A model generated the notes under the pieces. The model was not told where the DNA came from. It saw nothing but the letters and a program-made list of their open reading frames with translations, and did not search any database. The position numbers were made by a program, and so were the translations under genes. Below, one piece after another: positions 1 through 64,000 of a DNA stretch of 64,000 bases; position 1 is the stretch's first letter, and every line of letters begins with the position of its first letter. The stretch spans positions 288,001 to 352,000 of the forward strand of contig JAVJQW010000041.1 in NCBI GenBank assembly GCA_040218735.1, read 5' to 3'. This DNA is from Deltaproteobacteria bacterium (GTDB lineage Bacteria > Myxococcota > Kuafuiibacteriia > Kuafuiibacteriales > Kuafuiibacteriaceae).

Positions 1-1
1 G

Positions 2-586
2 ACGTGGTCGTCGATCTCCAGCGGTGCGTCCGTGACGCTCAACGGCATCCACGCGCTGTCGTCCACCCACGCGTTCGCGGTCGGCGCCGAGGGCACGGTG
101 ATCGAGTGGGACGGCACGTCCTGGTCGAGCGTCGCGGTCCCCACGATGAACACGCTGTACGGCGTGTGGGCGGCGCACGGCGGCGACGTCTGGGTCTTCG
201 GCGACTTCGGCGCCGTGCTCCACTACGACGGCACCGCGTGGGTCGCGCGCGCCGACATCACCACGGAGTCCTTCCTCGGCGTGCGCGGGACCGCCGCGAA
301 CGACATCTGGGCGTTCGGCGTGAACGGCGCGCTGTTGCACTACAACGGCACCGACTGGATGCCGGTCGCGAGCAACACCACCGCGACGCTCTTCGGGATG
401 TCCGTCGCACCGAACAACGACCTCTGGCTGTCCGGAGACGGCGGGACGGTCCTTCGTTTCAATGGAAGCCTGTGGGTGCGTCAGAACACCGGCACGGCCA
501 ACACGCTCTACGGCATCTTCTCCCCCGAGGCGGGGGACACTTGGGTCGTCGGCGAGAGCGCGACCATCCTCCGCCAGAACCCCTGA
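2..586 (+). CDS. Beta-propeller repeat protein (myxobacterial WD40/YVTN-like), 5' partial
   Basis: Repeats of LxGxW...D(V/I)WxxGxxGx(V/L)L(H/R)(Y/F)(D/N)GxxW; frame is open from the window start. Confidence 0.75.
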   Translation, partial: TWSSISSGASVTLNGIHALSSTHAFAVGAEGTVIEWDGTSWSSVAVPTMNTLYGVWAAHGGDVWVFGDFGAVLHYDGTAWVARADITTESFLGVRGTAANDIWAFGVNGALLHYNGTDWMPVASNTTATLFGMSVAPNNDLWLSGDGGTVLRFNGSLWVRQNTGTANTLYGIFSPEAGDTWVVGESATILRQNP

Positions 587-590
587 CGGC

Positions 591-1901
591 TCACCAGGTT
601 TCGAGGCGCGGCGTGGCGTTCTTCGCCACCGCCGCGCGATCGATCTTCCCGGTCGCGTTCGTCGCGAAAGCTTCGACCATCGCGATCCGACGCGGGTGTT
701 TGAAGCGCGCGAGGCCGGTGAGCTCTTCGCGCGACGGGCGCCGACCGATCAGCGCCGCGACGATCTGCGTCCCCCACGTCGCGTCGTCGACACCGAACAC
801 CACCGCGTCGGTGACACCCGCGAGCGCGCGCAGCGCCTCCTCGACCTCGAAGGGGTGCACGTTCTCGCCGCCGGTCACGAGCACACCGTCGCGACGCCCG
901 AGCACGTGTAGGCGTCCTTCGTCGTCGAGCCAGCCGGCGTCCCGCGTGTGGAGCCAGCCGTCCACGATCGGGGATGGCTCACCCGTCGTGTAGCCCAACA
1001 TGAGCGTCGGTCCGCGCACGAGGATCTCGTCGTTCTCGATCCGAACGTCGACGCCCGAGATGGGGGGCCCTACGCCGCCGTCGGGATCGACCGGGGTCCC
1101 ATAGCGCTGCGTCGCCACCTGAGCGCTCGCCTCGGTGAGCCCGTACGTCGTGAGCACCGGCCACCCACGCGACGCCGCCTCCTGCAACAGTATTCGCGGC
1201 GCCGACGCGCCGCCGAGGAGGATCGCGCGGAGGCTCTTGGGCAGCGTAGTGTGCTCGCGCAGGAGACGGTCGAGCTGGGTCGGGACGACCGAGACGATCG
1301 AGGGCTCGAGGGTGTCGATGGCCTCGAGCGGACCGAGGGTCACGGCGCGCCGTCCGAGGAGGCAGCGCACGAGGATCGAGAAACCGCCGACGTGGGCGAG
1401 CGGCAGGTCGAGGTGCCAACGGTCCCCGGGTCTCCACCCGAGGTTCGCGGCGCTCGCGCTTGCGGCGGCGATGAAGGCACCACGCGAGATCGCGACGCCC
1501 TTCGGCGCGCCGCTCGAGCCGGAGGTGGCGAAGATCGCGAGCGTCGTGTCCGGGGCGATCGGCGCACCGAGCGACACGGGTGTCGTCGCCGGTTCGACGT
1601 CGTCGATCGCTGTAGCGTTGTGCAACACCCGGAACCGTTCGCGCTCTGTCCAAGTCCACCGCGGGTGGAGCATGACGAGCGGGACACCGAGCTCGATCGC
1701 GGCGAGCGCGCGCAAGATGGTGTCGACGCGCGGGTGTCCGACGAGGGCTGCGCGCTCGCCGTCTCGAACCGCGGCACGTATCCCGCTCGCAAGTAGACGA
1801 ACGTGGTCGGCGACGGTCTCGAAACGGTAGGTCGAGCCGTCGACGATCGCGACGTCACCCCCTGTCACCTGTCGCGCGTCTTGGGTGCTGAGTGTCGTCA
1901 C
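591..1901 (-). CDS. menE: O-succinylbenzoate-CoA ligase-like AMP-binding enzyme
   Basis: TSGSSGAPKG, PLAHVGG, TYGLTE, GGENVHPFEVE and terminal TGK motifs; short MenE-like size. Confidence 0.7.
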   Translation of the reverse strand: MTTLSTQDARQVTGGDVAIVDGSTYRFETVADHVRLLASGIRAAVRDGERAALVGHPRVDTILRALAAIELGVPLVMLHPRWTWTERERFRVLHNATAIDDVEPATTPVSLGAPIAPDTTLAIFATSGSSGAPKGVAISRGAFIAAASASAANLGWRPGDRWHLDLPLAHVGGFSILVRCLLGRRAVTLGPLEAIDTLEPSIVSVVPTQLDRLLREHTTLPKSLRAILLGGASAPRILLQEAASRGWPVLTTYGLTEASAQVATQRYGTPVDPDGGVGPPISGVDVRIENDEILVRGPTLMLGYTTGEPSPIVDGWLHTRDAGWLDDEGRLHVLGRRDGVLVTGGENVHPFEVEEALRALAGVTDAVVFGVDDATWGTQIVAALIGRRPSREELTGLARFKHPRRIAMVEAFATNATGKIDRAAVAKNATPRLETW

Positions 1902-2075
1902 GGTGACTCCACCGATGGTGCACTATCGCGCGCTCGCGCTGAATACGAAGTGCTTCGTCGCAACGTGGATCGTCCGGGACGAAAGAAACCCGTTCCAAAG
2001 TACGTGCATCGCGCGAGGGAGTTGTTATGCTGACTCGCGTCTAGGCCGGGGGGGCCTAACACACCAAGGCGTTTC

Positions 2076-4310
2076 ATGAGCAGTGTGTTGGAACCTCCTT
2101 GCTCGTACGGCAAATACGAGCTCCTCGAGCTGATCGGCAGCGGCGGCATGGCCGAAGTGTATCGGGCGTCGATGCCCGGCATCGCCGGTTTCGCCAAAAC
2201 GGTCGTCATCAAACGTCTTCGTCCTTCGCGCGCGCGCGACGAACAGTGCCGCAATCTCTTCATCGAGGAAGCGAAGCTCGCCGCGCAGGTCCAACACAAG
2301 AACGTGGTTCAGGTGTTCGAGCTGGGGTCACTCGGCGACGAGGAGTTGTTCATGGCGATGGAGTGGGTCGACGGGATCGATCTTCGGCGTTTGCAACGCC
2401 TCGTGCATCGAAAGGGCAAGATGCTCCCCCCGTGGTTCGCGCTGCGCGTGACGATGGAAGTGCTCGAGGCGCTCGCGTTTGCGTACGACCTCGAAGACCG
2501 GCGCGGTGTCCGGCGCAACGTCGTCCACTGCGATGTCGCGCCGGACAACATCTTCATCGCGCGCTCCGGTGACGTGAAGCTGGGCGACTTCGGCGTCGCG
2601 ACGGACGACACCCGAGGCGCAACGCGCCGCAGCGGCTTCTCCGGGAAGGCGCCGTACGCGGCGCCGGAGGTCCTCGGCGGTGCGCGACCGGGTCCGCGCG
2701 CCGACGTCTTCTCGACGGGCGTCGTGCTCTGGGAGTGCCTGACGGGGCACCGCTTGTTCTTCGCCGACACGGACCGCGAAGCGATGTCCCGTGTCTGCGT
2801 GGGCGACCGCCCGCCGCCGTCGTCGTTCGCCCCGGACATCCCGCCGATGCTCGACGCGCTCGTCCTGCAGGCGCTCGAGGCGCACGAGGAGCGACGCATC
2901 CCGAGCGCGCTGAAGTTCCGCGACGCGCTCGCGCCGATCTACGAGCGCCTCTGCCCCACGGGGGTGAACGTCCACATGCCCGCGGCGATCAAACACCTGA
3001 TCGGTGACGAGGACGAGTGGCGCGCGATTCCACTCGGCGGCGTGGTGCTCCCGCGCTTCGAGCCGGTGCTCGAGATCGACGACGACGACGACGACGTCGA
3101 CGACGTGTTCGCCTATGACGACGAACCGGAGCCGACGCCGTCGACCGACGACATCGTCTACTCGTTCATCCGCCCGCGTGACACGGCGGACCTCGAAGGT
3201 CCCGCGGCGCCGGTCGAGATCCCGATGCCCGCGCGCCTCCCGCCGCCGCGGATTCAGGGCCCGTCGGGTCCCGTGCCGACGGCGGAGATCGTCGCGCCCA
3301 TCGAAGCGCTCCCGGGGGATCGCGAGACCCACGAGGTGCTCTCGCCGATCGGGTACCACCCGTCCGGGACGCTCACGATCAGCCACGCGCTTCACACCAC
3401 GGGGCCCATCAACGCCCTCCAAGCGCTGTCCGTCCTCGAAGAGATCGCCGCGCGTGGTTTCGGAACGCGGGCGGACGTCAGCGGGGACGGTCGACGGTGG
3501 ATGACGTGGCAGCGTTACCTCGAGCTCCTCGACGAGGCGTTGGTGCTCCCGTCCGGCAAGCTCCCGGTGAACATGTTCTCCGGCTCGTTGGAGCAGCACA
3601 GCCTGACGGCGCTCTTCGGCCAGCTCGCCCGCACGAAGGCGACCGGGCGCCTCATCGTGGTGCGCAACGCGACCGGCGGGGTCACGCGCTTCGAAGTTCA
3701 CATCCGCGACGGAGAGCTGATGCGTGTTCGTTCGAACCATCGTGCGTTCGACGCCTTCCAGATGCTGATCGAGCTCCCGGAGCTGCGTCCGACGACGCTC
3801 GCCGTCGAGCTCCAGCAGGTCGCGAACTTCGCGACGCCGCTCGCGGACCTCGCGTCCTACGACGTCCACCACGCGCTCCACCGGAGCCGAGGCCGCCGCA
3901 CGCAGGAGCTGCTCACGGAGCTCTTTTCGTGGTCGTCGGGCCAGTTCGGTTTCCAGCCGGACGCGGAGGTCGCCACCGGCTCGGGGCGCCCGCTGCTGCG
4001 GGTCCTCGTGGGGCTCGTCTCACGGGTGCTCTCACCGGACATGCTCCGCGCGCGTATCCGCGACCTGTGGCACGTCCCGCTCATGCGTACGCCGGTCTTC
4101 CACAGCGACGCGAGAGCGCTCGGACTGGGGTCGGGCTTCGCGAGCCCCGTCGGTCCGTTCGGTCAGGGCCGCACCCTCGTGGAGGCGCTGTCCCTCGCGG
4201 CGGAGCGCTCCGACGAAAACGTCGCGCTCGCCGTCGCCTATCTGCTCGTCGAGCTCGGCCTGGTGCGGCCTGCGCATCAGAACGAGGTCGCGCCGTCCCG
4301 CCCGCGGTAG
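2076..4310 (+). CDS. Ser/Thr protein kinase with acidic/Pro linker and C-terminal DUF4388-like domain
   Basis: GSGGMAEV, VVIKR, HCDVAPDN, DFG, APE; C-terminal TGRL...LFSWSSGQFGF. Confidence 0.85.
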   Translation: MSSVLEPPCSYGKYELLELIGSGGMAEVYRASMPGIAGFAKTVVIKRLRPSRARDEQCRNLFIEEAKLAAQVQHKNVVQVFELGSLGDEELFMAMEWVDGIDLRRLQRLVHRKGKMLPPWFALRVTMEVLEALAFAYDLEDRRGVRRNVVHCDVAPDNIFIARSGDVKLGDFGVATDDTRGATRRSGFSGKAPYAAPEVLGGARPGPRADVFSTGVVLWECLTGHRLFFADTDREAMSRVCVGDRPPPSSFAPDIPPMLDALVLQALEAHEERRIPSALKFRDALAPIYERLCPTGVNVHMPAAIKHLIGDEDEWRAIPLGGVVLPRFEPVLEIDDDDDDVDDVFAYDDEPEPTPSTDDIVYSFIRPRDTADLEGPAAPVEIPMPARLPPPRIQGPSGPVPTAEIVAPIEALPGDRETHEVLSPIGYHPSGTLTISHALHTTGPINALQALSVLEEIAARGFGTRADVSGDGRRWMTWQRYLELLDEALVLPSGKLPVNMFSGSLEQHSLTALFGQLARTKATGRLIVVRNATGGVTRFEVHIRDGELMRVRSNHRAFDAFQMLIELPELRPTTLAVELQQVANFATPLADLASYDVHHALHRSRGRRTQELLTELFSWSSGQFGFQPDAEVATGSGRPLLRVLVGLVSRVLSPDMLRARIRDLWHVPLMRTPVFHSDARALGLGSGFASPVGPFGQGRTLVEALSLAAERSDENVALAVAYLLVELGLVRPAHQNEVAPSRPR

Positions 4311-4319
4311 AGTCCGCGC

Positions 4320-5459
4320 GTGTTGCTTCCGTTCGAGGTCCTCGCGCAGGACGAGCGCGCCCGTACGGGGCGCATCGAGACGCGCCACGGAACGATCGAG
4401 ACCCCCGCGTTCATGACCGTCGGCACGCGCGCCACGGTGACCGGCCTCGACGCCGAAGATCTTCAGCGCGTCCAGACGCAGGTCGTCCTCGGGAACACGT
4501 ACCACCTGATGTTGCGCCCCGGGCAGGAGGCCTTCGAACGCGTCGGCGGGCTGCACGCGTTCATGGGGTGGAGCGGACCGATCCTCACCGACTCGGGAGG
4601 GTTCCAGATCTTCTCGCTCGCGTCGGACCGCACGATCTCGGAGCGCGGCGCGCGGTTCAAGAGTTACACCGACGGGCGGGTGCACATGCTCTCGCCGGAG
4701 CGCTCGATCGCGATCCAGTCGGCGCTCGGCTCGGACATCATGATGGTGCTCGACGTGTGCCTCGACTCGCGCAGCGACGAAGCCGCGATGCGCGACGCGA
4801 TGGAGCGCACCCACCGTTGGGCGCTGCGCTCGCTCGCCGCGCGCGAGGACGAGGGGCAGGCGCTCTTCGCGATCGTACAGGGCGGGGTGGTGCCCGAGCT
4901 CCGCGAAGCGTCCGCGGCGTTCCTGACGGAGCACCCGTTCGACGGCTTCGCGATCGGCGGCCTCGCGGTCGGCGAGGAGCGTTCGCGTCGGGAGGAGGTC
5001 ACGCACTACGCCGCCCAGCTGCTCCCGGCGGAGCGACCGCGTTACCTGATGGGGGTGGGGACGCCGGTCGATCTCCTGGTGGCGGTCGGCGCGGGGATCG
5101 ACATGTTCGACTGCATGCTCCCGACGCACCTCGCGTGGCAGGGCACCGCGTTCACGTCGACGGGGCGGGTGCGTGTGAAGCGCGCCGCGCTCGCCGACGC
5201 CGACGTCCCGCTCGACGCCGACTGCCCGTGCCTCGCCTGCACGCGGTTCACGCGGGCCTACCTGCACCACCTCTTCGCGTGTAAGGAGCCGCTCGGGTAT
5301 CGCCTCGTCTCCCTCCACAACCTCACGCACTACAACCGCCTGATGGCCGACGCCCGGGCGGCGATTCGGGACGGCCGGTACGCGGCGTTCGCGGCGGACC
5401 GCATCGAACGCATCGATCGCCACGAACACAGCGACAAGCGGATCGGCGCGGGTCGGTGA
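4320..5459 (+). CDS. tgt: Queuine tRNA-ribosyltransferase
   Basis: TPAFM, GNTYHL, LTDSGGFQ, PRYLMGVG, DMFDC, CxCxxC...H zinc site. Confidence 0.95.
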   Translation: MLLPFEVLAQDERARTGRIETRHGTIETPAFMTVGTRATVTGLDAEDLQRVQTQVVLGNTYHLMLRPGQEAFERVGGLHAFMGWSGPILTDSGGFQIFSLASDRTISERGARFKSYTDGRVHMLSPERSIAIQSALGSDIMMVLDVCLDSRSDEAAMRDAMERTHRWALRSLAAREDEGQALFAIVQGGVVPELREASAAFLTEHPFDGFAIGGLAVGEERSRREEVTHYAAQLLPAERPRYLMGVGTPVDLLVAVGAGIDMFDCMLPTHLAWQGTAFTSTGRVRVKRAALADADVPLDADCPCLACTRFTRAYLHHLFACKEPLGYRLVSLHNLTHYNRLMADARAAIRDGRYAAFAADRIERIDRHEHSDKRIGAGR

Positions 5460-5486
5460 CGGCGAAAGACCTGCTAATGTAGGGGC

Positions 5487-6695
5487 GTGGGCCGCCTCTG
5501 CCTCCTCGTCGTGCTCCTCGTTTCGCTGGTGCGGTGCACCTCCGAGGCCTGTCGCGACGAGGCGTCGAGCGTCGAGGTCGTCATCACCGGCGACTTCAAC
5601 GCGGCGGTGTCGGTCGCGATCGTCGTCGAGTACGACGAGGTCACGCGCACCGTGCCGATCAACTTCGAGGGCACTTCGCTCCCGCCGCAGCGCATCGGTC
5701 TCATACCGGCGCCGACGCCCGGGACCGAGCTGCGCGTCACGGTCGATGCGTTCTCGCGCGTCGACGCGCGCGGCACACGCGTCGCGCACGGCGAGATGTC
5801 GTCGACGCTCACTCCGGACGGCTGCAACGTGGCTCAGGTTCGCCTCGAGTCGCTGGACGTCGTGGTGCGGGACGGCGGCGTCGTCGAGGCGCCGCGCGAC
5901 GGCGGGGTCGAGGAGGTTCGCGACGGCGGTGACGGGGACGGCGACGCGGGGGTTCGAGACGCCGGGATGGATCCGCGCGACGCCGGTGAAGAGCCGCCGG
6001 TCCTCTCGTGCGTCACGGGCATCACGCGGGACACCACGCTGCTCTACGACTTCGACGGGCTCCCGATGCTCGAAGACCTGACGCAGCAGACCAAGGTCCG
6101 CTGGCTCGCGAACCCGGACGGCGTTCAGCCGCAGAGCCACGAATCGATCCCGGACTGCGGGACGGCGTTGGACCTCGGCGGCTACGGCGTCGCGATGATC
6201 GCGGCCGCGGACGGGCTCGCGATCGCCTCGCTCGACTTCCTGCTCCACATGCACGAGCAGGGGCCGGACGAGATGCAGGGCATCGTGTCACGCGACGCGA
6301 CGGGCCAGGCGGAGCCGGGGCACTTCACGCTCTTCCGCAGCTGCGACGATCACCTGGTGCTCCGCGTTCAGGACACGGTGAACAGCGTGTACCTGTGCAC
6401 GGACGCGCCGGTGCCCGCGGAGAGCTGGGCACACGTTCGCATCGTCGTGAGCCCGGAACCGCAGCTGTACGTGGACGGCGCCCTGCAGACGCAGCAAACG
6501 GAGCAGGTCGGTCTGTACGGAGCGAGCTGTACGGAGCCGGTCAGCTGCGGAGGCACGCTCCAGCTCGACGCGTTCGGGAACTCGCTCCCGCTGGTGGTGG
6601 GCGCCTCGGCGCACGAGGTCGCGGCGGGCTCGGAGGCGCAGTTCACCAGGCCGTTCTACGGCGCCATCGATCACCTCAACGCGCGCAGTCGTTAG
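5487..6695 (+). CDS. Secreted or lipoprotein with C-terminal LamG-like domain
   Basis: Hydrophobic N-terminus then Cys; RDGG/RDAG linker; WAHV...LYVDG...LVVGA...FYGAID. Confidence 0.65.
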   Translation: MGRLCLLVVLLVSLVRCTSEACRDEASSVEVVITGDFNAAVSVAIVVEYDEVTRTVPINFEGTSLPPQRIGLIPAPTPGTELRVTVDAFSRVDARGTRVAHGEMSSTLTPDGCNVAQVRLESLDVVVRDGGVVEAPRDGGVEEVRDGGDGDGDAGVRDAGMDPRDAGEEPPVLSCVTGITRDTTLLYDFDGLPMLEDLTQQTKVRWLANPDGVQPQSHESIPDCGTALDLGGYGVAMIAAADGLAIASLDFLLHMHEQGPDEMQGIVSRDATGQAEPGHFTLFRSCDDHLVLRVQDTVNSVYLCTDAPVPAESWAHVRIVVSPEPQLYVDGALQTQQTEQVGLYGASCTEPVSCGGTLQLDAFGNSLPLVVGASAHEVAAGSEAQFTRPFYGAIDHLNARSR

Positions 6696-6795
6696 TCGGG
6701 CTGCTCCACGGTGAGGCGGAAGTCGCCGCGCTCGGTCGTCGGACGCGCGGTCTCGGCTTGGCAGGTCGAGCACATCGTGCTGAAAGGGGGCCGAT

Positions 6796-7530
6796 ATGGG
6801 TCGTACGTTCGAGAACCGCAAGCACGCGATGGCGAAGCGCGGGGCGCGGGACGCCAAGGCGTTCACCAAGGCCGGCCGCGCCATCAGCATGGCCGTGAAG
6901 GCCGGGGGCCCCGACGTGGACCACAACGCCGCCCTCCGACGCGCCGTGCAGAACGCACGCGCCGTGAGCATGCCGAAGGACCGCATCCAGGCCGCCATCG
7001 AGAAGGCCTCGGGGTTGGGGGACAGCGAGGACTACCAGACCGTCATCTACGAGGGGTACGGGCCCCACGGCGTGGCGATCATGGTCGACGCCGCGACCGA
7101 CAACGTGACGCGGACCGTCGCCAACGTCCGCAGCGCCTTCAACAAGGGCGGCGGGACGTTCGGGAACTCCGGCAGCGTGCAGTTCATGTTCGATCTCTTC
7201 GGGGTGTTTCGGCTGAAGGCCGAGGGGTTGGACCGAGAGGAGCTCGAGCTCGAGATGATCGACCACGGGCTCGAGGAGCTGTTGGAGGGCGTGTCGGAGG
7301 ACGACGAGCCGCAACTCGTCTTGCGCTGCTCGCGCGAGGAGTTCGGCAACCTGCAGTCGGGTCTGGAGGCCAAGGGCATCGAGCCGACCTCGTCCGGCTT
7401 CGAGTGGGTCCCCAAGAACACCAACGTCCTGAAGGGTGAGGAAGCTGAAGCCGTCATCGCGCTGCTCGAACGCCTCGAGGACGACGACGACGTGCAGGCG
7501 ACCTTCTCCACGCTCGAGATCGAGGACTGA
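6796..7530 (+). CDS. yebC: YebC/PmpR family protein
   Basis: YEGYGPHGVA, TDNVTRT, LEDDDDVQ; 244 aa. Confidence 0.93.
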   Translation: MGRTFENRKHAMAKRGARDAKAFTKAGRAISMAVKAGGPDVDHNAALRRAVQNARAVSMPKDRIQAAIEKASGLGDSEDYQTVIYEGYGPHGVAIMVDAATDNVTRTVANVRSAFNKGGGTFGNSGSVQFMFDLFGVFRLKAEGLDREELELEMIDHGLEELLEGVSEDDEPQLVLRCSREEFGNLQSGLEAKGIEPTSSGFEWVPKNTNVLKGEEAEAVIALLERLEDDDDVQATFSTLEIED

Positions 7531-7532
7531 GC

Positions 7533-9392
7533 TTGCTCAGGAAGCTGCTGAGGTACCTCGGGCTCGGACTCGGGCTCCTCATCGTCCTCCTCGTCATCAC
7601 CTACTTCGCCCTCAAGGTGATGTGGGCCGACACGCATAACCGTGCGCCCGAGTCGGCCACCGGGATCCGCGAGGTCGCGACCGTCCAGACGAGCACCACC
7701 ATGGTGGTCGCGGCGCACCCGGAGGCGTCGAAGGCCGGGCACACGATCCTCGCGGCCGGCGGGAGCGCGCTCGACGCCGCGGTGGCGGTGCAAGCTGCGT
7801 TGACGGTGGTCGAGCCGCAGTCCTCCGGCATCGGCGGCGGCGCGTTCCTGATGTACTGGGACGCGTCCGAGCAGAAGCTGTACGCCTACGACGGTCGGGA
7901 GACGGCGCCGGCCGCGGCGAAGCCCGAGCTGTTCATGAAGGGCGGCGAGAAGATGAACTTCGTCGAGGCGGTCGTGGGCGGTCGCTCGGTGGGGGCGCCC
8001 GGCGTGTTGGCGATGCTCGCGAAGGCCCACGAGGCGCACGGCAAACGACCGTGGTCGCAGCTGTTCGGACCGGCGAAGGTGCTCGCGGCGGAGGGCTTCG
8101 AGATCACGCCGCGGCTGCACTCGCTGTTGCACCGTGACCCGTTGTTCCGCGCGATGCCGGCGGCGCGTGCGCACTTCTTCGTGGACGGCGCGGCCAAGCC
8201 GGTCGGCACGCGGCTCGTGAACCCCGAGCTCGCGGAGGTGTTCGACCTCGTCGCGGCGGACGTACGGAACTTCTACGAGGGGCCGATCGCGGAAGACATC
8301 GTGAAGACCGTGAAGAACGCGAAGCGGCCGCCGCTGTGGGTCGCGGGGGTCAACGCGATGATGATCGAGATGGGGGCCCCGACCGGGTTCGGGACGATCG
8401 CGGACGAGCCGAACGCGGGGCTTCTGACCGTCGAGGACCTCGCGACCTACGAGCCGAAGGTGCGCGAGGCGGTGTGTGTGCCGTACGCGAAGCTGAAGGT
8501 GTGTGGCTTCCCGCCGCCGACGTCCGGCGGGATCACGACGCTGCAGATCATCGCGCTCGTGGGGCGCTTCGACCTGACGGGCTTCGGGCCGCGTTCGCCG
8601 CAGTTCGTGCACCTGTTCGCCGAGGCGAGCCGCGCGGCGTTCGCGGATCGCGATCGGTACATCGCGGACCCGGACTTCGAGGACGTGCCGGTGGAGGCGA
8701 TGCTCTCCGAGCGGTACCTCGACGAGCGCGCGAAGAAGATCGCCGTCGACCGGCGTGCGCCGAAGCTCGCGCCCGGGAAGTTCGAGGACTTCACGTTGCT
8801 CCGCGCGGACGATCGCTCGCCGGAGCTGCCGTCGACGAGTCACTTCGTGGTGGTCGACGCCGAGGGGGACATGGTCTCGATGACGACCTCGGTGGAGAAC
8901 GTGTTTGGTTCGCGGCTGATGGTTCGGGGCTTCGTGCTCAACAACCAGCTCACGGACTTTTCGTTCGTGCCGATGGTGAACGACCGTCGCGTTGCGAACG
9001 GGGTCGAGGCGGGGAAACGTCCGCGCAGCTCGATGTCCCCGCTGATCGTGCTCGGCGAGGACGGCGCGCCGCTGCTCGCGATCGGGTCACCCGGCGGGAG
9101 CCGGATCATCGACTACGTCGCGCGGGCGACGCTCGGCGTCATCGAGTACGGGCTCAGCCCGCAGGAGGCCATCGAGCTTCCGCACGTCATCAACCGCGGC
9201 GGGGCGACGGAGCTGGAGAACCAGGGCTGGAAGACCGACGAGCTCGACCGGGCCAAGAAGTACCTCGAGCAGCTCGGGCACGAGGTCCTGATCGTGGAGC
9301 AGAACAGCGGCCTGCACGCCATCCAGCGGCACGCCGGAGGCTGGCGCTCGGGCGCGGATCCGCGCCGCGAGGGGCAGGCGTTCGGGGATTGA
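7533..9392 (+). CDS. ggt: Gamma-glutamyltransferase with N-terminal membrane anchor
   Basis: EPQSSGIGGG, DGRETAP, nucleophile TSHF, LNNQLTDF, KRPRSSM, GSPGGSRI, ADPRREG. Confidence 0.93.
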   Translation: MLRKLLRYLGLGLGLLIVLLVITYFALKVMWADTHNRAPESATGIREVATVQTSTTMVVAAHPEASKAGHTILAAGGSALDAAVAVQAALTVVEPQSSGIGGGAFLMYWDASEQKLYAYDGRETAPAAAKPELFMKGGEKMNFVEAVVGGRSVGAPGVLAMLAKAHEAHGKRPWSQLFGPAKVLAAEGFEITPRLHSLLHRDPLFRAMPAARAHFFVDGAAKPVGTRLVNPELAEVFDLVAADVRNFYEGPIAEDIVKTVKNAKRPPLWVAGVNAMMIEMGAPTGFGTIADEPNAGLLTVEDLATYEPKVREAVCVPYAKLKVCGFPPPTSGGITTLQIIALVGRFDLTGFGPRSPQFVHLFAEASRAAFADRDRYIADPDFEDVPVEAMLSERYLDERAKKIAVDRRAPKLAPGKFEDFTLLRADDRSPELPSTSHFVVVDAEGDMVSMTTSVENVFGSRLMVRGFVLNNQLTDFSFVPMVNDRRVANGVEAGKRPRSSMSPLIVLGEDGAPLLAIGSPGGSRIIDYVARATLGVIEYGLSPQEAIELPHVINRGGATELENQGWKTDELDRAKKYLEQLGHEVLIVEQNSGLHAIQRHAGGWRSGADPRREGQAFGD

Positions 9393-9431
9393 GCGTCGGT
9401 CGATCGTCGGCGCACCAAACGGGACATCCGC

Positions 9432-9439
9432 GCCGATAA
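9432..9439 (+). promoter_or_regulatory. Putative sigma28 (FliA/WhiG)-type -10 element
   Basis: Exact GCCGATAA 8 nt before ATG 9448; no canonical TAAA -35. Confidence 0.5.
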
Positions 9440-9447
9440 CCCACCGA

Positions 9448-11433
9448 ATGCCCCTGCGACCGGAACGACGGACGACGCGCCTCGGGCTGGACCCGACGCT
9501 GCCCCAGGTCGACTTCGCCGCGGGGAAGCGGAGCGATGCGAGCGCCGCCGACGTCTACGAGGGGCACGGTCACGTCGCCAACGTCGAGGCCGGCGACGAG
9601 GGGCCGGCGCTGCACAAACTCGTCGGGGACCTCGATCCGGCGGGGATCCGAAAGCTCCTGAAAGACGACCCGAAGGCGATCGACAAACGCAACGCGGTCG
9701 GCGACGCGGCGCTCCACCTGGTCGCGGACCAGGGTGCGGTGATGCTCGCGGAGCTGTTCGACGAGAAGGGCGCCGACCCGCGCGTGAACGACCGACGCGG
9801 GCTGATGCCTGGGCACCGCGCCGCCGAGAAACACCCGCGCACCGCCGCGTTCCTGATCGACCGCGCGGCGGCGAGTGACGCGGTCGAAGGTCCGGTGTTG
9901 AAGCCGGCAGAGCTGTCGCGTCGCATCGCGGACGCGTCGCTGGACTCCGACAAGGCGATCGACAAACTCGCGGCGAGCCTGTGCGGCGTCACCGTCGGCA
10001 CGCTCAACTCCGCGCGCCAGGTGGTGAAGAACCGCACGCACCTCGAAGAGGTGAAGGGCACCATCCTGGAGCTCAAGGCGGAGGCGTGGTGGCAGGCCGA
10101 GTTCGGGCCCCAGCGTGTACGCGCGCTGCTGTCGGCGATCGCCGAGACGGCAGAGAAAGGCGAGCCGGTCCCCGGAGCGCGTAAGGTGCTCGAGCGCGAG
10201 ATCGGCGTGCAGCTCGACATGCTGCGGACGATTCGCCGCGTGCGCGCGATGGCGAGGAGCTCTTCGCCGATGCTGCGCCGGAGCGCGATGAAGCTGGAGG
10301 CGCGCCTCGTCACGCCACGCATCCTCGACGCCGACCACGAAGTGGCGTTGGCGCTCGGGTGGAAGGGGCACGCGATCTACGGCGGCTTCACGCACGTCCC
10401 GCCGAACGCCGAGCACCCCGAGGCGACGTTGCTGGTGCGCGTCGACAACCGCGGCTCGGGCGCGAAGCTCGCGCACGAGAAGACCGAGGAAGGCGACGTC
10501 GTCACGCGGGCGTTCCACGTCCCGGTCGCGTACCTCGAGACACCCAAGGGCCGCGCGGCGTTCGAGGGGTTCGTCGCGGATCTGCTCCTCACGAAGGCGA
10601 CCCCCGACAGCAAGGGTGACGACTTCTACGCGCACGTCGCGACGTTCAAGCGCGCGGTGAAGGAAGCGACGAAGAAATCGGAGCTCGTGGAGAGCACCCA
10701 CGGCGTGGTCGATCAGTCGACGTTGCCCGCGCAGATCGCCGGCAACTGCGTCGTGGCGAACACGTTCCCGGGGCTCTCGTCGCGCCTCGGTCCCGAGCTG
10801 TACACGTGGTTCACGGAGTACGAGCGCGACCTCGCGCGGGACCTCGTCGGTGAGTTCGCGGATCCCAACACGCTGATCGATCAGCAGTGCCTCGAGCGTG
10901 ACCAGCGGCAGATCGAGAAGGTCCTCGACGGCGACGGTCCGTGGGCGGAGCGCCTCAGCGCGATCCTCGGGGCGGCGACGTACGCGGGGGTCGAGGAGGT
11001 CGCGAACGAGGTCACCGCGGATCACCTGGAGGCGGTGATCGAACACGGCGACCACGAGGCGCTGAAGCTCCTCCTCGAACACGGCGCGCCGTTGGAGGCG
11101 CGCGGGCACCGCGATCGTTCGCCGCTGCACATGGCGGCGCGGCTCGGGCACGACAAGTGTGTGAAGGTCCTGCTCGCCGCGGGCGCGAGCCTCACCGCGC
11201 GCGACGACGAAGGGAACACACCGCTGCACCTCGCGGTGAAGTCGAGCTCTTCGTCATCGGTCGCGCAGCTCCTCGCGAAGGGCGCGGACCGCGACCTCGA
11301 GAACGACGCCGGCGAGTCGCCGCGCTCGATGATCGAGGCGCAGGTCGGGCAGACGATGTTGATCGCCAAGTCCCTCGGCGTCGAATCGAACCGCGGTCGT
11401 CGGCAGACGCCGTTCGGCCGAACCGGGACCTGA
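9448..11433 (+). CDS. Ankyrin-repeat protein with central putative cysteine-protease-like domain
   Basis: Ankyrin motifs near both ends (GDAALHL, SPLHMAA, GNTPLHLA); central GHAI / DNRG / QIAGNC. Confidence 0.75.
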   Translation: MPLRPERRTTRLGLDPTLPQVDFAAGKRSDASAADVYEGHGHVANVEAGDEGPALHKLVGDLDPAGIRKLLKDDPKAIDKRNAVGDAALHLVADQGAVMLAELFDEKGADPRVNDRRGLMPGHRAAEKHPRTAAFLIDRAAASDAVEGPVLKPAELSRRIADASLDSDKAIDKLAASLCGVTVGTLNSARQVVKNRTHLEEVKGTILELKAEAWWQAEFGPQRVRALLSAIAETAEKGEPVPGARKVLEREIGVQLDMLRTIRRVRAMARSSSPMLRRSAMKLEARLVTPRILDADHEVALALGWKGHAIYGGFTHVPPNAEHPEATLLVRVDNRGSGAKLAHEKTEEGDVVTRAFHVPVAYLETPKGRAAFEGFVADLLLTKATPDSKGDDFYAHVATFKRAVKEATKKSELVESTHGVVDQSTLPAQIAGNCVVANTFPGLSSRLGPELYTWFTEYERDLARDLVGEFADPNTLIDQQCLERDQRQIEKVLDGDGPWAERLSAILGAATYAGVEEVANEVTADHLEAVIEHGDHEALKLLLEHGAPLEARGHRDRSPLHMAARLGHDKCVKVLLAAGASLTARDDEGNTPLHLAVKSSSSSSVAQLLAKGADRDLENDAGESPRSMIEAQVGQTMLIAKSLGVESNRGRRQTPFGRTGT

Positions 11434-11539
11434 GGTCGGCGAAGTCGGGTCCCGACCGACCGTCCACCCAGCGCACGCCACACGCCCCCGCACATCCGGA
11501 CGATGACGACGAGGCTCGGTGCGCGCGAGCATCGAAAGC

Positions 11540-12784
11540 ATGGACCGTCACTCCGTACTCTTCGTTGGACTCCTGGGCGCCTGCATCCCCGCGGCGCCCG
11601 AGGGGACGTCCTTCGACCCGCCGCCCCCGCCCACCGTCACGCGGGACGCGGGGCAGGAGGCGATGATGGCGCCGCCGCGGGACGGGGGCATCGCGCCCAA
11701 GCCAGACGCCGGCTTCGTCGACGCCGGGACGGTGGTGCGCGACGGTGGACCGCGGGACGGAGGCGTCGTTCCGCCGTCGGGGCTGCCGGTGCTCGGCAAC
11801 GGCCAGCACACCCTGGACGCCGTGATCGCGACGACCGTCGCGGACACCTCGGTCGGTCACGACCGCCCGACGGATCTCGCGTTCAACCCGACGCGCTCGA
11901 ACGAGCTGTGGGTGGTGAACCAGGGCGACAACACGGTGTGGATCGCGACGTCGCCGGGCGAGTCGAACCAGTCTGCGGTGTGGCGCGGAGGGCGAACGAT
12001 CGGGCGGCACTTCCTCCCGCGCCCGTCGGGGATCGCGTTCGGCGACGCGGGGGACTTCGCAACGATTCACGAGGAGGACCGCGTCACGCAGTCGAGCACG
12101 CCCGGGGACTTCATGGGGCCGACGTTGTGGCCCTCGAACCTGTCGATCTTCGACGGCGGCCACGCGGGCCACATCGACATGCTGCACAACACCCCGAACG
12201 GGATGGGCATCGCGTGGGAGAGCGGCAACGCGTACTGGGTCTTCGACGGCTACCACGCTTCGATCACCCGCTACGACTTCCGGCGTGACCACGGGCCGGG
12301 CGGGAGCGACCACAGCGACGGGCACATCGTTCGGTACGCGGAGGGGCAGGTGTCGCGCATCGAAGGCGTGCCTTCACACCTCGCGTTCGACGCCGCGACC
12401 CGCACGCTCTACATCGCGGACACCGGCAACAATCGGATCGCGACGTTGGACACCGAGAGCGGCTCGCGCGGCGGCTCGATACAGCCGAACTACGACGGCG
12501 TCACGCAGTACGCGATGACGGGCGCGGCGCTCGGGACGTTCGTCGACGGCGCGTCGAGTGGTTTGTCGGCGCCGAGCGGTCTCGAGCTGTACGACGGACA
12601 TGTGTTCGTCGGCGACAACGCCACGGGGATCATCTCGGCGTTCGCGATGGACGGGGAGCTCGTCGACTGGCTCGACACCGCGCTGCCGGCGGGGGCGCTG
12701 ACGGGGCTCGCGTTCGACGCGGGCGGTCGGCTCTACTACCTCGACGCGATCGGTGGTCGCGTGCTGCGCGTCGCGGAGCGCTGA
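11540..12784 (+). CDS. Lipoprotein with NHL/beta-propeller domain
   Basis: Lipobox LLGAC; RDAG linker; PTDLAF, IDMLH, LYIADTGNNRI repeats. Confidence 0.7.
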   Translation: MDRHSVLFVGLLGACIPAAPEGTSFDPPPPPTVTRDAGQEAMMAPPRDGGIAPKPDAGFVDAGTVVRDGGPRDGGVVPPSGLPVLGNGQHTLDAVIATTVADTSVGHDRPTDLAFNPTRSNELWVVNQGDNTVWIATSPGESNQSAVWRGGRTIGRHFLPRPSGIAFGDAGDFATIHEEDRVTQSSTPGDFMGPTLWPSNLSIFDGGHAGHIDMLHNTPNGMGIAWESGNAYWVFDGYHASITRYDFRRDHGPGGSDHSDGHIVRYAEGQVSRIEGVPSHLAFDAATRTLYIADTGNNRIATLDTESGSRGGSIQPNYDGVTQYAMTGAALGTFVDGASSGLSAPSGLELYDGHVFVGDNATGIISAFAMDGELVDWLDTALPAGALTGLAFDAGGRLYYLDAIGGRVLRVAER

Positions 12785-12785
12785 C

Positions 12786-14090
12786 TCACTCGACGCGGAG
12801 CACCGTCATCATGCCGTCCTCGGCGTGCGGGAGGATGTGACAGTGGGTCATCCAGTCGCCGGGGTTGTCGGCGTCGATGCGTAGTCGTACGCGGTCGCGG
12901 ATGCGGAGGTTGAACGTGTCCTCGATCGTTCGGTACGGCGGTGGGACGCCGTTCACGGAGAGCACCTCGAACTCGAGCCCGTGGATGTGGAACGGGTGCT
13001 GGCTCGGCGAGAGGTTCACGACGTCGACGATCGCGACCTGGCCGAAGGGGATCGTCTCGATGGTGACGTTCGGGAAGCGCTCGCCGTTGATCATCCAGAC
13101 GCGCGAGCGGTCGCTCCCCGCGAGGGCGTAGACGATGTCCGCGTGGCCCGGGTCGTCGCTCACGACGCCGCCCGGGAAGGGCCACGCGAGCGGCGCGGGG
13201 GCCGGCGCGGGGTTGTTCACGGCGATCCGCACGAGGTCGACGGGGTCGCCCCACTGGTCGCCGCCGTTCAACGAGTAGGGGGCCGTTTGGATCGCGAAGT
13301 CGTCCTCGCCGACGGACAGCTCGACGTCGGCGCGGTCCCCGGGGCCGAGGATGATGCGCTGCGGAGACTGTGCGCCGGGGAGGAGGCCCTGGTCGCTCGC
13401 GATGTGGAGCATCCCAGGTGCGGACAGGGCGAGGATGCCGACGTTGCTCGCGTTGACGAAGCGCGCGCGCACCGTGCTGCCTCCGTCGATGGAGAGCTCG
13501 GCGTCCTCGACGCCGTTGACCCGCCAGCGCACGGTGCGCCGGCCGTGACCGTGGGCGTGCTGCATCGGCGAAAGCTCGTCGACGACGTCGGCGATCAACA
13601 CGATGTCGACGTCCGGCACCGGGTCCGCGGGGTCGTGCACGACGAGCGCGCCGTAGAGGCCGCCTTCGACCTGCGACTCGGTGTCGAAGTGCGGGTGGTA
13701 GAAGAACGTGCCCGCCTGCGTGAGCCGGAACTGGTACGTGAACGTCTCGCCGGGGCCGACCGGGTCGCGCATCCAGGTGACGCCGTCCATGTCGAACGGG
13801 ACGGCGACGCCATGCCAGTGAATGGTGGTCGCGGTGTCGAGGTCGTTGACGAGATCGACGACGAGGAGATCGCCGACGTTCGCGCGGATCGTCGGGCCGG
13901 GGTTCGTTCCGTTGTAGGCGTAGAGGAAGTCGGCGCCGTCCGCGAGGTGCGACGCGGTGAGCAGGACCCGGACGGTGTCGGCCGCGGGGTCGAGGTCCGT
14001 CGCTTCGACCGGGGCGAGCGCGCGCGGCGCGGCGGTGGTGGCCTCGCGGCACGCGACGGCGAGCAGCAGGACGAGCGCGAGCTTCTTCAT
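12786..14090 (-). CDS. Multicopper oxidase lipoprotein
   Basis: HWHG, YHPH, HPFHIHG, HCHILPHAEDGMM copper motifs; lipobox LAVAC; start moved to MKKLAL. Confidence 0.92.
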   Translation of the reverse strand: MKKLALVLLLAVACREATTAAPRALAPVEATDLDPAADTVRVLLTASHLADGADFLYAYNGTNPGPTIRANVGDLLVVDLVNDLDTATTIHWHGVAVPFDMDGVTWMRDPVGPGETFTYQFRLTQAGTFFYHPHFDTESQVEGGLYGALVVHDPADPVPDVDIVLIADVVDELSPMQHAHGHGRRTVRWRVNGVEDAELSIDGGSTVRARFVNASNVGILALSAPGMLHIASDQGLLPGAQSPQRIILGPGDRADVELSVGEDDFAIQTAPYSLNGGDQWGDPVDLVRIAVNNPAPAPAPLAWPFPGGVVSDDPGHADIVYALAGSDRSRVWMINGERFPNVTIETIPFGQVAIVDVVNLSPSQHPFHIHGLEFEVLSVNGVPPPYRTIEDTFNLRIRDRVRLRIDADNPGDWMTHCHILPHAEDGMMTVLRVE

Positions 14091-16231
14091 CGGCGCACCT
14101 CCGCCATGCGTTGGTCCGGGTTGGGCCAGCCGCGCGCGCGCGCGGTGGCGTGCGGATACGCGCGGTAGTAGAGGCGCGCGGTGACCACCGGATCTGCGCA
14201 CGTCGTCGCGAAGCGGTGCGCGCTCGTGTGCGAGTGCTGCGGCATGAGGCGGTTGTCACTCGCGACGTCGACCGCGAGGAAGTGCGGCACGGCGCGCCGA
14301 CCGTCGCGGTCCACGTACACCCGCATGAACGCAAAGCCGGGTGCGCCGGCGAGCAGGGCGGCCTCGGAGCCGTCGGTCGGTCGCTCCGATCCGCGGACGC
14401 GGTGTGCGACGTCGCCCGCCGGGAGCGGGGCGTCGAACGTCACGGCGCCGTTCGATGCGACGGTCTCGATCCGTCGCGAGCCGACGACGCTCTCGATCGG
14501 CATGCCGCGCTCGGCGGCGCTGCGCGTACCGCGGCTGAACGTGAGCGGGCCGTCGTAGTCGTAGTGACCGCCGGGGCGCGCGACGACGCGGACGACGTCG
14601 CCGACCTCGGCGCCGGGCCAGCGGTTCCAGTCGCCGGTGCCGTCCTGCGTTGCGAGCGCTCCGCCGAAGTCCGGGATGGCGTCGCCGCCGGTGGCGGCGA
14701 GGGGTGTGGCTCCGCAGTGCGCTTCGACGGCGAGCACGACGCTCCGCATCGCTTCGCCGGTCGGGAGGGCGTGGCCGGCGCCGACGTTTTTCACGGTGAC
14801 CTCCGCGTCGAGCACGTTGCCGTTCACGGTCGAGCTCACGAAGACCGCGGCGGCGAGCTCGAGCATCCGCGCCTCGGGTTGGCGTGGCCCGTACCAGCTG
14901 TGGCGGCGCACTTCGCCGGGCGGTCGTCGCCAGCCGCCCGCGATGCCGATGACGCCGTCGTCGAGCGTCTGCAGGTCCGCGCTGTTCATCCGATCCGCGG
15001 CGGGCGGCATGTGGCACGCCTGGCAGGGCGTGGAGGGGTTCATCGGGCCGGCGCTCCACTCCGAGTAGGTGCTCGCGAAGGGCAGCGCGCCGTCGGGCCA
15101 GCGCGCGGGATCGAGGGCGTCGCCGCTGCGCATCGGGGGGCCTTCGTGTTCGTGGCAGCCCGCGCACAACAGGGCCTCGCGGAAGTGCGCGCGCGGGACG
15201 TTGCCCATCCGAGGGTTCGGGACGTCGAGGCTCGGGCCGAACACCAGCGGGAGGAAGCCGCCGCCGCCGAGGGTCACCGGCGCGGGTTCACTGGGGCGAA
15301 GGATCTTCAGCCGCCCCGCGACGCCCGGCGCCGCGGCGAGGTCGACGTCCTCCACGTGGTGGCACGCGTCGCAGTGCACGCCGTAGTCGTAGGCGAAGCC
15401 GCTCGCGTCGAGGAGGTCACGCCCACCGAGCACGCCGTCCATCGCCGGGGCGTGGCAGTCGGCGCACTCCGCGAAGGCGGTGGCGCTCGTCTCGCAGGGG
15501 GGCTCAGTGCAAGCTGGGTTGACGGCCTGCAGGGCGCCGGTGCCGACGTAACAACGGAAGGCGGCGGCGCCGGTGCCCGGGGCGACGCCTTCGCGCCACA
15601 GCCCGCCCGCCGCGGTGCACGTGGCTTCGGAGTCGAACGTCGCCGCGGTGCCCGCGTAGAAGTCGTGCACGCGCGGGTTCTTCGCCGAGGTCCGGTGCGG
15701 GGACGCGAACCAGTCCTCGTTGAGGGTCAGGTGGCAGTGCGCGCACTGGCCGGTGGTGTCGCGTCGGGTCGGCTCGCCCGGGTCCGCGAACGGGTAGTCG
15801 GGGTTGTCGGAGCGGTCGAAGCGCTCGAGCTCGATCGTCACGCGCCCCACGAGCGCGTCGAGGTGCGCGCCGCGTGTGCGTGCGTCGGGGTGGCTCGCGG
15901 CGACGCCGAGCTGGCCGTGGGCGTCGGGGTCGAGGTCGACGACGACCGTGCCGTCCGGCCCGGTGGTCCACTGACGTTCGGCGCCCCCCTGTTTGACGAT
16001 CGCGCCCTCGATCGGCGCGCCGTCGAGCAGCACGGTGATGACGAGGTCGGTCAAGCCACCGTCGCGGTCACCGCCGTCCGCCTCGCCGGCGTCACGTACG
16101 GTTCCGGCGTCACGTAGGGTTCCGGCGTCGCGCACGCCGACGTCGCGGGTGCCGGCGTCGCGAGGTGGATCGACGAGGTCTTCGCCGTTACACGCGACGC
16201 ACAGCACGAGGAGGGGCGCGAGCCGCTTCAC
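14087..16231 (-). CDS. Multiheme c-type cytochrome lipoprotein (5 CxxCH)
   Basis: CAHCH, CADCH, CDACH, CAGCH, CQACH; AGHALPTG motif; lipobox CVAC. Confidence 0.85.
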   Translation of the reverse strand: MKRLAPLLVLCVACNGEDLVDPPRDAGTRDVGVRDAGTLRDAGTVRDAGEADGGDRDGGLTDLVITVLLDGAPIEGAIVKQGGAERQWTTGPDGTVVVDLDPDAHGQLGVAASHPDARTRGAHLDALVGRVTIELERFDRSDNPDYPFADPGEPTRRDTTGQCAHCHLTLNEDWFASPHRTSAKNPRVHDFYAGTAATFDSEATCTAAGGLWREGVAPGTGAAAFRCYVGTGALQAVNPACTEPPCETSATAFAECADCHAPAMDGVLGGRDLLDASGFAYDYGVHCDACHHVEDVDLAAAPGVAGRLKILRPSEPAPVTLGGGGFLPLVFGPSLDVPNPRMGNVPRAHFREALLCAGCHEHEGPPMRSGDALDPARWPDGALPFASTYSEWSAGPMNPSTPCQACHMPPAADRMNSADLQTLDDGVIGIAGGWRRPPGEVRRHSWYGPRQPEARMLELAAAVFVSSTVNGNVLDAEVTVKNVGAGHALPTGEAMRSVVLAVEAHCGATPLAATGGDAIPDFGGALATQDGTGDWNRWPGAEVGDVVRVVARPGGHYDYDGPLTFSRGTRSAAERGMPIESVVGSRRIETVASNGAVTFDAPLPAGDVAHRVRGSERPTDGSEAALLAGAPGFAFMRVYVDRDGRRAVPHFLAVDVASDNRLMPQHSHTSAHRFATTCADPVVTARLYYRAYPHATARARGWPNPDQRMAEVRR

Positions 16232-16264
16232 GCCGTTCGTTTCAACATACGTGACTGCGTCTGC

Positions 16265-17860
16265 TCAAGTCGGACCGACGTAGGCGAAAGAGTCGGCTTC
16301 GGACGCCTCGAACGGGCGACGGTACGGTTCCGGGATTTCGTCGCTCAGCAGCTGCCCCGGTTTCAGGCCCACGAAGATCTCCCCGTAGTGCTGTACGGTG
16401 ATCTCGTTCGTACGTCGTTTGATGTGCCAGGGACGGAGCGCGCCCGGGTGCTCCAGTCCGGCCGCGCCGACGACCTCCATCATCGCCTTCACCGTGTCGC
16501 GCTGAAAGCAATGCACGCGGTCGGCCTTGTCCACGACGTCGAGGCCCTTCATCAGCGCCGGGTCCTGCGTCGCGACGCCGGTCGGACAGTGGTTCGAGTT
16601 ACAGCGCAGCGCCTGGATGCACCCGAGCGCGAGCATCATCGCGCGCGCCGAGCAGGTGACATCCGCGCCGATCGCGCAGAGCCTCGCGATGTCGAACCCC
16701 GTGACGACCTTGCCCGTCGCGACGATCTTCACGTCGTCGCGTACACCGAAGCCGACGAGGGTGTTGTGCACGAACACCAGCGCCTCGGGGAGCGGCGAGC
16801 CGATGGAGTTGGAGAACTCGAGGGGGGCCGCGCCGGTGCCGCCTTCGCCGCCGTCGACCGCGATGAAGTCCGGCACGATGCCGGTCTTCTTCATCGCCTT
16901 CACGATCGCCATGAGCTCGTGGCGCTTACCGAGGCAGAGCTTGAACCCGACCGGTTTGCCGCCGCTCGCTTCGCGCAGCGTTTCGATCCACTCGAGGAGC
17001 CCGATCGGCGTCGAGAACGTCCGGTGGCGCGGCGGGGAGAGGACGTCCTGACCCATCGGCACGCCGCGGATGCGCGCAATCTCGGGGGTGATCTTCGCCG
17101 CGGGGAGGATGCCGCCGTGACCCGGCTTGGCGCCCTGCGAGAGCTTCACCTCGATCATCTTCACCGAGGGCTTCGCGGCGTTGTCCGAGAAACAAGCCAG
17201 GTCGAACCCGCCGTCCGCGCCGCGGCAGCCGAAGTAGCCGGTGCCGATCTGCCAGACGAGATCACCGCCGGGGCGGAGGTGATAGTCCGAGAGGCCCCCC
17301 TCGCCGGTGTTGTGATAGAAGCCGCCGCGCTTCGCGCCTTCGTTGAGCGCGAGGATCGCGTTCTTCGACAGCGACCCGTAGCTCATCGCGGAGACGTTGA
17401 GGAGCGCCGCGTCGTACGGGGCCTTGCGCGACGCGCCGAAACGAACCCGCGGCGCCTCGGGCGCGTGATCGACACAGAGCATGCTGTGGTTGATCCACTC
17501 GTAGCCGACGGCGCCGGTGTCGAGCTGCGTTCCGAAGGGCAGCGTCGACAGCTCACCCTTCGCGCGCTGGTAGACGATCGATCGTTGCTCACGTGTCATC
17601 GGGCGCCCGTCGTGGTTCTGCTCGATGAAGTACTGCGAGATCTCCGGGCGGACGGCCTCCAGGAGGTAACGCCCGTGGCCGACGATCGGGAAGTTGCGCA
17701 GGATGGCGTGGTCGCGTTGGAGCACGTCGTAGACGCCGAGGAGCACCAGCGGAACGACCAACGCGTAGGCGAGGTACGCCGGGGGCCACAGCTGCGCGGC
17801 GGCGCCGATCCCGGCGAGCAGCGCGATGGAGATCAGGAAGAAGACGGCGCGTGGGCTCAT
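16265..17860 (-). CDS. FMN-binding glutamate synthase family protein
   Basis: SAMSYGSLS, NTGEGG, KLSQGAKPGHGG, DGGEGGTGAA, CIQALRCNSNHCPTG; N-terminal TM helices. Confidence 0.92.
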   Translation of the reverse strand: MSPRAVFFLISIALLAGIGAAAQLWPPAYLAYALVVPLVLLGVYDVLQRDHAILRNFPIVGHGRYLLEAVRPEISQYFIEQNHDGRPMTREQRSIVYQRAKGELSTLPFGTQLDTGAVGYEWINHSMLCVDHAPEAPRVRFGASRKAPYDAALLNVSAMSYGSLSKNAILALNEGAKRGGFYHNTGEGGLSDYHLRPGGDLVWQIGTGYFGCRGADGGFDLACFSDNAAKPSVKMIEVKLSQGAKPGHGGILPAAKITPEIARIRGVPMGQDVLSPPRHRTFSTPIGLLEWIETLREASGGKPVGFKLCLGKRHELMAIVKAMKKTGIVPDFIAVDGGEGGTGAAPLEFSNSIGSPLPEALVFVHNTLVGFGVRDDVKIVATGKVVTGFDIARLCAIGADVTCSARAMMLALGCIQALRCNSNHCPTGVATQDPALMKGLDVVDKADRVHCFQRDTVKAMMEVVGAAGLEHPGALRPWHIKRRTNEITVQHYGEIFVGLKPGQLLSDEIPEPYRRPFEASEADSFAYVGPT

Positions 17861-17918
17861 GCAGCGCGGATCATCGCCACAATCGATCCGCCGGGCCAGG
17901 GGTCGCGAACGCGCGGGA

Positions 17919-19103
17919 TCAGGCGAGCCAGTCGAGCACCAGCGCGGCCGACCAGGTGAACTGGTCCGCGCCGAGCCCCTCGCCGGTGAGCGGGTGGTAG
18001 TACTCCCGGAAGCCGACGCGGTCCGCCAGCTCCAGCGCACGTTCCTTCAGCGGGAGGGAGACGTGGGGCGCGAGGAGCCAGTCGATGTTGAGCCACGTCG
18101 GACCGCGCCAGTAGCGGCGCGGGTCGAACGCTGGATCGGACGGAGCGGTCGACGGCACGGGGTAGGGCGTGTCGAAGCGCGCCGTCAGACCGGCGTCGAG
18201 GCGCGTACGCCGTTCGGCCGGGAGGTCTTCGAGGATCAGCGGGAGGTAACCGCCGACGACGTCGGCCGTGAGCGCTCCGCCGTTGGCGTCGACGTACTGG
18301 TAGCGCCCGAGCTCGTCGTCCCAGAGGCGCTCGAGCGCCTCCGCGATCCGGGCGGCGCGTGCGGCGGCGTCGGTCTCGATGGACAGCGCGGCACACAGGC
18401 GGGCGAGGTCGTGCTCGGAGCGCGCGAGGCACGCGGTCATCAGCGGATCGTAGACGGCGAACGGTCCCGGGCCGAAGTCGTCCGCCGCGATCGCCTTCAC
18501 GATCACCGCGTAACGTTTGTAGTGGTCGTCGGTCGGGCGTTCGGCGGGGTCGGCGACGTGGTTGACGTCGCGTCGCACGAACGGCGGCGCGTCCGCCGGG
18601 TCGATTCTCGACAGCGGTTCATCCCAGACCGGACAGTTGTCGAGCCCGCTCTCCCAGGGGTGCACGACGGCGACGAGGCCCCACCCGTTCGGGTCGCGCG
18701 CCTTTCGAAAGAACGCGTGCGACGCTTCGATCGCGGGGACGAGCGGGCGCAGATCTTCACCGTCGACGCCGAGCTCGAAGAGGCGCCAGGCCGCCGTGCC
18801 CCACACGGGGGGTTGGGTGATCGAGGAGCTGTCCGTCGTCCCCCAGAACGACGCGTCGGGCCAGTAGCCGGTCGCGTCGGGGTCGAAGAAGATGTGCGGC
18901 ACACGTCCGTCGGGCCACGCCGACCCCATCAGGCGGCGCAGCTCCGCGAGCGCGCGCCCCCGATCGACGTGCGCCCAACCGATCGCCGCGAACGCGGAGT
19001 CCCACGCCCACTGGTGCGGGTAGAGCTTCGGCGAGGGCACGGTGTGCTCGCCGCGATCGTTGTCCTTCAGCACCTGTGCGGCGCGTGTAGCGAGGTCGTT
19101 CAT
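17919..19103 (-). CDS. GH63-like mannosyl/glucosylglycerate hydrolase
   Basis: YPHQWAWDS, TQPP, HPWESGLDN, YWRGPTW, FREYY, FTWSAA. Confidence 0.85.
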   Translation of the reverse strand: MNDLATRAAQVLKDNDRGEHTVPSPKLYPHQWAWDSAFAAIGWAHVDRGRALAELRRLMGSAWPDGRVPHIFFDPDATGYWPDASFWGTTDSSSITQPPVWGTAAWRLFELGVDGEDLRPLVPAIEASHAFFRKARDPNGWGLVAVVHPWESGLDNCPVWDEPLSRIDPADAPPFVRRDVNHVADPAERPTDDHYKRYAVIVKAIAADDFGPGPFAVYDPLMTACLARSEHDLARLCAALSIETDAAARAARIAEALERLWDDELGRYQYVDANGGALTADVVGGYLPLILEDLPAERRTRLDAGLTARFDTPYPVPSTAPSDPAFDPRRYWRGPTWLNIDWLLAPHVSLPLKERALELADRVGFREYYHPLTGEGLGADQFTWSAALVLDWLA

Positions 19104-19116
19104 GGGTGGGTCCAGG

Positions 19117-20703
19117 TCACGCGAGCAGGTCGTCGGCGAAGACCACGATCGAGAGGATGACGACGAAGTAGGTGATGAGCACCGCGTAGGTCTTCAGCCA
19201 CTTCTTCTCCTCTTCGACGATGCCGTCGAAGGTCAGCGTATAGCGTCGTTGTTCCTCGCTCGGCGGCGCGGCGAGCGCGCTGGCGGCGAACGCGGCGGCG
19301 GCGGCGACGATCAGGCCGGTGAGGTTCCACCACATCCAGTACAGGCCCGGCGCGAAGATCCACAGGCCGAGGTTGAACGCGACGCCGACGATGACGCCCG
19401 CGATGACGCCGGTCTCGTTGACGCGCTTCGAGAGCACACCGACCAGGAACGACGCGAGGATGGGGCCGTAGAAGGCCGAGCCGATCTTGTTGATGGCCTC
19501 GACGATCGTGCCGGACATCCCGCCGACGAGGAACGCCATGCCTGTGATCGCGGCGCCCCAGATCACGGTCGTGATCCGTCCGACGCGCAGCAGCTCGTCC
19601 GACTTCAACGCGCGGCGCCGCTCGATGAAGTCCTTCATCGTGGACGCCGACAGCGAGTTGAGCGCGGAGTCGAGGCTGGACATCGCGGCCGCGAGGATCG
19701 CCGCGAACAGGACCGCGCGCAGGCCGGTCGGGAGCTTGTGCAAGATGAATTGCGGGACGAGGTAGTCCGGACGCTCCGCGGGGACCACCGACTGCAGCTC
19801 CGGCGAGGCGAGGTACGCCGCGCCCATCGCGATGCCGAGGATGAGGTACAGGACGGTGAGCGGGAAACGCAGGAGCCCGTTGAGGACGAGCGAGCGTTTT
19901 GTGTCGGCGAGCGTCGGCGCGGAGAGCTCGCGCTGCGCCTGGCTCTGGTCGACGCCGTAGTACGAGATGTAGAGGAACAGGCCGCCGACGAGGAACCCCC
20001 AGAACGGGGTCTTCGCGCCGTCGAAGATCCCGGTGCCGGGATCGAACGCACGCCACCGGTCGGGCGGCAGGCTGTCGAACGCCGCGGCGGCGCCGCCGGC
20101 TTCTTCGAAGCCGATCGCGATGCATAGCAACAGGCCGCCCACGAGCACGACCATCTGCACGACGTCGGAGTACACGACGGCCGCCATGCCGCCGATGGTG
20201 TCGTAGATGACGGTGACGACGCCGATGAGCAGGATGGTCGCCCACAGCGGCGTGCCGAGGCAGACCTCGAGGACGATCGCGCTCGCGTAGACCCCGACGC
20301 CCGTCCCGAGGCCGCGACTCAGCAGGAAGACGATGCTCATCATCGAACGAGCGCGCGGACCGTAGCGCAGCTCGAGGTATTCGTAGACGGAGACCAGCTC
20401 GAGGCTGCGGAAGAACGGGATGAGCAGCACCATCACCACGATCATCGCGAGCGGGACGGACAGCTCGTACTGCAGCCACGTCAGGCCGCCGCCCTCGACG
20501 AGCGCGACGAACGCGGGGATGGAGATGAACGAGACCGCCGAGGTCTGCGTCGCCATCGTGGAGATGCCGACGGCCCACCAAGGGAGGTTGCGGCCGCCAA
20601 CGTAGTAGTCGTCGGCGTCCTCTTGGCCTCGCCCGAGATACACGGACAGACCGATCATCCCCGCGAGGTAAACGGTGATGACGATCCAATCGAGGGTGGT
20701 CAC
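19117..20703 (-). CDS. Sodium:solute symporter
   Basis: YYVGGRNLPWW, SVYEYLELRYG, DQSQAQR, AAAMSSLDS; many TM helices. Confidence 0.92.
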   Translation of the reverse strand: MTTLDWIVITVYLAGMIGLSVYLGRGQEDADDYYVGGRNLPWWAVGISTMATQTSAVSFISIPAFVALVEGGGLTWLQYELSVPLAMIVVMVLLIPFFRSLELVSVYEYLELRYGPRARSMMSIVFLLSRGLGTGVGVYASAIVLEVCLGTPLWATILLIGVVTVIYDTIGGMAAVVYSDVVQMVVLVGGLLLCIAIGFEEAGGAAAAFDSLPPDRWRAFDPGTGIFDGAKTPFWGFLVGGLFLYISYYGVDQSQAQRELSAPTLADTKRSLVLNGLLRFPLTVLYLILGIAMGAAYLASPELQSVVPAERPDYLVPQFILHKLPTGLRAVLFAAILAAAMSSLDSALNSLSASTMKDFIERRRALKSDELLRVGRITTVIWGAAITGMAFLVGGMSGTIVEAINKIGSAFYGPILASFLVGVLSKRVNETGVIAGVIVGVAFNLGLWIFAPGLYWMWWNLTGLIVAAAAAFAASALAAPPSEEQRRYTLTFDGIVEEEKKWLKTYAVLITYFVVILSIVVFADDLLA

Positions 20704-20810
20704 GGGTCTGTCATGCGTTATCGGGTGCGCAGAGGGACCCGTTGCGTCGCTCCGGGTGGGCCGAACGGCCCACGTGGTAACGCCCCACGGAACGCGGCAG
20801 GATCGGGGCG

Positions 20811-21647
20811 ATGCGTAGCTTGGCTTGGCTGGTGCTGCTCGTGCCGAACGTCGCGCTCGCCGGAGCGTCCGTCTGGATCCCCGTTCGCGCGGCGAGCGTG
20901 AAGGCGGGGCAGCCGATCACGCCGGACGTCGACGACGGGAAGTACGGCGCCGAGAACGCCATCGACGGCGACCCGTCAACGACCTTCGTCGTCGAGAAGG
21001 GACGTGTCCTCCGCATCGAGCTGGGCGGGACACCGCGGCTCCACTACGTCGAGCTGGTGCCGGGGTACGCGAAGAACGACAAGGTGTGGCGCAGGAATCG
21101 CCGCGTCACGAAGGTCCGCGCACGGACTCTTCTGAAGGGGGAAGCGCGGCCGTGGAACACGGCCGAGATCGACCCGCCCGACGAACGCCCGAAGTCGCTG
21201 GCGTGGCTCGGCGTCGCTCTCGGGCGTGAAGTGCGGGCCGATGCGATCGAGATCGAGGTGCTCGATTCGGAGGCGTCGAAGGTGAAGGGGCGCTCCGACG
21301 ACATCTGTATTTCGCACGTCCGTTTGCTGACCTTCGACGACGAGGCTCCCGCGCGCGGCCGCTTCGTCTACGACGATCGCCGATCGCCGGATCGCATGGA
21401 GCTCCCGTTCGAGCGCTTCGAGATCGAAGGGGGCCGGTGCTTCGGACACGAGCACGACAACACCGGCGGCGCGCTGACGAAGTTCGTCGGGTCGTGCACG
21501 GTGTCGAAGGGGCGGATGACGATGAAGGGGGAGCTCGAGATCCGAGAGCCGGAGGAGGTCTCGAAGGAGCCCTTCACCGGGACGTTCTCGTTCCGTCGGA
21601 TCAACGCGCGCCTCGTCCAGGTGGATGGCCACTTCTTCCGTCGCTGA
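20811..21647 (+). CDS. Secreted protein with discoidin/NADase-type glycan-binding domain
   Basis: Signal peptide; YGAENAIDGDPST...PGYAK...NRRV...DICIS. Confidence 0.6.
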   Translation: MRSLAWLVLLVPNVALAGASVWIPVRAASVKAGQPITPDVDDGKYGAENAIDGDPSTTFVVEKGRVLRIELGGTPRLHYVELVPGYAKNDKVWRRNRRVTKVRARTLLKGEARPWNTAEIDPPDERPKSLAWLGVALGREVRADAIEIEVLDSEASKVKGRSDDICISHVRLLTFDDEAPARGRFVYDDRRSPDRMELPFERFEIEGGRCFGHEHDNTGGALTKFVGSCTVSKGRMTMKGELEIREPEEVSKEPFTGTFSFRRINARLVQVDGHFFRR

Positions 21648-21717
21648 ATTCCACGCTGCTCTCACAAAGTTCGCGACCGCGTAGATCGTCGAGCCCGCCC
21701 GCGCGTTCCGTGACGGC

Positions 21718-22197
21718 ATGATTTCCACGCTGCTCATCGCCACGACGTTCGTGTGTTTCTCAGGCGCGGAGGTGTCCGCGTCCGACGATCCCGGCGCGGT
21801 CGTCGCGCTCACCGACCGCCTCGCCGAGATACCGCGTTACGGCGCCGAGGCCGTCAGCTACGACGGCCACATGCCCGAGGCCTTTCGGCTGTTCCTGGAG
21901 CTCGAGGCGTCCGCTACGGACATCGAGCTCGAGCAGCTGCTCCAGCACCGAAGCCCGGTGGTCCGTGCGTACGCGGTCCAGGGGCTCGCCCGCCGAGGTC
22001 GCTCGGGTGACGAGCTGCTCGCGTCGCTCGGTGGCCCGGAGGCGCACGTCGAGACGCAGATCGGCTGCCTCGGAAGATCGATGACCGTCCGCGAGCTCGC
22101 GGAGCACATCGTCGACTGGGAGCAGGCCCGCGCCAAACTCGACGCGGCACGACCCGACGCGGCACGACCCGACGCGGGGAGCGCTCCGGAGCGCTAA
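21718..22197 (+). CDS. Secreted HEAT-repeat hypothetical protein
   Basis: LLQHRSPVVRAYAVQGL helical repeat; hydrophobic N-terminus. Confidence 0.55.
   Translation: MISTLLIATTFVCFSGAEVSASDDPGAVVALTDRLAEIPRYGAEAVSYDGHMPEAFRLFLELEASATDIELEQLLQHRSPVVRAYAVQGLARRGRSGDELLASLGGPEAHVETQIGCLGRSMTVRELAEHIVDWEQARAKLDAARPDAARPDAGSAPER
22141..22177 (+). repeat. 15-bp tandem repeat (gacgcggcacgaccc) x~2.5
   Basis: Seen directly; encodes DAARP repeats. Confidence 0.7.
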
Positions 22198-23135
22198 CGC
22201 GTCGCCGGGGCCGCCTCGGTGGCCGCCCGCTCCAGCGGGAGGAGCGCCGCGTAGACGACGTCGTTGACGGGCGTCGCCACCCCCGCCGCGCGGCCGAGGC
22301 GAACGACGGCGCCGGTCCACGCGTCGAGCTCCGACCGCCGACCGGCCGCGATGTCACGCTGGAGCGACGACGTCCCCTCGTACGGCAAAGCGTCCACGAA
22401 CTGCATCGCGCGCTCGGCGGCGCTCGCGTCGAGGTCGACGCCGCGCGCGCGCGCGACTTCGACGATCTCCAGCATCGCGGCGTGCATCGTGCGGCGCGTC
22501 GGCTCCACGTCGCGGAACGCGCCGATCGGAACGCGACACATCGCGCCGACCCCGCCCACGGAGGCGACGAACACGAGTTTGTCCCAGACGAGGGACTCGA
22601 TCGCGTCGGAGAGGCGCGCCGCGACGCCGGCGTTCTTCAGCGCCGCCTTCAGCGCTTCGCCGCGCGGTCGAATCGTCCCGTCGAGCTCACCGAACCCGAT
22701 CCACGGCGTCGAGCCGACGTGAACGATCGTCCCGGGCGCTCCGAGGTGGCTGATGATCTTGCAGGTCCCTCCGAGGACGCGCTCGGCGCCGATACGCTCC
22801 GCGGTGCGGGCGGCGGCCTCCACGCCGTTCAGGAGCGGGACGACGCAAGTGTCCTCGCCGAGCAGCGGCTCGATCTGCGCGAGCGCGTCGTCGAGCTGCC
22901 ACGTCTTCACCGCGAGGAGCACGACGTCGACCGGGCCGATCGCCTTCGGATCGTCGTGCGCCTCCACGGATGTGAGGTGCAGCTCCCCGAGCGGGCTCTC
23001 GATGCGCAGGCCCGTGGTGCGGAGCGCTTCGAGGTGTGCGCCGCGCGCGACGAACGCGACGTCCTCCCCGGCGTCCTGGAGTCGCCCGCCGAAGTAACCA
23101 CCGACGCCTCCGGCGCCAAAGATCGCGAATCGCAT
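22194..23135 (-). CDS. panE: 2-dehydropantoate 2-reductase
   Basis: GAGGVGG, AVK, LLNG, WDKL, SSLQRD...SELD. Confidence 0.9.
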   Translation of the reverse strand: MRFAIFGAGGVGGYFGGRLQDAGEDVAFVARGAHLEALRTTGLRIESPLGELHLTSVEAHDDPKAIGPVDVVLLAVKTWQLDDALAQIEPLLGEDTCVVPLLNGVEAAARTAERIGAERVLGGTCKIISHLGAPGTIVHVGSTPWIGFGELDGTIRPRGEALKAALKNAGVAARLSDAIESLVWDKLVFVASVGGVGAMCRVPIGAFRDVEPTRRTMHAAMLEIVEVARARGVDLDASAAERAMQFVDALPYEGTSSLQRDIAAGRRSELDAWTGAVVRLGRAAGVATPVNDVVYAALLPLERAATEAAPATR

Positions 23136-23170
23136 CCCGCCCGCGAGTGTAGCTGCCTTCGACCGAGTTT

Positions 23171-24598
23171 TTAGAAGTGCATCATCGACTTCTCACGTTC
23201 GCGGCGCTCCTGCGCTTCCTTCGCGCGCCGTTCCATGTCCGCCTTTGCGCGGACCTCGACCGTGACCTTCGCCGTGGCGGCCGCGTCGATGCGGACGTAG
23301 CGCTCGAAGGTGCCGTCGGACTTCTTGCGCGAGACGGCGAGTGCCCGGCGCAAGTGGTCCTGCATCTCGGTGTTCATACACGCGACGAGCGCTTCATCCT
23401 CGCTGTCCACGTCGAGCGTGAACTGCGGATCGTCGACGCGACCGAAGCCGCTGACGCTCACTGCGAATGCGTCGTCGGTCGTGCGACACTTCAACGCCGC
23501 GTTGTACGCCGCGTTCTGCAGGCGCTTTTGGAACCACCGCGAGCCGACGCGCGGGGCGATGCGTCGCTCCCCTTCGACCCGCAGGCGCCACGCGCCCGGG
23601 CCGAAGTCGCGCAGCCCCTGCTCGAGGTAGTCGGCGAGGCAGGTCGCGACCTCGGCGTTCGCGGGCACGGTCGTCACGTTCGCTTCGACGCCCTCGCTCC
23701 CCACGCGGACGTCGAAACGCGCCTCGCGGACCAGCGCTTTAGGGCGAGGCGTGCAAGACGTGTCGTCCGAGCTCAGTCGAATGCGCGCGATGCGGTCCTC
23801 CAGGATGCGCTGCGGCGGGCGAATCGGGATGCGCGTCTCGAAGGCGTAGGTCTGAATCGTCTGGTCGTAGGCGCCGCGGCCTCGTTCGATGCGGCTCGCC
23901 TCCTCGACGAAACACGCGGTGAAGGGGTCGAGGCTCTGCGACGACACGTCGGCGCTCGCGTCGGGGAGCCCCGTGATGCTGACGCGCACAGAACGCGGCG
24001 GGCGGTGTTTCCGTGCGCACCGCAGGGTCAGCGCGTCCGCGCTCCCGAAGAGCGCCGCGCGCGTCGACGCCTCCGTCGGCACCGGCGAATAGCCGGGTTG
24101 AATCATCGCGAGCTCTTCGACGGTGAAGCCGTGCGCGCGGGCCCAGTCGAGGAGCTCGGGGACGTTCATCTGCGCGACGTAGGCGTACTCGAGCTCCGCG
24201 TCGATCGATCGCGCGAGCGCAGCGTGACCCGACGCCGCGATGAGGTGGCCGACGGCGCAGTGAACACCGCGGTCGTCGATGAAGCGCGGACGGCGGCCGA
24301 CGTATCCATCGACGCCGCGCCGCGGGAACACGCCGCCCCTTCGGTAGGTCGCGAGGATATCCAGGAGGTGCGTGCGTCGTTCACGCTGCGCCAAGGTGAG
24401 CGCCGATGTGTCGACGGACCGGAGCTTCGCCTCGACGAACGCAAGGTGGACCGCGATGCGGTCTTCGCTGCTCGCGTTCACCGGAGCGCTGCCGTGTGCG
24501 GCGATCCAGGAGCGGTCACCGAGGACGGCGTTGATCGCGTCGCCTCCGGGGGCGGCGCCGACGAGGAGCGCGGCGGCGAGGTACAACACGCCGCACAC
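23171..24598 (-). CDS. Secreted hypothetical protein with conserved-looking N-domain and three Cys-paired repeats
   Basis: FIDDRGVHCAVGHL...ELAMIQPGY, then three C...x...AC units. Confidence 0.6.
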   Translation of the reverse strand: MCGVLYLAAALLVGAAPGGDAINAVLGDRSWIAAHGSAPVNASSEDRIAVHLAFVEAKLRSVDTSALTLAQRERRTHLLDILATYRRGGVFPRRGVDGYVGRRPRFIDDRGVHCAVGHLIAASGHAALARSIDAELEYAYVAQMNVPELLDWARAHGFTVEELAMIQPGYSPVPTEASTRAALFGSADALTLRCARKHRPPRSVRVSITGLPDASADVSSQSLDPFTACFVEEASRIERGRGAYDQTIQTYAFETRIPIRPPQRILEDRIARIRLSSDDTSCTPRPKALVREARFDVRVGSEGVEANVTTVPANAEVATCLADYLEQGLRDFGPGAWRLRVEGERRIAPRVGSRWFQKRLQNAAYNAALKCRTTDDAFAVSVSGFGRVDDPQFTLDVDSEDEALVACMNTEMQDHLRRALAVSRKKSDGTFERYVRIDAAATAKVTVEVRAKADMERRAKEAQERREREKSMMHF

Positions 24599-24615
24599 GC
24601 TATCACTTCAGCCGC

Positions 24616-25731
24616 TCAGGGCTCGATGCCGAAGTACTGGCCCACCGTGGCGGCGTAGGCCGGGTCGTACACGCCGAGCGCGGTCACGGTGTCCTGCACC
24701 AGATCCGGAGCGGCCGCGTACAGCGCGTCGAGCTCGGAGTCGCTCGCGTTCACGAGCAGCTCGTCGAGGTCGCCCTTCGTCGCCGGGTCCGCACCGCCGA
24801 AGACCGTCGTCGCCAGGTAGTGCGTGGTGCGAAGGTGGTCCTGCATGGCCTGGATGCGCGCCGGGTCGACCGGCGTGTCCGCGGCAGGATCCGGGGTGAC
24901 GATCTCTTGCTCCACGAGGCTGAGGGCGTCGTCGTAGCGCTCCGGCACGAGGGTGTTGTCGAGCGTCGCGTCGATGCCTTCGGCGAGGCCTTCGGGGCCG
25001 CCCACCGCTTCGAGGATGGCCGGCTCCACCTGCGGATCGCCAGGGCGAATCGCCGGCTGCAGCGCCTCGAGCGCTTCGTCGGCGGGCGCGGCGAACGAGG
25101 GGTCGATGTACGGCTGCGCCGGGGACGCCAGACGTCCCGGGTTGTCGTCCGCGCTGACCTCGACGCCGTGACCGTCGGAGACCTCGGGCGTCACGACGCC
25201 GAGGGTGTCGACGATGTCATCCACGATCTCGGTGCGAGCTTCCTCGCGCTCTTCGAGCGTGGTGGGGATCTCGGGGCGACGCGCGGCGCGCTCCGCCGCG
25301 GCCTGCTCGAGCGCGGCGATGGTGTTCTCGCCGATGATGCCGTCGACCTTCTCGAGGCCCTGCTGCTCCTGGAAGCGACGCACGGCCGCTTCGGTCTGCG
25401 ATCCGAAGATGCCGTCCGCCTGCTGCCGGGGATCCGCCTCGGGGTTCAGAAGACCGAGCTCGATCAGGTGTTCCTGCGCGGCCTGGACGGTGTCGCCGGT
25501 GTGGCCGCGCATCAGCACGTGGGAGCCGTCGCGGATGTGGTCGAAGGCCGGGTTGCGATCGATCTCCACGACGTCAGCCGCGTCGACGCTCTCGCGATCG
25601 AGGAGCGCGGAGACGTCGGCGTCGGTCACGTCGCCGGTGGCCGCGGCCAACGCGCTGCGGTCGGCTTCGCTCAGGCCGAGGCCTTCGGGGCGCATGCGGG
25701 GGCGGATTGAATTGGTGACTTCGATCGTCAT
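24616..25731 (-). CDS. Peptidoglycan-binding domain protein
   Basis: GHTGDTVQAAQEHL...DGIFGSQTEAAVRRFQ...VDGIIGENT; no signal peptide. Confidence 0.75.
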   Translation of the reverse strand: MTIEVTNSIRPRMRPEGLGLSEADRSALAAATGDVTDADVSALLDRESVDAADVVEIDRNPAFDHIRDGSHVLMRGHTGDTVQAAQEHLIELGLLNPEADPRQQADGIFGSQTEAAVRRFQEQQGLEKVDGIIGENTIAALEQAAAERAARRPEIPTTLEEREEARTEIVDDIVDTLGVVTPEVSDGHGVEVSADDNPGRLASPAQPYIDPSFAAPADEALEALQPAIRPGDPQVEPAILEAVGGPEGLAEGIDATLDNTLVPERYDDALSLVEQEIVTPDPAADTPVDPARIQAMQDHLRTTHYLATTVFGGADPATKGDLDELLVNASDSELDALYAAAPDLVQDTVTALGVYDPAYAATVGQYFGIEP

Positions 25732-25788
25732 GGCGGTGTGTCCCTTCGGTGCTGGTTCGTTCTATTCGAGAGAATGGGGTCGGTAGCT

Positions 25789-26301
25789 TCAGCCGACGGA
25801 GAAGGCCCGTCGCATCCCGCCGCCGCGACGCGTCGGTGCGTTCGTGCGAGGCGGCGAACGACGCGCCCGCGCGGTCACGCCGGGCGGCGGCTGCAGGCCC
25901 ACGTCGATGTAGTCGGAGATCTTCGACGTGCCCTTCGGCGCGGCCTGGCCGTAGCGCGGCGCTGCCTTCACGGCCTTGCGACCGAGCCACGCGAGGCCCT
26001 TTGGCACGTGGTGGCCGAGGGTCCCCTTGAGCGCTTCGAGCACGGCGCGCGTCGCGGGGGTGTTCTTGAGGATGTGGACGATGCGCTTCGCCACCGCGGG
26101 CGCGTCGAGCTTCTTCTCGAGCGCGACGACGAGCCGCAGCACGCGCTTGAAGCCGTCCTGCGCCGTCGGGGTGCGCGCGAGCCGCGTCCACGCGTCGACG
26201 AGCGAAGCCTCGGCGTCCGCCGGGAGGAGGAACCGACCGTCGGGGCCGCGACGGAGGGTGTCGAAGAGGACGTCGAGCGGTGCGGAGGCGCCGTGCTTCA
26301 T
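25789..26301 (-). CDS. Hypothetical protein
   Basis: Helical ORF filling the gap, preceded by a sigma54-like site. Confidence 0.55.
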   Translation of the reverse strand: MKHGASAPLDVLFDTLRRGPDGRFLLPADAEASLVDAWTRLARTPTAQDGFKRVLRLVVALEKKLDAPAVAKRIVHILKNTPATRAVLEALKGTLGHHVPKGLAWLGRKAVKAAPRYGQAAPKGTSKISDYIDVGLQPPPGVTARARRSPPRTNAPTRRGGGMRRAFSVG

Positions 26302-26313
26302 GCCCCCTGTGAG

Positions 26314-26329
26314 TGCAGGGGGCGTGCCA
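26314..26329 (-). promoter_or_regulatory. Putative sigma54 promoter
   Basis: TGGCACG-CCCC-CTGCA, 12 nt before ATG 26301. Confidence 0.6.
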
Positions 26330-26342
26330 CGGGCGCGCGGGC

Positions 26343-27335
26343 TCAGGGCGTCGGATCGTGCGGGGATCGGTGTTGGGTCGATCCGACAGTGGCGGCTTCA
26401 ACCACCAAATTCTGGGACACTCGGCCCACCTCGAGGGCCCGACCCCAGAGCAGCGGTTGGGGTTCGACGAGCTGGAGGCAGGGCTCCATGTGGAGCGGCG
26501 AGGCGAGGCCGAGCACCGCCACCGTCCACACCCGGCGCGCGACCGAGGACCACCGCGTCACCCGGAGCCAACGCTCCACGAACACGACGGGGATCTGCAG
26601 CAGGAAGAAGGCGCCGATGACCGCGGCCCACCGCGCGCCGAGGGGCACCGCGATGAAGTACATGTGGAGCGCCGCGCTCGCCACGAACGTCGCGACGATC
26701 CCGAAGCGCGGGTGCCGGCGACGCGCGAGCGGACGATAGAACGTGCGCTCGAGGACCGCGCCGACGATGCGGTTCCAGCGACGGTTCCAGAACTCCGCGA
26801 CCGACCGCGACAGGATGGGCCGCACGTGGAACGGCGCGGGGTGCACGCCGCGGGCGTGGGAAACGAACAGCACGGTCGCGGTGAGCGCCCCCCACGCGGC
26901 GTAGCCGAACACCGCCGCGAGGAGCCAACGCAGCGCGAGCGCGTCCAACGTCTTCGCGCCGACGACCCACGCGCCGCCGAGCGTGATGACCGCGACGGCC
27001 TGGAACGCGACGAGCTCGAACAGCCGGGCTCCGTCGAAGTACGGCGCGATGCGCACCGCGATGCGCGTGTCGTAGAGCGCGAAGACGTGAAAGACACGTT
27101 GCGGGAGCGTGAGGTCGGCGGGGTCGCGGTTGAGATCGACGATCGTCAACGCTCCGAACGCGGCCGAGAGGGCGACCATCGCGCTGAGCCACGCGGGGTC
27201 CTTGGCGCCGAGCGGGGGGAGGGCGAGCGCGGCGAACGCGACCAGGTTGGAGATCCAGGTGCGCACGCCGGGCGCGCCGCCGATGGCGGCGGAGACCGCG
27301 AGGAGCCCGAAGACACTGGCGACGAGCAGGACCAT
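26343..27335 (-). CDS. MBOAT/wax-synthase family acyltransferase
   Basis: PILSRSVAEFWNRRWN and FVASAALH; multiple TM helices. Confidence 0.8.
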   Translation of the reverse strand: MVLLVASVFGLLAVSAAIGGAPGVRTWISNLVAFAALALPPLGAKDPAWLSAMVALSAAFGALTIVDLNRDPADLTLPQRVFHVFALYDTRIAVRIAPYFDGARLFELVAFQAVAVITLGGAWVVGAKTLDALALRWLLAAVFGYAAWGALTATVLFVSHARGVHPAPFHVRPILSRSVAEFWNRRWNRIVGAVLERTFYRPLARRRHPRFGIVATFVASAALHMYFIAVPLGARWAAVIGAFFLLQIPVVFVERWLRVTRWSSVARRVWTVAVLGLASPLHMEPCLQLVEPQPLLWGRALEVGRVSQNLVVEAATVGSTQHRSPHDPTP

Positions 27336-27594
27336 CCGGACTCGAAGCTACGGGCACTTCGGCTCGGCCGCTACTCGGCCACGTAATCACGTCGAGCGCA
27401 CGCCGGGCGGATTGTCCTGACCGACAACTGCGGCGGCTGCCACCTCCCGGACGACGCTGGACGAGATGTGTCTGCTCGCCGTTACGTTCCTTCACAAGGA
27501 GTAGCGCTCCTCGTCGCGGCGTGTAGCGGCGCCGAGCTCTCGAGCTCGTGTCTGCCGCAAGAGGTCTTCCGACGTGCGGTTGGAGCCCTGGGGA

Positions 27595-27834
27595 TCAAGC
27601 GCCGAGCAGCGTGGTCATCGCGCCGAGGAGGGACGCCGCGAGGCTCGCGTAGATGAAGCCCGGGCGCACGAGGCGTGACGGGGGCGCGAACTGTTCGAGC
27701 GGGATCTTGTCGGTGCTGATGATGTCGTCGTCGGTCAGCTCCACGACGCCGCTCTCGGAGGGGGCGGGGGCGCACTCGATGTCGGCCGTGATCTCGGTGA
27801 GCCACCCATCGATCGTTTCGAAGCCATTCATCAC
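27595..27834 (-). CDS. Small acidic hypothetical protein with C-terminal hydrophobic helix
   Basis: VVELTDDDII, then GFIYASLAASLLGA. Confidence 0.45.
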   Translation of the reverse strand: MMNGFETIDGWLTEITADIECAPAPSESGVVELTDDDIISTDKIPLEQFAPPSRLVRPGFIYASLAASLLGAMTTLLGA

Positions 27835-28016
27835 CCGGGACCATCGGCAGCCTGACGGGGCGCTTGAGCGAAAAAGGTAAGCCGAACCAATGGCTTACAT
27901 GGTTGCCTTCGACGTCGTCAGAACAGAAATCTCTGGGGCGACCGAGGGCCCGAGTCACCGGCGTTAGGACTGTGTTCGCGCAAAACGGCGCGACCCATCA
28001 GGTACCGACGCGAGGA

Positions 28017-28595
28017 ATGTCGGTTGCAAGCTATTCGACGGTGCGTCGCCGATTTGCCCTCGTCTCGCTGAGCCTCACGGCGGTCGCCTGCTCGACCGAC
28101 ACCTACGAGCTGCCCCCCCAAGGTCACCGAACGGAGTCGCCGGCGTGTACGTTCGGGCGCGGCACGTACGACTTCACGTTCCCGGAGGAGGTCGAGCTCG
28201 ACGTCGTCGAGTGCCGCCGCCACGCCGACTGTACCGAAGGCGACAATGGCCTTTGTTACTGGGACGGCTACCGCGCGGTGCTCTGTGAGTACGACGAGTG
28301 CCAGGACGACAGCGCGTGTCCGTTCGCCTGCCGATGCCGCACCGAAGAGGGCTCCGTCGCCAGCAACCGTTGTGACTTCGGAACCTGCAGCACCGACGCA
28401 GACTGTGAGGATGGGCAGTGGTGCCTCGAAGACGGTTGGCGTCCCGGCATGCTGATGTGCGAAGCCGGTCTCGCGTACACGTGCACCACGCCCGATGACG
28501 AGTGTGGTGGCGACGATCGGTGTGCGTTCCCGCGGTGCACCTACGACGCAGAGTTGGGCCATCGTGTGTGCCCCGAGACGGCCTGCAGCCCCTGA
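28017..28595 (+). CDS. Cys-rich lipoprotein
   Basis: Lipobox TAVAC; repeated CxxDxxC motifs. Confidence 0.7.
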   Translation: MSVASYSTVRRRFALVSLSLTAVACSTDTYELPPQGHRTESPACTFGRGTYDFTFPEEVELDVVECRRHADCTEGDNGLCYWDGYRAVLCEYDECQDDSACPFACRCRTEEGSVASNRCDFGTCSTDADCEDGQWCLEDGWRPGMLMCEAGLAYTCTTPDDECGGDDRCAFPRCTYDAELGHRVCPETACSP

Positions 28596-28644
28596 CGGAA
28601 CGGCAAAGGGGGGCCCGACCCCCGCGGCGGCGTGTATAGCCGGC

Positions 28645-29079
28645 ATGAACCGAATCGTGTTCGCCGCCGCGGTCGCGGCGCTGTCCTCGTTCGCCTGCGG
28701 TACCGGTGCGGACGACGACGGAACCGAGACCGCTGCGGCGCCGGTCGAGATTCGGCTCGACAACGACACCGGTCGCGACTTCAGCGAGGTGACGGTCGTC
28801 CATGGCACCGGGAGCAGCTTCGGTTACGGTGCGCTCGGCGCATCCGAAACGAGTGACTACGCTACCGCCGAGCGCGGCGCGTTCCGCTACGCGTACGTCA
28901 ACGCGGCGACCGACATCGGACGCTACGTCGTGCAGCCCATCGACTACGTCGGTGAAGCGACGCTGACCGCCGGGCGGTACACCTATCGGCTCTACCGCAC
29001 CAACACGTCGACGACGCCGGACTCCGTTGTCGATGGCGACGCGTTCTTCTACCTCGCACTCGAGCTTCGCGAAGACTGA
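28645..29079 (+). CDS. Lipoprotein, hypothetical
   Basis: Lipobox SSFAC; small beta-rich domain (FRYAY...QPIDYVGE). Confidence 0.65.
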   Translation: MNRIVFAAAVAALSSFACGTGADDDGTETAAAPVEIRLDNDTGRDFSEVTVVHGTGSSFGYGALGASETSDYATAERGAFRYAYVNAATDIGRYVVQPIDYVGEATLTAGRYTYRLYRTNTSTTPDSVVDGDAFFYLALELRED

Positions 29080-29152
29080 GCTGTGTTGGCCCAGGCCGTC
29101 AGCTGTATGGTGTTCCCACCAGTCGTAGTCTAGCGGACGCCGACCCTGGGGA

Positions 29153-29168
29153 TGGCCTCGGTCTTGCT
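29153..29168 (+). promoter_or_regulatory. Putative sigma54 promoter
   Basis: TGGCCTC-GGTC-TTGCT, 13 nt before ATG 29182. Confidence 0.55.
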
Positions 29169-29181
29169 CTCGGAGGCGGGC

Positions 29182-30945
29182 ATGCGAACGACGCAGAAGA
29201 CCTCCACCGCGGCCACTCCCGTTCAGTCAAGGAGGGCCGTGGAGCCCGGCCCGGCGCGGTCGGGTGCCGCGCCGATGGCGTTGGACGTCAACGAAGGTTG
29301 CAGCGCCCAGCCGGTCGATCTGCCGCAGGCGCGTACGCTGGCGGGGCAGGGGGCGATGCGACCGCGGCCGCCGGGGCGTCCGGCGGGGTTGTCGTTCGGC
29401 GCCGCGCTCCCGTCCGGTCACCACGCGGGGCAGGACAACGCGGGCCTCTACATGCACGGGACCGCCGCGACCGAGGCGGCGTCGGCGCGCACGGGTTCGC
29501 TCACGCTCTCCGCGGACACGCGCACGTTGGTGTCGCGTGTGCTCGCAGCCGCGGAGAACAGTGACCCGGATGGTGATCCGTCGGGGGTGTACGTGCTTCG
29601 GGACGGGAAGAACCGTCGCAAGCAGATCACGCTCGGCATCGGCTTCACCGAGGACAGCGGCAACCTACGCAAGGTCGTGGAAGCGTACGTCGCGGCGGGC
29701 GGGCGCTTCGCCGATCAGATGCGTCCGTTCATCGATCGCATCGGTGCGACGCCGAACCTCTCCGGCAACGCCGAGTTCAAGGGCCTGCTCAAGACCGCGG
29801 GGCGACAGGATCCGCTGTTCGCCGAAGTGCAGCGCGAGAAGTTCGTCGACATCATCCTCGAGCCCGCGCGTGGCTTCTGTGAGCGTGAAGGTCTCGTGGA
29901 GCCGCTCTCGTTCCTCGTCGTCGCGGACAGCTACCTTCACTCGGGAGGCATCCTGAGTTTCCTGCGCAACCGCTTCCCCGAGCGCTCCCCCGCGGATGGT
30001 GGCAACGAGCGCGTCTGGATCGAGCAGTACGTCGACACGCGCCACAACTGGCTGGCGAATCACTCGAACGCGCTGCTCCGCAACACCATCTACAGGACGC
30101 GCGCGCTGACGCAGCAGATCGATCGGGGCAACTGGGATCTGCTCCCGCCGATCGAGATGCACGGCATCACCGTGGGGCTCCCGGCGTCGATGGATCGGCC
30201 GCTCCCGATCACCGGGAGCGTCGGCGCGGGTGGTCAGAACCGACCCGAGGACGTGCGTCTGGTGAAGGCGCGCCTGACGGAGCTGGGCTTCGGGGGCATC
30301 GCGGACTCCGATTCGGCGGACGCCGGCTTCGTGCGAGCGATTCGTCTCTTCCAGTCGATCATCACGGGGCGGCAGCGGGTGGAGGGCGACGGTCGTGTGG
30401 ACGTTGGCTTCGGAACGCAGTCGTGGCTCGAGGCGGAGAACGCGCCGCGGTGGCAAGAGATGCCGGTCGGGGACCGCGACGGTGGGTTCTTCAACTACGA
30501 GGTCGCGACACAGCCCGGCGATCATCATGACTACGGAACGAACTGGCTCGCGGACATGATTACGAACGCGGGTCAGCAATACTTCGACGAGCACCGATCG
30601 CAGTTCCCGGGTTCGAACCCGATCTTGGTGAACGACGCGAGCCTCCCCCAAGGTCACGACACCCACCAGCACGCCGGTCACGAGACGGGCATGTCAGCGG
30701 ACCTGCGCGTCCCGAACACCGACGGCGACCAGAACCGCGGGACGGTCTGGAGCGCGCGGGACTACGACCGTCCGGCGATGCGGGCGATGTTGAAGGCCTT
30801 CGCGGCGCAGGAGAACGTCGGGCGGGTGTTCTTCAACGACCCGGTGTTGATTCGTGAAGGGCTGTGTACGTCGGCGGGTGGGCACGACAATCACGTCCAC
30901 GTCGAGGTGGTGCCGCCGGCGCGTCAGGCGCCGGTGACGACCTGA
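29182..30945 (+). CDS. Multidomain peptidoglycan hydrolase: GH46-like glycosidase + PG-binding + MepA-like LAS endopeptidase
   Basis: AAEN...DG...ITLGIGFTE...ADSYLHSG; SVGAGGQNRPEDV...DGRVD; YGT...DAS...HETGMSAD...HDNHVH. Confidence 0.75.
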   Translation: MRTTQKTSTAATPVQSRRAVEPGPARSGAAPMALDVNEGCSAQPVDLPQARTLAGQGAMRPRPPGRPAGLSFGAALPSGHHAGQDNAGLYMHGTAATEAASARTGSLTLSADTRTLVSRVLAAAENSDPDGDPSGVYVLRDGKNRRKQITLGIGFTEDSGNLRKVVEAYVAAGGRFADQMRPFIDRIGATPNLSGNAEFKGLLKTAGRQDPLFAEVQREKFVDIILEPARGFCEREGLVEPLSFLVVADSYLHSGGILSFLRNRFPERSPADGGNERVWIEQYVDTRHNWLANHSNALLRNTIYRTRALTQQIDRGNWDLLPPIEMHGITVGLPASMDRPLPITGSVGAGGQNRPEDVRLVKARLTELGFGGIADSDSADAGFVRAIRLFQSIITGRQRVEGDGRVDVGFGTQSWLEAENAPRWQEMPVGDRDGGFFNYEVATQPGDHHDYGTNWLADMITNAGQQYFDEHRSQFPGSNPILVNDASLPQGHDTHQHAGHETGMSADLRVPNTDGDQNRGTVWSARDYDRPAMRAMLKAFAAQENVGRVFFNDPVLIREGLCTSAGGHDNHVHVEVVPPARQAPVTT

Positions 30946-30986
30946 GCGCTCCGCGACCGCCGTCACTGTCATCCGCGCTGCGCAGC

Positions 30987-31328
30987 TCAGGTGTGGTCGC
31001 GGATGTAGACGCAGTCCGGGTCGGAGCTGTTCGAGAGGCAGTAAGGACCGACGCAGCTCGTGAGCCGGTTCTCCTGGGACCCGCACGCGGCGTCGATCCC
31101 GCAGGCGTCTTGCTCGACCGCGCAGGACTCGTAGGCGTCCGCCTGCGCGCCGCAATCCGTCTTGCTTCGCGCGAGGTTGTCGACCGCGTCGTAGTAGGCG
31201 CCGCAGCTCCCCTCGATGACGGTACAGCTGCGCGTCTGGGCTTCGTTGCACTGATCGATCGCGCTGGTGCCACAGGCCGAGATCGCGATCGCGAAGATGA
31301 GAACAGAGTAGTAGCGAATCGAAGTCAT
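30987..31328 (-). CDS. Small Cys-rich lipoprotein
   Basis: Lipobox AISAC; about 10 further Cys in ~90 aa. Confidence 0.65.
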   Translation of the reverse strand: MTSIRYYSVLIFAIAISACGTSAIDQCNEAQTRSCTVIEGSCGAYYDAVDNLARSKTDCGAQADAYESCAVEQDACGIDAACGSQENRLTSCVGPYCLSNSSDPDCVYIRDHT

Positions 31329-31340
31329 GCGGCGTTCGAG

Positions 31341-31356
31341 TGCAGCCACGATGCCA
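31341..31356 (-). promoter_or_regulatory. Putative sigma54 promoter
   Basis: TGGCATC-GTGG-CTGCA, 12 nt before ATG 31328. Confidence 0.6.
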
Positions 31357-31422
31357 ACCTCGCTGGCGCCGCAAAGTGGCCGTTGGTGTCAGGTCGACTT
31401 CACACGCCGCCCGCTGACGAAG

Positions 31423-32526
31423 TCAGGGCGTGCAGAGCACCGACAAACAGATCGGTGTGATCGCATCCATCGCGTCCGGACGTGTGCTCGTGCTCGTGAA
31501 GCTGTCCGCATAGCGGACGCCCACCATCACGTCGTGGGGGCCGCAGTCGTTCTCGAAGAAGGTGGGCCCGTTCGTGGGGTCGCGGCGAGGGTCGGCGTCG
31601 AGCACGTCGTTCGTGACGTTGAGCTCCCGACCCGGGCCACACGCGACCGTCGCTGCGTCGACTCGCCCCCGCGTGCCCTGCTCGAGGTAGCCGACGCCGG
31701 TGGGGGGCAGTCCCGTCGGGCAAGACGCGGTGTCGTCGTCGGACGGATCCGAGTCGACCTCCGCCGGCAGGACGGTGCGGACGGTGGCCGGATCCCAGAG
31801 CGTCGCGCACAGCACGCCCGCGCCGTCCGTCAGGTCCGAAGCGCTGCCGTCGGATCGCGTATGTCCGTCGGTGACGAGGCCGACCACGCGTTCACCCGCC
31901 TCGTAGTCACAGAGCACATCGACCACGGGCTTGGGGTTCGCGGCGAGCTGCGCGTCGTTGGGACTGTAAGGAGCCCCCGCCGCGCAGTCACAGAGCATCG
32001 TGACCAGGGACATCGGGTCGGTGAACGTGCTCGTGATGTCTTCGCGGTCGACCTGCAGGACACCCACTGCGGCGGTGCCGGCGGGACACGCGATCGCCGT
32101 ATAGGTCTCGGAGCTCACATCCAAGTCTGGGTTGGCGAGCGCAGTCCGACTCGGTCCGCACAGCGGTGTGATCGCATCGACGGCCCAGCGCCCGAGCTGA
32201 CGGACGCGCGTGAAGGCGACGCCGGTCATGTCGCCGCCCGGGCAGTCGAGGGTGTTGTCGGGCGTCGTGTTGTGCATCGCGTCGAAGGCGTTGAAGACTT
32301 CGCGCGTCCCGGACGACGATGTGCAACGCGCCGCGACGAAGTCGGCAAAGTCCGCGTACCCGACGTTCGAAAAGCTGCGGTAGCGAAGGCCCGTGAGTGT
32401 CTCGCCGGGCGCGCAGGCGAGCTCGGCACGCGGGCGCAAGTTCTCTTGCATCTCCGCCAGTACGATGGGGCGAGGAACCGCCGGGAGGACGAAGAGCACC
32501 GAGGCAACGAGTGTGTTGATCATCAT
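31423..32526 (-). CDS. Secreted Cys-repeat protein (beta-prism/lectin-like)
   Basis: About six units of CPxG..xxG(V/L)....D...xxxC; hydrophobic N-terminus. Confidence 0.6.
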   Translation of the reverse strand: MMINTLVASVLFVLPAVPRPIVLAEMQENLRPRAELACAPGETLTGLRYRSFSNVGYADFADFVAARCTSSSGTREVFNAFDAMHNTTPDNTLDCPGGDMTGVAFTRVRQLGRWAVDAITPLCGPSRTALANPDLDVSSETYTAIACPAGTAAVGVLQVDREDITSTFTDPMSLVTMLCDCAAGAPYSPNDAQLAANPKPVVDVLCDYEAGERVVGLVTDGHTRSDGSASDLTDGAGVLCATLWDPATVRTVLPAEVDSDPSDDDTASCPTGLPPTGVGYLEQGTRGRVDAATVACGPGRELNVTNDVLDADPRRDPTNGPTFFENDCGPHDVMVGVRYADSFTSTSTRPDAMDAITPICLSVLCTP

Positions 32527-32570
32527 GACCTACTCGGAAGGTCACGACGCCGCGAAGTGTCACGCTCGGA

Positions 32571-34757
32571 TCATTCGAATCGTGGCGAGCGGATCAACAT
32601 CGCTTCGGCGTCGTCGTGTGCCCGGCGCGACAAGGTCCCGAACCCGTCGAACCCAAAGCACTGCGACGATCCGTCCGACCTGCGCGTGCACGCGCCGTCG
32701 AGCCCGACCACGATGTCGATCGCGTTCGAGACACCGCCGATGGGCGTGGCGGGCTGCGCGGTCAGGTCCTGGTCGATCGCCGACGCCCATCGCTCGCGTC
32801 CAAACCGCTCGCTTCGCTCTTCACCCCAACACACGACGGAGCCCGCGCGTCGGACGGCACACGCCCACCCGTAGCTCACGTCGATCGCAACGGCGTCGTC
32901 GACGTTCGGTACTGGCGCGGGCGCTTCGGCGGTCGACGTCGATCCGCGCCCGAGATCGCCGCGGACGTTGCGACCCCAACACCACACCGCGCCGGTCTCG
33001 TAGCGTGCGCAGCCATGTTCGGCACCGAGTCGGATCTGAGCGGGGTTCGACAGCTCCGGGACGCGCACCGGCCGGTCGATCACGGGCGGTCCGCGTCCGC
33101 CGCGTCCGTCGGCCTGCCCGTAGGCGTTCGAACCCCAGCATCGGACGTTGCGTTCGACGTCGAGCGCACACGCAAACGCGCCACCGACCGCGAGCCCGAC
33201 CGCGGGCGGTACGTTTACCACGCGCGGCTCCGCACCCGACCCCCAGCACCGGACGGTACCGGTTCGCTCGAGCGCGCAGCTGAGCTGCTGCCCCACGTGG
33301 ACCTGCACCGCATCCGCGACGCCGTCGACGGCGGTCGGGGTCGCGAGCACACCGGGCGTGGGGCCCGCGCCCCCGCCGTTTCGGCCCCAGCACGAGACCG
33401 TCCCGCCTTCTTCGACGCGACACGCGGTGTCCCATCGCCCCGACAGGAACTGCGATGGGCGATCGTCGATCGGCGTAGGTTCGAGCTGAGCACCCTCCGC
33501 ATCGCGTCCGAGCCGGCCGGCCGCCGCCGCGCCCCAGCACCGGACGCGGTCGTCACGGTCCAGCCCACACGCCATCGCATCGCCGACGACGTCGGTGGAC
33601 AGACCGACGGCGTGTTCGTAGGGCGCGACGTCGTCGAGTCGAGGCTCCGTCAGCAGACCACGGCCCGCCAGCCCCCAACACTCGGCGGGTCGGCCAGGCT
33701 CCACCAGACACGTCGTCTCACCGCCGGCCGACATGCGCTCGTTCGGTCGACGTGTCCGACTCGGTGACGCCGCATCGAGCTCCAGCCACGGGAGGGGGCG
33801 CCCGAAGCAGACGAGCTCCCCGTCGGGCCGCGTCGCGCAGACGTGCGACCGGCCGGCCACGACGTCGGTCCACGGTCCTTCGTCGGGCGGGTGAAGGTCC
33901 GCGCCGCCGAAGCAGTCGAGCGCCCCCTCGCGAAGGAGACACGTGAACCCGACTCCGGCGACGACGCGATCGATTCGTGGCGAACCTCCGTGGACCACGA
34001 CGCCGAGCGCGTCGCCGCTGCCGCCCTTGCCCGCGACGTCGGAACCCCAGCACGCGACCTCACCGTCGCGCAGCAGGCAGCCGTGGCCCCAACCGAGCGC
34101 GACCTCGTCTGCGGTCGGTCGCACGGCGGCGGGAGCGTCCAGGAAGCCCCAGCCGAGCTGGCGCTCTCGGTTGTCGCCCCAACAGTGCACGTGGCCCGTG
34201 GATGCGGTCGCACACGCGCTCAGGTAGCCGGTCGCGATCGACATGGGCTCGAAACCGTCCGGCAAGGGAACTTGCACCGGCGTGGCCGACGACGGGACGC
34301 TGCGGTCACCGATCTGCCCCGTTGGGTTGTCGCCCCAGCACCACACCTCGCCGCCCCCCGTACGAGCGCACGCGAAGGTCCCCTTCATCGCCAGCTCGAC
34401 GACGTCGTCCAACGCGTCCAGCAACACGGGTTGCGATGCGATGCGGACGTCGTCCACGCCGAGCGAGTAGCCGACGTTCCAACCCCAGCAACTCACCCGC
34501 CCATCGGACCACCTCGCACAGGCGCTGAGCTGGCCGACCGCGACGTCCACGGGACCGACGCATTCGCCGTCGATGGCGCGATACCCGTCGTCGCAGACCA
34601 CGACGCCGCAGTCGGAGGTCGGCGAGACGCAGACTCCCTCCACGCAGGCGAGCCCGCTGCCGCACGTTCGTTCGCACGGTTCGCAGAGCAGCGGTGCGTA
34701 GAGCGTGCAGGCGCTGGCGCTCATCACCGTGGCGACGATGATCAGTCGCGTGTCCAC
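32571..34757 (-). CDS. RCC1-repeat lipoprotein
   Basis: Many xG..(F/H)xCA...GxVxCWGxNxxGQ repeats; lipobox SASAC; start moved to GTG 34757. Confidence 0.88.
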   Translation of the reverse strand: MDTRLIIVATVMSASACTLYAPLLCEPCERTCGSGLACVEGVCVSPTSDCGVVVCDDGYRAIDGECVGPVDVAVGQLSACARWSDGRVSCWGWNVGYSLGVDDVRIASQPVLLDALDDVVELAMKGTFACARTGGGEVWCWGDNPTGQIGDRSVPSSATPVQVPLPDGFEPMSIATGYLSACATASTGHVHCWGDNRERQLGWGFLDAPAAVRPTADEVALGWGHGCLLRDGEVACWGSDVAGKGGSGDALGVVVHGGSPRIDRVVAGVGFTCLLREGALDCFGGADLHPPDEGPWTDVVAGRSHVCATRPDGELVCFGRPLPWLELDAASPSRTRRPNERMSAGGETTCLVEPGRPAECWGLAGRGLLTEPRLDDVAPYEHAVGLSTDVVGDAMACGLDRDDRVRCWGAAAAGRLGRDAEGAQLEPTPIDDRPSQFLSGRWDTACRVEEGGTVSCWGRNGGGAGPTPGVLATPTAVDGVADAVQVHVGQQLSCALERTGTVRCWGSGAEPRVVNVPPAVGLAVGGAFACALDVERNVRCWGSNAYGQADGRGGRGPPVIDRPVRVPELSNPAQIRLGAEHGCARYETGAVWCWGRNVRGDLGRGSTSTAEAPAPVPNVDDAVAIDVSYGWACAVRRAGSVVCWGEERSERFGRERWASAIDQDLTAQPATPIGGVSNAIDIVVGLDGACTRRSDGSSQCFGFDGFGTLSRRAHDDAEAMLIRSPRFE

Positions 34758-36238
34758 GCTTCGTCCTCCGCTCGTTCGGTGCGTCCCAGCCACGCGTTCA
34801 GTGCGGCGGTGACGAGCAGGCTCCCGCCCACGCTCAGGCCGATGGCCATCGCGGTGCGATAGCTCTCGGCGTCGGCTCGCGCCGGCTCCGTCTGGTCCGT
34901 GACGGGCCGGCGGTTGGCGGCGGCGCGCCGGTCGACGAACAGCCCGGCGAAGACGCTGCCGACCGCGACCGCCGCAACCCCGGTTGCGCCGAGCCCGATG
35001 GTGAGCGGGTCTTGCGTCCAACTCCTCGGTGCGTCCCGTGGGGGCGGCGCGAAGCGAATCCGTCGCGCCGCCTCCATCCCGGACACGAACTCGGAGGTCA
35101 GCGGACGCCGGAAGAGATTGATCCGGAAGTCGTCGTCGATCGCACCACGGGCCGCGAGCACTGCGTCGCCGTCCGTCGCGCGCGTGAACGCCAGTCGGCC
35201 CTCGTCGATCGCGGGCGCGAAGCGCGCTCCTTCGATCTCCAGCGTCGGTAACCCACCGCGCGGCGCCATGAGCGTCAACGTCTGTCCGGCGGGTTTGTTT
35301 GCGTCGAGCAGCGGAAAACCGAGCCCGTCGTAGACACGAAGCCGACCGCCGAGGTGCGACGGAACCACGACGCGCTCGCGCGGCGCGAGCTCGCGGAGGT
35401 CGACGAGTGGATGCTCGTTCGGCGTCGGCCGGCGGACGAACGGGCGAATGCGCGCGCGCGGATTCACGACGTCGAGGTTCGCGGCGACCACGTACGCCTG
35501 CATCTCCGCGTATGAGACCCGGCCATCCCCGTCGACGTCGGCGGCGCCCTGCAGGGCACCGAGGAGCTGGTAGCTGAACACTCCGGCGCGATAGCCGGAC
35601 CACTCGTGGACCTCGCGGCGATCCGAAGTCGAGAGGACGAAGCCGACGTCGGGGTGTTGGTCGAGCGCGGCGATGGGCTCGGCTTTGACGCGGCCGCGCG
35701 CGTTCACGAGGAAGTAGGAGTGGCACGAGTCGATGATCACGTGCATCCGTTCGCGCGGGATGCGCGCGAGGATTCGTTCGTAGACGTCGGTGCGGTGGAA
35801 AGGACCGTCGAGCAGGTGCAGGTACGCCGACGCCGCATCCACCGAACCGTGGCCGGAGAAGTAGACGTAGACCTCGCGGGGCGCGGGGGTCTCTTCCAGT
35901 CGCTCGATGAGGCGATCGATCGCGCGCTCCAGCTCGTCGCGGCGCGGAGGCTTCGCGCGGCGGACGGCCGCGCCGAAGCGATCGACCGTGTCGTCGTCGG
36001 CGGTGACGAGCAACTCCACGTGGGCGCCGAAGCGCTCCAGGAATGCGGCGAAGCGCAACGCGTCGTCGTCCGCGTAGCGCAACGGTTCGTACGCGCTCCC
36101 GGGGACCGGGCGGTTGTTGCCGACGACGAGCCCGAAGCGATGGACGCTCGGAGCCTCGGGAGCGGACATCCGCATCGCGGTGCTCGAAGTCGTCGTGGTG
36201 GCCGTGGCGACGGCGGCGCCGAGGAGGAGCGGGATCAT
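34742..36238 (-). CDS. Caspase-family (peptidase C14) protein, exported, with C-terminal hydrophobic helices
   Basis: LRYADDDA, YFSGHG, IIDSCHS, GVFSYQL...GAADVDGDG. Confidence 0.88.
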   Translation of the reverse strand: MIPLLLGAAVATATTTTSSTAMRMSAPEAPSVHRFGLVVGNNRPVPGSAYEPLRYADDDALRFAAFLERFGAHVELLVTADDDTVDRFGAAVRRAKPPRRDELERAIDRLIERLEETPAPREVYVYFSGHGSVDAASAYLHLLDGPFHRTDVYERILARIPRERMHVIIDSCHSYFLVNARGRVKAEPIAALDQHPDVGFVLSTSDRREVHEWSGYRAGVFSYQLLGALQGAADVDGDGRVSYAEMQAYVVAANLDVVNPRARIRPFVRRPTPNEHPLVDLRELAPRERVVVPSHLGGRLRVYDGLGFPLLDANKPAGQTLTLMAPRGGLPTLEIEGARFAPAIDEGRLAFTRATDGDAVLAARGAIDDDFRINLFRRPLTSEFVSGMEAARRIRFAPPPRDAPRSWTQDPLTIGLGATGVAAVAVGSVFAGLFVDRRAAANRRPVTDQTEPARADAESYRTAMAIGLSVGGSLLVTAALNAWLGRTERAEDEAWTRD

Positions 36239-36999
36239 GGTGTGGCCTCCTTCACCGTCAGCCGGCGCACGACGGTCGACGGTGTGTCGTCGACCCGTCC
36301 GGACTTCAGTCGACTCGCGAGCGCGACCGGATCGACGTCGAAGCCGGCCGCGATCGTGAGTGCTCCCGCGCGGTGTTCTGCGTCGAGCACGATGTCGTAT
36401 GGCAAACGAACGTTCACGGCGTCCTTGCCGCTCTTCAGCTCCTGCGCCGGGTCGCCGGTCTTCTCGGGGTAGAACCAGTGCACGCGCGCTCCATCGTAGG
36501 CGAGCACGGTGATCGTCTTGGCCGCGCCCGTCACGTTGCCGTAGCGGAACCCGAGGCGCGCGCCGAGCGTGACGGTGTGCCCGTCTTCGGCGACGCGCCA
36601 GCCGTCTGCGCCTTTGGCGAGGATGGCGACGGTGGGCGCCGCGAAGTCTCGTGTTTCATCGCCGCGCGCCTGAAGGTCGTCGGGCGATCGCGCCACCACG
36701 AAGACCAGCCCGGCGAGCGCTGCGGCGGCCAGCGACAACGGGACGGGTCGCCACCACCGGGACCACCACGGCTCGGCCTCAGGCTCGGGGCGCGCGGGGA
36801 TGGTTTCGAGCAGGGAGCCGGCGACGGCCCGGCACGCGCCACACCGGCCGAGGTGCCCAAGCTCCTGAGGGTCGAGCACCTCCGCGGCATCGACGAGCTT
36901 CGCGAACCGCGCGTCGTCGATGTGCGGACCTTCGGCCTCGCGGTCGTCGTCGAGAACGTCGGGCGCGTTTGCCTCGAGCCACTCTTGCAAGCTGTTCAC
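36235..36999 (-). CDS. Zinc-binding anti-sigma factor with TM helix and periplasmic domain
   Basis: HLGRCGAC (HxxxCxxC), TM helix, then QARG; overlaps the sigma stop. Confidence 0.75.
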   Translation of the reverse strand: MNSLQEWLEANAPDVLDDDREAEGPHIDDARFAKLVDAAEVLDPQELGHLGRCGACRAVAGSLLETIPARPEPEAEPWWSRWWRPVPLSLAAAALAGLVFVVARSPDDLQARGDETRDFAAPTVAILAKGADGWRVAEDGHTVTLGARLGFRYGNVTGAAKTITVLAYDGARVHWFYPEKTGDPAQELKSGKDAVNVRLPYDIVLDAEHRAGALTIAAGFDVDPVALASRLKSGRVDDTPSTVVRRLTVKEATP

Positions 37000-37577
37000 G
37001 GCCAGACTCCTTTCAGCGCCTTCTGCAGTCGTTCGAGGAGACGCTTCTTCCGCATGCGAACGGCCGACGGCTTGAGACCGAGCACCTGCGCGGCGGCGGT
37101 CGCGTTCGAGCCCTGTTCGAACACCAGCCCGACGAGCGCGCGGTCGCGGTCGTCGAGGGTCTCGATCACGGTGCGCACGCGCCGTCGAAGGTCCTCGCGC
37201 ACCGCGGCGTCCTCGGGTGAGGCTCCGGGGTGAGGTTGCTCGTCGGGCACCTCGCCGCGCTCCTCCTTGTCGTGGGCCGCGATGCGTTTCACCTCCGCAT
37301 AGAAGTGGCGCGTCGCCACCGCACGGATCCACGTCTTGAGCTGCGCGTCCCCGCGGAAGGTGCGAAGGACGGCGAAGTCGTCACGGACGAGGTGCAGCTC
37401 CAGCCCTTGGAGCAGGTCCTCCCGGTGCACAACGGCTTCGCGCCACTGCACGAGGAGGCGGTCGAGCGAGCGCGCGATCGGCTGCTCGAGCTGCGCGCGG
37501 AGCCGTCCGAACGCGCCGGCTTCACCCTCCACCACCGCTCGGACCAGCGCCAGGTCCTGCTGGCGAGCCTCATCCAT
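36996..37577 (-). CDS. ECF RNA polymerase sigma factor
   Basis: EDLLQ...FRGDAQLKTWIRAVA; region 4 AAQVLGLKPSAVRMRKKR. Confidence 0.88.
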   Translation of the reverse strand: MDEARQQDLALVRAVVEGEAGAFGRLRAQLEQPIARSLDRLLVQWREAVVHREDLLQGLELHLVRDDFAVLRTFRGDAQLKTWIRAVATRHFYAEVKRIAAHDKEERGEVPDEQPHPGASPEDAAVREDLRRRVRTVIETLDDRDRALVGLVFEQGSNATAAAQVLGLKPSAVRMRKKRLLERLQKALKGVWP

Positions 37578-37647
37578 CCGCTCCCGCGACTCGATAACAC
37601 GAGTCGCGGCTGGGAAGGACCGAGAGGTCGACGTCGCACGTTCCGGC

Positions 37648-39759
37648 TCAGCGGAGAACGAGGGTTGTCGTGGTCGTACCGAGATCAATGGGACAGGCCA
37701 GCTCGTAGGAATCATCGTCGTCGAGTTGCATCTCGAGCACCGCAACGCACTGCTCGGGACCGTAGGAGGCGGCGCTCTGAGGCGCGCTGAGCACGTCCCA
37801 CGGGGCGAGCGCACCGCCGGTGTTGAGGCGTCCGATCGTCACGTCCTCGCGGACGCAGTAGAGGTCGTCGAGGCCGTCGCCGTTCAGGTCGGTGGTGCCG
37901 AGCGCGATGCAGGCGTCGAGATCGATCTGCGTGGTCTGACCGGCGTAGCTCCACGCGCCGAAGGCGAACGAGTTGCCGCTCTGTACATAGCTACGGGTGT
38001 AGCCGAGCCAGTCCTCGAGGACGCAAAGGAGGTCGGGCGTCGCATCCGCGTCGTAGTGGAGCCGTTCGAGCAGCCGGCAGTCGGCGAGTGAGAAGTCGTA
38101 CGTGGTCCCGCTCGCGAGCGTCCAAGCGCCGAACCCGAACGTTCCCCCGAGTTGCACGAAGGTTCGATGGAACGACGCGTACTGGTAGGGGCAGACGAGG
38201 TCGGCGCGTCCGTCGCCGTTCACGTCCGCGACCTCGATCGCCTGACAGAGGGACGGGTTGAACGTGCCGGCGTGGTACGGCCCGTAGACACCCCAGCCGG
38301 ACCAGCCGGTGGAGAACGACAACTGCACGTACGTCTGCGTGTTCGCGCCGCCGAAGTCGCGGACGCAGACGAGGTCCGGGTAGCCGTTGTCATCGACGTC
38401 CGCGACGTCGAGTGATCGGCATTGGTCGAGGGTGAGCGTCATGAACGACGTCTGGCCGCGCAGGTGCCAGGACGTGAAGCCGTTGGGGCCGCCGAGCTGG
38501 ACGAAGGTCCGCGTCGAGGTGCTGTAGTCGTACGGGCAGACGAGGTCCTCCCAGCCGTCGAGGTTCACGTCCGCGACTTCGATCGTCTGGCAGTTGTTCA
38601 CGTTGAACTGCGACTGCCACGGGCTCGCGGTGGTGAAGCTCTCGAACGCGGTCGGCCACGTGCGCTTTCGGACGAAGGTCTGCGCGGAGGCGTTGCCGTA
38701 GTCGTAGACGCAGACGAGGTCGTCGCGCGTTCCGCCGGTGGTGTTCGCGGCGAGGAAGTGGCAACGCGAGACGTCGAACCACTGGTCGCCGCTCTCGATC
38801 TGCCAGCTCGACAGGAGCGCGGGTTCTTCGGAGTCGAGCCGCGCGTCTTCGTCGAGGTCGTTCTCCCGGACGAAGCGCCACACCTCACCACCGCGGTTGA
38901 ACGAACCGCCCTGGTGCCGTTGTTCGCTGAGGATGCCGACGACCTCTCCCGTGAGGCGGTGGAAAACGGGAGCACCGGACGATCCGGGCATCCCGTCGCA
39001 GTTCATGTTGAAGCCGTGGCGGCCGTCCCACTCGGCGTCGTCGTTGCTCACGTCGCACTTGTCGAAGCGGTTCACGTTCTGCCCGAAGCCACCGGGGGAG
39101 AGGAGGCGGTAGAGGCCGCCCGTCGCGGAGCCCGAGCAGGTCCCGGTGGCGTTGTAGTCCCAGTACGGCCCGACGCCGCCCCAACGACTACAGCCGGTCG
39201 ACCACTCGTCGCATCGGCAGTTCACGCTGATCTGAAACAGCCGGTCGTCGTTGTTCGGCGCCGTTCGCGCGAGCCGCACCGGCGCGATGCCGTAGTCACC
39301 CGGGAGGTTGCCTAGGCCGTCGGGCGAGCAGCGGAACGTCACGACGTCGGCGCGATAGTCGGAGTGGATGGGCCCGAAACACCCGAACTGCCGAGGCTGC
39401 GCCGTGTCCCAGAGGAACGTGAACATCGGGTTCGGGGTCTGGAGGTTGCCGTTGTCGTCGTAGACGCAATGGTGCGCGGTCATGACCAGCGCCTCATCGA
39501 CGAGGAAGCCGGTGCAGCGGCCCGACGCCACGCCGACCAACGCGACGGCGTCGGCGGCGTCGATCGCGTTGCGAACATCGTTGGCGGGGAAGAGGTTGTA
39601 GGCCGGGTCGCTGGCGTAGGTGTGCAGCACGACCGCGTCCCAGTCCTCGTCGTGCTCGATGAGCGAGGATGCGGTCTGGTCGACGTCGGGCGGGGCCTCA
39701 CCGCAGCCGGCGAAGAGGCCGACGGCGAGGGCAAGAAGGGGCAGTCGGAAGCGAATCAT
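37648..39759 (-). CDS. Trypsin-like serine protease with FG-GAP repeats, lipoprotein
   Basis: CTGFLV...TAHHC, GSSGAPV; DVNxDGxxDLxC repeats; lipobox LFAGC. Confidence 0.85.
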   Translation of the reverse strand: MIRFRLPLLALAVGLFAGCGEAPPDVDQTASSLIEHDEDWDAVVLHTYASDPAYNLFPANDVRNAIDAADAVALVGVASGRCTGFLVDEALVMTAHHCVYDDNGNLQTPNPMFTFLWDTAQPRQFGCFGPIHSDYRADVVTFRCSPDGLGNLPGDYGIAPVRLARTAPNNDDRLFQISVNCRCDEWSTGCSRWGGVGPYWDYNATGTCSGSATGGLYRLLSPGGFGQNVNRFDKCDVSNDDAEWDGRHGFNMNCDGMPGSSGAPVFHRLTGEVVGILSEQRHQGGSFNRGGEVWRFVRENDLDEDARLDSEEPALLSSWQIESGDQWFDVSRCHFLAANTTGGTRDDLVCVYDYGNASAQTFVRKRTWPTAFESFTTASPWQSQFNVNNCQTIEVADVNLDGWEDLVCPYDYSTSTRTFVQLGGPNGFTSWHLRGQTSFMTLTLDQCRSLDVADVDDNGYPDLVCVRDFGGANTQTYVQLSFSTGWSGWGVYGPYHAGTFNPSLCQAIEVADVNGDGRADLVCPYQYASFHRTFVQLGGTFGFGAWTLASGTTYDFSLADCRLLERLHYDADATPDLLCVLEDWLGYTRSYVQSGNSFAFGAWSYAGQTTQIDLDACIALGTTDLNGDGLDDLYCVREDVTIGRLNTGGALAPWDVLSAPQSAASYGPEQCVAVLEMQLDDDDSYELACPIDLGTTTTTLVLR

Positions 39760-39838
39760 GGGGATACCTCACGGCGGACGTCCTCGCGCGGACGTCCTCG
39801 ACGTTGGCTCCCTCAGAAGGGCCCCGCGGTCTCGAGTG

Positions 39839-40741
39839 TCACAACGCGGATGACTTTTCTCGTCGCTGCTCGACGCACGCGACGAAGAAGTCGATGAACG
39901 CGCGCACCTTCGGCTCCACGTACGCGCGGTTCGCGTGCACGAGGCTCACGCGCTCGCGGCGGCCGACGGTGTCGGGCAGCACGTGGACCAGGGCGCCGCT
40001 CGCGAGGTGCACGGCGGCGCTGTGTTTCGAGACCAGCGCGACGCCCAGGCCGGCGCGCGCGGCTTCGATGTTCAGGCCCATCTCGCTGGTCCGGAGGCGG
40101 CCGGCGACGCCGATGGTCGTGCCGTCGCGGAGAGGCCACTGCAGATCGGTGGCGCGGCCCGAGTGGTACGTCGCGATGCAGTCGTGGTTCGCGAGCGCCT
40201 CCGGGTCCTCCGGGGCGCCGGCCGTTTCGAGGTACGCGGGGGAGGCGACGGCGATCGACTCGTCGAAGACGAGTGTCCTCACGATGAGGGATCCGTCTTC
40301 GATGTCGCCGCGTCGCAACGCGACGTCGAAGCGCGCCGCGATCAGATCGACGGGGGTGCTGCTCGCGACGAGCTCCATCCGCACCTCCGAATGGCGCGCG
40401 AGGAAGTCGACCATCCACTCCGCGAACGTCGGCGGGAGCGCGGTGGGGACCGAGACGCGGAGGAGGCCGCGCGGCACGCCGTCGAGGCGCTGGACCTCCG
40501 CCTCGGCGGCGCGCGCGGACTCGACGACGCGGCTCGCCTTCTCGTAGAGCAGCGCGCCCGCGCGGGTGAGTGTGAGGCGCCGCGTCGTACGGTGGAGGAG
40601 GCGTGCGCCGAGGCGCTCTTCGAGCCGCGCGAGCCGTCGGCTCAACGTCGGTCGCGGCAGCCCCAACACGTCGGCGGCGCCCGTGACGCTGCCGACGTCG
40701 ACGATCGCGACGAACTCTTCGAATCCCTCGGCGAGGCTCAC
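39839..40741 (-). CDS. LysR family transcriptional regulator (CrgA-like)
   Basis: HTH with LSRRLARLEERLGARLLHRTTR; PRGLLRVS; KVRAFIDF. Confidence 0.92.
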   Translation of the reverse strand: MSLAEGFEEFVAIVDVGSVTGAADVLGLPRPTLSRRLARLEERLGARLLHRTTRRLTLTRAGALLYEKASRVVESARAAEAEVQRLDGVPRGLLRVSVPTALPPTFAEWMVDFLARHSEVRMELVASSTPVDLIAARFDVALRRGDIEDGSLIVRTLVFDESIAVASPAYLETAGAPEDPEALANHDCIATYHSGRATDLQWPLRDGTTIGVAGRLRTSEMGLNIEAARAGLGVALVSKHSAAVHLASGALVHVLPDTVGRRERVSLVHANRAYVEPKVRAFIDFFVACVEQRREKSSAL

Positions 40742-40760
40742 TCGTAGCAAAAAGTATCAA

Positions 40761-41012
40761 ATGATGCTCGATCTGAGGGCCTTATCGCGACGAATCGACT
40801 CGGGGCGCCTGCGCGAGTGGGCGTTCGCGGGGTTCTTCTTCGACCTCACGGGCGCCGCGTACCTGCACGTGATGGCCGGTGACTTCGCGGGCGCGCCTCC
40901 CGCGATCGTGCTCACCGCGCTCCTGGTCGCGACGTACCTGATCGGAGCGAAGGCCGCCGCGCCCGCGGACGTGAACGCCGCGCCGGGCGCGCTCCAGGCG
41001 AGCGGTGCGTGA
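40761..41012 (+). pseudogene. DoxX-like membrane protein, C-terminal half only
   Basis: RLREWAFAGFFFDLTGAAYLH motif with no N-terminal helices. Confidence 0.6.
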
Positions 41013-41137
41013 AGCGATCGAAGTTGTGACCGGCGCGTCGGTCACTCTCGACGCGTGTGTTCGCGACCGTGCGTGTGATCGCCGCCGTCCACTTTCCGGT
41101 GGCCGATCCCGTTCGCGCGGGGCATGGTCGGCGCAGC

Positions 41138-41989
41138 ATGACCTCCACGCAAAAGGAAATCGAAGTCGGCTACGACATCTCGAACGCGTTCTTCTCGCTC
41201 TGGCTCGACGAGAACATGCACTACACGTCGGCGAGCTACCTGACGGGTGACGAGACCCTGGAGGAGGCTCAGATCAACAAGTGCCGCATCCTCTACGACT
41301 ACGCGGAGATGACGCCCGACAAGCGCGTCCTCGACATCGGCTGCGGCTGGGGCGCCAACCTCCAGTACCTCGCGCTCGACCGCGGCGTGAAGGACGCACA
41401 CGGCATCACGCTCTCGACGCAGCAGCACAACGAGATCGTCCGCCGCGCCATGCCGGGCGTGACGACGTGGGTCTGCGACTACGCGAAGTTCGAGCCGGAG
41501 AAGAAGTTCGACGCGCTGATCTCGATCGAGATGATCGACCACCTGTGCTCCCCCGCGCAGGCGCGCGACGGCCTCGCGGTCGAGCTGTACCGCACCTACT
41601 TCAACCGCCTCGCCCAGTGGGTCGAGCCGGGCGCGTGCTTCGGCTTCCAGGCGATCCTCCGCAACCGCGTACCGCGCCGGAAGAAGGACCTCGAGGATCT
41701 CGCGTTCACCGCGGACGTGATCTTCCCCGGCGGCCTCAACCCGCGCATCGAAGAGCTGGTCGTCGCCGTGAACCCGTACTGGGAAGTCGAAGAGATGCGC
41801 ACCCAGCGCGAGAGCTACGGTCGCACCACGGCGGAGTGGCTCGCGCGGATGCAGCGTCACGAAGCCCACATCCGCGAGACGTGGGGCGACGAGCTGTACG
41901 ACAACTACGACCGCTACCTGTCCACCTGCGTGCGCGCGTTCGAGAATCACTGGTCGAGCGACGTGCAGATGAAGCTGCGCCGCATCTGA
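41138..41989 (+). CDS. CMAS-family fatty-acid methyltransferase (single domain)
   Basis: YDISNAFF..WLD..MHYT, LEEAQ..K, LDIGCGWG, VIFPGG. Confidence 0.85.
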   Translation: MTSTQKEIEVGYDISNAFFSLWLDENMHYTSASYLTGDETLEEAQINKCRILYDYAEMTPDKRVLDIGCGWGANLQYLALDRGVKDAHGITLSTQQHNEIVRRAMPGVTTWVCDYAKFEPEKKFDALISIEMIDHLCSPAQARDGLAVELYRTYFNRLAQWVEPGACFGFQAILRNRVPRRKKDLEDLAFTADVIFPGGLNPRIEELVVAVNPYWEVEEMRTQRESYGRTTAEWLARMQRHEAHIRETWGDELYDNYDRYLSTCVRAFENHWSSDVQMKLRRI

Positions 41990-42006
41990 TCCACTGACAC
42001 ACGAGC

Positions 42007-43737
42007 TCAGGGGGTCCGGTCGTACCGGAGGATCTCGCCGCGCTCGCCGACCACGATCGCCCGGAGCGCGTCCAGCCAACGCACCCCGCCGAAGAAGCTG
42101 CTACGTCCCGTGCCGACGTCGCGCCACGTCTGTCCGCCGTCCGTCGTCAGGATCGCCGCGCCCGAATGGCCGACCGCCATGCCGATCGACGCGTCGAAGA
42201 AGTGGACCGCGTAGAGGTCGTCGTCGATCGGTGTCGTCTGGAGCGCGAACGTCTGCGCGTCGTCATCGGACCGCAGCACCACGCCGCCTTCGCCGACGAC
42301 CCACCACGACGTGCCGACGTTCGTGACGTCGTTGAGCCAGTCGACGCCCGGGGTCGCGATCGCGACGAAGTCCCCCTCGCCGGCGGCGCGTGCGAGGTAG
42401 AAGTAACCGACCGCGACCGCGGTGGAGGCGGTGCTCACGTGCACCGCGGCGACCTGCGCCGGGAACGTCCCCGCGACGTACATCGGGCGCGCGCGCCACG
42501 TCGTCGCGTCACCCGCGACCGATGACCAGTAGCCGGCCGCGAGCAGCGCATCGGCGCGCGGGCACGCGATGGTGTTGAGGTAGGCCGTCCCGAACCACTG
42601 TCCACCGAACTCGGGTGCCGATGCTCGCACCGACCACGACGCACCGAAGTCCGACGACGCGAGGATCGCGTGCGCGCCGACCGCGTACGCCGTGCCGTCC
42701 ACGCCCAAGCACACGCCAGTGAGCGGCACGCCGGCGAGCGCGGTGACCTCGCTCCACGTCGCGCCGTCGCCGCGGTACACGGAGCCCTCGGCGGAGGTCG
42801 CGAGGAGCACGCCGTCGCGGGCGTCGAGATCGATGAGCGTCACTCCGACGCTGTCGACCTCCGTCCATCCTGCGCCGAGCGGCTCGTCGGCGGGGCGTTC
42901 GCCGCGGTCGAGCCACGCCCAGAGGTTGTCGAAGTGCCAGCCGTACAGCTCGTGTCCGGCGTCGGCCTCCTCGAAGAGGATCTGCGACGGACCAAGCCCC
43001 GCGGTGCGCACGGTGTCGAGCATCGGCGGGACCGTGCCGATCAGGTAGTCGCGGTAGCCGGTGACGGCGTAGACGCGGAAGGCGTCGTCCGCGAGCGGCG
43101 GTACGCCCGGCATCGCCCAGTGTCCGCCGCCCACGAAGCCGAACCCTCGGAACAGGTCGGGGCGCTCGAAGAGCTGCGCCGTCATGTTCGTGCCGCTCGA
43201 GAATCCGGAAGCGTAGGTGCGCGCGGCGTCGATCCGATACCGCGCGCGGAGCGACGCGAGGAGCTGCACCGCGAAAGCCAGGTTGCGCTCGAGGTCGCCG
43301 ACGTTCTGGTCCCAGCGATAGACGACCGAACCCCCCTCTTGCGAGAAGCGCGACCGCGGCCGCACGACGATGAACCCTTCGCGGTCCGCAAGCGCCTGGA
43401 GCTCGGCGGTTCGGTAGGCTTGTTCGGGGCGGTCACTCGCGGTGCCGTGGAAGTCCATCAGCAGCGGCATGCCGACCGCACAGTCGTAGTCGTTCGGGAC
43501 GTGGAGCCAATAGACGCGGGGCTCGCCGTCGACGACGAGGGGTTGTTCGATGAACGTGCCGGCGACGCCGTCGCAGGGCTGGGCGCCGGCGTCGCGCTGG
43601 GGCCCGCCGTCGCGGGCTTCGCCGCCATCGCGTCGTGTTCCCGCGTCCGCCGTGCCCGAGTCGCGCGCGAGGGGCGCTTCGACGCCGCCTCCGCAGGCCG
43701 TCAGCAGGAGTAGAGCAACGAAGTAGCGCGTGGCCAA
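42007..43737 (-). CDS. Lipoprotein: PHB-depolymerase/LpqC-like esterase + YCF48-like propeller
   Basis: Lipobox LLTAC; PLLMDFHG, SGFSSG; VGEGG...SDD and TTDGGQTW repeats. Confidence 0.75.
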   Translation of the reverse strand: MATRYFVALLLLTACGGGVEAPLARDSGTADAGTRRDGGEARDGGPQRDAGAQPCDGVAGTFIEQPLVVDGEPRVYWLHVPNDYDCAVGMPLLMDFHGTASDRPEQAYRTAELQALADREGFIVVRPRSRFSQEGGSVVYRWDQNVGDLERNLAFAVQLLASLRARYRIDAARTYASGFSSGTNMTAQLFERPDLFRGFGFVGGGHWAMPGVPPLADDAFRVYAVTGYRDYLIGTVPPMLDTVRTAGLGPSQILFEEADAGHELYGWHFDNLWAWLDRGERPADEPLGAGWTEVDSVGVTLIDLDARDGVLLATSAEGSVYRGDGATWSEVTALAGVPLTGVCLGVDGTAYAVGAHAILASSDFGASWSVRASAPEFGGQWFGTAYLNTIACPRADALLAAGYWSSVAGDATTWRARPMYVAGTFPAQVAAVHVSTASTAVAVGYFYLARAAGEGDFVAIATPGVDWLNDVTNVGTSWWVVGEGGVVLRSDDDAQTFALQTTPIDDDLYAVHFFDASIGMAVGHSGAAILTTDGGQTWRDVGTGRSSFFGGVRWLDALRAIVVGERGEILRYDRTP

Positions 43738-43830
43738 CGTGTTGTTACTTTCGCCAATCCCACGGACGAAGTCGACGAAGAACCCGCGGCGTCGATCGCC
43801 TCGATCTGCGTGCGCCATCAGCCTTCGGGC

Positions 43831-44499
43831 TCAGGCGGCGCTGCGCTTCTTCGGGATGGCTGGGCCGCCCTTGTCGAGCGCACGGGCGAAGGCCTCGCGT
43901 GCGGTGACGCGGGTGATCCAGGCGTCGATGTTCGGCCAGTGAGCACCGCCTCGCGACCGGGCGGCCTCGCAGGCGTAGTACATCTGGATGTCGGCGCCGC
44001 TGAAGTCGTCGCCGGCAAAGTACGGGTGGGCGCCGAGGGTGTCGTTCACGAACCCGAAGTGGGTGTCGATCGCCTCGCGCGTGAAGCCTTCCTCGACGCC
44101 GTCGGCGATCTTCTTGATGATCGGCTTCACGAAGAACGGGGCCTTCGTCTTCTTGATGCGTTCGACGATCAGCTGAACGAGCAGCGGCGGCATCGCCGAA
44201 CCCTCCGCGTAGTGCAGGAAGAACCGGTACGCGAGGAGCGCGCTCCCGCCTTCGGGGCGGAGCTGCCCTTCGCGCTCCGCGAAGTACTCGATGATCGCGC
44301 CGGACTCCGCGAGCATCTCGCCGTCGACCTCGACCACCGGCGCGCGGCCGAGGGGGTGGACCTTCGACAGCTCTGGTGGGGCGCGGAACCGCTTCGTCCG
44401 CTGGTACGTCTTCAGCGTGTACGACAGGCCCAGCTCTTCGAGGAGCCAGAGGGCTCGGATCGAGCGCGAGTGTTCGAGGTGGTGCACGACGATCGTCAT
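43831..44499 (-). CDS. Glutathione S-transferase
   Basis: SRSIRALWLLEELG, HPLGRAPV, ESGAI, YFAGDDFSGADI. Confidence 0.92.
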   Translation of the reverse strand: MTIVVHHLEHSRSIRALWLLEELGLSYTLKTYQRTKRFRAPPELSKVHPLGRAPVVEVDGEMLAESGAIIEYFAEREGQLRPEGGSALLAYRFFLHYAEGSAMPPLLVQLIVERIKKTKAPFFVKPIIKKIADGVEEGFTREAIDTHFGFVNDTLGAHPYFAGDDFSGADIQMYYACEAARSRGGAHWPNIDAWITRVTAREAFARALDKGGPAIPKKRSAA

Positions 44500-44503
44500 G
44501 CGC

Positions 44504-47209
44504 TCAATACTCGCCGCTCGACAGCCGCTGCGCGACCTTCTTCGCGTACCCGGCCACGTCCGCCATCGTGCTCATCGAGAGCGCCTCGTTGGCGTAGACC
44601 GTGTTGCTCTGGCCCTGGAGGTGCGCTGCGCGCTCGAAGAACTTCTCGAGGCGCATCGAGTCCCCGCTGACGTGGGGGAAGAAGTCCCAGCGGCGGCTGT
44701 CCACGAGCTCCACGTTCGTCGCGCCGAGCTGCTTCATGTCGCCGTCGATCTTCTTCATCACTTCCGCGTCGGACATCCCCTCGGGCGCGAAGAGGTGGAA
44801 CACGAAGACGTCGTCGTCCGCGTGGCGCTTGATCCACGCCATCGGGTGACCCATCCGTTCGAGGTCCATGTTCTCCGCGAGGTAGCCGACCTCGGACTTG
44901 CCGTCCGCGATACCGCCGACGCGACACGCGAACGTGGAGTACGGCATGTGCTGGACCTGGCCGAAGAGATCGCGCTCTTCGTACGACGCATCGAGCATCG
45001 ACAGCGCGGCCTTCGGATCACACGCGACGACGAGCCGATCGAACTCCATCGCCGAGTCCTGCCCGGCGACCTTCACCTTCACCTTGTCGCCGCTGCGATC
45101 CACATCGACGACCTCCTGGCCGGTGCGGACGTCCATCCCTTCGGCGAGCCCGCGCCAGATGGGACGCGTGCCGTCTTCCCACATCAGTCGCGGCTTCCGC
45201 GCGCCGGCGACCGCGCGAAGGTCGAGCATCCGGTAGCCGTAGATCGCGGGTGTGGTCTTGGGATCGCCGTAGCCGTACCCGGTGAGGTACGTGTCCATGG
45301 TCCGCTGGAACTCGTTCAGGCCCTGGCGGCGGGTCACGACCGGGAAGGGATCGGCCAACGACTCGTCCGGGACTTCGATGCCCGAGAGGCCCCCCTGCAG
45401 CGTGTTGCCGATTGCGTAGCGCACCGCTTCGAGCATCAGTCGCGCCTGTTCGCCACGGCTGCGTGGCTGCGCCGGGCCGCCGGCGCCGAGGTCGTAGTTC
45501 ACTTCGTCGGGGAACTGGACCGTCTCGACGCCGACCTCGTCCGCGAACGCGACGACGTCGCGGTACTTGCCGCTGACCCCCATCGTCGCGCCGAGGTCGT
45601 GGGGCCTTCCTTCGATCGAAACCGTGTGGCTCTTGCCGCCGACCTCGTCGTCGCGTTCGAGCACGACGACGTTTGTGTGCCCGAGCTGCTTCAGCTCATG
45701 CGCGACGGTGAGGCCCGACGGTCCGCCGCCGAGCACGCAGATTCGTGCGTCCTTCGGTAGCGCGCCCTTCTCGACCTTCGGTGTGGCGAGCACCTCGTTG
45801 ACGTGCTGACGCTTTGCCTCGAGCTGATCGATCTTGGCTTTGGTGGTCGCTTCCTCGGCCTCGGTCGCGCGCCAGCCGTCGAGCTGCTTGCGCGTAGGCA
45901 GCTCGCGGATCGGTTCGATCCCGTCGGTCGCGCCGCCCTTCACGTAGACGACCTGGTCGAGCTGGAGCTCTTCGGCTCGGAAGCCGCCGGCCACCGAGCG
46001 GAGATAGAAGTCCCACATTCGCTTGAAGCGATCGGAGTAGTCGCCGGCGAGGTCGGGCCAGGCGTCGGTGAAGCCGTCGTGCCAGTCGAGCAGCGTTTGG
46101 TCGTAGTGCGGGGTGATGCGGTGGACGTCCGCGGGCCCGCCGAACGACGTCGACGCCGCCTTGTCGACCTGGTTGCGCGAGGGCGCGACACCGTCGTGGA
46201 AGATGTACTTGCTGAACCACGTGTTGCAGTTGACGACGTCCTTGTTCGACGCGATCGCCTGCAGCGCGAAGCGACCGCCGTCCTTCAGGACGGCGCTGGC
46301 GGATTCGAAGTACGGGTGCAGGTTCTTTTGGCCGACCGCTTCGATCATCTCGATCGAGACCACGTGATCGAAAGTGCCCGCTTCGAACTTCAACGGCAGG
46401 TCGCGGTAGTCACAATGCTCGAAGGTTACGCCGTCGACGTCCTCCGACAGCGCACGCGCCGCCTTGAGCTGCTCACCGGAGATTGTGATCCCGGTGACCT
46501 CGGCGCCGTAGTTCTTCGCCGCGAAGCGCGCGAACCCGCCGAAGCCGCACCCGATGTCGAGGACCTTGTCGCCGGGCTTCAGGTCGAGCTTGCGGCAGAG
46601 CAGATCGTACTTGGCGTTCTGCGCGTCCTGGAGATCGAAACCTTCGCCGTAGACGCCGCTGGTGTACGTCATCGTGGCGTCGAGCATCCGCCGGTACAGC
46701 TCGTTGCCCGCGTCGTAGTGCTCCTTCGCGACCTTCGGCGAGCGCGTCCGCGTCTGGCGGTTGAGGACCGAGTCCCTGAGATTGCGGAACGTCTGGGTGG
46801 CCCACGCGCGGGTCAACAGGCCGGGCGTCTCGAGGAGCGCCGGCACCGCGAGCAGCTCCTTCTTCGCGTCCGTTGCCATCAGGCGCGCGCACATCTCGTC
46901 GACCGCGGCGCAGTCCCACAGGCCGTCCATGTACGTCTCGCCGAGCTGGAGGTCGGGGTCCGAGAGCACGCGGGTGTAGAAGCGCTCGTCGTGGACCTGG
47001 ATGTCCCACGGGCGGCTCCCGCCGATCTCGATGTCGGCGACGGCGAGGACGCGCTCGACGTTGGCCTTGGCGCGTTCGGTCCGTGTCCCCGAGAACGGGC
47101 CGCTCGGTCCCAGCGGCGTCTGGAGCGCGGGGCTCTTCGCGGGCGCATCGCCGGTCGCGGCCGTCTTCAGGGGGCTGACGGAGCCTGTGCGAACCTTGAA
47201 ATCGGACAC
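44504..47209 (-). CDS. Fusion of Cfa-like methyltransferase and FAD-dependent PAI-like isomerase/oxidoreductase
   Basis: LGETYMDG, HYDAGN, LDIGCGFG, RMWDFYL; then GGGPSGL...VGGK...DLGA...WDFFPHV...QGQSNT. Confidence 0.85.
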   Translation of the reverse strand: MSDFKVRTGSVSPLKTAATGDAPAKSPALQTPLGPSGPFSGTRTERAKANVERVLAVADIEIGGSRPWDIQVHDERFYTRVLSDPDLQLGETYMDGLWDCAAVDEMCARLMATDAKKELLAVPALLETPGLLTRAWATQTFRNLRDSVLNRQTRTRSPKVAKEHYDAGNELYRRMLDATMTYTSGVYGEGFDLQDAQNAKYDLLCRKLDLKPGDKVLDIGCGFGGFARFAAKNYGAEVTGITISGEQLKAARALSEDVDGVTFEHCDYRDLPLKFEAGTFDHVVSIEMIEAVGQKNLHPYFESASAVLKDGGRFALQAIASNKDVVNCNTWFSKYIFHDGVAPSRNQVDKAASTSFGGPADVHRITPHYDQTLLDWHDGFTDAWPDLAGDYSDRFKRMWDFYLRSVAGGFRAEELQLDQVVYVKGGATDGIEPIRELPTRKQLDGWRATEAEEATTKAKIDQLEAKRQHVNEVLATPKVEKGALPKDARICVLGGGPSGLTVAHELKQLGHTNVVVLERDDEVGGKSHTVSIEGRPHDLGATMGVSGKYRDVVAFADEVGVETVQFPDEVNYDLGAGGPAQPRSRGEQARLMLEAVRYAIGNTLQGGLSGIEVPDESLADPFPVVTRRQGLNEFQRTMDTYLTGYGYGDPKTTPAIYGYRMLDLRAVAGARKPRLMWEDGTRPIWRGLAEGMDVRTGQEVVDVDRSGDKVKVKVAGQDSAMEFDRLVVACDPKAALSMLDASYEERDLFGQVQHMPYSTFACRVGGIADGKSEVGYLAENMDLERMGHPMAWIKRHADDDVFVFHLFAPEGMSDAEVMKKIDGDMKQLGATNVELVDSRRWDFFPHVSGDSMRLEKFFERAAHLQGQSNTVYANEALSMSTMADVAGYAKKVAQRLSSGEY

Positions 47210-47215
47210 GCGCCC

Positions 47216-64000: not shown

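What the first reader, a model, noticed from the sequence alone, without database searches (positions are those of the whole stretch)
44504..47209. Cfa methyltransferase fused to a PAI-like fatty-acid isomerase
Seen: one 901-aa ORF. Residues ~45-430 form a full Cfa, followed by a helical linker and a flavoprotein. Its ends (PKDARICVLGGGPSGL...LERDDEVGGKSHT...DLGATMGV; WDFFPHVS...QGQSNTVYANEALS) closely match my recollection of Cutibacterium acnes PUFA isomerase PAI. Known: plant CPA-FAS has FAD-domain then Cfa, the opposite order; TmsAB/BfaAB and UfaM/UfaD pair a Cfa with a separate flavoprotein. Inference: a two-step lipid enzyme making conjugated, methyl-branched or cyclopropyl acids. With its disordered N-terminus and GCCGATAA box it could be a membrane-remodelling effector.
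Basis: partly seen in the sequence, partly recalled or inferred. Interest (0 to 1): 0.8.

Follow-up and report, generated by a model that had tools for sequence, protein, structure and literature searches.

The report
Cfa fused to PAI-like flavoenzyme
One bacterial gene joins a membrane-lipid cyclopropane/methyl transferase to a flavoenzyme related to a fatty-acid double-bond isomerase, pointing to a two-step lipid modification that has not been described.

Summary
Window 44504..47209 (-) is one 901-aa ORF. Residues 44-432 are a full-length Cfa: NCBIfam cfa equivalog 407 bits against a cut-off of 400, and TM 0.94 to E. coli Cfa. Residues 484-901 are a flavoprotein whose only full-length solved relative is the P. 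acnes fatty-acid isomerase PAI (E 5e-42, TM 0.86; other amine oxidases reach TM 0.73 at most).

The fusion is not an artefact. Twenty-nine further protein clusters (52-66% identity) share the architecture. An independent metagenome contig spans the gene with no indels and 17 synonymous against 2 non-synonymous changes.

New here: the closest unfused relatives of both halves are encoded together in a recurrent operon, TetR-desaturase-PAI-like-cyt b5::desaturase-desaturase-Cfa. In trees each fusion half is sister to the operon form (SH-aLRT 99 for the flavoprotein, 84 for Cfa). The fusion and operon Cfas share a His266-to-Gln signature, which active plant cyclopropane synthases also carry.

Most likely this is a bifunctional enzyme that modifies phospholipid acyl chains by C1 transfer plus flavin-dependent double-bond isomerisation or dehydrogenation. 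The product and the order of steps are unknown. The furan-fatty-acid reading is weakened because UfaO was not found in the genome. Nothing supports the effector idea, and the GCCGATAA box is within chance. I found no paper on the fusion or the operon.

The parts
44504..47209 (-). Whole ORF of 901 aa (P0001), GTG start: the Cfa::PAI-like fusion
   Evidence: The frame is intact in an independent contig.
47093..47209 (-). Residues 1-39: N-terminal extension, predicted disordered and not conserved
   Evidence: pLDDT below 50. The consensus of 30 homologs has no majority residue here.
46760..47092 (-). Residues about 40-150: helical N-terminal subdomain of Cfa, the lipid-binding domain in E. coli Cfa
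   Evidence: Aligned to 6bqc from chain residue 23. Foldseek TM 0.94 over the whole chain. The domain's role is taken from PMC11387697 (passages).
45914..46747 (-). Residues 155-432: Cfa catalytic (SAM methyltransferase) domain. It carries VLDIGCGFGG and the bicarbonate-site residues S184, E290, Q317, I319, Y369.
   Evidence: Pfam CMAS 1.2e-67. NCBIfam cfa equivalog 407 bits against 400. Site residues were mapped from the 6bqc alignment and from alignment columns.
45761..45913 (-). Residues 433-483: inter-domain linker with helices 440-446 and 450-475
   Evidence: The only amino-acid changes in the independent X2 contig lie at 428 and 429.
44507..45760 (-). Residues 484-901: PAI-like FAD domain, with GGGPSG, E518, GGK, GATMG, YGYG, WDFFPHV and MS motifs
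   Evidence: 2b9w scores E 5e-42 over its full length and TM 0.86. The motifs are invariant in 30 fusion proteins.
43831..44499 (-). Glutathione S-transferase gene 4 nt downstream. Possibly co-transcribed, but not conserved next to the fusion elsewhere.
   Evidence: Pfam GST_N and GST_C. Absent from the neighbourhoods in L001-L003, L138 and L139.

Best explanation
The gene encodes one cytoplasmic, membrane-surface enzyme with two catalytic halves that act one after the other on the same unsaturated acyl chain of a membrane phospholipid.

The N-terminal half is a complete Cfa-type enzyme. Its helical subdomain docks on the bilayer. Its SAM-dependent catalytic domain transfers a C1 unit to a cis double bond, giving a cyclopropane or a methyl or methylene branch.

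The C-terminal half is an FAD enzyme of the PAI family. Its precedent chemistry is flavin-mediated hydride abstraction next to a double bond with stabilisation of an allylic cation. It would therefore shift or conjugate a double bond (isomerase) or, with an electron acceptor, add one (dehydrogenase).

Shown: the architecture, the family of each half, intact cofactor motifs, conservation of the fusion, and the joint inheritance of the two halves as an operon pair in the nearest relatives.

Inferred: that both halves are active, that the substrate is esterified lipid rather than free fatty acid, and the type of product. My rough split of the order of steps is as follows.
- PAI-like first, making a conjugated diene that is then methylenated or methylated: about 45%.
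- Cfa first, with the flavoprotein then moving or adding a double bond next to the new branch or ring: about 30%.
- Something else: about 25%.
For: 1. Both halves are full-length, confidently folded members of their families, with cofactor motifs invariant in 30 fusion proteins.

2. The fusion is conserved and selected.
- 29 further 90%-identity clusters at 52-66% identity share both domains.
- It occurs in genomes from GC 0.40 to 0.68.
- An independent contig differs by 17 synonymous and 2 non-synonymous changes, with no stop and no indel.

3. Rosetta-stone evidence. The nearest stand-alone PAI-like proteins (40-42% identity) lie in a recurrent operon: TetR, desaturase, PAI-like, cyt b5::desaturase, desaturase, Cfa.
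- A desaturase or cyt b5 gene flanks the PAI-like gene in 8 of 8 operon-type loci (L100, L101, L102, L104, L106, L108, L109, L086).
- A Cfa gene is present in 3 of the 3 loci that reach at least 3 kb downstream.
- The operon Cfa is 46% identical to the fusion's N-half.

4. Trees. Fusion and operon forms are sisters for the PAI-like part (SH-aLRT 99) and for the Cfa part (84).

5. Shared signature. Gln replaces E. coli His266, within the motif SIEMIEAVG, in 14 of 14 fusions and 4 of 4 operon Cfas. Among ordinary Cfas 22 of 27 have His. Active cotton cyclopropane synthases carry the same Ser and Gln substitutions (PMC3132707, passages), so this site is compatible with catalysis.

6. In 2 of 6 fusion loci examined, a desaturase orthologous to the operon's third desaturase (46-50% identity) lies divergently next to the fusion.

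7. The fusion is the only full-length Cfa in this genome, which is 96.5% complete.

8. Precedent. Flavoproteins paired with Cfa-family enzymes (BfaA, UfaD) act on the methyltransferase's lipid-bound product, and an engineered BfaA-B fusion raised conversion (PMC7791843 and PMC7380195, passages).
Against: - There are no biochemical data for any member.
- The desaturase neighbour is missing in 4 of 6 fusion loci, including this window. No ortholog of that desaturase was found in this genome or in 4 other carriers; the best hits were 24-26% identical paralogs.
- PAI itself uses only free fatty acids (PMC5442254, passage). Action on esterified chains is therefore an inference from the Cfa partner and the membrane-desaturase context.
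- One bicarbonate ligand (His266) is replaced. The Cfa half could be a methylase rather than a cyclopropane synthase, and the sequence does not tell which.
- In plant CPS the fused oxidase domain has no shown chemistry, and its deletion leaves 30% of activity. A fused flavoprotein need not catalyse a second step.
- Support for the Cfa sister grouping is moderate (84), and both trees are quick searches.
Confidence: 0.68

Rival explanations
1. Cfa with an accessory flavoprotein domain. Only the Cfa half does chemistry (ordinary cyclopropanation of membrane lipids). The PAI-like half stabilises, targets or regulates it, as may be true of the oxidase domain of plant cyclopropane synthases.
For: Deleting the oxidase domain of cotton GhCPS1 leaves about 30% of activity, and no reaction has been assigned to that domain (PMC3132707, passages). 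The fusion is the only full-length Cfa in the genome, so it may simply be the organism's Cfa. The N-half passes the cfa equivalog cut-off.
Against: The FAD-binding motifs and the motifs shared with PAI (GATMG, YGYG, WxFFPHV, MS) are invariant across 30 fusion proteins of 51-63% identity. The PAI-like partner also persists as a separate gene in the sister operon, where a mere stabilising domain is less expected. In G112 the flavoprotein survives alone as an intact 423-aa ORF after loss of the Cfa part.
Confidence: 0.15
2. A UfaM/UfaD-like route to furan fatty acids. The Cfa half methylates a monoene to a methyl-branched trans-alkene. The flavoprotein half desaturates it to a methylated conjugated diene, which an oxygenase then closes to a furan ring.
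For: UfaM (Cfa family) plus UfaD (an NAD/FAD-binding flavoprotein) carry out exactly this on phospholipid-bound chains (PMC7380195, passages). Plant AT3G23510 is a UfaD-UfaM fusion (PMC10940516, passages). The Gln-type Cfa signature is shared with plant-type fusions.
Against: The DUF1365 family (UfaO) was not found in this genome, which is 96.5% complete, while the control genome Caulobacter scored. The C-half is of the PAI type. It matches an algal plant-type N-terminal flavoprotein domain at only 54 bits, 27% identity over 275 residues. No UfaD sequence was available for a direct comparison.
Confidence: 0.1
3. A secreted or injected membrane-remodelling effector that modifies the lipids of prey or host cells.
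For: The N-terminus (residues 1-39) is disordered. A SpvB/TcdB-like gene lies 0.6 kb upstream. Carriers include MAGs labelled Myxococcota and Pseudobdellovibrionaceae; that these groups are predatory is my recollection, not a call result.
Against: I read no hydrophobic signal-like stretch in residues 1-52 (by eye). The N-terminal extension is not conserved. The GCCGATAA box is within chance. In other carriers the neighbours are housekeeping genes: Lnt, PrfB, YbeY, PAP2. The sister form sits in a TetR-regulated lipid operon. SAM and FAD dependence fit a cytoplasmic enzyme.
Confidence: 0.03
4. An assembly or sequencing artefact that wrongly joins two adjacent genes.
For: None was found. The window comes from a 70-contig assembly.
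Against: The same architecture is seen in 29 other clusters, in 3 named MAGs, in 3 further phylum genomes and in 2 Bdellovibrionota-sample genomes. An independent 50.7-kb contig is co-linear with no indel.
Confidence: 0.01

Closest known systems
E. coli cyclopropane-fatty-acyl-phospholipid synthase Cfa (PDB 6bqc)
   Same: The N-half matches over its full length, including the N-terminal lipid-binding subdomain (E 2e-80, Foldseek TM 0.94, 37% identity). The SAM motif is present, and Glu, Ile and Tyr of the bicarbonate site are conserved.
   Different: His266 is Gln and Cys139 is Ser. About 470 extra residues (a linker plus a flavoprotein) follow. The product is unknown.
Propionibacterium (Cutibacterium) acnes polyunsaturated fatty acid isomerase PAI (PDB 2b9w)
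   Same: It is the only solved structure matched over the whole C-half (E 5e-42, TM 0.86, 27% identity). FAD motifs and several motifs along the alignment are shared.
   Different: PAI is a stand-alone soluble enzyme of 424 aa that uses only free fatty acids (PMC5442254). Here the domain is tethered to a phospholipid-acting Cfa. The residue aligned with PAI Arg88 is Asp568 and is not conserved (hand-mapped; the role of Arg88 as carboxylate anchor is recalled, and the structure papers were not held). Many stand-alone relatives are closer to the fusion than PAI is, at up to 42% identity.
Plant cyclopropane synthases and AT3G23510 (oxidase domain then Cfa domain)
   Same: A natural fusion of a flavoprotein with a Cfa-family enzyme. 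The same Gln (and often Ser) substitution and the EMIEAVG motif occur in the Cfa part.
   Different: The domain order is opposite. The plant flavoprotein is UfaD-like (38.5% identity to UfaD, PMC10940516). An algal plant-type flavoprotein domain matches the C-half only weakly (54 bits). In the Cfa tree the plant-type sequences are a separate, distant group.
UfaM/UfaD (furan fatty acids), BfaB/BfaA (=TmsB/TmsA) and TmpB/TmpA (10-methyl acids)
   Same: A Cfa-family methyltransferase works with a flavoprotein on phospholipid-bound chains, and an engineered BfaA-B fusion improves flux.
   Different: These are separate genes. BfaA is described as an 'FAD oxidase' protein of a different family from TmpA, and TmpA is geranylgeranyl-reductase-like. 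UfaD is described as phytoene-desaturase-like. UfaO was not found in this genome.
Uncharacterised operon TetR-desaturase-PAI-like-cyt b5::desaturase-desaturase-Cfa (metagenome contigs L100, L108, L109; genome G297)
   Same: It holds the closest relatives of both halves (40-42% and 46% identity), has the same Gln/SIEMIEAVG signature, and is the sister group in both trees.
   Different: The two enzymes are separate genes there, embedded among three or four membrane desaturases under a TetR regulator. No function is known, and curated NCBIfam models do not name the desaturases or the PAI-like protein.

Membership tests
Cfa (cyclopropane-fatty-acyl-phospholipid synthase, NF008686 / PF02353) | Full-length match to the curated equivalog model above its cut-off | tested here: met
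   407.1 bits against a cut-off of 400; residues 44-432 match profile positions 13-380 of 383. The margin is narrow.
Cfa (cyclopropane-fatty-acyl-phospholipid synthase, NF008686 / PF02353) | Two-subdomain fold: an N-terminal lipid-binding subdomain plus a SAM methyltransferase domain | tested here: met
   Foldseek against 6bqc gives TM 0.94 and rmsd 2.7 over 389 columns. The model has pLDDT 87.9.
Cfa (cyclopropane-fatty-acyl-phospholipid synthase, NF008686 / PF02353) | Bicarbonate ligands Glu239, His266 and Tyr317, plus Cys139 and Ile268 | tested here: not met
   E290, I319 and Y369 are kept. His266 is Q317, invariant in 30 fusions. Cys139 is S184. Active cotton CPS1 and CPS2 have the same Ser and Gln (PMC3132707), so this does not argue against activity.
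Cfa (cyclopropane-fatty-acyl-phospholipid synthase, NF008686 / PF02353) | Makes a cyclopropane ring on phospholipid-bound cis-monoenes | not testable with these tools
   Needs FAME GC-MS of an expression strain.
[quoted passage not shown] | Full-length sequence and fold similarity to 2b9w, above that to other amine oxidases | tested here: met
   E 5e-42 over 484-895 against 1e-7 for the next family, which matches the FAD part only. TM 0.86 against 0.73 at most.
[quoted passage not shown] | FAD-binding Rossmann motifs | tested here: met
   G494, G496, P497, G499, G524, G525 and K526 are invariant in 30 homologs, and E518 is kept in at least 90%. Pfam NAD_binding_8 scores 5e-12.
[quoted passage not shown] | Free fatty acid as substrate, with a carboxylate anchor at the channel entrance (Arg88; role recalled) | tested here: not met
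   Arg88 aligns with D568, a variable column (hand-mapped; consensus). That PAI uses only free fatty acids comes from PMC5442254. The role of Arg88 is recalled; the structure papers were not held.
[quoted passage not shown] | Converts a 1,4-cis,cis-diene to a conjugated diene without net redox change | not testable with these tools
   Needs an enzyme assay.
UfaM/UfaD/UfaO furan fatty acid pathway | UfaO (DUF1365) present in the genome | tested here: not met
   PF07103 gave 0 matches in G000 (96.5% complete), while the control Caulobacter scored.
UfaM/UfaD/UfaO furan fatty acid pathway | Flavoprotein of the UfaD subfamily | tested here: inconclusive
   No UfaD sequence was at hand. An algal plant-type (UfaD-like) domain matches at only 54 bits, 27% over 275 residues.
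Plant-type CPA-FAS | Domain order: flavoprotein at the N-terminus, Cfa at the C-terminus | tested here: not met
   The order here is Cfa then flavoprotein. In algal P0032 the FAD domain lies at 11-279 and Cfa at 505-856.
BfaAB / TmsAB 10-methyl pathway | Partner flavoprotein of the BfaA 'FAD oxidase' family | tested here: not met
   The only flavoprotein hits on P0001 are of the amine-oxidase or Rossmann type. BfaA is described as a different family (PMC7791843). No BfaA sequence was compared directly.

The most novel reading that the evidence does not exclude
The fusion and its sister operon define an undescribed bacterial pathway. In it, a PAI-family flavoenzyme works on esterified membrane lipids rather than free fatty acids, conjugating or shifting double bonds made by dedicated desaturases. 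A Gln-type Cfa then adds a C1 unit to the activated diene. The products would be vinyl-cyclopropyl or methyl-branched conjugated acyl chains, a lipid class not yet reported from bacteria. The fusion would be the minimal, self-contained form of the pathway.
Probability: 0.35. Interest if true: 0.75.

Novelty: new variant of a known kind. Interest (0 to 1): 0.62.

Why it matters
Cfa-family enzymes are known to team up with three unrelated kinds of flavoprotein (BfaA, TmpA, UfaD) to make branched or furan fatty acids. This finding adds a fourth partner, the PAI family. It occurs both as a conserved single-chain enzyme and as a gene pair in a desaturase-rich operon.

If both halves are active, three things follow.
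- It gives the first functional context for the large and almost uncharacterised PAI-like family: 189 clusters at E no higher than 1e-30.
- It suggests that PAI-type chemistry can act on membrane lipids.
- It offers a compact one-gene tool for making conjugated, cyclopropyl or branched fatty acids in engineered hosts.

The Gln-type Cfa signature is shared with plant cyclopropane synthases, whose fused oxidase domain is still unexplained. A result here could therefore bear on that question too.

Tried and rejected
- Complex prediction on the unfused operon pair (Cfa alignment A4 with PAI-like alignment A3) gave 'no answer', score 0.00. It counts neither way.
- The look-up of sequencing runs listed no RNA holder, so nothing can be said about expression.
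- The PAI structure and mechanism papers (PNAS 2006, JBC 2009) are not held. A search for Arg88 and Phe193 found nothing. The roles of active-site residues in PAI therefore rest on recall.
- The search of earlier findings by sequence returned nothing.
- Literature searches for the fusion or the operon found no relevant paper (10 papers, none relevant by title or abstract; 0 papers). Supplements and subscription journals were not searched.
- The hypothesis that desaturase 'des3' is an obligatory third partner was rejected. No ortholog was found in G000, G071, G401, G402 or G557.
- The hypothesis that the stand-alone copy in G112 is an ancestral unfused form was rejected. It nests inside the fusion clade next to the window's protein (SH-aLRT 99) and directly follows a DDE transposase gene. 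No Cfa part lies within 9 kb.
- No conserved gene neighbourhood was found around the fusion in L001-L003.
- A separate PDB search with the N-terminal part alone was not run. The whole protein was searched instead.
- The careful tree search did not finish, so both trees are quick searches with SH-aLRT support only.
Full report
**1. The observation.** Window 44504..47209 (-) is a single 901-aa ORF with a GTG start.
- Pfam finds CMAS at residues 155-419 (1.2e-67) and an amine-oxidase-type flavoprotein from 492 onward.
- The curated NCBIfam cfa equivalog matches residues 44-432 at 407.1 bits, just above its cut-off of 400. No curated model covers the C-half.
- Against PDB sequences the N-half matches E. 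coli Cfa 6bqc (2e-80, residues 53-430). The C-half matches 2b9w over its whole length (5e-42, residues 484-895 against chain residues 3-421 of 424). Every other flavoprotein matches only the first 60-110 residues, at 1e-7 or weaker.
- An AlphaFold model built on 30 homologs has pLDDT 87.9 and pTM 0.86. Residues 1-39 are disordered and a helical linker spans 440-475.
- Foldseek returns 6bqc (TM 0.94) and 2b9w, titled 'CLA-producing fatty acid isomerase from P. acnes' (TM 0.86). The next flavoprotein reaches 0.73.

The GCCGATAA motif just upstream of the start occurs twice in the window against 0.55 expected, and 6 of 100 shuffles reach that count, so it carries no weight.

**2. The fusion is real and conserved.** A word-indexed search found 29 further 90%-identity clusters (P0003-P0031, 852-1048 aa, 52-66% identity) with both domains. 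Their only source names are 'FAD-dependent oxidoreductase' or 'cyclopropane-fatty-acyl-phospholipid synthase'.

Its distribution is sparse.
- Among one genome per species, 3 of the 80 best loci (out of 400 relatives) cover both halves. They are MAGs labelled Elusimicrobiota, Pseudobdellovibrionaceae and Myxococcota, with GC from 0.40 to 0.68.
- In a sample of 401 genomes of the window's phylum, 4 carry it, including the window's genome.
- In 301 genomes of the phylum of the Pseudobdellovibrionaceae MAG, 2 carry it and one holds a decayed fragment.

An independent 50.7-kb metagenome contig (run X2) is co-linear with 44400-47300 and has no indel. Of its 19 listed differences inside the ORF, 17 are synonymous, 2 change residues 428 and 429 at the start of the linker, and none makes a stop.

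**3. The Cfa half.** I mapped the E. coli bicarbonate site onto the alignment. Glu239, Ile268 and Tyr317 are kept as E290, I319 and Y369. His266 is Gln317 and Cys139 is Ser184.
- Gln317 is invariant in 30 fusion proteins.
- I compared 14 fusions, 4 operon Cfas, 3 algal plant-type proteins and 27 ordinary stand-alone Cfas. The stand-alone set came from 33 of the 77 stand-alone loci, and 6 rows were dropped because their match ranges held stops.
- Gln and the motif SIEMIEAVG occur in 14 of 14 fusions and 4 of 4 operon Cfas. All 3 plant-type proteins have Gln and EMIEAVG. Of the ordinary Cfas, 22 have His, 4 have Gln and 1 has Asn.
- Passages of PMC3132707 state that the active cotton enzymes GhCPS1 and GhCPS2 carry exactly these Ser and Gln substitutions, and that an E. 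coli C139S mutant keeps 31% efficiency.

The altered site is therefore compatible with catalysis. It does not tell cyclopropanation from methylation. The fusion is the only full-length Cfa in this genome, which is 96.5% complete. The only other strong CMAS hit is a short 310-aa paralog 2.5 kb away.

**4. The PAI-like half.** An exhaustive search of 1.84 billion representatives found 2123 relatives: 727 at 1e-10 or better and 189 at 1e-30 or better.
- Among the best 150, only one representative (P0031) is a Cfa fusion.
- Most relatives are stand-alone proteins of 410-460 aa.
- I picked 22 for a Pfam scan (the top stand-alone hits and the long ones). Thirteen carry a phosphopantetheine-binding domain, often with thioesterase or AMP-ligase domains. 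Three are tandem duplications and two have a catalase-like N-domain. None has CMAS.

The family therefore lives in acyl-chain contexts. [quoted passage not shown] In PAI the flavin stabilises a carbocation during a redox-neutral double-bond shift (PMC13076199, passage). The residue aligned with PAI Arg88 is Asp568, in a variable column (hand-mapped). I recall Arg88 as the carboxylate anchor, but the structure papers were not held.

**5. The decisive context.** The closest stand-alone relatives of the C-half (40-42% identity) are not orphans. I scanned metagenome contigs with an alignment of these relatives and annotated all ORFs of at least 130 aa near the match in 9 loci. I also examined one genome of the window's phylum (G297). 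This revealed a recurrent, tightly packed operon: TetR, desaturase, PAI-like, cytochrome b5::desaturase, desaturase, Cfa.
- A desaturase or cyt b5 gene flanks the PAI-like gene in 8 of 8 operon-type loci (L100, L101, L102, L104, L106, L108, L109, L086).
- A Cfa gene follows in all 3 loci that extend far enough (L100, L108, L109).
- Two more distant stand-alone loci (L105, L107) lack this context.
- The operon Cfa is 46% identical to the fusion's N-half and has the same Gln/SIEMIEAVG signature.

In quick maximum-likelihood trees:
- the fusion C-halves (SH-aLRT 100) are sister to the operon PAI-likes (98), with support 99 for the pair;
- the fusion N-halves (99) group with the operon Cfas (100), with support 84.

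Both halves thus have the same nearest relatives, which are encoded side by side. This is classic Rosetta-stone evidence that the two enzymes act in one pathway.

In the fusion-carrying genus g36, 2 of 3 genomes also hold a desaturase immediately upstream and divergent from the fusion. That desaturase is 46-50% identical to the operon's third desaturase, the one that precedes the operon Cfa. The link is partial, however. No ortholog was found in the window's genome or in four other carriers, and the window and L001-L003 have no desaturase neighbour.

**6. Mechanism.** I read the protein as a bifunctional phospholipid acyl-chain modifier.
- Shown: architecture, families, cofactor motifs, conservation and pathway linkage.
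- Inferred: both halves are active, the substrate is lipid-bound, and the steps are consecutive.

Two orders of reaction are chemically sensible.
- PAI-like first. It makes a conjugated diene from a desaturase-made diene. That diene is a better nucleophile for SAM, and the product is a vinyl-cyclopropane or a methyl-branched conjugated diene.
- Cfa first. The flavoprotein then shifts or adds a double bond beside the new branch, as UfaD does after UfaM.

The desaturase-rich sister operon tilts me towards the first order (about 45% against 30%).

The strict furan-fatty-acid reading is weakened. DUF1365 (UfaO) was not found in the genome. The C-half also resembles an algal UfaD-like domain only weakly (54 bits). 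The rival that the flavoprotein is merely accessory, as may hold for plant CPS, keeps about 15%. Nothing supports an effector role.

**7. Novelty.** Cfa-flavoprotein partnerships are known: BfaAB, TmpBA, UfaMD and plant CPS. A survey of PF02353 proteins states that more than 97% are unfused (PMC11387697, passage). I found no paper on a Cfa::PAI fusion or on the desaturase/PAI-like/Cfa operon. Curated libraries name neither the PAI-like proteins nor the partner desaturases. I rate this a new variant of a known kind, of solid interest to lipid biochemists. The product remains to be found.

Noticed in passing
Loci L100 (1742-7484), L109 (3019-8344), L108 (3-5040); partial in L101, L102, L104, L106; genome G297 (L086): A recurrent uncharacterised operon: TetR, fatty-acid desaturase, PAI-like flavoprotein, cytochrome b5::desaturase, small desaturase, Cfa. 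L108 holds a fourth desaturase. NCBIfam has no curated name for the desaturases or the flavoprotein.
   Followed up: partly
L082 / L093 (genome G112, same family as the window's genome): A 423-aa stand-alone PAI-like ORF is 74% identical to the fusion's C-half and directly follows a DDE transposase gene. No Cfa part lies within 9 kb. In the tree it is sister to the window's protein, so it is probably a fusion gene truncated by an insertion sequence that still keeps an open frame.
   Followed up: yes
window 41057-41989 (+): [quoted passage not shown] It lies 2.5 kb from the fusion on the other strand and is the only other strong CMAS hit in the genome.
   Followed up: partly
window 47852-50527 (-): An 891-aa protein with SpvB, FG-GAP and TcdB_toxin_midN domains (the N-terminal part of a Tc-toxin B-like or Rhs-type protein), 0.6 kb upstream of the fusion on the same strand. 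A further FG-GAP repeat protein lies at 51265-52470 (-).
   Followed up: no
window 50564-51219 (+): A FitA-like ribbon-helix-helix antitoxin (82 aa) overlaps the start of a PIN-domain protein (136 aa): a VapBC/FitAB-type toxin-antitoxin pair.
   Followed up: no
window 47253-47909 (+): A TPR-repeat gene is transcribed divergently from the fusion gene. Only about 44 nt separate its first ATG from the fusion's GTG, so the two must share a very short control region.
   Followed up: no
window 42007-43818 (-) and 43831-44499 (-): Downstream of the fusion lie a glutathione S-transferase gene (4-nt gap) and then a 603-aa protein with a PHB-depolymerase-type esterase domain and BNR/Ycf48-like repeats. 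Neither is conserved next to the fusion in other genomes.
   Followed up: partly
Proteins P0077 and P0091; P0062, P0065-P0067, P0070, P0079 and others: PAI-like domains are embedded in large proteins with acyl-AMP ligase, carrier-protein and thioesterase domains. In two cases they sit behind a catalase-like N-domain. This suggests that PAI-type chemistry also acts on carrier-bound acyl chains in natural-product pathways.
   Followed up: no
L143 (genome G424): A fragment of the fusion's C-half (58% identity over residues 275-413 of the domain) carries three in-frame stops. It is a decayed copy in a Bdellovibrionota-sample genome.
   Followed up: no
L138 (G030), L139 (G056), L003 (G071): In genus g36 the fusion sits in the conserved housekeeping synteny YbeY-Lnt-[desaturase]-fusion-PrfB. 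The desaturase is present in two of the three genomes.
   Followed up: yes
window 44400-47300, runs X2-X5: Near-identical DNA is present in contigs from sponge, aquaculture and biofloc metagenomes of three studies. One sponge-metagenome contig of 50.7 kb is co-linear with the whole stretch.
   Followed up: partly
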